From IMG/VR virus record IMGVR_UViG_2698536308_000013: 42,478 nt of DNA. One strand, given 5' to 3'. Under the pieces are notes generated by a model. It saw only the letters and a program-made list of their open reading frames with translations. It was not told where the DNA came from and ran no database searches. A program made the position numbers and the translations under genes. The stretch is from a virus. Taxonomy: Duplodnaviria > Heunggongvirae > Uroviricota > Caudoviricetes. Below, piece by piece: positions 1-42,478 of this stretch. Positions within the stretch are counted from its first letter, which is position 1, and each line of letters starts with the position of its first letter.

Positions 1-561
1 CGGACCGTGATAACCGCACTCATCACCGCGATAGGTCCAGGTGCAGGTATTAGCAAGCATGATGCGCCCCGGAAAAACAGCGCCGTCCGTTTCCGTCGGC
101 GTGGACAGTACAAAGGAGGCACTCACCGCGCTCAGTTCGCTGCACTGCTCGATGCGCCAGCGGCTGATCACCTCCTGCTCCGGATCGGCGTCACTGTTTC
201 CGTTGACGAAGTTCACCGCATCCAGAAAACGGGCGTAAACCTTACGCCTGACCACCGTTCCGCCGACCAGACTCTGCAGGTCTTCCGCCATCCCGGTGAC
301 CATGCCGTGCAGATTAGAGACTTTCAGCGTTGGCCTTGCACTGGCACCTTTGCCGTTCATCTCAAATCCACTCCCCTGAATGGGATAGGCCTGATACTGC
401 CGACTCTGCCAGGTGACAGACTCTCCTTTCTCGTTCTGCTCATTGCAGAAAAAGTAGCGATCCCCGCCTACCTCGGTCAGGTCGATTTCCCAGAGCACCA
501 CGCTGGCCGACTGCTCCGCACGAATGCATTCATTCAGCGTTTCCTGTTGTATGTCCTGCAT
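1..561 (-). CDS. Minor tail protein L (lambda gpL-like); start codon at 559-561, 3' end runs off the left edge of the window
   Basis: Minus-strand translation from 561 reads [33 protein letters not shown]..., recalled as near-identical to lambda gpL N-terminus. Not in ORF track because no stop inside window. Confidence 0.8.
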   Translation of the reverse strand, partial: MQDIQQETLNECIRAEQSASVVLWEIDLTEVGGDRYFFCNEQNEKGESVTWQSRQYQAYPIQGSGFEMNGKGASARPTLKVSNLHGMVTGMAEDLQSLVGGTVVRRKVYARFLDAVNFVNGNSDADPEQEVISRWRIEQCSELSAVSASFVLSTPTETDGAVFPGRIMLANTCTWTYRGDECGYHGP

Positions 562-899
562 CAGATCACCACTTCGTCAAACTGACACGAAAAATCGGTA
601 TAGGTGATATGTTCTGTCGCTGACCACGTTCGACACACCACTCTGATTTTTCTGTTAATACCCGGCGGGCGCCAAAAAAAAGATTTATAGCCTTCATGCC
701 GGGCTAAAAATTTTTCAAATGAATCACGTTCATTCGCCTCAACTTTGAAATCACAGGTGAAAACGCGCAGAGAATGATTAAGTCCATTTGGACTTCGTTG
801 CTCATAACCATCACCAAATCTTACAGTTTTTATCGATGGTTTATTTTCTGTTTTCATTCCATCCTCTGGTAACCAGTGAAATTCTTCCGTATTAGCCAC
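561..899 (-). CDS. Minor tail protein M (lambda gpM-like), 112 aa, GTG start
   Basis: Translation contains [10 protein letters not shown]...[16 protein letters not shown]...FFWRPP, matching the recalled lambda gpM pattern (FRWKVKPGMD...VRFGDGYSQRA); sits between tape measure and L as in lambda. Confidence 0.8.
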
Positions 900-3800
900 T
901 TAACATTCCCCCATCACGTCGCATATTTAACAGATTGCCCTGCACCCGCTGATCAACCATCCCCATAAGTGCTTTTATTGCCTGAGGGCCAATCTCTCCA
1001 TTCTGGCCGTCATTTTGAATAGTGATTTGGTATACAGGGGCATAGGTAATATCTCCGCCTCCATTACCACTTTTACTATTAATAGCTCTGACACCAAGAG
1101 AACCATCGGAAGTTCGTGTTAATGGCATAATGGCTTCCGGTCCAGCCTCACCAAAAACACCAGCCCCTTTTGCAAAAGCAAAAAATTGCGGGGAATCATA
1201 AATACCGTTCGAATACGTGCTCAATGACGGAGACTCATAAACACCGCCCTTTGCATTCGGAATAAATTTACTAATAGCACTCCCGATAGTTCCTAAAATC
1301 CCCCCAGAAGAACTGTTACTAATGCTGTCGAAAATCCCAGTAATTGAAGCCTTTAATGCTATTCGACTAAGATCCGAAATCACGGAAGTAGCGAAAGAAC
1401 GAAAATTTGCCTTGCCTGTCGTGACAAAATCACCCAGCGCATCGGTCATCCCATCAAACATCTGAGTCGTGGTTGATTTTATCTGCTCACTGATATCCTT
1501 AGTGTCATCCAGCCAGTTATTGAATCCCTGGGAGGCACCACTAACCCAGTCTCCTGCCTGAATATCGAGCTGCTCGTTTTTCTGTCTGACAATTTCTTTT
1601 TCCCGTTCCAGAGCATCATTCAGAGCCTGCATTTTCTCTTGAAAAACATGATCTGACATTCCACGGGATTTATCTGCATAGTCACGTTCAAGTTGCAGAC
1701 GCTGATTGTTATATCCATGTTCAATCCGCAGTAATTCCTGCTGGCGTTGCTGATTTTTATCGCCAACCCCATAACCAGCAATCTGAATATCATACCCCTG
1801 CTGACGATTATCAATCGAAGCCTGCAATGAATCACGCCATGCTGTTATTTCGGCGGATTCCTTGATTAGCCTGTTATTTTTTTCAATCGCAACATTTTTC
1901 TCCATCAACGTGGTTATTTCTTCCCGGTGTAAGAGAAGCGATTTCTGATCCTGGGTTAATTTCGATGATGGTCGTGACTCTAGGTCGGCAATCCGCTGAC
2001 GCCACTTAACCAGTTCCTGTTCAGAGGAACTTAATTTAACGGTCAACTCAGCTTGTGAACTTAGTAACGCATTCTGTTGATTCAGATGATCAATCATTCG
2101 TTGGGCTGCATCATCAGAATAACCTTTCGCCTTTGGTTGCTTTGGATCTTTATAACGCTCATTTATTTGAGCGATAAGATTATTATATTCTTCCTTTGAA
2201 TACTGATTCTTTAGCTTTTCCAGTTTTGCAAGTTCACTAGCTCTCTGCTGCTCCCGGGTCTGATATTGTTTTGAAAAGGCATCTGCTCTCTGTCTGAGTT
2301 CAATTCCTTCCTGTTGTCGCTTGTTGTAATCGTTTATTGATGAATTTAGTACGTCCTGAGCAATTTTTTCTGCTTGAAGTACGCCCAATTGCTGCTTTAA
2401 TCGTGCCAGCCTTTTATTTTGAGCTCCGCCATCTCCAATGCCACCTAACCCGAAAACTCCGGGTCGGGTATTTTTTTCTATTTCATCAATTTGACGGAGA
2501 ACATCTGAGATTTTTTGATCAAGGGAGGCCTCACGGCCAATATCCAGCATGGAATCCCATGCCCATTTTGCGGAGTCTGCGACAGCTTTCCATGCAGTCT
2601 CAAGATAACCAAGATTTTCTTTAATCTGGTTGGTGCGCTGGATCATTGAGGATGAGTATTCTTCTGTCGCAATGCGGGCGGCCTCCTGCTGGTTCCCTTC
2701 ATCCTGTAGCGCCTTAATCTGGTTATAAGTCGCAAGTGTCAGAAAATGGTACTGATCATTAAGTTTTGATATGGCACTGACAGGATCCTTTGCAATTTCA
2801 TTGAAGTCATTAACCAGTTGTTCGGTTGATATTCCTGTTACTTCGCTCGTTTTTACTATCGCTGTCGTCACTTGCTCCAGCGAACTGCTCGCTACCTTTC
2901 CCGAACGCACAAGCTGATTTAATACTGCCGCCGCAGCACCAGTTGTCGAATCAGCCGCATTCCCGGCACGTTGAGCTATATCGCCCAATTGCCCGCTGGT
3001 TGTCCCCAACTGATTTCCGGTAAGAATAAGAGATTTATTAAATTCGTCCTGCTCCTGAGAGCCTTTATAGTAAGCCAGTCCTAAGACCCCAACGGCTGCT
3101 GCGGCCAGGGTAAAAGGATTAATTAATCCCAGCACATAAGAACCTACACCTTTGATCGCCGGGCCAATCCCACCGAACATATCTTTTAGCTGGCCGCCCT
3201 GCTGCATTAACACCATAAATGGCGACTGACCAGTGGACAACCCAACAACAATATCCGTCATTTGTACAGGCAACATGCGCATAGCAAAAGCCGTTTGTTT
3301 TGCCGACATTCCGGTTTTGCTTAATTGTGATTGAGTAACCTCAAGCTCACTCCGCATAGCACGAAGTTTTCCAGAAAGCTCCTCATACATTTCAGGAGAA
3401 AGCATCCCCTTAGCTTTTGCTTCATTGAGCTGTTTCTGTTGTTCTACCAGACGATTAAAAGCAGTTCCGACAGGATCAAGTTGAGCAATCAGACGTTGCA
3501 AAGCAACAACCTGTTCATCATGCGCTTTTGCTGCTTCTCGCTCTGCCTGAGCCTCTCCGGTAAGCTCTCGCCGTGTTTCCTGTATTTTTCGGCTATAATT
3601 CTCAAACTGAGAACCATTTATTTTCCCGGATGCAAACGCAGCATTAAGTTCATCATGCTGTTGTTCAAGATTTCTTAGCGCCGCAGCCAGAGGGTCGATC
3701 TTGTCCAGCATTCTTTGAAAGGCCTGAGCCTGCGCTTCCTGCTGGGCGGCAGCAAGTTTTCCGGCCTTCTCGGCTTCTCTCTGCGCTTGCGCAACCCCGC

Positions 3801-4125
3801 TCAATTCCTCTGTGGTTTCATTAAGTTTACGGACAAGAAATTCATATTCTTCTTTATCAATAAGCCCTTTATCGAAAAATTTCTTTAATTCAGAATAGCG
3901 TCGACCGACAGTATCAATTGCGGCACCAACTGGATCAATAGCTGCTTTTAATTTTGCGAGCGCGTTCTTCTCATCTTCTGTTGCCTTAGTCACTTTCCCT
4001 GCGCTATTTGCAGCAGTTTCCCCAGCCTGCGTCATTTTGACTAATGAGGAGGTCAGATTGTCAGCATTATTTTTCGCTCCAGTGCTATCAATAATTATTG
4101 CGAGACGCGAGGTTTGCTCTGCCAT
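892..4125 (-). CDS. Tail tape measure protein, 1077 aa
   Basis: Very long ORF, N-terminal coiled-coil-rich region with repeated AKxxDE / QQxxNE heptads, Gly-rich hydrophobic middle segment, position between chaperone genes and gpM. Confidence 0.9.
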
Positions 4126-4140
4126 TTATTAAAACTCCTG

Positions 4141-4170
4141 ACAACAAAAAACCCACCGCGAAGTGGGTTT
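4141..4170 (-). terminator. Terminator-like hairpin just upstream of the tape measure start
   Basis: Plus strand aaaaaCCCACcgcgaaGTGGGttt; on the minus strand a 7-bp stem is followed by TTTTTTGTTG, about 20 nt before the tape measure RBS. Confidence 0.35.
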
Positions 4171-4290
4171 CAGGCGACATAATAGTAGATATAGCGATTA
4201 CGAGGCCACGCAATGCTTTTCTCCAGGAGCATCATCGATTTAATTAAAGACACCATCACATCTCTGTAACAGAGTGTACGTAATTAACAA

Positions 4291-4611
4291 CTACACACAC
4301 TGCTCCTGAAAATACTGGTCATCCAGTGCAAAGATCACTGCTTCAAATTCATCGCGCTCAATCAATACCGGATGAGTGGCTAAATATTCATTTATCTCTG
4401 TCAGAGATAAAGGCAAAGGCACCCCAGCCATTCCAGCATAACGTCGGGCACGGGATATTACCGAATAGGCGTACAACAACTCCTTAAGCACCGGGTCTAT
4501 TTCTGGTTCCGGTATCGGTGGCAACCTGAGTTTTTCTCGCTTCCATCTTGCCTTTTCCCCCCTTTCTCCCCCGAACTCCGATAACCACCGCTGGGCAGCT
4601 ATGGCTTTTTT
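4291..4611 (-). CDS. Tail assembly chaperone, T segment; -1 frame continuation that would be fused to gpG by programmed frameshift
   Basis: The -1 frame is open from the slippery site at the gpG 3' end down to 4291 and joins the tracked ORF 4291..4524 (…PPIPEPEIDPVLKELL…); layout matches lambda G/GT. Confidence 0.6.
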   Translation of the reverse strand, partial: KKAIAAQRWLSEFGGERGEKARWKREKLRLPPIPEPEIDPVLKELLYAYSVISRARRYAGMAGVPLPLSLTEINEYLATHPVLIERDEFEAVIFALDDQYFQEQCV

Positions 4612-5060
4612 ATCGTATCCTGCTTCTGCTGCTCTTTACCCTGGGCGATGCTGGCTGCTTCTGCAAGGATCTGCCAGTACAACTCTGGATTCTGCTTAAG
4701 CAGCGCGATCCCTCGTTCTGCCGTATATTCCAGTGCAACCTCAACACCATTAACCAGTTCACCAACCCCTTTCCAGTCTTTCAGCAGATAACGAGCGGCA
4801 TTATCAATGAGTAAATCATCAACAGAATCCACCTCGGAAACCTTTGAAATATCAAACTCCTTCGTTCCGACGTGCAAACTGGCATCCATTTTCTCAATGT
4901 GGCGACGGATTAATGCATTACGGGAGCGATACTGATCGTTATCGCTGCTTGCCACCAACAGTTTTAACCCGTCTACAGGTTTTAAGTCCTTCATTGGCGT
5001 AAACCAGCGTTCTCCACCAATGATAATTTTCTGATTAAGAATAAACATCCATAACCTCAT
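4599..5060 (-). CDS. Tail assembly chaperone (gpG-like)
   Basis: ORF of about 150 aa directly downstream of the tail tube gene, ending in a slippery site with an overlapping -1 ORF. Confidence 0.7.
   Translation of the reverse strand: MRLWMFILNQKIIIGGERWFTPMKDLKPVDGLKLLVASSDNDQYRSRNALIRRHIEKMDASLHVGTKEFDISKVSEVDSVDDLLIDNAARYLLKDWKGVGELVNGVEVALEYTAERGIALLKQNPELYWQILAEAASIAQGKEQQKQDTIKKP
4605..4611 (-). other. Putative -1 programmed frameshift slippery heptamer A AAA AAG at the end of gpG
   Basis: Minus-strand sequence GAT ACG ATA AAA AAG CCA TAG; A_AAA_AAG lies 1 codon before the gpG stop and the -1 frame stays open for about 105 codons. Confidence 0.55.
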
Positions 5061-5108
5061 TCAATGCGTCCCCCTGTAGGGCAGTACCACAGGAGGAATA
5101 ACGGAAAA

Positions 5109-6071
5109 TCAACTAATCGCCTCAGCACTGGCTTTTGCGATCACGGCAGCCGGGGAATTTTTTTTTCTGGTTATCGTAGGTGCTTCATCTGCTGCGGTAA
5201 TGCTCAATTGAACCTGGATAATGTCGCTATTACCCCCATCAGGCCATTCACCTGACACCTGAACCTTCGGGAAACTGAAAGTGTATGCCCCCTCTCCATT
5301 CGAAAGCGTGAAGCTGAACGGAACTGTTTCTCCAGTCAGTGTTTTACTCCAGATTTCCCACGCGGCTTTAGACCATGAAAGCGTCACCGTACCGGACGGT
5401 GTAAAAGTAGTCGGAATATTTGCTCCTGCATAAGGCGAGCCAGTCCCGATACAACGCTGTGTCTGGAGTTTGTTATCGAACTGAATATCAAAACTGTCGA
5501 TACAAAAACCGTTACCTCCGGCAACACCATTCAGGCTTACTGCTGAAACCTCCTTAAACGAATAACGTAGCTTTCCTGCACTATCCACAGGTTCGCCTTT
5601 GATAAAATTCGTATCATCGGCCTTTGATTCCCAGTCCAGTCCGGCAAAGGTTACGGTCGCTGTAATATCGCCGTCGTTAGGGATCTGCATTTTCCATGAG
5701 CCAACCTGCGCTCCTCTGACGACAGAGGCAATTCCGACATCGGACGCATAGGTCGCCAGAGAAAATGTTATTCGCTCATTCCCCATTGTCAGAGAATCGC
5801 CTGACCATTCCGCGCCGAAACAGGATGCAAGAAAATCATCATGTTGACCCCAGCGAAATTTGGTACCAACATCACCGCCGACATCCACAGTGCCAGGCGT
5901 CGCCCCCTGAGCCATCCGGGAGCCACCAATCTCATTATTTTCGCCTTTATTCTGGGTGGGTTTTACTCCCCAGCTTGTGCGTTTTAATAAACTCCAGTCA
6001 CCACTTGCTGGCGTAGTGCCTGCAACCGTCTCCCGGATAAATGCCGAGATAACCTTTGCACCTGAACTCAC
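5109..6071 (-). CDS. Major tail tube protein (gpV-like) with C-terminal Ig-like domain
   Basis: 320 aa, Ser/Thr/Gly-rich beta-type composition, position immediately upstream of the G/GT chaperones. Confidence 0.7.
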   Translation of the reverse strand: MSSGAKVISAFIRETVAGTTPASGDWSLLKRTSWGVKPTQNKGENNEIGGSRMAQGATPGTVDVGGDVGTKFRWGQHDDFLASCFGAEWSGDSLTMGNERITFSLATYASDVGIASVVRGAQVGSWKMQIPNDGDITATVTFAGLDWESKADDTNFIKGEPVDSAGKLRYSFKEVSAVSLNGVAGGNGFCIDSFDIQFDNKLQTQRCIGTGSPYAGANIPTTFTPSGTVTLSWSKAAWEIWSKTLTGETVPFSFTLSNGEGAYTFSFPKVQVSGEWPDGGNSDIIQVQLSITAADEAPTITRKKNSPAAVIAKASAEAIS

Positions 6072-6097
6072 AGGAGCCTCCTATGTCATTAATTGCG

Positions 6098-6490
6098 CTA
6101 GAGCGCGCGATATGGAATTTGAAGATTAAGCTGGAACCAGCCATTCTTTTCGCCAACGGCTATTGAGGAAACAGCCTGGTAACTGAGACGATCGTCATCC
6201 TGAAACTCAAACAGTTCCCGCAATTTATCGGCTGTCTCAGTAATGAGTTTTGAACCAGAACCTGCGGGGACAAATAACTGAATAATGATTATCCCCGTGC
6301 GATAAACAACCGGCCCCGCGCCAATTTCATTAACTCCAGCCTGCCCGGGAATATTACTTAACCGCGCCCAGATTAACTTACCGGAAGGATCGAACGTTGG
6401 CCCGTTCGGATACAATACGTCTTTTCCATCAATAATCGTCTGTGCCGTCATTCTGGAAATAACCGTATTTCTGATTTCAGTAAACTTCAT
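6098..6490 (-). CDS. Tail terminator-like protein (gpU / DUF3168-like)
   Basis: 130 aa ORF between the tail completion and tail tube genes; assignment by position and size. Confidence 0.5.
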   Translation of the reverse strand: MKFTEIRNTVISRMTAQTIIDGKDVLYPNGPTFDPSGKLIWARLSNIPGQAGVNEIGAGPVVYRTGIIIIQLFVPAGSGSKLITETADKLRELFEFQDDDRLSYQAVSSIAVGEKNGWFQLNLQIPYRAL

Positions 6491-6867
6491 TTGTAAGCCT
6501 GTAAAACACCATGAAAAGCGTTGGCATACACGCCAGTTGGCGCTTGTTGTGAATGACCGTTTTCAAGAGCCTCTGCATAAGGAAGGTTATTCTGGATATA
6601 AATAACCCCGTAATTTGCAGCTTTCGAAATAACCCCGATCCCACGCTGAACAGCAATCGTACCGTTCGGATCCACGTTATCAGATATACCAAAATCGGGA
6701 TGCTGTAACGACACCAGGTTGTTATTTCTGAAACGTCCGGTATCAACCGGAGCAGCAATATCAATAGCAGTAAGAATCTGCATAGCGATGTAGCGAATCT
6801 TCAGCCCTACATCTTCCTCAATCATCCCGGCAAATATTGACGGTTCTATATCCCATGCCTTTGCCAT
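6487..6867 (-). CDS. Tail completion protein (HK97 gp10-like)
   Basis: 126 aa ORF, overlapping start/stop with neighbours, in the head-tail joining gene block. Confidence 0.5.
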   Translation of the reverse strand: MAKAWDIEPSIFAGMIEEDVGLKIRYIAMQILTAIDIAAPVDTGRFRNNNLVSLQHPDFGISDNVDPNGTIAVQRGIGVISKAANYGVIYIQNNLPYAEALENGHSQQAPTGVYANAFHGVLQAYK

Positions 6868-7251
6868 TTACGCTCTCCTTAACTGGATAGAGTAAACTGA
6901 TGCGGAAGGATCTACACTTGCTGTAATTACCTCGTATCGTTGTAACTGCCTTGATACAGGATCATAAATCTCAATAATATGGTCGACAGCTGGTTTATCC
7001 GTAACCTCGCATACCAGAGCGGTTAATTTAAGGTCACCATGCAAAATATTAATCCCATCAATTCTGCCCAGCTTATAACGTGTCAACACGCCTCGCCCGG
7101 TATAGATTGCGGTGGATTCGCCGCCAGTTTCCGTCACAGGATCCCAGTGCCGGTGCGTAACGTAAGAACCAGAAAAATCACTCACGGCGTCCGCTAAATC
7201 CTCATCAAAAGCAGCGGCAACCTCTGACTGAATCTCTTCACGAAGCCCCAT
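6868..7251 (-). CDS. Head-tail adaptor / head closure protein
   Basis: 127 aa ORF translationally coupled to the connector gene; synteny only. Confidence 0.45.
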   Translation of the reverse strand: MGLREEIQSEVAAAFDEDLADAVSDFSGSYVTHRHWDPVTETGGESTAIYTGRGVLTRYKLGRIDGINILHGDLKLTALVCEVTDKPAVDHIIEIYDPVSRQLQRYEVITASVDPSASVYSIQLRRA

Positions 7252-7646
7252 TATCCCCCCCTCACAACCCTGACTTGTGAGCGACTAAGTCCGTACGGTT
7301 TCAGCAGTGCTATCGCAAGCTGTAAATCGGGTTCAAGCAATGCAGTGCTGTTTGCTGGCAACTCAGAAAATGATTTCGATACACTGACCCCGTCAGCCGA
7401 CACGGCTTTACTGATAACAACGCCAGAATCATTTTTCTGCTGAAACAACTTACCGAATGAGGCAATTCTGGCTGCATATGCTCCCGCAAGTTTTACCTCT
7501 TCCGGAATACGGGATGGGTTAATTTTCAGGTTGAAGCCATTAAGCCAGGCATTAGCCATTAAAACAGCTTTATTTTTAGCGTTCTCACTCGTCCAGGCGT
7601 TCCCAAACGCATTATCAACGTCATCACAGGTCACGTAAGTGATCAT
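7251..7646 (-). CDS. Head-tail connector protein (gp6-like)
   Basis: 131 aa ORF directly downstream of the capsid gene block; synteny and size. Confidence 0.5.
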   Translation of the reverse strand: MITYVTCDDVDNAFGNAWTSENAKNKAVLMANAWLNGFNLKINPSRIPEEVKLAGAYAARIASFGKLFQQKNDSGVVISKAVSADGVSVSKSFSELPANSTALLEPDLQLAIALLKPYGLSRSQVRVVRGG

Positions 7647-7649
7647 GTG

Positions 7650-7826
7650 TTACTCCTGAGTTTTCCAGCCCATAGCCTTCCAGTTGTCAACTTCATCAGG
7701 ATGAACATTAGCGATAGTTGGTGCGCCGGGAAACATCTGATAATCGGTCACCATAACCACTAACTCAATTTGCGTTTTTTGTGCGGCTTCACGCTGTGCT
7801 CTTTGCTCTTTAGTTAATCCGGCCAT
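7650..7826 (-). CDS. Small hypothetical head-module protein, 58 aa
   Basis: Untracked ORF MAGLTKEQRAQREAAQKTQIELVVMVTDYQ..., G-rich RBS, stop 4 nt before the next gene start. Confidence 0.35.
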   Translation of the reverse strand: MAGLTKEQRAQREAAQKTQIELVVMVTDYQMFPGAPTIANVHPDEVDNWKAMGWKTQE

Positions 7827-7836
7827 ATGCCCCCCA

Positions 7837-7858
7837 TTAAAAATGGGGCCGAAGCCCC
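7837..7858 (-). terminator. Intrinsic terminator-like hairpin after the major capsid gene
   Basis: Minus strand GGGGCttcgGCCCC followed by ATTTTTAA, 11 nt after the capsid stop. Confidence 0.45.
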
Positions 7859-7868
7859 GTTTGAATGT

Positions 7869-9008
7869 TTAACCAAGAATCAGACAACCATGTGCCGGCT
7901 TCACTGATGAAACACCCCATGCCAGTCCAACTTCATAGCGCACCTGGCGATACTGACGATACAGTGCAATCTGGAACGTAATCCCTGAAATCGGGTCCGT
8001 AACATTCATTACATCATCAGCATTATCGCCACCTTCCGGCATTGCCGGAGTACGGGATGCCAGCAGAAACGCGTTGCGATCAAACGCCATATTTGCAGTA
8101 AAGGCCCCAACAACTGTGATGGCAGTATCATCGGCCAGATCCTGACGCAGTCCGGGCGCTGCAAGAGTAATCAGATTGCTGGTCGCTGCTGCCACAACAT
8201 ACTGATTCGGATCACCAGCGAACGTAACAATCTGACCTGCAGAAATACTCCCCGAACCAGTATCAATGGAAATAAGAACATCGCCTTCTTTTTTCTCTCC
8301 ATTCACGAGATAACCAGTTGCAGCAACCTTTGGCGCTCGTTTCACACCTGCCGAACTGTGAATATTGAATCCCTCCAGACGCCCCAACACGCCCTCACGC
8401 AGTAGCTGTTCAGTGCCGGATTCATTCACTTTAAACAATACAGACTGTTTTCCGCGCAAATTAGCAATGGCAGTGGAGCCAAGCACCATCTGCAGATCGG
8501 TTGTCGGTGCGCCGTTATCCTCCAGAACCTGACGAGCCAGAGCAGCATCAGAAAGATCATCTTTAACACCAAACGGCGTTGTCCCTGCGGTTCCCACGGC
8601 GCGGGAAGCACCGAAATACAACGCACCAAGATCAGCCTCAACCTCGTTTGCAAGGGCGCGAAAAGCCTGCTTGAACTGATCAGCCAGAATGGTGTTGTAA
8701 GTCCCTGAAGGGCCAAGAGCCAGTTGTTCTTCACCATTCCATTTAACCGGTGCCATTTTGGATTTAGTAATTTTTACATCAACAGTGCCAATATTTTGAT
8801 CACCGGTATTCGGAGCTGACGGCCCCGGTACGATATCTTCGGTTTTCGCCTCAGGCGCAACTGGCGCGGTTACCGTCTGATCTTTTGCTGCGGCGTCAGC
8901 TTTTGCGTTTTTTGCTACCGCAGGGATAAAACCTACCTGCTCACGGGATACAACATCCAGGGCGGTATAAATAGTCGGGATCAACCCGGTCAGGGTATTT
9001 CCAGCCAT
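7869..9008 (-). CDS. Major capsid protein, about 379 aa
   Basis: Large ORF after the scaffold gene; likely start at the internal Met MAGNTLTGLIP (cat at 9006-9008); terminator hairpin downstream. Confidence 0.75.
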   Translation of the reverse strand: MAGNTLTGLIPTIYTALDVVSREQVGFIPAVAKNAKADAAAKDQTVTAPVAPEAKTEDIVPGPSAPNTGDQNIGTVDVKITKSKMAPVKWNGEEQLALGPSGTYNTILADQFKQAFRALANEVEADLGALYFGASRAVGTAGTTPFGVKDDLSDAALARQVLEDNGAPTTDLQMVLGSTAIANLRGKQSVLFKVNESGTEQLLREGVLGRLEGFNIHSSAGVKRAPKVAATGYLVNGEKKEGDVLISIDTGSGSISAGQIVTFAGDPNQYVVAAATSNLITLAAPGLRQDLADDTAITVVGAFTANMAFDRNAFLLASRTPAMPEGGDNADDVMNVTDPISGITFQIALYRQYRQVRYEVGLAWGVSSVKPAHGCLILG

Positions 9009-9106
9009 AATTAAATATTCCTTAAAAATTTGCGTAATTGTGAATAGATGGAGTAATGAGCTATCCAGCCCTGACACCAGCTCCCATCCGGAAGCTGACA
9101 AATGTG

Positions 9107-9871
9107 TTAATCAACGATTGTGATACCGTCTTTCAATGCGTTTTGCTTACCTGCAACATCCAGTGCATCAAAAGCAGAGCGTTTCATCGTTTTCTGACCA
9201 ATATCATGCTGTGTCGGACGGGAGCCGCCGCCATTGTTGCCACTGGCTTTCAGGATGTAGTCTTTCTGAGGGTAATTTTCGACAAGGAACTCCAGCGCCT
9301 CATCAAACTGCGCCAGTTCGCCAGGCTTCGCGCGGGAATAAATTTTGTTGCCGGAAGCGTCATAAGCAACGATCCTCCCTTCTTCCACTTTGAATGCCTG
9401 CCCGAAGCGGGCTTGTAATAAATCTGCCGGGATCGCAATTTTATCGGCAATATATTTTGAACCCGCAAAACTACCGCCAATCATAGAATCGTAAAGCTGC
9501 TTCTCCAGCATCTGAGAGCGTTGCTTTTCTTCATCTAATTGCTGCTGAAAATTTTTCGTAATTTCTGCCTTAACCTGGTCAACCTGTCCCGCATCGAGCA
9601 GCTTTTTCTGGTCGATTTTTGACAGCATTTCCAGTGCCTCGATCGCCTTCTTCGGGTCTTCGATAGCGGCAAACTTAGCCAGTTTTTCCTCTGCAGCTTC
9701 TTTAGCCAGGCGATGATTTTTTGCCTCGCCATTAAGCTCTGTAATTTTTTTTGTCGCCAGCGGTGCATCGAAGCCAATTTCTTTACCATCGTCGTGCACA
9801 TAAACTGGCAGGCCAGCAGTATCAATTTCTGCGTATTGTTTTCCGTTAATCTCGACCGTTTTCAGTTTCAT
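9107..9871 (-). CDS. Head scaffolding protein
   Basis: Charged, helical, Lys/Glu/Gln-rich ORF between the morphogenesis gene and the major capsid gene; start chosen at MKLKTVEING. Confidence 0.5.
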   Translation of the reverse strand: MKLKTVEINGKQYAEIDTAGLPVYVHDDGKEIGFDAPLATKKITELNGEAKNHRLAKEAAEEKLAKFAAIEDPKKAIEALEMLSKIDQKKLLDAGQVDQVKAEITKNFQQQLDEEKQRSQMLEKQLYDSMIGGSFAGSKYIADKIAIPADLLQARFGQAFKVEEGRIVAYDASGNKIYSRAKPGELAQFDEALEFLVENYPQKDYILKASGNNGGGSRPTQHDIGQKTMKRSAFDALDVAGKQNALKDGITIVD

Positions 9872-9975
9872 ATTAGTACCTGGTTTAAGTCTTCCGACAG
9901 TTACGCTGCTCACCATCCGGATCGCAGCAATAAAAAAGGCCACCCGAAGGTAGCCTGTTGTAATAAATGATTTAT

Positions 9976-11091
9976 TTAAATCCCTGCTTTTCTGAATACC
10001 TGTGCATCACGCTCACGGAGCTGCTTCAGCGTCAGCCATTCGCCTTTATCGGTGTAAAATTCATCTGGCGACATACCACCATCCCGAATCAGCTTTGCTC
10101 GGCTTTCCCCCACAATCTGTTTTTGTCTGGTGTAAGGCTGACGCAAAAACCATTCCCTGTAGGTTGTATCTCCGGCCACCACGCCATCCATGCTGGCCCG
10201 CTCAGCCGGGGAAATATCGCGAACATCAATACCCAGTTCCTTCGCTGATTTCAGAATGAACGTTTCCGTTGAGCGGCAGCAGAAATGAATTTTTCCCGGC
10301 CCCTGCAAATAAGGCACGCTGTGACCTACAGGTTTATTATTCAGCGTATATTTGAGGCGATCCCTGATTCGACATTGTGGCGTAGTACGATTATCAAGCG
10401 TTGATAACCATTGCTTACCCTTAATCAAATCATTATTCGCGCTGGCAAAACTCTCACGGGCAGTAGCAGCAAGATGTCCAACCGCTGTTTTTGCAATGCT
10501 GGCCGCATTAGCCCGGCTCATCTGCAATGCACCATCCTGAAATCCCTTACTGACATGTCCCCGAATTTTTCTTGCGATCTGCTCATTGGTATCCCCCAGC
10601 AAAAAACCCTGACGCACTGTATTTGTTATGCGTCTGAGCCGATCCGCCTCAAGATCTGAGGCCCACTCACTGAGCAGTCGTCCCTGGAATGGTCGCGCCA
10701 TTGCAGCGGCATAAAGTGCATCAGGAGAGATACCAACCAGAGGGTGAACATCAGCAACAAAATCAGGTAGCATAGAATCAAACAGACTTAACTGATAACC
10801 AGCCTCATAAATTGCCAGCTCGTTCAGCTCTCCGGAGAGACTGGTAAACATGCTGTTAATAGCAGTGCGGTTAACCTCTCTGACGCTCGCCAGAAGTGAC
10901 TCCAGGCGCTTAACGGTAAAACTACCTGGATCGAGGCTGTCCAGTGCTATCAGCAGGCGAGCAGTAAGTTCCGCATCGCTGTCATTCAGTATTTTCACCA
11001 TTCTGGCAGCCACGCCAGTGCTATAGCGGGATATCCAGACTGCATGAGCAATTGATTCATCACGCAGCCGTTCATTCACGGTTTGCATCAT
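9976..11091 (-). CDS. Head morphogenesis / minor capsid protein (Mu gpF / SPP1 gp7-like)
   Basis: 371 aa ORF directly downstream of portal, overlapping its stop by about 20 nt. Confidence 0.65.
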   Translation of the reverse strand: MMQTVNERLRDESIAHAVWISRYSTGVAARMVKILNDSDAELTARLLIALDSLDPGSFTVKRLESLLASVREVNRTAINSMFTSLSGELNELAIYEAGYQLSLFDSMLPDFVADVHPLVGISPDALYAAAMARPFQGRLLSEWASDLEADRLRRITNTVRQGFLLGDTNEQIARKIRGHVSKGFQDGALQMSRANAASIAKTAVGHLAATARESFASANNDLIKGKQWLSTLDNRTTPQCRIRDRLKYTLNNKPVGHSVPYLQGPGKIHFCCRSTETFILKSAKELGIDVRDISPAERASMDGVVAGDTTYREWFLRQPYTRQKQIVGESRAKLIRDGGMSPDEFYTDKGEWLTLKQLRERDAQVFRKAGI

Positions 11092-12478
11092 TGATTTCCA
11101 TCAGCATTACACTCTGATTTTTTAATTCATCGATCACTTCCTCTGGACGGGAATCCTGATCGATAAATTTCAACGCCTGCAACACCCGAACCGCATCAAT
11201 CTGACGTATATCACCGCCCTGACGCAATGACTGAACAGCCAGCGCGGAGGATGAGTCAAACACCTGGGCAGATACATCCAGTTCAGTGCGCACATCCACA
11301 TTGCCACCGCAACTCTCTCCGATCCATTCCGCCATTATCTGGAGAATATTATCGAGGGCATCTTCGAGGGAGTTCGCCATTGTATAAAGCGGCGAGTTTT
11401 CCTGCATTCGCTCTTCATTAGTCTGATCAACAGATTTGGTGGATGTATTTTCAGCACGCAGAAGTTTAGCGCCGGCATGACGCATCTGATTTTCCAGCTT
11501 CTCAAGTGATGTTTCGCCAGATTCTATCGCTGCGCCACTATGTTCAACATATTCGAGGCCATTTTTTGTTCTGTCCTCAAAAATCGTAGCGGTGGATGCA
11601 CCAACCGTCAGTTCTTCATTCCTGTCCAGCCCGTAGGCCACCAGCAATGGAACGCGGGCAACATGAAGAATATTGTCCTGCTCGCTCTGGCTTTGCCAGT
11701 GCTTGATATTCAGCAAGCCAAGATTAAGCAATGGCGGTGTACCACGCATAAATCCTGTTTTCTTCGTGTACAGTGTTACCAGAGGAATATCATCACGGCT
11801 GGTATTCCATGACTCATGAAGCGTCCAGACAGATTCGCCATTAGTGCCTTCGCTACGTCGATAAATTTCAACTCGACGGGGCATAATATGGCGGATCTGC
11901 TCCACCTTCTTCTGCCCGAAATCATCACCATCAATAATGATGACCTCTTTTATACGCAAATCAGTGAGAACAACTTTCCCTTTTTCAACTTTCGATTTCC
12001 ATCCAATAACCTGGCGTGGATTCAGCATCGTAACGTACGGACGACCACCGGTCGCGTTTTCATCGGCTTTTGTCCGAATCTCTTTCATATCCGTTCGTGG
12101 ATAGTCCACCAGCGCATGTGCCACACCATACTGAAATGCGAGGCTGAAAAATTGCTGCGCCCACACATCCAGTCGGCTCCCCTCCATGTCGATATTTTCT
12201 GCATATTCCCTGATTTTTGCCGGCGTTTCCTCACTCAATACTGTCGGCTCTGCAAATATGCGCCCAATATTTTGCTTGATGCTTTCTTCATACACAGGAA
12301 GTAGCGTAGCCACAGACAGGCGTTTTTTATAAGCGTCTTCATCTTCGTTAGGCCATTTTGGGAGATAATTTTCCCCCTGCCTGCGCATTTCAAGCGTACC
12401 GCCCATCAGTGCGTCGTTAATATCCCACGCCTCCAGCATATCGTTATAGTCGAGGTTGGGTGTTGATATATCAGCCAT
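11072..12478 (-). CDS. Portal protein
   Basis: 468 aa ORF immediately downstream of the terminase large subunit gene. Confidence 0.8.
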   Translation of the reverse strand: MADISTPNLDYNDMLEAWDINDALMGGTLEMRRQGENYLPKWPNEDEDAYKKRLSVATLLPVYEESIKQNIGRIFAEPTVLSEETPAKIREYAENIDMEGSRLDVWAQQFFSLAFQYGVAHALVDYPRTDMKEIRTKADENATGGRPYVTMLNPRQVIGWKSKVEKGKVVLTDLRIKEVIIIDGDDFGQKKVEQIRHIMPRRVEIYRRSEGTNGESVWTLHESWNTSRDDIPLVTLYTKKTGFMRGTPPLLNLGLLNIKHWQSQSEQDNILHVARVPLLVAYGLDRNEELTVGASTATIFEDRTKNGLEYVEHSGAAIESGETSLEKLENQMRHAGAKLLRAENTSTKSVDQTNEERMQENSPLYTMANSLEDALDNILQIMAEWIGESCGGNVDVRTELDVSAQVFDSSSALAVQSLRQGGDIRQIDAVRVLQALKFIDQDSRPEEVIDELKNQSVMLMEINDANRE

Positions 12479-12480
12479 AA

Positions 12481-13791
12481 TTAAATCCGAAGTGATGTGA
12501 CTCTTCCGGTCGGTTTGACAATAGGGAATTGCTTAACGATGAAATAACCTCCGGCATCATTCGGGTGATCATTGCCAGATTTTTTATCAGGCTCCCCCTT
12601 CTCATCCCAGACCTGTTGCTCCAGAGATTCGGCATATAACGGGCAACGCTTCACATTAACTTTATAGCGACGCTCACCATTGGCATTGCAGAACATTGCA
12701 TTCATTGAGTTAACGCGATCTTTTACTGGCGGGTTCGAGCTGTTCACCACAACGTTAAAACCAGCCTGCTTAAGCTGGGCTATATCCGTCGTACTTGCGT
12801 TACTTGATTTTCTGGAATCCCCGGAAGCATCTGGATAAATATAAATTTCCCTCACTTTCCGGTAATCATTCCCATCATACAGCCAGAAGCGTTCTTTAAT
12901 GATGCGGATCATATCCGGCGTATCGTAGGCATTGATGATTTCAGTTACCGCACATGGAAGCCCCAAACGCAGCACATGGACGATTCCCGCCATCTTTCCA
13001 ACGTTAAAATCCATCCCAATATAAATCGGCTCCCCTGGCTGCTCCACTTCTTCGCAATTATTCAGTTTCCGGTCAAACTGATGGTAAACAGTACCACTTG
13101 TCAGGTTAGTAAACTGTCCTCGAAGATAGGCTTTAATCAGCTCTGGAGGGTATGATTCAAGAAGCGAAGGAATGTAATCTGCTGGCAGGTTCTTTTCATT
13201 ATCGAAAGTAGATGCCTGCACCAGACCATACAGTGAGGCCAGCTCTGTTTTTTCACGCACGGCTTTAACAAACTGCTCGTAGACAAATTTGAATCCTTCC
13301 GGCGTGGTTGTAACGTCAATACCGTTGCGAAGTCCATCAATCTTATAACGCATACGTGCAATTATCTTGCGCCACGCCGTTCTGGCTTTTTCCTTCGGCA
13401 AAATGTCCAGTTCATCCACCAACGCATTACCAATTTTGAAACCGACGATCGTTTGTGGCTTCTCCATCGATCTGCAGATAGTGGTTCCCCGATACTGGCG
13501 TCCGTAATAAAAGTGAACCTCTTTATTTCCCTCATTAATTTTTACGTTCAATCCCCAGTCAGCAGCAACTTCTTCCACTGTAGGGTAAAAAATATCGCGA
13601 ATTTGGGGATACGTTGGCGCAAAATATCCCTGATTTATACCTGGATGCTCCCAAATCCCCTTGCATATGCCGCCACACCCAACCCATGTTTTGCCCGAGC
13701 CAAAACCAGCAATATAGGCTTTAAATTTATGGGGCATTGAAAGAAATCGCGCCTGAGGCACATTAAGCGTCGGAGAGATCATCTTCATCAC
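12481..13791 (-). CDS. Terminase large subunit
   Basis: 436 aa with an N-terminal Walker-A-like GFGSGKT motif and an acidic C-terminal nuclease-type region; followed by portal. Confidence 0.85.
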   Translation of the reverse strand: MMKMISPTLNVPQARFLSMPHKFKAYIAGFGSGKTWVGCGGICKGIWEHPGINQGYFAPTYPQIRDIFYPTVEEVAADWGLNVKINEGNKEVHFYYGRQYRGTTICRSMEKPQTIVGFKIGNALVDELDILPKEKARTAWRKIIARMRYKIDGLRNGIDVTTTPEGFKFVYEQFVKAVREKTELASLYGLVQASTFDNEKNLPADYIPSLLESYPPELIKAYLRGQFTNLTSGTVYHQFDRKLNNCEEVEQPGEPIYIGMDFNVGKMAGIVHVLRLGLPCAVTEIINAYDTPDMIRIIKERFWLYDGNDYRKVREIYIYPDASGDSRKSSNASTTDIAQLKQAGFNVVVNSSNPPVKDRVNSMNAMFCNANGERRYKVNVKRCPLYAESLEQQVWDEKGEPDKKSGNDHPNDAGGYFIVKQFPIVKPTGRVTSLRI

Positions 13792-14857
13792 TCCTTACTC
13801 TGGCATCAACCACATTAATATTGATCGCCACAGGCTGGGGATGTTCATTATCTTCCACCGTTTCGATCTCTTTGCGCAGCTTCTGGTTTTCCATTCTGCG
13901 CCGTTCAATTTCCAGTTCCCGTAGCCGCTTATCTGCACATAAAGCCCCGCCAGCAGAAAACAAACGCAACAATTCACGCCGGGCGGCAGCCTTATCCTCC
14001 AGCAGGATCTCAACGCCGAATTTTCCGAATTTTGCCCCTGCATATAATTGCCGCGCATCCCCATCAAGCAGAGTGGTATCAGCCATATAAAGCTGTCCCG
14101 TTCCCTCACCGCAGCACTTCGGGCAGTCCGGATTGGGTATGGCGTTATCAACAAAGCCGAGGCCTCCATATTCCGGTTCGGGTTTGCCATCTCTGGAAGC
14201 CTGCGCCGCTGCCTTGTCGAATTCTGCTATATCGCGCCACTGGTAGAGATGATTCTCGCCCCAGCAATAACGGCAGTTAACACGGCGAAATTGTGCAAGC
14301 TGATTGGGGTCGGCCAGGACAATAGCCATCAACTGACTCACTAGTAAATCCAGGTCTGCGGTATAGCGTTTCTGGTACTGATTGCGGAAGTAGCTGATAG
14401 CGCGAAAAACCCTGGCATTTCTAAGCATACGACTGGCGTTGCTGTTAGCTGTCGCACCTTGCCCCTCATAACCGGCTAGTCGGTACGCCTCTGTCGGCTT
14501 TTTACCCTGAGCAACAAGCATCGCAAACTTAGCCTGCTGGTCAGAAATGCCGAATTCATCGGGACAGAACGAAAATTCCTCCGCGTCGCCCTCATTCAGG
14601 CCCGCATCGAATACTGGCTTTTTTTCCTGAGATTTTTCGTTCCGCTTTTGTGCAGTCTGCGCAGATTTTTTCTGCGCACTTTTTTGCGCAGTTTTGCACA
14701 TTTCTGTCTGCGCATTTTTCGGAGTTTTTTTGATGTAACGACGGGCTGTTGCGTAATTCAGTCCCCTTGCTTCACACCATGCCACCGGAGATATACCGGA
14801 GCGGGTGTATTCAGCAATATACTCCTGCTGCAACGCCCCCCAGTCCGGTCTGCTCAT
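13763..14857 (-). CDS. Terminase small subunit-like DNA-binding protein
   Basis: N-terminal HTH-like segment, Cys cluster CRYCWGE...CPKCCGEG, overlaps the TerL start. Confidence 0.5.
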   Translation of the reverse strand: MSRPDWGALQQEYIAEYTRSGISPVAWCEARGLNYATARRYIKKTPKNAQTEMCKTAQKSAQKKSAQTAQKRNEKSQEKKPVFDAGLNEGDAEEFSFCPDEFGISDQQAKFAMLVAQGKKPTEAYRLAGYEGQGATANSNASRMLRNARVFRAISYFRNQYQKRYTADLDLLVSQLMAIVLADPNQLAQFRRVNCRYCWGENHLYQWRDIAEFDKAAAQASRDGKPEPEYGGLGFVDNAIPNPDCPKCCGEGTGQLYMADTTLLDGDARQLYAGAKFGKFGVEILLEDKAAARRELLRLFSAGGALCADKRLRELEIERRRMENQKLRKEIETVEDNEHPQPVAININVVDARVRSDEDDLSDA

Positions 14858-14860
14858 CAG

Positions 14861-15112
14861 TTAGTCCTGATTTTTATCCACCCTGAGTAGTTCGCGCAGA
14901 GCAAAGGCATCCCCTTTTCTGGCAAGCTTAAACAATGCCGCTCGTAACTCGGCTTCACCTTTCGCTCTGCCCTTACGGATGGCCGCATAAAAATCTGTCA
15001 TTGCTTCCCGATTTTCTTTCAGTCGGTTCAGATCAACATCCAGAACGTCAGCGATTTGTTGTGCAGTCATCCGGCACGCTGCCAGAGACTCGACTTTCGA
15101 ATACGGAATCAT
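14861..15112 (-). CDS. Small putative DNA-binding protein
   Basis: 83 aa ORF (alternative start at 15070) with basic helical C-terminus, upstream of TerS. Confidence 0.4.
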   Translation of the reverse strand: MIPYSKVESLAACRMTAQQIADVLDVDLNRLKENREAMTDFYAAIRKGRAKGEAELRAALFKLARKGDAFALRELLRVDKNQD

Positions 15113-15998
15113 TTGTCACCCCCATTGATATGCAGGGTGTCTTCTTCCTGTATTTTTCGTGAAGGATTTTTACTGCAGCGTTGTTCCAGGTGACCTGATG
15201 GTGAATGCGTTTATGACTGGCACCCATAAGTGAGATTTTTACGCACGACGGCGCATACATGACGGAGTAAAAACTTTTAACGTAGGTTCCGGAATCCAGA
15301 TACAGCTCGGTCATTCCGCCGCTGTTTTTCTGCGTCTGTTTCTGCCCTAACTGGACAGCACCGATCGTCATAAACAATTCACCACAGCGACCGAGATTCG
15401 TGTACGTATTCACATCCTCGTTAATGCGCCCCATGAATGAGAACGGTCGATCAACCGAACAGATAAAGCTGTTCATTGCCTTGCGTTTCACCCACGAAGC
15501 ATGGCCGCCATTGTCACCAAGAAAATCCCCGCCCTGCGACATAGCGATGGAAAGAGCAGGTATTGATTCGTAGTACGCAAGCATTTCAGAAAGGATCTCA
15601 TCCAGTTTCCTTATCGGGAAATAGGCCTGGTCATAGTTGCGATCCACCCGAAACTGGAACTCGTGATAATCATCATCGAGCTGAATGAAGTATTTACACC
15701 CGACCAGTTTTGCCTGGTCGAAACAGGCATTACGGGCGTAAAAAATTGAGCGGCGGTCACTAAAATTATCGGCTTCGTCAAAACGACTAGCAATATCGGC
15801 TTTGGAAAATACCAGCACCTGTTCACCAAATTCAGCCATGTACTGATGCCGTGTCTTATCTTCATCATCAACAACGATAAAAATTTTCCCGGTATAGCCA
15901 GCACGACGCAACGTCCGGTAAGTCAGAACTTTGTCCGGTCGCCCGTGAGTCAGAATAAAGGCGCAAAAATCATCACGCATATTCCTCCTCCCCGCCAT
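15048..15998 (-). CDS. GT-A fold glycosyltransferase-like protein, no predicted membrane segment
   Basis: N-terminal AFILTHGRPDKV...IFIVVDDEDKT resembles the family-2 glycosyltransferase signature; a DxD motif (FIQLDDDY) follows about 90 aa later. Confidence 0.45.
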   Translation of the reverse strand: MAGRRNMRDDFCAFILTHGRPDKVLTYRTLRRAGYTGKIFIVVDDEDKTRHQYMAEFGEQVLVFSKADIASRFDEADNFSDRRSIFYARNACFDQAKLVGCKYFIQLDDDYHEFQFRVDRNYDQAYFPIRKLDEILSEMLAYYESIPALSIAMSQGGDFLGDNGGHASWVKRKAMNSFICSVDRPFSFMGRINEDVNTYTNLGRCGELFMTIGAVQLGQKQTQKNSGGMTELYLDSGTYVKSFYSVMYAPSCVKISLMGASHKRIHHQVTWNNAAVKILHEKYRKKTPCISMGVTNDSVFESRVSGSVPDDCTTNR

Positions 15999-16761
15999 GC
16001 ATGATCTCCACCATGCGCTGCGTCATTCGGACAAATCCATTTTCAATAGCCTGCTGATAATCAATGATCACCAGCGCCGACTCCTCGAAAAGGCACTGAA
16101 TTTCAGCGGGGGCATGAGCGTAATAGTCCGCAATTCTGCTGAAATTAAACACCGTGTGACGTTCTGCTGCACACAGGAGGAATTTCTCAATATCAGGATC
16201 AAGGGACGCCGAACGTATCCGGCTGATCAGCTCCTGAGTTTTCGTATCGTCGTACAGTTCACTGATATCCGGTTTACCGCCTGACGGCTCATAAACAGGC
16301 GTATCAATTTTCGTCGTATACGGCTCCTCCTCATTTCCTGTACCGGGCAAAACATCCGTCAACAGTTCATCAATTTCTGCCGGGATGAAGCCTGTCAGGG
16401 AGACATCAAAATCAGCATTGATTAGGTCCGACAGCTCCATCCGCAACAGATCTTCATCCCAGCCAGCATTCATCGGCAGGCGATTATCTGCCAGGCGGTA
16501 CGCCTTTTTCTGCTCATCCGTCAGGCCAGACAGAACAATGACCGGAACAGAATCCATTTTGAGCATTTCAGCCGCCATAACACGACCGTGACCCGCAATA
16601 ATTTCGCCCTTTTCGTCAATCAGCACCGGATTAGTCCAGCCGAATTGCTTAATACTTTCTACCAGTTGTGCCACCTGCTCAGTACTGTGCGTCCTGGCGT
16701 TGTGCGCATACGGTGACAATTCTTGTAATGGGCGATAGACTATCTTTAATTTCTCGCTCAT
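15973..16761 (-). CDS. ParB-like nuclease domain protein (position of K-12 ynaK)
   Basis: N-terminal ParB/Srx-type signature (…NPVLIDEKGEIIAGHGRVMAA…), 262 aa. Confidence 0.7.
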   Translation of the reverse strand: MSEKLKIVYRPLQELSPYAHNARTHSTEQVAQLVESIKQFGWTNPVLIDEKGEIIAGHGRVMAAEMLKMDSVPVIVLSGLTDEQKKAYRLADNRLPMNAGWDEDLLRMELSDLINADFDVSLTGFIPAEIDELLTDVLPGTGNEEEPYTTKIDTPVYEPSGGKPDISELYDDTKTQELISRIRSASLDPDIEKFLLCAAERHTVFNFSRIADYYAHAPAEIQCLFEESALVIIDYQQAIENGFVRMTQRMVEIMHGGEEEYA

Positions 16762-16898
16762 ACAGCCTTGCTTTATGAATAAAACGCACCCCAGCAGCCA
16801 GTGCTACTGGGGGCGGAGGTGTTGCTGGTAAAGTTAGGTATTGGATCAATGAGTGAGTCAACATAATATTAAACTCACAATTATAAATCAGCCATATA

Positions 16899-18356
16899 TT
16901 AGGAGCGCCAAAAAAAACCTGAAAACAATATAATAACAGGATAAATTTCAAGGCGACCAAGAATCATAGCTATGCACATTAAATATTTTGCAATGTCATT
17001 AAGCACTCCGAATGACGATGCAGTAGCCCCAAAACCTAATCCCATATTATTAATACATGCAGCCACTGTTGCAAATGATGTAAGAAAATCATATCCCATA
17101 CCATTTAACACCAGTATAAAAAACACCGTGAAGAGAGTATAAAGAAAAAAGAAACTCCATACAGACCTCATTACACGATCTGTAACTATCTTCCCTCCTA
17201 CATTTACACTCAACAACGCTCTGGGATGAGAAAGCTGATTTATCTCGTGTTTGCTTTGTTTGAAAAGTATAAGAAATCGAAGTGACTTAATTCCACCACA
17301 GGTTGAACCTATACATCCCCCAAAGAAACTTGACAACAGCAAAAACACTATCGTGTGCGTGGGCCAGTTTGCATAATCCTGCGTAGCTAAACCATTATCA
17401 GTGAGCATGGAGCTGGCAAGAAAAAACGAATGAATAAAACTTCCATGCAAGTCATACATACCTATATGCCAGACCTGGAAAGAGGTAACAATGATCACCC
17501 CTAAGGCTATTAACAGAAAGAAACGAAGTTCAATATCTCTGATTAAAGGTTTTATCGTTTTTCTGCTAATAACAATATACCAAAGAGTGAAGTTGAAAGC
17601 CGATAGCAGGGAAAAAGAACCAGCCACCAGCTCAACCAAATAGTTATTAAAATATCCGATACTCTCGCTATGAGTTGAGAAACCACCAAGCGAAACTGTG
17701 GAAATCCCGTGACAAATAGCATCAAACAAAGGCATTCCTGCAAGTCTATAACAGACAATACAAGCAATACCTAATAAAGAATAAGTTATCCACAGTGTCC
17801 GTGACGTATCGGCCAGGCGGGGAGTGAGTTTGTCATCCTTAAATGGCCCCGGCATTTCTGACTGATAAAGCTTTGCACCACCAATACCCAATAATGGCAA
17901 TACTGCAACCGCCAGAACAATAACTCCTAAACCACCTATAAAATTTAACTGTGACCGATAGTACAAATATGCCCGAGGTAATGAACTAACATCATCAATT
18001 ACAGTTGCTCCTGTTGTTGTTATTCCAGAAACCCCTTCAAACAGAGCATCAATGAACGTTAAATTAAGTTCTGAGTCAATCCATAAAGGGAATGCACTAA
18101 TAACAGAAAACAAAATCCAAAACATTACAATTATAATAAACCCATCACGGGTACGTAATTGAATGCCAGATTTCTTAGTTGTATACCACGCTCCGCCACC
18201 AATGCAAAAAAATATAACGAAAGTTATAAAGAAAACGAACAGGCTTTTTTCTTTATAAAACAATGCTACAACCATTGGTGGCAACATTGAAAGACTATAG
18301 AGCCAAACCAGGAACCCACACATATGAGTAACAACTCTTACATGAGATGTATTCAT
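16899..18356 (-). CDS. trkG: Trk-system potassium uptake protein TrkG
   Basis: Polytopic membrane protein beginning MNTSHVRVVTHMCGFLVWLY as recalled for K-12 TrkG; low-GC gene next to Rz as in Rac. Confidence 0.9.
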   Translation of the reverse strand: MNTSHVRVVTHMCGFLVWLYSLSMLPPMVVALFYKEKSLFVFFITFVIFFCIGGGAWYTTKKSGIQLRTRDGFIIIVMFWILFSVISAFPLWIDSELNLTFIDALFEGVSGITTTGATVIDDVSSLPRAYLYYRSQLNFIGGLGVIVLAVAVLPLLGIGGAKLYQSEMPGPFKDDKLTPRLADTSRTLWITYSLLGIACIVCYRLAGMPLFDAICHGISTVSLGGFSTHSESIGYFNNYLVELVAGSFSLLSAFNFTLWYIVISRKTIKPLIRDIELRFFLLIALGVIIVTSFQVWHIGMYDLHGSFIHSFFLASSMLTDNGLATQDYANWPTHTIVFLLLSSFFGGCIGSTCGGIKSLRFLILFKQSKHEINQLSHPRALLSVNVGGKIVTDRVMRSVWSFFFLYTLFTVFFILVLNGMGYDFLTSFATVAACINNMGLGFGATASSFGVLNDIAKYLMCIAMILGRLEIYPVIILFSGFFWRS

Positions 18357-18493
18357 ATCTAAATATTCTTTCAATTATAACCACCTTGCTGCAATATTAT
18401 GATTATACTGTATAAAATTTAACTCCTCTTAGATCTTACTTCACTGTTCCTTATGAAACAATCATCAAAATGAATCATATTGTAGTTAAGATT

Positions 18494-18958
18494 TTACTTT
18501 AAACACTGCTCGGTTATGTATTGCTGAGCACCTTCAAGTTGGGCCTGCATCATTACCAGTCGTTCCCGGAGGGTGAAATAATCCCGTTCAGCGGTGTCTG
18601 CCAGTCGGGGGCTGGTTGCATTATCCACGCCGGAGGCGGTGGTGGCTTCACGCACTGACTGACAGACTGCTTTGATGTGCAACCGACGACGACCAGCGGC
18701 AACATCATCACGCAGAGCATCATTTTCAGCTTTCGCATCAGCTAACTCCTTCGTGTATTTTGCATCGAGCGCAGCAACATCACGCTGACGCATCTGCATG
18801 TCAGTAATTGCCGCGTTCGCCAGCTTCAGTTCTCTGGCATTTTTGTCGCGCTGGGCTTTGTAGGTAATGGCGTTATCACGGTAATGATTAACAGCCCATG
18901 ACAGGCAGACGATGATGCAGATAACCAGAGCGGAGATAATCGCGGTTACTCTGCTCAT
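18494..18958 (-). CDS. Spanin inner-membrane subunit Rz
   Basis: [47 protein letters not shown]... recalled as near-identical to lambda Rz. Confidence 0.85.
18553..18738 (-). CDS. Spanin outer-membrane lipoprotein Rz1, embedded in Rz in another frame
   Basis: 61 aa with lipobox LVVVGC and a Pro-rich segment PPPPPAW, entirely inside Rz. Confidence 0.75.
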
Positions 18959-19487
18959 TGTTGCCCCCACAAACAGACTTCACGCTCAATCTCACGACGA
19001 GTCATNNNNNNNNNNNNNNNNNNNNNNNNNNNNNNNNNNNNNNNCCTTTCCATTGCTTACCGCCAGCATATGTCCAGCGACGTAGCTGGTCACATGCGCC
19101 TTTGATATCGCCCTGGTTTATTTTGCGAAGAAGCGTCGATGTTCTGAAATTGCCAGCACCCACGTTGTAGACGAACGAGTACAGAGCGCCGCGCGTTGTT
19201 TCCGGTATATCGACTTTGATGTACGGGTTAATTTGTCTGGCAACCGTGGCAAGGTCTTTATTCAAGAGTGTTTTGCATTCTGCTTTGGTATACGTTTTAC
19301 CGAGCATGATGTCTTTTCCTGTATGCCCGTGACATACAGTCCATACACCAACAATATCTTTGTATGGTATGTAGCTGACACCTTCCAGGCCATCGTCACC
19401 ACTTGGGCCAGTGATTAACACTGATGCTATAGCAATTGCTCCGCCACCAATAGCAGCAGCAACGACTTTTCGTAATGATGGAGGCAT
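18957..19487 (-). CDS. SAR-type endolysin (phage 21 R-like lysozyme), interrupted by an N-gap
   Basis: N-terminal signal-anchor-release-like hydrophobic, Gly/Ala-rich segment ([18 protein letters not shown]); stop overlaps the Rz start; exact 3' portion unreadable because of N-run. Confidence 0.65.
19006..19044. other. Assembly gap, 39 N
   Basis: Run of N in the sequence. Confidence 1.
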
Positions 19488-19702
19488 TATTCACCTCTCG
19501 CAGCCTTGCGCTTATCTTCTTTAATCTTGAAATAAAGGTTTGTCAGGTACGTCAGCAGGCCAAATACCAGACTACCCAGCACACCGATTGCAGCCCACTG
19601 TGACGGAGTTACTCTATCGAGCAACTGTAAAAACCAGTAGCCAGCACTGCCTGCGGAGGTGCCGTAGGCAATGCCTGTTGAAATTTTGTCCATGGATTTC
19701 AT
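19487..19702 (-). CDS. Class II holin / pinholin (phage 21 S-like), 71 aa
   Basis: [26 protein letters not shown]..., two TM segments, dual-start motif MKSM, start overlaps the endolysin start. Confidence 0.8.
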
Positions 19703-19801
19703 AGCCTCACCTCCGCACGGAACGGATGGCATAGTTATTATGTGTAGGCTTTCAGACACATCAATCAGAGCCTTAATTGATATATATGCTGGAGACGATG
19801 C

Positions 19802-19828
19802 AATATAAAAAGCTCGCCGTAGCGAGCT
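19802..19828 (-). terminator. Terminator-like hairpin after the lipoprotein gene
   Basis: Perfect inverted repeat AGCTCGCcgtaGCGAGCT followed on the minus strand by TTTTATATT. Confidence 0.4.
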
Positions 19829-19953
19829 AATAAAATGTATTTCTCTGATATTATGTTTATTTGTATTAGCTCAGACTTGACATCACAGGTTTCGTATATA
19901 GAACATCATCAAATCTGTCAGTTTGCTATGAATGAGATATAGTAATTGAAGAG

Positions 19954-20349
19954 CTAACCTCGCATGTCAAAGCCAGATTTCTGAAAATCTCTGTAGACTT
20001 CCGGATTGTTGAAGGCCGGAAATTTGGCTTTATGAGCTGCGGACTTTATCGCTTCGCAATAGGCTTTATCACCGTTACTGGTAGATATTTTTAACGCCGT
20101 GCCATCCTGAGAGAATTCCATATGCAACCTGCATTTTTTCCCTTTCCAGTTATGCGGCTCATCAAGTTTGGCATTAATTGCAGCTCTGATTCCCCGCGCT
20201 TGCGCCCCCCATTCATCCTGATCATCCCAGCGTCCTGAACTGCAACTACCTGTAGCAGTAGTTTTGTGGCAATCTGAAGGGTGTAAAGGTGTGCATCCCG
20301 CAACAAAACCGACCCAAAAAGTCAACATAACGATTTTCTTTAATCCCAC
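19954..20349 (-). CDS. Predicted lipoprotein, moron, 131 aa
   Basis: Signal peptide with lipobox FVAGC; C-terminal region paralogous to the neighbouring lipoprotein (GKKC-L-M...PEVY--FQ). Confidence 0.6.
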   Translation of the reverse strand: MGLKKIVMLTFWVGFVAGCTPLHPSDCHKTTATGSCSSGRWDDQDEWGAQARGIRAAINAKLDEPHNWKGKKCRLHMEFSQDGTALKISTSNGDKAYCEAIKSAAHKAKFPAFNNPEVYRDFQKSGFDMRG

Positions 20350-20499
20350 TTCTTGCTCCTCAATCCATTAAAATCTCAGCAATAGTAGTTGTTACGTCCG
20401 CCACTGGCTCAGAGCTGACTATCCGCTAAATTTAGCTCAGTGCCGTAGCTGTGTCAGAACAAACCTAAGCCGAAACCGTTTATTACAAAACAATAAATA

Positions 20500-20928
20500 T
20501 CAGGGTTTAAAATCCAGCACCCCATTTTGAAATACTTTATATACTTCCGGCGAAGGGGGGGCAGGTATATCAGCATTCTTTATCGCATTCATCGCTTCAC
20601 GACATAAATCGAGGTCTCCACTTTCTCTTTTAACCTCCAGTAGAAGGCCATTCGGGGCCATATGCATTCTCAGTGTACACTCTTTTCCTGAATACTTACT
20701 CGCATCCCCGAACTGTTTTTCGATGGCGCTCTTGATTTGATGGGCATACAGACGGATATCCTCACTAACATCAGAAGTACGTTCAGATGAACTCACATAC
20801 TGTGTCTCTATTGCTTTATCGGAGTAATATGATGTACGGTCATGATAATTTGTCGATACAGCATCAGTGCACCCGATAATAATCCCACTAATAATCAACG
20901 TAAGAATTGATGCGCTACGAAAACCCAT
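20500..20928 (-). CDS. Predicted lipoprotein, moron, 142 aa
   Basis: Signal peptide with lipobox IIGC; shares a conserved C-terminal block with the 19954..20349 product. Confidence 0.6.
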   Translation of the reverse strand: MGFRSASILTLIISGIIIGCTDAVSTNYHDRTSYYSDKAIETQYVSSSERTSDVSEDIRLYAHQIKSAIEKQFGDASKYSGKECTLRMHMAPNGLLLEVKRESGDLDLCREAMNAIKNADIPAPPSPEVYKVFQNGVLDFKP

Positions 20929-21865
20929 TTTTCCTCACATATGTCATATAGTAAAGGATTATATATACCGTTGTTTTGGACGCTCAAACAGCGAATCAGA
21001 TCAAATAAAACGCACATTTGTTAACATTTACACAAAGTCTGCGTGGGATATTCTGAAAGAATATCCATAATGTGGAGAGAATCTATTGAAGTGCATGGTG
21101 CCGGGTGCCTCCCGGTGAACAAAATGTTCGTGATACCTGTCGGCGACAGAAAAGGTTAATGGTATCACCCCACCGCACAGGGGGATTCACCATGCAGGAG
21201 TTTTCTTAGCAAACTCACTGCGCGCCCGGCAACTCCCAACCACATAAAATGCGGAGTTTGTGGCATTTATGCATATAACTCGCAGGAATTATCTTAAAAA
21301 ACTGATGTCGATCCGGATTAAAAAGAAGCAGGTCATCATCAGATGACTGGAAAAAAGGAAAACAAAAAATACTCATCATACAGTTTTGATTGCAGGGATG
21401 AGCCTGCTATGCACAATATGCAGAATATAAGCAAGATAAAAATATGCAGGCATATTATTTCGGATCTTGTTATTAACACAACCTTTTTAATAATCATTTG
21501 GCATACAATAAACCAGCCCAAAAAGAACCGCCTAAACAGGCGGTTGGTCAATACAAAGGATGCTTCGTCTTTATTATAGTAATCTGAGGCGTCGGGTGTC
21601 TTGTATCAGACAACATATTGTCCCGCTAAACAGCGAATTACAAACCACCCTGCAATGATCTCTCATCTCATTTTATATGAGTTGACGACATCAGGATAAC
21701 GCATCATCAGCCCCTGCCAAGAAATATCAAAACTCCCGCCAGCAATGTGTTATCACAATATTGTAAAAAAAACACAGCACCGAAACTATAACTGGTCTCT
21801 GTTATAATTTGGAGCAGAAAGACCAGTTGCCCAACTAGCAGCATTCTCCCCTGCTTTCCTGACGT

Positions 21866-21892
21866 AAAAAAACCGCATTAAGCGGTTTTTTT
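21866..21892. terminator. Bidirectional intrinsic terminator downstream of Q (candidate tR')
   Basis: AAAAAAA-CCGC-attaa-GCGG-TTTTTTT: hairpin flanked by an A-run and a T-run, about 80 nt downstream of the Q stop. Confidence 0.6.
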
Positions 21893-21972
21893 ACGATGTC
21901 CATGTCTGCAATCCGCCTCGCGATACAGCTTTGCGAAGCATAGCAAAATTGAAGCAGTTTATACGTAAGAAA

Positions 21973-22515
21973 TCAAGCCATTTTCTCAGCAAATGATTCA
22001 CGCATGGGAATATATAGGGCATACTCAGCAACAGCTAACCAATTAGCAATCCGTTTTTCGCATGTGCTAAAACACCACTCTGGGTGTGCATCATTTAGCA
22101 ATTCAGCCATTTTGCGCTTAGTCATCCCCCGCCCTTCATAGCGTTGCCGGAGAATGCAAATCAATCCTGGATGCTCTGCCAGCACCTCACTTATGACTCG
22201 ATCAATACATAACGCCTCTGCATCAGTACAATGCGCCAGCCAGCTCTTTTGCTTGCCGTTGATCATCTCTCGCAAAAACGCTTCCAGCTCAGCTTTCTCT
22301 ATTCCCGCTTTTTTCATTCTGCGCAGGGCTTCATTAATGGCTGTTTTCGTCAGTTTTTTGGATGCCAACAACTGATTGAACATATTCCCTGACCTGCCAC
22401 CGCCAATATACGACCAGCGCCCCCACATACGTAGTTTTCCCTGAATCCAGACACTTTCCAGCGTGGTGAGGCGAAGGTGTTCTCCGCTTTTTCCTGTATT
22501 CGTTGGGTAAATCAT
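21973..22515 (-). CDS. Late-gene antitermination protein Q-like
   Basis: 180 aa, last gene of the nin-type block, followed by a promoter-like region and terminator upstream of lysis genes. Confidence 0.55.
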   Translation of the reverse strand: MIYPTNTGKSGEHLRLTTLESVWIQGKLRMWGRWSYIGGGRSGNMFNQLLASKKLTKTAINEALRRMKKAGIEKAELEAFLREMINGKQKSWLAHCTDAEALCIDRVISEVLAEHPGLICILRQRYEGRGMTKRKMAELLNDAHPEWCFSTCEKRIANWLAVAEYALYIPMRESFAEKMA

Positions 22516-22802
22516 AAATGACCTTTCTTTCTCCAGATTTCTTGTGTGCGAAAAACCCCTTCAGCATGCATCAGGCGCAATTCTTCTTTGGTGTAATCGC
22601 TGGTTTTTACCCGCCCGTCGATTAGATCGTGGCATGAGCTACAGGCTATCGCCGCCTGCATATCATGTGGTTTTGTCGCTGTTCCGCACGTCCCCGCCAG
22701 CCTGTAATGCGCCAGCACAGAGGTTTCGGGATTGTGATTGCAGTAGCCAGGGATTCTGATCTGGCACATCTGGCCTTTAGCCGCTTTACGTAAATTCACC
22801 AT
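22512..22802 (-). CDS. Nin-region protein (DUF1364-like, Cys/His-rich)
   Basis: 96 aa with CxxxxxC...CxxC...CSSCH pattern; translationally coupled to flanking genes. Confidence 0.45.
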   Translation of the reverse strand: MVNLRKAAKGQMCQIRIPGYCNHNPETSVLAHYRLAGTCGTATKPHDMQAAIACSSCHDLIDGRVKTSDYTKEELRLMHAEGVFRTQEIWRKKGHL

Positions 22803-23401
22803 TACGCAAACTCCAGTAGTTGTGCGGCCACATTTTCAACTTCCTCCTGAGAGGAGAATTTACGGAACAGAATCCAGTTCCACAGCACATTCAGTACAGA
22901 TTTATAAACCTGCTGAAACTCGACTTCGTCCATATTCGCAAAAGCGATGGATTTTGCCCGACGCCCACGGCTACCGTCCGGATAAATATGCTCGGTGTAA
23001 AATCCGGCCTGAATGGTTACCCACTCGCGGAAAGCCTCAAACGACTTTAGCAACGCCGTATCCCGGGTTCTACGAGTCGCAACGGTGTTAAGGTATTGCT
23101 CTGCGGCATCACTCAGGGCTGGCGTGTGTTCCCGACCAACTGATTCGCACAGGTAATCAACGAAACCAGACAGCAGTTCTCGTTCGCGAGGCGTGATCGC
23201 CCCACCGACCGGAGTCCAGTAATCGAATCCCAGTTGCAGGAGTTTGAAAAAACGCTTGTGGAATGCGTAGTTACGCACACGCTTAAAGTCTGCGTGTATC
23301 CACTCACCTATTTTGATTTGATGCAGAAAATCGCAACTCTCCGGCGTCGCCGGGAGAAGTAAACCAGAAGAGGTTTGTTTGACCAGTTGTATATGCGCCA
23401 T
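22802..23401 (-). CDS. Nin-region protein (DUF1367-like)
   Basis: 199 aa ORF upstream of and coupled to the DUF1364-like gene; family recalled from prophage annotations. Confidence 0.45.
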   Translation of the reverse strand: MAHIQLVKQTSSGLLLPATPESCDFLHQIKIGEWIHADFKRVRNYAFHKRFFKLLQLGFDYWTPVGGAITPRERELLSGFVDYLCESVGREHTPALSDAAEQYLNTVATRRTRDTALLKSFEAFREWVTIQAGFYTEHIYPDGSRGRRAKSIAFANMDEVEFQQVYKSVLNVLWNWILFRKFSSQEEVENVAAQLLEFA

Positions 23402-23681
23402 TTCTCAATCTCTCGATGGCGCAGCGCAGCAGATGCCAGTTGTTCAGGCTGACGAATAAAGTATAAATAAACTGGCTATGGTGTAAAGCCCCACATAGCA
23501 TGAACAAACACTACATATCAAATAGCTGGTACAAGGATAGAAATACGACACTTATTATTAAAAACGATTAGATAAATTACATTTTAATGTTATGCAAAAG
23601 TTCTTTTTTATCATAACATTTCAATAAAAGCATTACAGATGCAATCATCCCGTCATCATCAATTATTTAAGGTGGTTAAAC

Positions 23682-23768
23682 ATGGAAAATAACAAGTTCG
23701 CACATCTCGCTCCTTTTTTATCCGTAATCCTTTTCGCTTGTTGTTTTATATGGGCATTATTTTTATAA
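23682..23768 (+). CDS. Small hydrophobic peptide, 28 aa (MENNKFAHLAPFLSVILFACCFIWALFL)
   Basis: Strong SD AAGGTGG 6 nt upstream of ATG; single predicted TM helix; isolated in an AT-rich ORF-poor region. Below the ORF-track size cutoff. Confidence 0.35.
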   Translation: MENNKFAHLAPFLSVILFACCFIWALFL

Positions 23769-24176
23769 AGTAGCCACATGATAAGTTGCTGGAATCATAT
23801 TTCCCACTCAAGTCATTAACATTTGATAAGATATATCTAAAAGGACGCCTTTACATTATTTATGCGTATATAATTTATTTATATACACAGTAAAGGTATC
23901 CTGGGAAAATATTTATCGTTAAAAAATACATCATAAATAATTAAGCTGAAATTTCAGAACACAACTAATACACACAATAAGGTTCAGTAACAGTAATCTA
24001 TGTGGACTACATCGAGATTTTTTGATTAAACTTTAATAACTTATTCCTAACACACAGAATGCATAAACTAAAAGTAAAACAAATAGTTATACGAAAAACA
24101 ACCATATTTATTCTATCTTCTCCTCTAATCAACATATCAATTATGTGTTTCATAACAGCTTGACATAACCCTCCAA

Positions 24177-24199
24177 AAGATGCATTTTTAATGCATGTT
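24177..24199 (+). promoter_or_regulatory. NsrR-type operator-like palindrome upstream of the yeaR-like gene
   Basis: AAGATGCATTT-t-TAATGCATGTT; left half matches the recalled NsrR half-site AAGATGCATTT; TTGACA -35-like hexamer at 24160-24165. Confidence 0.45.
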
Positions 24200-24214
24200 T
24201 TGGAGGAGGTGGTT

Positions 24215-24553
24215 ATGACACACAAGAGAATTCCTAAAGATTGGGTAATCAAACGCTCAACTCCGTTCTTCACAAAAGAGAACGTACCTTCAGCGTTATT
24301 AACACATCATAATACAGCAGCAGGTGTTTTTGGGCAGTTGTGCGTAATGGAAGGCACTGTAACATATTATGGTTTTACTGATGAGAATGCTACTGAACCG
24401 GAGATAAAAGTAGTCATTAATGCTGGCGCTTTTGCAACAAGCCCACCACAATACTGGCACCGTGTTGAACTAAGCGATGATGCTCAGTTTAATATTAACT
24501 TTTGGGTCGCTCCAGACTTTTCGGGCGAAAAAGTCTATAGCACCAAAAAATAG
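24215..24553 (+). CDS. YeaR-like protein (DUF1971)
   Basis: About 112 aa; RSTPFFTKENVPSALLTHHNTAAGVFGQLCVMEGTVTYYGF resembles recalled E. coli YeaR; RBS GGAGG 7 nt upstream. Confidence 0.6.
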   Translation: MTHKRIPKDWVIKRSTPFFTKENVPSALLTHHNTAAGVFGQLCVMEGTVTYYGFTDENATEPEIKVVINAGAFATSPPQYWHRVELSDDAQFNINFWVAPDFSGEKVYSTKK

Positions 24554-24582
24554 ATGATCATATTAAAAATGCTTTAACAGTC

Positions 24583-24619
24583 AGACCCGGCAGGGCTATC
24601 CCCGACGGGTCTCATTTTT
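24583..24619 (+). terminator. Rho-independent terminator after the yeaR-like gene
   Basis: AGACCCG...CGGGTCT stem followed by CATTTTT, 30 nt after the stop. Confidence 0.6.
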
Positions 24620-25173
24620 GTAAATATATTGGTTCTACATTGACAGGAGACTTCAACCATAAGAAGTAATCTGAATACTTGAGCAATAAATTTACTTAAG
24701 ATTAATGAGCGCACCTTGCCGGACAAAGATAAACCAAGGTAACACCTTTTTTCTAGCCAGTATGTAATCAATCAGAAAGCCGCTCCATAAGAACAACAGC
24801 AAGACAATAAATTGCCATTACAGCCGCAATAGCCAGCGCACATTTGAGAACCAGCACGACAACCCCCTGTATTAGACGCACACCAGTCCTGATAAATATG
24901 AGGCTGTCTCGTCAGTGATTCAATACAACTATTGGGTATAGTTTCTGTGATTTTATTCTGTAGAAATGGAACACAACAACCAGTCACCACCAGCACTTCC
25001 TTAAATGCTCTAAGTCAGAAACAAGCCAACATTTTAGTCCGCTTTGAGCGATCTGCAGACATTGCTAGCAGCCTTCTGTGTGAATTCTCAGGGAGCAGGT
25101 CGGCATAGCATCACGTTGAGGCTCTTACCCTACTTGTTCACACCAACCCTAACTCCACAGACTGATTCATAAA

Positions 25174-26175
25174 TTAGTAATCTGCGTGTTTCGCACTTTT
25201 CAGAAATGCTTTCATATTTTCATTAGGTCGCTCAATTTCGAAGTTACTTCCATATAACTCTTGTAATTTTGGCCATAACTTACTTAATAACCCTCTCCTG
25301 CGATAAAATGGATGTATCCAAACGGTAGATAGGTACGGAGAATTTGCATTTGAATTGTTTATTGTGACCAGCCCAACTAAACATTGTCGATAACCACTAT
25401 TATCCATTGATTGTATTTCTTCGACGAATGGATACGCGATTACATCAGTCCAACCATGATCGGTTGTATCCCATTGCATTCCGTCATGACATTCCTTCGA
25501 CTGATAGCGGCGTAAAGCTACACACGCGAGCTTTTGCCAATCTGGAGAATTAATTGTGATCTCTTCATCGTATGACGCGCCTATTGGAGCGGGTATTGGT
25601 CTGATTAATCCAGCATGGCATTCATCATAGAACTTCATGTTTCCCTCAGAAACGTTGTGTACGTTGGGTTGCTCCATGTGTGCGCCATTCAAAAATAGCT
25701 CTGATAGTAGTGTATCTACACTGTAATCTTTATTGATTATTGTCGGCTTAGAGTTTTTCTTATTAAGGCCGCGAGTAACGATTTTTTGATCAATGTTAAC
25801 AACATGGAATAATCCGTCGGGGAGGCTAGCGAACCACGATGGGGCATCGGACCAGAATAGCATGCCTTTTGTACTTCTTAAGAGTTTAATTAAGTTAATA
25901 CAAGCTTCTTCACTAGTCTTGCCGTTGATGCGAAGTATGTTAGGACTAAAGTAATATTCATCCATATCAGGGAATGCAGCTTCGCAAAACTCCTGTACAT
26001 AATTTAGCACCTGGATTCTACAGAGATCATCATAGCTGGTAATAACTAAGGGGGTATCTTCATTACTATTATGATTATCAATAATGCAATCTATAGCGAG
26101 ACTTACTGCTTTGCGTATCACTTCAGTTGAATCTAACGACTCTAAAAATTTTGTCTTTCGTGTGCGAATATCCAT
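25174..26175 (-). CDS. Hypothetical protein, 333 aa, with possible C-terminal GNAT-like acetyltransferase fold; second gene of a low-GC operon
   Basis: Clean ORF 15 nt downstream of gene A. C-terminus CLVGLVTINN...STVWIHPFYRRRGLLSKLW resembles GNAT beta4-alpha3 with an R-x-x-G motif. N-terminal 230 aa unrecognised. Confidence 0.5.
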   Translation of the reverse strand: MDIRTRKTKFLESLDSTEVIRKAVSLAIDCIIDNHNSNEDTPLVITSYDDLCRIQVLNYVQEFCEAAFPDMDEYYFSPNILRINGKTSEEACINLIKLLRSTKGMLFWSDAPSWFASLPDGLFHVVNIDQKIVTRGLNKKNSKPTIINKDYSVDTLLSELFLNGAHMEQPNVHNVSEGNMKFYDECHAGLIRPIPAPIGASYDEEITINSPDWQKLACVALRRYQSKECHDGMQWDTTDHGWTDVIAYPFVEEIQSMDNSGYRQCLVGLVTINNSNANSPYLSTVWIHPFYRRRGLLSKLWPKLQELYGSNFEIERPNENMKAFLKSAKHADY

Positions 26176-26190
26176 GTATGACCTGCGCTA

Positions 26191-27213
26191 TTAAAATTCA
26201 TGAATGAACGGTTTGTCATCTGGTTGCAAAATGGTGGTTTTATTCGTTGCTACATTTAAACTGTTGTAGAGCATAATTGCCAGGTTCGATGCATTTTCAA
26301 TCAGCGTTTCAAGATCCTGGTCTGTAATCACTACGAGGTTCCCTTCTTTATCCTTTCCACCACGATGCACTAAGTGATTTCGATTGAGGGTTGCCAATTC
26401 AATAGCTTCTATCGGACAGTCTTTTTGTACTTTTATATCGAATGTAGCTTCATAGCGGTCGATTACCTTTTTAGTGCTATGCCAGCTTGCACTGATCAAG
26501 TGTTCCTTGATTGACCTGATTAGCTCTCCCCTAATTTTCTCGATGGGTTCACCCTTGAAAGGCAACGCAGCAATATCTTTGCTTACTTTAAATTCAGTCT
26601 TACCTTTTTCTATACAATTGGCTATGTAGACATCATCTTTCTCTATAGAATTAATGAATAGCTCAACATAAAGCGTTTCCAAAGCTGTAATAACATTCGT
26701 GTAGAGCAAACTAAGCAAGTGGTTTTTTTGCTGTTGTTCAGTTTTATCTTTTGCAAGTTTTTTTATTTTATCGATATTATCAATGAATTTTAAATACGGA
26801 TTACCGGAAGACGTTACAGCGTCGTAGATATCATCATCGTACCAATCATCTATATTATTTGAGTTTCCAGACCAGTCAAAACATTGTGTTTGTAATTCAT
26901 CTACTAATTCCTCAATATACTCAGATTTAACATATTGACCGAAGATGGATTGTAGTTCTTCGCTCGCATCATACGGCCCGCCATATATGTAAGCATAGCC
27001 ACCTTCTCTACTTTCATACGGACAAGCATTTGCCGGATCTTCAAAGTTTTCAAAGAACCAGTTTTTCATTACTTCGAGTTGATCTTTTTTGCTTATGTAT
27101 TTTAAAGATTTTAGTGGAACTTTCTTTCCATTAACCTCGAAAACAATTTTCACGATGTAACGCTCCCTTGTATCAATTGCGCAACTATTATACCACAGCG
27201 AAATACAGGGCAT
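26191..27213 (-). CDS. Hypothetical protein, about 340 aa, with C-terminal HEPN-like R-x4-H motif; first gene of a low-GC operon
   Basis: Perfect SD AAGGAGG 6 nt upstream of the ATG at 27213 (tracked ORF extends to 27282); C-terminal LNRNHLVHRGG fits the HEPN Rx4-6H signature. No other recognisable domain. Confidence 0.5.
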   Translation of the reverse strand: MPCISLWYNSCAIDTRERYIVKIVFEVNGKKVPLKSLKYISKKDQLEVMKNWFFENFEDPANACPYESREGGYAYIYGGPYDASEELQSIFGQYVKSEYIEELVDELQTQCFDWSGNSNNIDDWYDDDIYDAVTSSGNPYLKFIDNIDKIKKLAKDKTEQQQKNHLLSLLYTNVITALETLYVELFINSIEKDDVYIANCIEKGKTEFKVSKDIAALPFKGEPIEKIRGELIRSIKEHLISASWHSTKKVIDRYEATFDIKVQKDCPIEAIELATLNRNHLVHRGGKDKEGNLVVITDQDLETLIENASNLAIMLYNSLNVATNKTTILQPDDKPFIHEF

Positions 27214-27351
27214 AACCTGCCTCCTTAAACTAACATACCATGAGCCAGCAATGTCCGCTATTGGCACAAAGCGGACAACCACGCTAGCTCTCCCCTGTGC
27301 CAGAAAAATGTCAATTTACATATGAACTAATGCTCTTTGATCTAGTAACGT

Positions 27352-27783
27352 CTATAAATACCGAAGATTTCCTTGATAAAATGCCAGTACACGTTTCATA
27401 ACTTCACTCTTCCGGCACTCGCGACAGATTATGTTCTGACGCCTGTCATAGCGGCGTATTTCTCCGTCTGGTAATGACCAGATAAGGTCAGGATCAACCA
27501 CAACCGTTTTTTTCACCTTTGCCCTGGATAGTTTTTTGCGGGCGTTTTTCCAATCCTTACGAGCCTGTTCAGACGGGAATAACCCATAGCCAGAGTTGTA
27601 TACATCGCCACTGGCAACCAACTCTCTGGCAAGAATGCTCATCAGATATCTTGTCGCACCTGTCTTGGCCTCCAGTTGCCTTAACGTCTCGCGCCCACTC
27701 TGGCGTACCAACTCAACAACCTGCTCCTTAATTTTTTCACGCTCTTCCTGTGTAAAAACTTTTGCCATAAGCGCCTCCGGCAA
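27352..27783 (-). CDS. Hypothetical replication-module protein (position of Rac ydaW), N-terminal HTH-like
   Basis: 143 aa; a diverged partial paralogue is at 29732..29979; start overlaps the upstream gene stop. Confidence 0.5.
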   Translation of the reverse strand: MPEALMAKVFTQEEREKIKEQVVELVRQSGRETLRQLEAKTGATRYLMSILARELVASGDVYNSGYGLFPSEQARKDWKNARKKLSRAKVKKTVVVDPDLIWSLPDGEIRRYDRRQNIICRECRKSEVMKRVLAFYQGNLRYL

Positions 27784-28545
27784 TCACTTTTCCGACACAA
27801 TACGACTGGAGGAATCGACAATCTGTCGGACAATATCCCGGTGCTTGTTCAGCTCCCGCAGCGCGGCGCAGACTCGCTCCCACTTCTGGACATGATTTTT
27901 CGCCCGACGCAGTTCGCGGTTTGCCATATGCAGCGATGGTAAAACTAGGTCATCCGCTTGCGTTTCAGTAAACGATGGCAGCGACTGCACAATGTCCGCC
28001 ACAGTTTCTGTTTTAATATCTTCCTGTGTTGCCGCTTCCTGTACTGGTAACGCAACACCGGCTGGCTGAGGAAAGGCTTTACCATCAGTTTCCGCTACCG
28101 ATGCAGCTTTCGGCTCTGCTGGTAAATTATCGCCCGGCATGCAGTAACGAAATTTACTGTTCTGGTTTACGCGAATCAGGCGTCCTTTGCTGATTGCCAT
28201 TGCCAGCGTTGAAGCAACTTTGCGGGATGTTGTACCGAACAGCGTAGCCAGTTCATCCGCCGTTTGTGGTCCGCGTTGTTCAATCGTCGCGGTTAAATCG
28301 CACTCTGAGATTTTCACTACAGTTGCCGTGGTGGTTTCTTCCGGCAGTTCTGCCTGCATTGGCTGTTCCTGCTGAACGTTGTTATCAGCCACACGCCAGG
28401 TGTACGCGCTTTTATCAACGAAACCAGCTTTTTTCAGTTCCCATAGTTCGTTCAGCACTTCTTCACGACTGATATCAAGTCGCGCAGCAAGTTCTATGGA
28501 TGTGGCTTTTCCCATTGCTTTCAGTGCGTCAAAAACAGTCTCCAT
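27784..28545 (-). CDS. Hypothetical protein (DUF1627-like, N-terminal winged helix)
   Basis: Start chosen at [13 protein letters not shown] with SD GGGAGG; Glu/Thr/Ala-rich low-complexity middle; family name recalled, not verified. Confidence 0.45.
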
Positions 28546-28567
28546 AAAAATTTCCTCCCGGTAAAAA

Positions 28568-29314
28568 TTACTTCTCAATTCCTGGCTGGACGACATTCGG
28601 ACGCCAGCTCTCCCAGTTAAAATTCACCCATCGCCCGCCGTTCATGGTCATGCGATCCATAATCCGCTCGCCGAGCAATGTTTTCATGGCCTCATAGTTC
28701 AGGTTTGTCAGCATCCCCACGCTGCGCATCGACGCTGTCCGGCGATCAACAATCTGGTGCAGCACCACCTGCTCGTTTTTCGTCTCGCGCTGAATGCCAA
28801 TTTCATCAAGAACCAGCAGATCCACTTCGCATAGTTCCCGCAAAAATTTTTCGCCTGACTGCCCATCGTCATAGCTGGCGTGCAGGGCACTCATAACATC
28901 AGCCACGGTAACCACAATCACTGTCTGACCGTCTTTCAGCAGGCGATTCCCGATAGCTGCCGCTAAGTGATTCTTCCCGGTACCAGGTTTTCCGCTGAAC
29001 GCAAAATTTGTACACCCGGTCATCAGTTCATCAGCGATGGATTTCGCCTGACTCAACGCGTATCGCTGCGCTTCGTTCTGCACCTGGTAATTCGAAAACG
29101 AGCATTTGCGGTGCAATGGCTGGATGCCAGAGCGATTCAGAATTTTTTCCACCCGCAACTGACGATTCTGACGGTTGATCTCCTCACAACGTTTCTGGCC
29201 TTCGGAAAGTTGCCACTCGCGCCACTCCGCTACCGTCTTGAATGGCGCGGTTACATGTGACGGGGCCAGTCTGCGGATACGTTCAAGAACGTCGCCTGTC
29301 GCAATATTTTTCAT
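28568..29314 (-). CDS. ydaV: DnaC-like helicase loader (Rac YdaV-like), copy 1
   Basis: 248 aa with Walker [14 protein letters not shown] and Walker B LLVLDEIG; IstB/DnaC-type architecture. Confidence 0.85.
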
Positions 29315-29320
29315 GGTCAG

Positions 29321-29720
29321 TTACCCCCTGAAGCCTGGCGGGATCGCACTATCCGGTAACGAGACGGTGTTAACCTGTCGGAGTAACGTCTCAGGTCGAA
29401 CACCTTTCGGCGCGAACAAGCCCTGGTATTCATTGGCGATGCTGTGTCGAATCACCTGCTCAGGTGAAAAACCCTGCTGGCGGAATTTTTCCAGCTCCCG
29501 TATCGCCCCGTTAGCGCCCTGCTCCGTTCGAATCGGTTTTCGCAATGCCTGGCGAAATTCAACCCACTCACGCCAAAGCGAGACAGAAATCCAGTTCGGC
29601 AAAGCAATATCCAGAGGGTCAAACTTTTTGACACCTCGATTCCCCCGGGGGGGATTTAGGGGGGGATCTGTTTTTAGATCTTTATCTGTATCTTTATTAG
29701 TTGCCTTTGTGTTGACATCA
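29321..29720 (-). CDS. C-terminal fragment of an O-like replication initiator (ydaU-type), cut at its 5' side by an N-gap
   Basis: Nearly identical (2 mismatches in first 80 nt) to the 3' end of the ydaU-like gene at 32696..33090; the gap begins exactly where identity would end. Confidence 0.6.
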
Positions 29721-29731
29721 NNNNNNNNNNN
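29721..29731. other. Assembly gap, 11 N
   Basis: Run of N in the sequence. Confidence 1.
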
Positions 29732-29979
29732 ACTCTCGAGAGTTTTTTGCGGGCGCTTTGCCAGTCCTTGCGAGCCTGTTCAGACGGGAATAAGCCGTAG
29801 CCAGAATTATATACATCACCACTTGCGACCAGTTCTATGCATAAGCGACCGACAGACGCACGACTGATACCTGTTTCATCTGACAACTGCCGAATCGTGA
29901 CCCGACCGTCCTGATGCACGAGTTCCACAATTCGCGTCTTCAGTTCTTCCCGCTGTTCGGGAGTAAAAGGTTTCGCCAT
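29732..29979 (-). CDS. Partial paralogue of the 27352..27783 gene (N-terminal HTH part), 3' end lost in the gap
   Basis: MAKPFTPEQREELKTRIVELVHQDGRVTIRQLSDETGISRASV...; about 85 percent nucleotide similarity to copy 1. Confidence 0.5.
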
Positions 29980-29993
29980 AAATCCTCCTGAAA

Positions 29994-30740
29994 CTACTTA
30001 ACAACCCTCGAATGGCTAACATTCGGACGCCAGCTCTCCCAGTTAAAATTCACCCAGCGCCCGCCGTTCATGACCATGCGATCCATCACCCGCTCGCCGA
30101 GCAATGTTTTCATCACCTCATAGTTCAGGTTTGTCAGCATCCCCACGCTGCGCATCGACGCTGTCCGGCGATCAACAATCTGGTGCAGCACCACCTGCTC
30201 GTTTTTCGTCTCGCGCTGAATGCCAATTTCATCAAGAACCAGCAGATCCACTTCGCACAGCTCCCGCAAAAATTTTTCGCCTGACTGCCCGTCGTCATAG
30301 CTGGCGTGCAGGGCGCTCATAACATCAGCCACGGTAACCACAATCACTGTCTGACCGTCTTTCAGCAGGCGATTCCCGATAGCTGCCGCTAAGTGATTCT
30401 TCCCGGTACCAGGTTTTCCGCTGAACGCAAAATTTGTACACCCGGTCATCAGTTCATCGGCGATGGATTTCGCCTGGCTTAACGCGTATCGCTGGCCGTC
30501 GTTCTGCACCTGGTAATTCGCAAACGAGCATTTACGGTGCAACGGCTGGATGCCTGAGCGATTCAGAATTTTTTCCACCCGCAACTGGCGATTCAGGCGG
30601 TTGATCTCCTCGCTACGTTTCTGGCCTTCAGCAAGTTGCCACTCGCGCCACTCCGCTACCGTTCTGAATGGGGCGGTTACATGTGGCGGGGTCAGTCGGC
30701 GGATGCGTTCCAGAACGCCGCCTGTCGCAATATTTTTCAT
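29994..30740 (-). CDS. ydaV: DnaC-like helicase loader (YdaV-like), copy 2
   Basis: 248 aa, about 95 percent identical to copy 1 with the same Walker motifs. Confidence 0.85.
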   Translation of the reverse strand: MKNIATGGVLERIRRLTPPHVTAPFRTVAEWREWQLAEGQKRSEEINRLNRQLRVEKILNRSGIQPLHRKCSFANYQVQNDGQRYALSQAKSIADELMTGCTNFAFSGKPGTGKNHLAAAIGNRLLKDGQTVIVVTVADVMSALHASYDDGQSGEKFLRELCEVDLLVLDEIGIQRETKNEQVVLHQIVDRRTASMRSVGMLTNLNYEVMKTLLGERVMDRMVMNGGRWVNFNWESWRPNVSHSRVVK

Positions 30741-30746
30741 GGTCCG

Positions 30747-31423
30747 TTACCCCCTGAAGCCTGGCGGGATCGCACTGTCCGGCAACGAGACGGTGTTAAC
30801 CTGTCGGAGCAACGTCTCAGGCCGAACACCTTTCGGCGCGAACAGGCCCTGGTATTCATTGGCGATGCTGTGTCGAATCACCTGCTCAGGTGAAAAACCC
30901 TGCTGGCGGAATTTTTCCAGCTCCCGTATCGCCCCGTTAGCGCCCTGCTCCGTTCGAATCGGTTTTCGCAATGCCTGTCTGAACCGGACCCACTCATGCC
31001 AGAGTGTTTCCGGCAACCAATCGGGCAGCTCAATAGCCTCCGGCTCGAATTTTTTAGACGCTCGTTTTTGGCGAGGGGGAGATCAGTATTTAGATCTTCC
31101 TCTTCCTCTTCCTCTGGTAACGCTTTTTGATCCGTTTGTGTAACGCTGGCAGCGTTACCTTTTCGTTTCAGTTCGCGTATTTTTGTTACTCGCTCGTTTG
31201 TAACCGCCCGTTTTTTTTAGAGCTTTTTCCGTTATGACGTTCAAAGTTAGGTAGAGAAAGCCCTCCGTCATTTTCGACCAGCCATCCAACCTGAATTAAC
31301 GCATCAGCAAAACCAGACATAAAAGTGATGCGATCTATTGCACTTTTTGTAACGCCGCGAGCGTTACAATCTGCATTACCGTCTATCATTTGTTGATCCG
31401 CCCATGCCCAGAAGCGAATAACC
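30747..31423 (-). pseudogene. O-like replication initiator with a different N-terminal domain, 5' end truncated by the IS, probable frame disruption
   Basis: C-terminal 89 aa match the other O-like copies; upstream part (31186..31423) is in another frame; a T8 homopolymer and a CTCTTC x3 repeat lie in between. Confidence 0.5.
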
Positions 31424-31487
31424 TGAGGTAGCCTGAGTTTAACGGACACTCCTTCCTGAAATAGAATGGCATCAGAAGGAGCTAATA

Positions 31488-31790
31488 ATGAGCAGAAAAA
31501 CCCAACGTTACTCTAAAGAGTTCAAAGCCGAAGCTGTCAGAACGGTTCCTGAAAATCAACTTTCGATCAGTGAAGGCGCTTCCCGATTATCTCTTCCTGA
31601 AGGCACTTTAGGACAATGGGTTACCGCCGCCAGAAAAGGGCTCGGTACTCCTGGTTCCCGCACGGTGGCTGAACTGGAATCTGAAATTCTGCAACTGCGT
31701 AAGGCGTTAAATGAAGCTCGCCTTGAGCGAGATATATTAAAAAAAGCAACAGCGTATTTTGCACAGGAGTCGCTGAAAAATACGCGTTAA
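31488..31790 (+). CDS. IS3-family transposase OrfA (HTH)
   Basis: 100 aa ending ...LERDILKKATAYFAQESLKNTR, typical IS3 OrfA leucine-zipper C-terminus. Confidence 0.85.
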   Translation: MSRKTQRYSKEFKAEAVRTVPENQLSISEGASRLSLPEGTLGQWVTAARKGLGTPGSRTVAELESEILQLRKALNEARLERDILKKATAYFAQESLKNTR

Positions 31791-31825
31791 TCGAACAATG
31801 GCGACAACAATTTCCCATTGAAGCG

Positions 31826-32644
31826 ATGTGTCAGGTATTTGGTGTATCCAGGAGCGGTTATTACAACTGGGTACAGCATGAACCCTCAGACAGAAAACAA
31901 AGTGATGAGCGGCTAAAACTGGAGATTAAGGTGGCACATATCCGCACTCGCGAAACATATGGAACCCGGCGGCTCCAGACGGAGCTGGCAGAGAATGGCA
32001 TCATCGTTGGTCGTGACCGACTGGCACGTCTTCGTAAGGAGCTAAGGCTACGCTGTAAGCAGAAACGCAAGTTCAGAGCGACTACGAACTCGAACCACAA
32101 TCTGCCAGTTGCGCCAAATCTGCTGAACCAGACGTTCGCTCCTACAGCACCAAATCAGGTCTGGGTGGCGGACCTGACGTATGTTGCCACACAGGAGGGA
32201 TGGTTGTACCTCGCTGGCATCAAAGATGTTTATACGTGCGAAATTGTCGGCTACGCCATGGGAGAGCGCATGACAAAAGAGCTGACAGGTAAAGCCCTGT
32301 TTATGGCGCTCAGGAGCCAGCGCCCACCTGCCGGGCTAATCCACCACTCTGATCGAGGTTCACAGTACTGCGCATACGATTACCGGGTCATACAGGAGCA
32401 GTCTGGTCTGAAAACATCAATGTCGCGTAAAGGTAACTGTTACGACAACGCTCCGATGGAAAGCTTCTGGGGAACGCTGAAAAATGAGAGCCTGAGCCAC
32501 TATCGTTTTAATAACCGGGATGAAGCCATCTCAGTAATACGGGAATACATTGAGATTTTCTACAATCGTCAGCGTCGTCACTCTCGTCTGGGGAATATCT
32601 CCCCGGCAGCCTTCAGGGAAAAATATCATCAGATGGCTGCTTAA
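31826..32644 (+). CDS. IS3-family transposase OrfB (DDE catalytic domain); frame opens upstream and is normally fused to OrfA by -1 frameshift
   Basis: Contains …VWVADLTYV… and …HSDRGSQY…, consistent with an IS3-family DDE integrase core. Confidence 0.85.
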   Translation: MCQVFGVSRSGYYNWVQHEPSDRKQSDERLKLEIKVAHIRTRETYGTRRLQTELAENGIIVGRDRLARLRKELRLRCKQKRKFRATTNSNHNLPVAPNLLNQTFAPTAPNQVWVADLTYVATQEGWLYLAGIKDVYTCEIVGYAMGERMTKELTGKALFMALRSQRPPAGLIHHSDRGSQYCAYDYRVIQEQSGLKTSMSRKGNCYDNAPMESFWGTLKNESLSHYRFNNRDEAISVIREYIEIFYNRQRRHSRLGNISPAAFREKYHQMAA

Positions 32645-32688
32645 AAAAAGAACAAATGGTAGTGTCCGCTATTGCCAGTACACCTCAN

Positions 32689-32695
32689 NNNNNNC
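32689..32695. other. Assembly gap, 7 N
   Basis: Run of N immediately after the IS right end. Confidence 1.
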
Positions 32696-33547
32696 CCTGA
32701 AGCCTGGCGGGATCGCACTGTCCGGCAACGAGACGGTGTTAACCTGTCGGAGTAACGTCTCAGGTCGAACACCTTTCGGCGCGAACAAGCCCTGGTATTC
32801 ATTGGCGATGCTGTGTCGAATCACCTGCTCAGGTGAAAAACCCTGCTGGCGGAATTTTTCCAGCTCCCGTATCGCCCCGTTAGCGCCCTGCTCCGTTCGA
32901 ATCGGTTTTCGCAATGCCTGGCGAAATTCAACCCACTCACGCCAAAGCGAGACAGAAATCCAGTTCGGCAAAGCAATATCCAGAGGGTCAAACTTTTTGA
33001 CACCTCGATTCCCCCGGGGGGGATTTAGGGGGGGATCTGTTTTTAGATCTTTATCTGTATCTTTATTAGTTGCCTTTGTGTTGACATCATGTTCAAACAC
33101 CACTTCAACATCTGTTTGAACACCTGTTAAATTTCTCTCTTGTTTTGTTTGAACATCTGCTTCCTTTCTGCTTCTTCTGGCCTGAACAGATGCTTTTCCT
33201 GCGGCTGATTTTTTGGTTAATTTTTCCCTGACTGATGCCAGATCTTCCTCAATCCGAAGATGCACCCATTCCTCGCCGTTATCGCAAAAAAACTCCTGCA
33301 AGGATGGTTCAACATCAGCCCATCGCTCGTTAGTCAGACGGGCAATTTTTGCCAGCCTGTTTTTAGGTATTGGCTTTCCTGTTTGCCAGTAATTGAACAT
33401 CAGCAACAAATACGCACCATGCTCCTCTGCTGACAAATGCATGGTGTCAGCCAGGTAATCAGCTATGTACAGTTGCATGTATGGTAATGCGGCCATAATT
33501 GCCCCGTATGATGCTGCCCGGTGGCTTAGAATAAGCACAAACAGCAT
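32696..33547 (-). CDS. ydaU: O-like replication initiator (YdaU-like, DUF1376-type N-terminus), 3' end abuts the N-gap
   Basis: N-terminus MQLYIADYLADTMHLSAEEHGAYLLLMFNYWQTGKPIP fits the DUF1376 pattern; C-terminal block shared with the other two copies; likely start near 33496. Confidence 0.65.
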
Positions 33548-33559
33548 GGAAACTTTTGC

Positions 33560-33982
33560 TTAATGAACAATGACAGAATCGTCGGAAGACCCGCCGCCGC
33601 TGAAATGCGCTTTCCGGTAAACGGCTTGGACTGCATCATCATGCGCATCAATTGCCGTACTTAACGCTTCCTGCGCCGCCAGTAATGCACGGCGTTCCAG
33701 GGTATCGAAGATGCAGAGTCGGTGACGCAGCTCGCGCGGAAGGATTGCCAGAATTGCTGGGATCAGCTTCTGAATTTTTTCTCTTTGCGTTTTCGTTTCA
33801 CCTTTCAACCAACGGTGATAGATATTCTGCTGATTATTCCAGTCCTTGCCTGGTACCAGGGGCAATTCGCCGCCCCCCTGGCGCAGATATTCTTCAGTAA
33901 TGGCATTGGCTACCCATGCCTGCCCTTTTTCGGCTGCCAGGGCTAACAACACTGACTCGATGTGCTCATGCTTGATTTTCAT
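33560..33982 (-). CDS. ydaT: YdaT-like protein, 140 aa
   Basis: Same size and position as Rac YdaT (downstream of ydaS, upstream of ydaU). Confidence 0.65.
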   Translation of the reverse strand: MKIKHEHIESVLLALAAEKGQAWVANAITEEYLRQGGGELPLVPGKDWNNQQNIYHRWLKGETKTQREKIQKLIPAILAILPRELRHRLCIFDTLERRALLAAQEALSTAIDAHDDAVQAVYRKAHFSGGGSSDDSVIVH

Positions 33983-34233
33983 GAATCAACTCCCATCAGC
34001 TTTTTCGTAGTAGTTTTATTTCTGCCAATAGTTAAAATTACATCAGCAGAAAATAATCCGTTTGATGCATGAGCGATTTTTTCAGCGTAATTTGTTTCGC
34101 CGGTATATTCTGTGCGAGGCAATTTTCCGTTATCCATCCATTTGTAGATTGCTCTTTGGCTGACACCACAAACGTCGGCCACAACAGAAACGCGAACAGT
34201 TTTGATTACATCTTCAAGTGTTTTCTGGTTCAT
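33979..34233 (-). CDS. ydaS: Cro-like HTH protein YdaS-like
   Basis: Start at MNQKTLEDV with SD GAGGG; HTH segment VCGVSQRAIYKWMDNGKLP; divergent from the repressor gene. Confidence 0.6.
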   Translation of the reverse strand: MNQKTLEDVIKTVRVSVVADVCGVSQRAIYKWMDNGKLPRTEYTGETNYAEKIAHASNGLFSADVILTIGRNKTTTKKLMGVDS

Positions 34234-34294
34234 ATCACCCTCACAATGTGAACTTTGAGTACATGCTATAACAGAACTGACAGTACATTCAAGA

Positions 34295-34732
34295 GTGAAT
34301 ATCATTGAACTTATGGTTCATGAAGATAAAGCGCGTAAAGAGTTCGCCAGTAGGCTTGCGCTAGCCTGTGAAAACGCTGGTTATGAACAACATGGAAGGC
34401 AGGCAGAAATTGCCCGTCGAATGAAATTAACACCAAAAGCGGTTAGCAAATGGTTTAATGGCGAAACAATTCCTCGCCGAGAGAAATTAAGGGAATTAGC
34501 AACACTCATTGGAACAACACCAACCTATCTTTTGGGAGAGGATACAGAAGAAAGTGGACAGGTACGTTTCTATCAGGAGTTAAATCCAAGACAAAAAATC
34601 ATCATTGACCTTCTGGACGAGCTCCCTGACAGTGAGACAGATGAACTTTTAAAAACTCTTGAGGAGAAAAAACAGAAGTACAATGCAATTTACGAAGAGC
34701 TAGCACGAAAGAAAAAACAAAAAGCCTCTTAA
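34295..34732 (+). CDS. racR: Prophage repressor (XRE-family HTH; position of Rac RacR)
   Basis: HTH QAEIARRMKLTPKAVSKWFNGE; divergent from the ydaS-like gene across a short intergenic region; start GTG 34295 or ATG 34313. Confidence 0.6.
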   Translation: MNIIELMVHEDKARKEFASRLALACENAGYEQHGRQAEIARRMKLTPKAVSKWFNGETIPRREKLRELATLIGTTPTYLLGEDTEESGQVRFYQELNPRQKIIIDLLDELPDSETDELLKTLEEKKQKYNAIYEELARKKKQKAS

Positions 34733-35022
34733 ACCAGCATAAATCCGGTAGCGTCCCCCTCCGGGTTTGTGCTTCACTTTATCCCATCTCATTTTTTTAC
34801 ACACAAAATGTACTTATAGTACTTTACATCAATGAACACAAAGTACATTATATACCTACCAACCCACCCCGCCCCACAGAACGCAGGGCAATACTTCGAG
34901 TTACCAGGCAGTGGTCAGGGGTTAAGTAGCCAGCCCGAGGCGTATGAACATGACGGCAGGGTTCAGATTTTGCAGTGCAGCAGGTTTCAGTTCCGCCACC
35001 CGGCGTTAAGGGGAGAGATAAG

Positions 35023-35157
35023 ATGGTGCATTACGAAGTAGTTCAGTATTTGATGGATTGTTGCGGTATCACTTACAACCAGGCTGTGCAGGCTTTACGC
35101 AGCAACGACTGGGATCTCTGGCAGGCAGAAGTCGCTATACACAGCAACAAGATGTGA
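35023..35157 (+). CDS. Small Rac early protein (ydaF/ydaG-like), 44 aa
   Basis: MVHYEVVQYLMDCCGITYNQAVQALRSNDWDLWQAEVAIHSNKM with SD GGGGAGAG; I cannot assign ydaF versus ydaG from memory. Confidence 0.55.
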   Translation: MVHYEVVQYLMDCCGITYNQAVQALRSNDWDLWQAEVAIHSNKM

Positions 35158-35167
35158 GATTCGCAAA

Positions 35168-35323
35168 ATGCAAAAAATCGACCTCGGCAACAACGAATCC
35201 CTGGTGTGCGGCGTGTTCCCCAACCAGGATGGAACGTTCACTGCCATGACGTATACCAAAAGCAAAACATTTAAAACCGAAACTGGTGCGCGCCGATGGT
35301 TGGAGAAGCACACAGTAAGCTAA
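35168..35323 (+). CDS. Small Rac early protein (ydaF/ydaG-like), 51 aa
   Basis: MQKIDLGNNESLVCGVFPNQDGTFTAMTYTKSKTFKTETGARRWLEKHTVS; below the ORF-track cutoff, found by manual translation. Confidence 0.55.
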   Translation: MQKIDLGNNESLVCGVFPNQDGTFTAMTYTKSKTFKTETGARRWLEKHTVS

Positions 35324-35808
35324 CGATTAAAACGTCTACTCCTGCTGTTCCAGAATAACTTCATAAAATGGGAGTATTTTTCGGTGACGAGATAATAAGA
35401 ACAGTTTGCGCTATCACTCTGATGTTGAATGATGCCCTTCCGTTCTAATTTTTTCATAACCGGGTTACGGCAAGGAGAAGTGATAATAAGATTTCCTGTT
35501 TTAAGGAAATCTTTAAATACAGCGATTTCTTTCTCAGATAAACGAAGCAATACTCGTTGCTCTGGTAGTAATGAATAATGCTTTTGAATATGTGCTCGCA
35601 ATCTTGAGAAGGAAATGGCGACCACGAAAGAAAAGGCAAAAACGATAATCTGAAAGAGCCAAGGTATTTCAGTATAAGCATTGAATGCGACAGTAAACTC
35701 TTTCGGTATCAGCCAGAGAGTGAGACCAAAAATGATAATCGTATACATAAGTATTTCGAGTGGCTCGTTAGCAAAAAGTTTCAACAATGGAGTAAATACA
35801 TCCAACAT
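35320..35808 (-). CDS. sieB: Superinfection exclusion protein SieB
   Basis: 162 aa from MLDVFTPLLKLFANEPLEILMYTIIIFGLTLWLIP, membrane protein, opposite strand to the early operon as in Rac. Confidence 0.8.
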   Translation of the reverse strand: MLDVFTPLLKLFANEPLEILMYTIIIFGLTLWLIPKEFTVAFNAYTEIPWLFQIIVFAFSFVVAISFSRLRAHIQKHYSLLPEQRVLLRLSEKEIAVFKDFLKTGNLIITSPCRNPVMKKLERKGIIQHQSDSANCSYYLVTEKYSHFMKLFWNSRSRRFNR

Positions 35809-36249
35809 ATCAATAACTCTCAACTGTAAGGGTATTGAAATGTTAACACAAGCTCTCGCTGTAGGGGTATAGCCGAGACCACCGAAGCCCGGAGGTGGTG
35901 AAATAAAACCGGGCACAACACGAAGGCGCATTTCCGATATCCATAAAGAGTCGGTCTTGTCTGTTAAATTTAAATGGTGGGAGTGCGCCTCCGGTTGTAA
36001 ATAACGACATTGCTGTGTGTAGTCCTGGCGGCATCAGTTTTTTTCTTGAAGTTCGGCTGATGTCCGCCCTTTTTAAAGTGAATTTTGTGATGCGGTGAAT
36101 GCGGCTAAGCGCACGTGGCACAGTTAAAAGTCATGTTAGTCCTTATTGGTTTGGGTGGGAAAGCCGACTGTAATTGTTAACTGGTTGCAGTCACCTGGAG
36201 GCACCAGGCACCGCATCAACAAAGTTCATTTGTAAAAATGGAGATAATT

Positions 36250-36471
36250 ATGATTGCACATCACTTCGGAACTGATGAAATACCACGTCAGTGTGTGACT
36301 CCTGGCGATTATGTTCTTCATGAAGGCCGGACATATATTGCCTCGGCAAACAATATTAAAAAGCGAAAACTATATATTCGTAACCTGACCACAAAAACAT
36401 GCATTACTGACCGCATGATTAAAGTCTTCCTCGGTCGTGATGGTTTACCTGTAAAGGCGGAGTCATGGTGA
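36250..36471 (+). CDS. kilR: Cell-division inhibitor KilR
   Basis: 73 aa [49 protein letters not shown]..., recalled as Rac KilR. Confidence 0.85.
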
Positions 36472-36641
36472 TGACTAAGAAAATAAAATGTGCTTACCAC
36501 CTTTGCAAAAAAGACGTTGAAGAAAGCAAAGCTATTGAAAGAATGCTTCACTTCATGCACGGGATTTTATCAAAAGACGAACCGAGAAAATATTGCAGTG
36601 AAGCTTGTGCCGAAAAAGACCAGATGGCACATGAACTTTAA
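36471..36641 (+). CDS. ydaE: Small zinc-binding protein YdaE
   Basis: 56 aa [14 protein letters not shown]...CSEACAEKDQMAHEL; start overlaps the kilR stop (TGATG). Confidence 0.7.
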   Translation: MTKKIKCAYHLCKKDVEESKAIERMLHFMHGILSKDEPRKYCSEACAEKDQMAHEL

Positions 36642-36715
36642 TTAATTGACTATTCGAAACTGAATTTATGCCAGAAATGGCAGGTATTCGCTCAACCTTA
36701 ATTAAGGAGAAAAAC

Positions 36716-36991
36716 ATGATTACCAATTATGAAGCCACTGTTGTAACTACCGATGACATTGTTCACGAGGTGAATCTGGAAGGAAAGCGCATTGGCTACG
36801 TAATTAAAACAGAAAATAAAGAAACCCCATTCACTGTGGTTGATATCGATGGTCCATCAGGCAACGTAAAAACACTTGATGAAGGTGTCAAAAAAATGTG
36901 CCTGGTGCATATCGGAAAGAATCTGCCCGCAGAAAAAAAAGCCGAATTTCTGGCAACTCTAATTGCAATGAAATTAAAAGGTGAAATCTGA
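36716..36991 (+). CDS. racC: RacC
   Basis: 91 aa from MITNYEATVVTTDDIVHEVNLEGKRIGYV with SD AAGGAG; directly upstream of recE. Confidence 0.8.
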   Translation: MITNYEATVVTTDDIVHEVNLEGKRIGYVIKTENKETPFTVVDIDGPSGNVKTLDEGVKKMCLVHIGKNLPAEKKAEFLATLIAMKLKGEI

Positions 36992-37092
36992 AAGAAATAG
37001 CCTGCGTATGGCGCAGGCTATGAACAGTGTGTATCCGGCAAGATCATTCACTGAACAAAACGAATTTTAATCTGAGTTGAGGTTAAAAAACA

Positions 37093-39693
37093 ATGAGCAC
37101 AAAACCACTCTTCCTGTTACGGAAAGCGAAAAAATCATCCGGTGAACCTGACGTCGTCCTGTGGGCAAGCAACGATTTTGAATCGACCTGTGCCACTCTG
37201 GACTACCTGATCGTTAAGTCAGGTAAAAAACTGAGCAGCTATTTTAAAGCTGTTGCCACGAATTTTCCTGTCGTTAATGACCTGCCCGCTGAAGGTGAGA
37301 TCGATTTTACCTGGAGTGAACGCTATCAACTCAGCAAAGACTCCATGACATGGGAACTAAAACCGGGAGCAGCACCAGACAACGCTCACTATCAAGGCAA
37401 TACCAACGTCAACGGCGAAGACATGACTGAGATTGAGGAGAATATGCTACTCCCAATTTCTGGCCAGGAACTGCCCATTCGTTGGCTTGCTCAACACGGC
37501 AGCGAAAAACCGGTAACGCACGTTTCACGCGACGGACTCCAGGCATTACACATTGCTCGGGCTGAAGAACTACCGGCTGTTACTGCCCTGGCTGTTTCCC
37601 ACAAAACCAGCCTGCTCGACCCGCTGGAAATTCGCGAACTCCACAAACTGGTTCGTGACACTGACAAAGTTTTCCCTAATCCTGGTAATTCAAACCTGGG
37701 ACTGATAACTGCTTTTTTCGAAGCATACCTGAACGCTGACTACACCGATCGAGGACTGCTGACAAAAGAGTGGATGAAGGGTAATCGTGTTTCACACATC
37801 ACTCGCACGGCTTCCGGTGCTAATGCTGGCGGCGGAAACCTCACCGATCGCGGCGAAGGTTTCGTACACGATCTGACGTCACTGGCGCGGGACGTAGCCA
37901 CTGGCGTACTGGCCCGTTCAATGGATCTGGACATCTATAACCTTCATCCGGCACACGCTAAACGCATTGAGGAAATTATCGCTGAAAATAAACCGCCCTT
38001 TTCTGTTTTCCGCGACAAATTCATCACCATGCCTGGCGGGCTGGATTATTCCCGCGCCATCGTGGTTGCGTCCGTAAAAGAAGCACCAATTGGGATCGAG
38101 GTCATCCCCGCGCACGTCACTGAATATCTGAACAAAGTACTGACTGAAACCGATCATGCCAACCCTGATCCGGAAATCGTGGATATTGCCTGCGGTCGCT
38201 CCTCTGCCCCGATGCCGCAGCGAGTAACAGAAGAAGGAAAACAGGATGATGAAGAAAAACCGCAACCATCTGGAACAACGGCAGTTGAACAGGGAGAGGC
38301 TGAAACAATGGAACCGGACGCAACTGAACATCATCAGGACACGCAGCCGCTGGATGCTCAGTCACAGGTAAATTCTGTTGATGCGAAATATCAGGAACTG
38401 CGGGCAGAACTCCATGAAGCCCGGAAAAACATTCCATCAAAAAATCCTGTCGATGCCGATAAATTGCTTGCTGCATCACGTGGTGAATTTGTTGACGGAA
38501 TTAGCGACCCGAACGATCCGAAATGGGTAAAGGGGATCCAGACTCGCGATTGTGTGTACCAGAACCAGCCAGAAACGGAAAAAACCAGCCCGGATATGAA
38601 TCAACCTGAGCCAGTAGTGCAACAGGAACCGGAAATAGCCTGCAATGCCTGCGGCCAGACTGGCGGGGATAACTGCCCTGACTGTGGTGCGGTGATGGGC
38701 GACGCAACATACCAGGAAACATTCGATGAAGAGAGTCAGGTTGAAGCTAAGGAAAATGATCCGGAGGAAATGGAAGGCGCTGAACATCCGCACAATGAGA
38801 ATGCTGGCAGCGATCCGCATCGCGATTGCAGTGATGAAACTGGCGAAGTCGCAGATCCCGTAATCGTAGAAGACATAGAGCCAGGTATTTATTACGGAAT
38901 TTCGAATGAGAATTACCACGCGGGTCCCGGTGTCAGTAAGTCTCAGCTCGATGACATTGCTGATACTCCGGCACTGTATTTGTGGCGTAAAAATGCCCCC
39001 GTGGACACCACAAAGACAAAAACGCTCGATTTAGGAACCGCTTTCCACTGCCGGGTACTTGAGCCGGAAGAATTCAGTAACCGCTTTATCGTAGCACCTG
39101 AATTTAACCGCCGGACAAACTCCGGAAAAGAAGAAGAGAAAGCGTTTCTGAGGGAATGCGCAAGCACAGGAAAAACGGTTATCACTGCCGAAGAAGGCCG
39201 GAAAATTGAACTCATGTATCAGAGCGTTATGGCTTTGCCGCTGGGGCAATGGCTTGTTGAAAGCGCCGGACACGCTGAATCATCAATTTACTGGGAAGAT
39301 CCTGAAACAGCAATTTTGTGTCGGTGCCGTCCGGACAAAATTATCCCTGAATTTCACTGGATCATGGACGTGAAAACTACGGCGGATATTCAACGATTCA
39401 AAACCGCTTATTACGACTACCGCTATCACGTTCAGGATGCATTCTACAGTGACGGTTATGAAGCACAGTTTGGAGTGCAGCCAACTTTCGTTTTTCTGGT
39501 TGCCAGCACAACTATTGAATGCGGACGTTATCCGGTTGAAATTTTCATGATGGGCGAAGAAGCAAAACTGGCAGGTCAGCTGGAATATCACCGCAATCTG
39601 CGAACCCTGGCTGACTGCCTCAATACCGATGAATGGCCAGCTATTAAGACGTTATCACTGCCCCGCTGGGCTAAGGAATATGCAAATGACTAA
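37093..39693 (+). CDS. recE: Exodeoxyribonuclease VIII RecE, full length 866 aa
   Basis: Size matches K-12 RecE; acidic linker; C-terminal nuclease domain; translationally coupled to recT (ATGACTAA overlap). Confidence 0.9.
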
Positions 39694-40495
39694 GCAACCA
39701 CCAATCGCAAAAGCCGATCTGCAAAAAACTCAGGGAAACCGTGCACCAGCAGCAATTAAAAATAACGACGTGATTAGTTTTATTAACCAGCCATCAATGA
39801 AAGAGCAACTGGCAGCAGCTCTTCCACGCCATATGACGGCTGAACGTATGATCCGTATCGCCACCACAGAAATTCGTAAAGTTCCGGCGTTAGGAAACTG
39901 TGACACTATGAGTTTTGTCAGTGCAATCGTACAGTGTTCACAGCTCGGACTTGAGCCCGGTAGCGCCCTCGGTCATGCATATTTACTGCCTTTTGGTAAT
40001 AAAAACGAAAAGAGCGGTAAAAAAAACGTTCAGCTAATCATTGGCTATCGCGGCATGATTGATCTGGCTCGCCGTTCAGGTCAAATCGCCAGCCTGTCAG
40101 CCCGTGTTGTCCGTGAAGGTGACGAGTTTAATTTCGAATTTGGCCTTGATGAAAAGTTAATACACCGCCCAGGAGAAAACGAAGATGCCCCTGTTACCCA
40201 CGTCTATGCTGTCGCAAGACTGAAAGACGGAGGTACTCAGTTTGAAGTTATGACGCGCAAACAGATTGAGCTGGTGCGCAGCCAGAGTAAAGCTGGTAAT
40301 AACGGGCCGTGGGTAACTCACTGGGAAGAAATGGCAAAGAAAACGGCTATTCGTCGCCTGTTCAAATATCTGCCCGTATCAATTGAGATCCAGCGTGCAG
40401 TATCAATGGATGAAAAGGAACCACTGACAATCGATCCTGCAGATTCCTCTGTATTAACCGGGGAATACAGTGTAATCGATAATTCAGAGGAATAA
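39686..40495 (+). CDS. recT: Single-strand annealing recombinase RecT, 269 aa
   Basis: Starts [28 protein letters not shown] as recalled for K-12 RecT; overlaps the recE stop. Confidence 0.9.
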
Positions 40496-40550
40496 TTCAG
40501 CCTGGCGGTGTAATGCACCGCCAACTTGAAATATTTTTATGAGAAAAATT

Positions 40551-40700
40551 ATGAGATATGACAATGTTAAACCATGTCCATTTTGTGGTTGTCCATCAGT
40601 AACGGTGAAAGCCATTTCAGGATATTACCGAGCGAAGTGTAACGGATGCGAATCCCGAACCGGTTATGGTGGAAGTGAAAAAGAAGCACTCGAACGATGA
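40551..40700 (+). CDS. ralR: RalR/Lar-like small protein, apparently truncated to 49 aa by an in-frame TGA
   Basis: MRYDNVKPCPFCGCPSVTVKAISGYYRAKCNGCESRTGYGGSEKEALER then TGA; the frame continues NKRTTGNNNGGVHV, which I recall as the K-12 RalR C-terminus after a Trp codon. Confidence 0.55.
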   Translation: MRYDNVKPCPFCGCPSVTVKAISGYYRAKCNGCESRTGYGGSEKEALER

Positions 40701-40725
40701 AATAAACGAACCACTGGAAATAATA

Positions 40726-40926
40726 ATGGAGGTGTTCATGTATAAAATTACCGCCACTATTGAAAAGGAAGGTGGCACTCCTACTAACTGGACAAGATAT
40801 TCAAAATCTAAACTAACGAAATCAGAATGCGAAAAAATGCTCTCAGGTAAAAAAGAAGCAGGCGTTTCCAGAGAGCAGAAAGTAAAACTGATAAATTTTA
40901 ATTGCGAGAAACTTCAGTCCTCGTGA
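40726..40926 (+). CDS. ydaC: YdaC-like small protein
   Basis: MEVFMYKITATIEKEGGTPTNWTRYSKSKLTKSECEKML... between ralR and xis as in Rac. Confidence 0.6.
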   Translation: MEVFMYKITATIEKEGGTPTNWTRYSKSKLTKSECEKMLSGKKEAGVSREQKVKLINFNCEKLQSS

Positions 40927-41025
40927 ATTGCATTGTATTCAAATTAAAACTTCATAGCTGATTATTAATAATCAACATCGGGCGTCAATTTAAGTCTAAC
41001 ATTGGCGCCTGCCAGAGGTGATGCG

Positions 41026-41241
41026 ATGGCACAAGTAATCTTTAATGAAGAGTGGATGGTTGAATACGGCCTGATGCTTCGCACTGGTCTGGGGGCCAGA
41101 CAAATTGAAGCATACCGCCAGAACTGTTGGGTGGAAGGCTTCCACTTCAAACGAGTATCTCCTTTAGGGAAGCCAGACAGTAAGCGAGGGATTATCTGGT
41201 ATAACTATCCAAAGATAAATCAGTTTATCAAAGACTCATGA
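41026..41241 (+). CDS. ydaQ: Excisionase (Rac YdaQ/XisR-like)
   Basis: 71 aa from [23 protein letters not shown]; stop immediately before the integrase start. Confidence 0.7.
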
Positions 41242-41242
41242 T

Positions 41243-42478
41243 ATGTCTAAATTACCAACAGGTGTCGAGATTCGAGGTAAATACATTCGCATCTGGTTCA
41301 TGTTTCGAGGAAAACGATGTCGGGAAACATTGAAAGGCTGGGAGGTTACTAACAGTAACATTAAAAAAGCCGGGAATTTAAGAGCGTTGATAGTTCATGA
41401 AATCAATTCCGGTGAGTTTGAGTATTTAAGACGTTTTCCCCAGTCCAGCACTGGGGCAAAAATGGTGACAACGAGGGTCATAAAAACGTTCGGGGAGCTT
41501 TGTGATATCTGGACAAAAATTAAAGAAACAGAGTTAACAACAAACACAATGAAGAAAACGAAATCACAATTAAAAACACTCAGGATAATAATTTGTGAGA
41601 GTACTCCGATATCGCATATTCGTTATAGCGATATCTTAAACTACCGGAATGAACTGCTGCATGGAGAAACGCTTTACCTGGATAATCCAAGATCCAACAA
41701 AAAAGGAAGAACCGTGCGCACAGTTGATAACTATATCGCCCTGCTCTGTTCGTTGTTACGTTTTGCGTATCAGTCGGGATTTATATCAACCAAACCATTT
41801 GAAGGAGTAAAGAAATTACAGAGAAACAGAATAAAGCCTGACCCGTTATCTAAAACAGAATTCAATGCATTAATGGAAAGTGAAAAAGGACAGAGCCAGA
41901 ACTTGTGGAAATTTGCCGTATACTCCGGGCTTCGTCACGGGGAACTGGCTGCTCTGGCGTGGGAGGATGTGGATTTCGAGAAGGGAGTTGTGAATGTCAG
42001 AAGAAACCTGACGATACTGGATATGTTCGGTCCCCCAAAAACAAATGCGGGGATCCGGACGGTAACACTACTGCAGCCTGCTCTTGAAGCACTGAAGGAG
42101 CAATACAAACTGACCGGGCATCATCGCAAAAGCGAAATCACTTTTTATCATCGGGAGTACGGCAGAACCGAAAAGCAAAAACTGCATTTTGTTTTCATGC
42201 CCAGAGTGTGTAACGGAAAACAGAAACCTTATTACTCGGTAAGCAGTTTGGGTGCGAGATGGAATGCAGCAGTAAAACGTGCTGGTATTCGCCGCCGTAA
42301 TCCGTACCATACGCGGCATACTTTTGCCTGCTGGCTGTTGACGGCAGGAGCGAACCCGGCGTTTATAGCCAGCCAGATGGGGCATGAAACTGCGCAGATG
42401 GTGTATGAAATTTACGGTATGTGGATTGATGACATGAACGACGAACAGGTAGCCATGTTGAATGCGCGGTTATCGTAG
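41243..42478 (+). CDS. intR: Tyrosine-type site-specific integrase (Rac IntR-like), 411 aa
   Basis: C-terminal catalytic region with HTRHTFACWLL...GHETAQMVYEIYGMW (H-x-x-R and Tyr nucleophile pattern); last gene of the early operon; stop at window end. Confidence 0.9.
   Translation: MSKLPTGVEIRGKYIRIWFMFRGKRCRETLKGWEVTNSNIKKAGNLRALIVHEINSGEFEYLRRFPQSSTGAKMVTTRVIKTFGELCDIWTKIKETELTTNTMKKTKSQLKTLRIIICESTPISHIRYSDILNYRNELLHGETLYLDNPRSNKKGRTVRTVDNYIALLCSLLRFAYQSGFISTKPFEGVKKLQRNRIKPDPLSKTEFNALMESEKGQSQNLWKFAVYSGLRHGELAALAWEDVDFEKGVVNVRRNLTILDMFGPPKTNAGIRTVTLLQPALEALKEQYKLTGHHRKSEITFYHREYGRTEKQKLHFVFMPRVCNGKQKPYYSVSSLGARWNAAVKRAGIRRRNPYHTRHTFACWLLTAGANPAFIASQMGHETAQMVYEIYGMWIDDMNDEQVAMLNARLS

Follow-up and report, generated by a model that had tools for sequence, protein, structure and literature searches.

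Lar-family proteins (PF14354/TIGR03655) are restriction-alleviation proteins: type I restriction is alleviated and modification enhanced. The known system closest to the locus studied here is the RalR/RalA system of the E. coli K-12 Rac prophage, in which RalR is a toxin with non-specific DNase activity that is neutralised by RalA in an Hfq-dependent manner (Guo et al. 2014, PMC4041452). Changes at residues 14, 37, 39, 49, 51 and 52 lower RalR toxicity, and purified K52Q RalR does not cleave DNA (PMC4041452). [quoted passage not shown]

We analysed a 42,478-nt stretch of DNA from a virus of the Caudoviricetes (the window). At its right end it carries the integrase-proximal arm of a Rac-type lambdoid prophage. 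The features discussed below are the following, with positions counted from the first letter of the window and the basis of each call in brackets.

37093-39693: recE (gene order at the right end)
39686-40495: recT (gene order at the right end)
40496-40530, plus strand: hairpin in the recT-ralR spacer, core stem GGCGGTG/CACCGCC (RNA fold)
40551-40700, plus strand: truncated ralR (lar) coding sequence, 49 codons and TGA (translation; RefSeq CDS WP_001443846.1 in O55:H7 CB9615, same coordinates)
40673-40688, plus strand: 16-nt RalA-pairing repeat in ralR (AAGTGAAAAAGAAGCA), intact (exact string; role by experiment in PMC4041452)
40695, plus strand: linked derived synonymous change in Arg49, AGA to CGA (AGA in K-12 and five divergent alleles)
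40698-40700, plus strand: premature TGA in place of Trp50 (TGG), derived base A at 40700 (K-12 alignment, divergent alleles, homologues)
40701-40745, plus strand: orphaned in-frame ralR codons 51-64 (NKRTTGNNNGGVHV) and TAA, identical to K-12 (translation, alignment)
40738-40926, plus strand: rcbA/ydaC (DUF1187), 62 aa, antisense to RalA (RefSeq CDS in CB9615, ORF list, alignments)
40744-40922, minus strand: RalA antitoxin sRNA, full length (Rfam RF02694, 225.1 bits, E = 5e-55, model positions 1-179 of 179)
40845-40860, minus strand: 16-nt repeat in RalA, complementary to the ralR mRNA (14/16 positions, 11 contiguous)
41026-41241: xisR, downstream of rcbA/RalA
41243-42478: intR, after xisR

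The window shares with K-12 both the locus and the gene order recE-recT-ralR-rcbA/RalA-xisR-intR. RalR residues 1-49 are 100% identical between the two, the neighbours are the same, and RalA is full length with both 16-nt repeats intact. Orthology with the RalR/RalA system is carried by the identity of residues 1-49, by the recT-ralR-rcbA context and by the NCBIfam RalR equivalog NF007260, which the 49-aa product matches at 126.9 bits over profile positions 1-49 of 64. The difference lies in the length of the toxin, which is 49 aa in the window and 64 aa in K-12, so that N51 and K52, important for toxicity and DNase activity (PMC4041452), are absent.

Translation of the ralR frame (40551-40745, plus strand) gives MRYDNVKPCPFCGCPSVTVKAISGYYRAKCNGCESRTGYGGSEKEALER, a stop, NKRTTGNNNGGVHV and a second stop. 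The original prediction, made from the letters of the window, was that ralR carries an in-frame TGA at a codon that is Trp in K-12, yielding a truncated 49-aa product, and that the residues after the stop are the C-terminus of K-12 RalR. Alignment with the K-12 gene bears this out: ralR in the K-12 derivative CJ236 is a 195-nt CDS encoding 64 aa (WP_001317028.1), with TGG at codon 50 followed by NKRTTGNNNGGVHV, and it reads past codon 50, where the window has TGA at 40698-40700. The predicted 49-aa product agrees with the RefSeq annotation WP_001443846.1. The altered base had been placed at 40699; the alignment puts it at 40700, one position further on.

Over 40480-40960 (481 nt) the alignment shows that the window differs from K-12 at four positions only: (i) the leader T-run at 40534-40538 is shorter by one T; (ii) A to C at 40695 changes the Arg49 codon from AGA to CGA, a synonymous change; (iii) G to A at 40700 converts Trp50 to a stop; and (iv) rcbA ends with TGA in the window at 40924, where K-12 has AGA. 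The predicted single G-to-A change is therefore right as to the substitution, but it is not isolated, since it is fully linked to the derived change at 40695.

A one-base difference from the K-12 reference might in principle be a sequencing or assembly error, with G as the true base at 40700. Apart from the difference itself, nothing specific points to an error, and we can give the idea practically no credence. A query specific to the allele (81 nt, 40660-40740) is matched exactly by 308 of 1,763 ralR-bearing complete E. coli genomes (~17%), produced by many laboratories on many platforms. Carriers of this haplotype include O157:H7, O55:H7, O111:H8 and others, from human, bovine and chicken isolates. 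Over the whole 481-nt segment, O157:H7, O55:H7 and further complete genomes show 100% identity, and three ~38-kb phage records (vB_EcoS-666R9, -673R7 and -613R10) contain the identical segment too. The exact 49-aa protein occurs on at least 1,000 contigs, and the change at 40700 is linked to two further haplotype-specific differences. A sequencing error is refuted at the population level.

The TGA allele is already present in public databases under the RalR name. Since the truncated protein still clears the NF007260 equivalog cutoff of 113 bits, RefSeq/PGAP names WP_001443846.1 (49 aa) a 'type I toxin-antitoxin system endodeoxyribonuclease toxin RalR' and does not flag it as a pseudogene. Our literature search found no paper on a truncated ralR allele.

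We asked what the last 15 codons contribute to the protein. Against the 64-aa RalR, Pfam PF14354 aligns to residues 5-54 (model positions 2-58 of 58) at 53.5 bits; against the 49-aa product it scores 39 bits (model positions 2-52 of 58; threshold 28.6 bits), and TIGR03655 scores 40.3 bits (model positions 1-49 of 55; threshold 39.6 bits). Both Lar models reach residue 54 of RalR. The 49-aa product retains all four cysteines of the zinc ribbon that is common to the family (CPFC...CxxC; C9, C12, C30 and C33), whereas the near-invariant C-terminal W-N-x-R motif, at residues 50-53, lies past the stop and is absent.

A Lar family profile search of 1.84 billion representative proteins returned 3,968 members at E <= 0.001, and we counted motif conservation in 201 aligned Lar domains taken from the best 145 of these, which are diverse representatives. 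W50 is present in 192/192, N51 in 187/191 and R53 in 168/185 of the aligned domains, figures that are somewhat inflated by the W-N-x-R contained in the search profile itself. The four zinc-binding cysteines are present in 191-194 of the 201 domains, so that the conservation of W50-N51-x-R53 is on par with theirs. Beyond position 54 the alignment is mostly gaps.

An AlphaFold2 model of P0033, a 92%-identical full-length homologue, was of moderate confidence (mean pLDDT 70) and comprises strands at 17-22, 25-30 and 36-39 followed by the sole helix, at 43-58, which the stop is predicted to cut roughly in half. A PDB sequence search returned spurious chitin-binding-protein matches only. Foldseek with the P0033 model gave no significant PDB match, the nearest structures being Elf1/ELOF1 zinc ribbons with a TM of about 0.6. 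The predicted fold, a small zinc ribbon with one helix, bears no resemblance to a known nuclease fold, which is of note in view of the published DNase activity.

From the domain models, the motif counts, the helix and the published mutagenesis, we conclude that the lost segment comprises the end of the domain, which is conserved and sensitive to mutation in experiments, together with a variable tail. The 49-residue product would thus keep the four-cysteine zinc ribbon and lose W50-N51-x-R53 and half of its only helix, and with these gone it most likely has neither DNase nor toxin activity. Two points stand against a complete loss of function: the product retains an intact zinc ribbon and still passes the score thresholds of the RalR, Lar and Pfam models, and readthrough of the UGA could still yield some authentic full-length RalR.

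We next consider the origin and spread of the allele. Codons 49-50 are AGA-TGG in K-12 and in five divergent alleles of E. coli, whose identity over the 81-nt query is 94-96%, and Trp50 is kept in full-length homologues from records named E. albertii, E. marmotae, Salmonella and Citrobacter. It follows that C at 40695 and A at 40700 are both derived states, the TGA having come from TGG. Synthetic queries for the two intermediate haplotypes, CGA-TGG and AGA-TGA, found no exact match in 5,426 complete genomes, and on the K-12-like backbone the two changes are completely linked. Nothing beyond hitch-hiking accounts for the linkage of the synonymous AGA to CGA change, which is a small unexplained detail.

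Two draft assemblies, L008 and L009, encode a 49-aa variant (P0003), and both are mosaics. L009 is of the PV0838 type at all diagnostic sites except 40695 and 40700, so its window-type patch spans <=47 bp. L008 has a PV0838-type backbone with a window-type patch from 40700 to 40947 (about 250-300 bp) and its left junction between 40695 and 40700. We considered whether its AGA-TGA could be the ancestral intermediate and rejected this, as a recombination junction between the two sites fits better. Judged by their diagnostic sites, the mosaics show an allele that apparently moves by short-patch recombination and that appears to have entered another Rac-like backbone at least twice. They do not demonstrate selection for the TGA allele: both assemblies were picked up through a search for 49-aa proteins, which is an ascertainment bias, and neither recombinant haplotype is found among the 5,426 complete genomes.

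E. coli E2865 (NZ_AP018808.1) has two Rac-like ralR copies, at 1870249-1870329 and 2524531-2524611. One is the TGA haplotype and the other is PV0838-type with TGG, and such co-residence is the kind of substrate that would allow conversions like those in L008 and L009.

The course of events that we infer is that TGG changed to TGA once, on a K-12-like Rac backbone, accompanied by the synonymous change at 40695, 5 nt before it, and by the loss of one nucleotide from the 5' leader. The allele would then have spread by three routes: descent, movement of Rac-like prophages, and short-patch recombination where such prophages reside in one genome. Of the explanations that the original prediction had offered for the stop (an inactivating mutation, a sequencing error or a recoding site), the evidence selects the first; the 308 genomes and three phage records speak against the second, and the derived state of the TGA and the lack of a SECIS-like fold against the third. 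We regard it as probable, and hold with good confidence, that the window carries a natural, heritable Trp50-stop allele of ralR that arose once, spread along these routes and encodes a loss-of-function toxin beside a retained antitoxin.

An allele this frequent, copied into other backbones and present in some genomes together with a TGG copy, might instead encode a 49-aa zinc-ribbon protein that keeps or has gained a function independent of the C-terminus, for example restriction alleviation or interference with a co-resident full-length RalR. Also in its favour, the four cysteines and the beta-sheet core are intact and the family thresholds exceeded. We nevertheless consider such a function improbable. 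The conservation of W50, N51 and R53 matches that of the zinc ligands, which argues that Lar function needs them, and point changes at residues 49, 51 and 52 already cut toxicity (PMC4041452). The frequency, in turn, is dominated by clonal lineages such as O157:H7, and the recombinants carry the ascertainment bias described above.

A second way in which function could persist is that the stop is leaky. In this case Trp-tRNA-Trp would read the UGA and restore the ancestral Trp, giving a strongly attenuated rather than null toxin that is still under RalA control. Engelberg-Kulka (1981) reportedly found that normal tRNA-Trp suppresses UGA more readily when the next base is an A. The base after the ralR UGA in the window is A (context GAA CGA UGA A). 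K-12 has an RF2 variant that renders it leakier than most E. coli. Of the stop codons in this species, UGA leaks most, and Trp-tRNA-Trp reads it (PMC10570021). A K-12 reporter gave a readthrough, set by the competition between Trp-tRNA-Trp and RF2, of about 2% at 37 C and of 4% at 25 C (PMC10570021), a figure that need not hold in this context or host.

The 14 codons downstream of the stop are intact and the same as in K-12, and RalA and its pairing site are retained, which speaks for this reading. However, the orphaned remainder of ralR overlaps the ribosome-binding site and start of rcbA, and its last two bases overlap the RalA 3' end. For this reason the conservation of 40701-40745 is silent on whether it is translated, all the more so as the haplotype is young. 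No readthrough-promoting structure was found 3' of the stop (-3.7 kcal/mol, z = +0.5), and no other lineage has a stop at codon 50. We therefore think a biologically leaky stop unlikely, with a chance of roughly the same small order as that of a retained function. Slightly less likely still is a dose-attenuated toxin, in which a small percentage of ribosomes would make the 64-aa RalR in a manner dependent on growth state and temperature and gated by RalA, and in which the CGA codon could tune termination.

The codon being UGA, programmed recoding also deserves mention, either as selenocysteine insertion or as a +1 frameshift of the prfB type that would lead into the frame of rcbA. An open reading frame in +1 extends from 40666 to 40926, through rcbA, and a +1 shift would fuse RalR(1-49) to RcbA. 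Here too the evidence runs the other way. There is no SECIS: apart from RalA, 39500-42478 has no Rfam match at E <= 1, and the 53 nt from the UGA onward lack a stable fold (-3.7 kcal/mol, z = +0.54). By inspection of the sequence, a P-site CGA cannot re-pair in the +1 frame (GAU), and there is neither a slippery codon nor a Shine-Dalgarno-like element upstream. The in-frame stop is not conserved among homologues either; the TGA is recent, derived and confined to one haplotype, while all other alleles and species have TGG or Trp. Programmed recoding is effectively refuted, and we would assign it next to no probability.

We return to the preferred reading, an inactivated toxin, and to the antitoxin that it leaves behind. 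RalA lies adjacent to ralR in the opposite orientation, and its Rfam score is well above the RF02694 gathering score of 170. The complementarity between the ralR and RalA 16-nt repeats (14/16 positions with 11 contiguous) is as described for K-12 (PMC4041452), and the RalA repeat falls at RalA positions 63-78, consistent with the 5' end mapped in that work. The toxin would thus be dead with RalA and both repeats left intact, that is, an intact antitoxin RNA next to a probably dead toxin. The conservation of RalA may also reflect constraint on rcbA, to which RalA is antisense. Duplex and cofold energies of RalA with ralR for the four codon-49/50 haplotypes were at most ~4 kcal/mol apart and were dominated by artefactual long-range pairing, and we discarded them.

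In K-12, the stop of the full-length ralR overlaps the rcbA start (ATGTATAA). RcbA is 62 aa in the window and 69 aa in K-12: the gene ends at TGA in the window and in all five divergent alleles, and the K-12 AGA reads on to 69 aa. The K-12 protein is therefore the derived, stop-loss form. Relative to the 5' end of RalA (40922, minus strand), position 40924 is 2 nt upstream, and from its placement the difference there could affect RalA initiation.

Two database proteins, P0040 and P0043 (67 and 96 aa), are fusions of RalR with DUF1187 (PF14354 and PF06688), and their junctions fit deletions between the 16-nt ralR repeat and similar short repeats in rcbA. On the plus strand, 40673-40688 and 40845-40860 are direct repeats. 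Deletions of this kind, as the junctions suggest them, would also take out the RalA pairing region.

The state of the locus resembles that of decayed type I toxin loci in E. coli K-12 such as the hok-like ones, in which the toxin gene is disabled by mutation and the RNA partner remains. Unlike the hok-like loci, where IS insertions and rearrangements are responsible, ralR in the window is probably disabled by a single nonsense codon in a soluble zinc-ribbon toxin, and its annotation still presents the gene as functional. This is most likely an ordinary case of prophage toxin decay, and its main value is for annotation and interpretation. Although the toxin is probably dead in O157:H7, O55:H7 and over 300 complete genomes, surveys of toxin-antitoxin systems will count a functional RalR/RalA there, and results obtained with K-12 RalR (fosfomycin tolerance, restriction alleviation) should not be transferred untested to carrier strains. 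It also offers a neat natural case of alleles passing in short patches (<=47 bp) between co-resident prophages that encode RecET.

The original prediction also noted a GGCGGTG...CACCGCC stem-loop just upstream of ralR, and RNA folding finds it real and stable. In the core stem, 40503-40511 are paired to 40515-40523, and 40496-40500 and 40526-40530 form an outer stem; the fold has an energy of -18.8 kcal/mol (z = -4.7), which not one of 200 shuffled sequences reached. A consensus scan did not call the hairpin an intrinsic terminator, because the T-run begins about 11 nt past the stem. The stem is invariant in 8 alleles, including two that have a different RecT-family recombinase gene upstream and another loop and flanks. 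As guesses, it may mark the mRNA end or stabilise the message after recT, or it may act as a weak attenuator before ralR.

The T-run at 40534-40538, 12-13 nt upstream of the ralR ATG, is the site of the third haplotype-specific change. The recT-ralR spacer is one base shorter in the window than in PV0838-type alleles. We also considered whether the mutation had made a promoter (ATGAAA-16-AATAAT, 40697-40724, 9/12) and rejected it, as it is weak and the start it implies lies inside the rcbA Shine-Dalgarno.

On a larger scale, positions 30000-42478 (12.5 kb) of the window have no end-to-end match among complete E. coli genomes; the best matches cover 86-89% at 98.8-99.5% identity, some of them broken by IS3 or IS600 elements. 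In strain 08_3323, IS600 lies between recT and ralR. Over the last 25 kb of the window, related phage records have a coverage of 68% at 97% identity. The record PP818812.1, named 'Actinobacillus phage vB_Apl-pPE4', contains at 320-783 a ralR/recET region that is about 90% identical to E. coli Rac-like prophages, and its Actinobacillus pleuropneumoniae host label looks odd.
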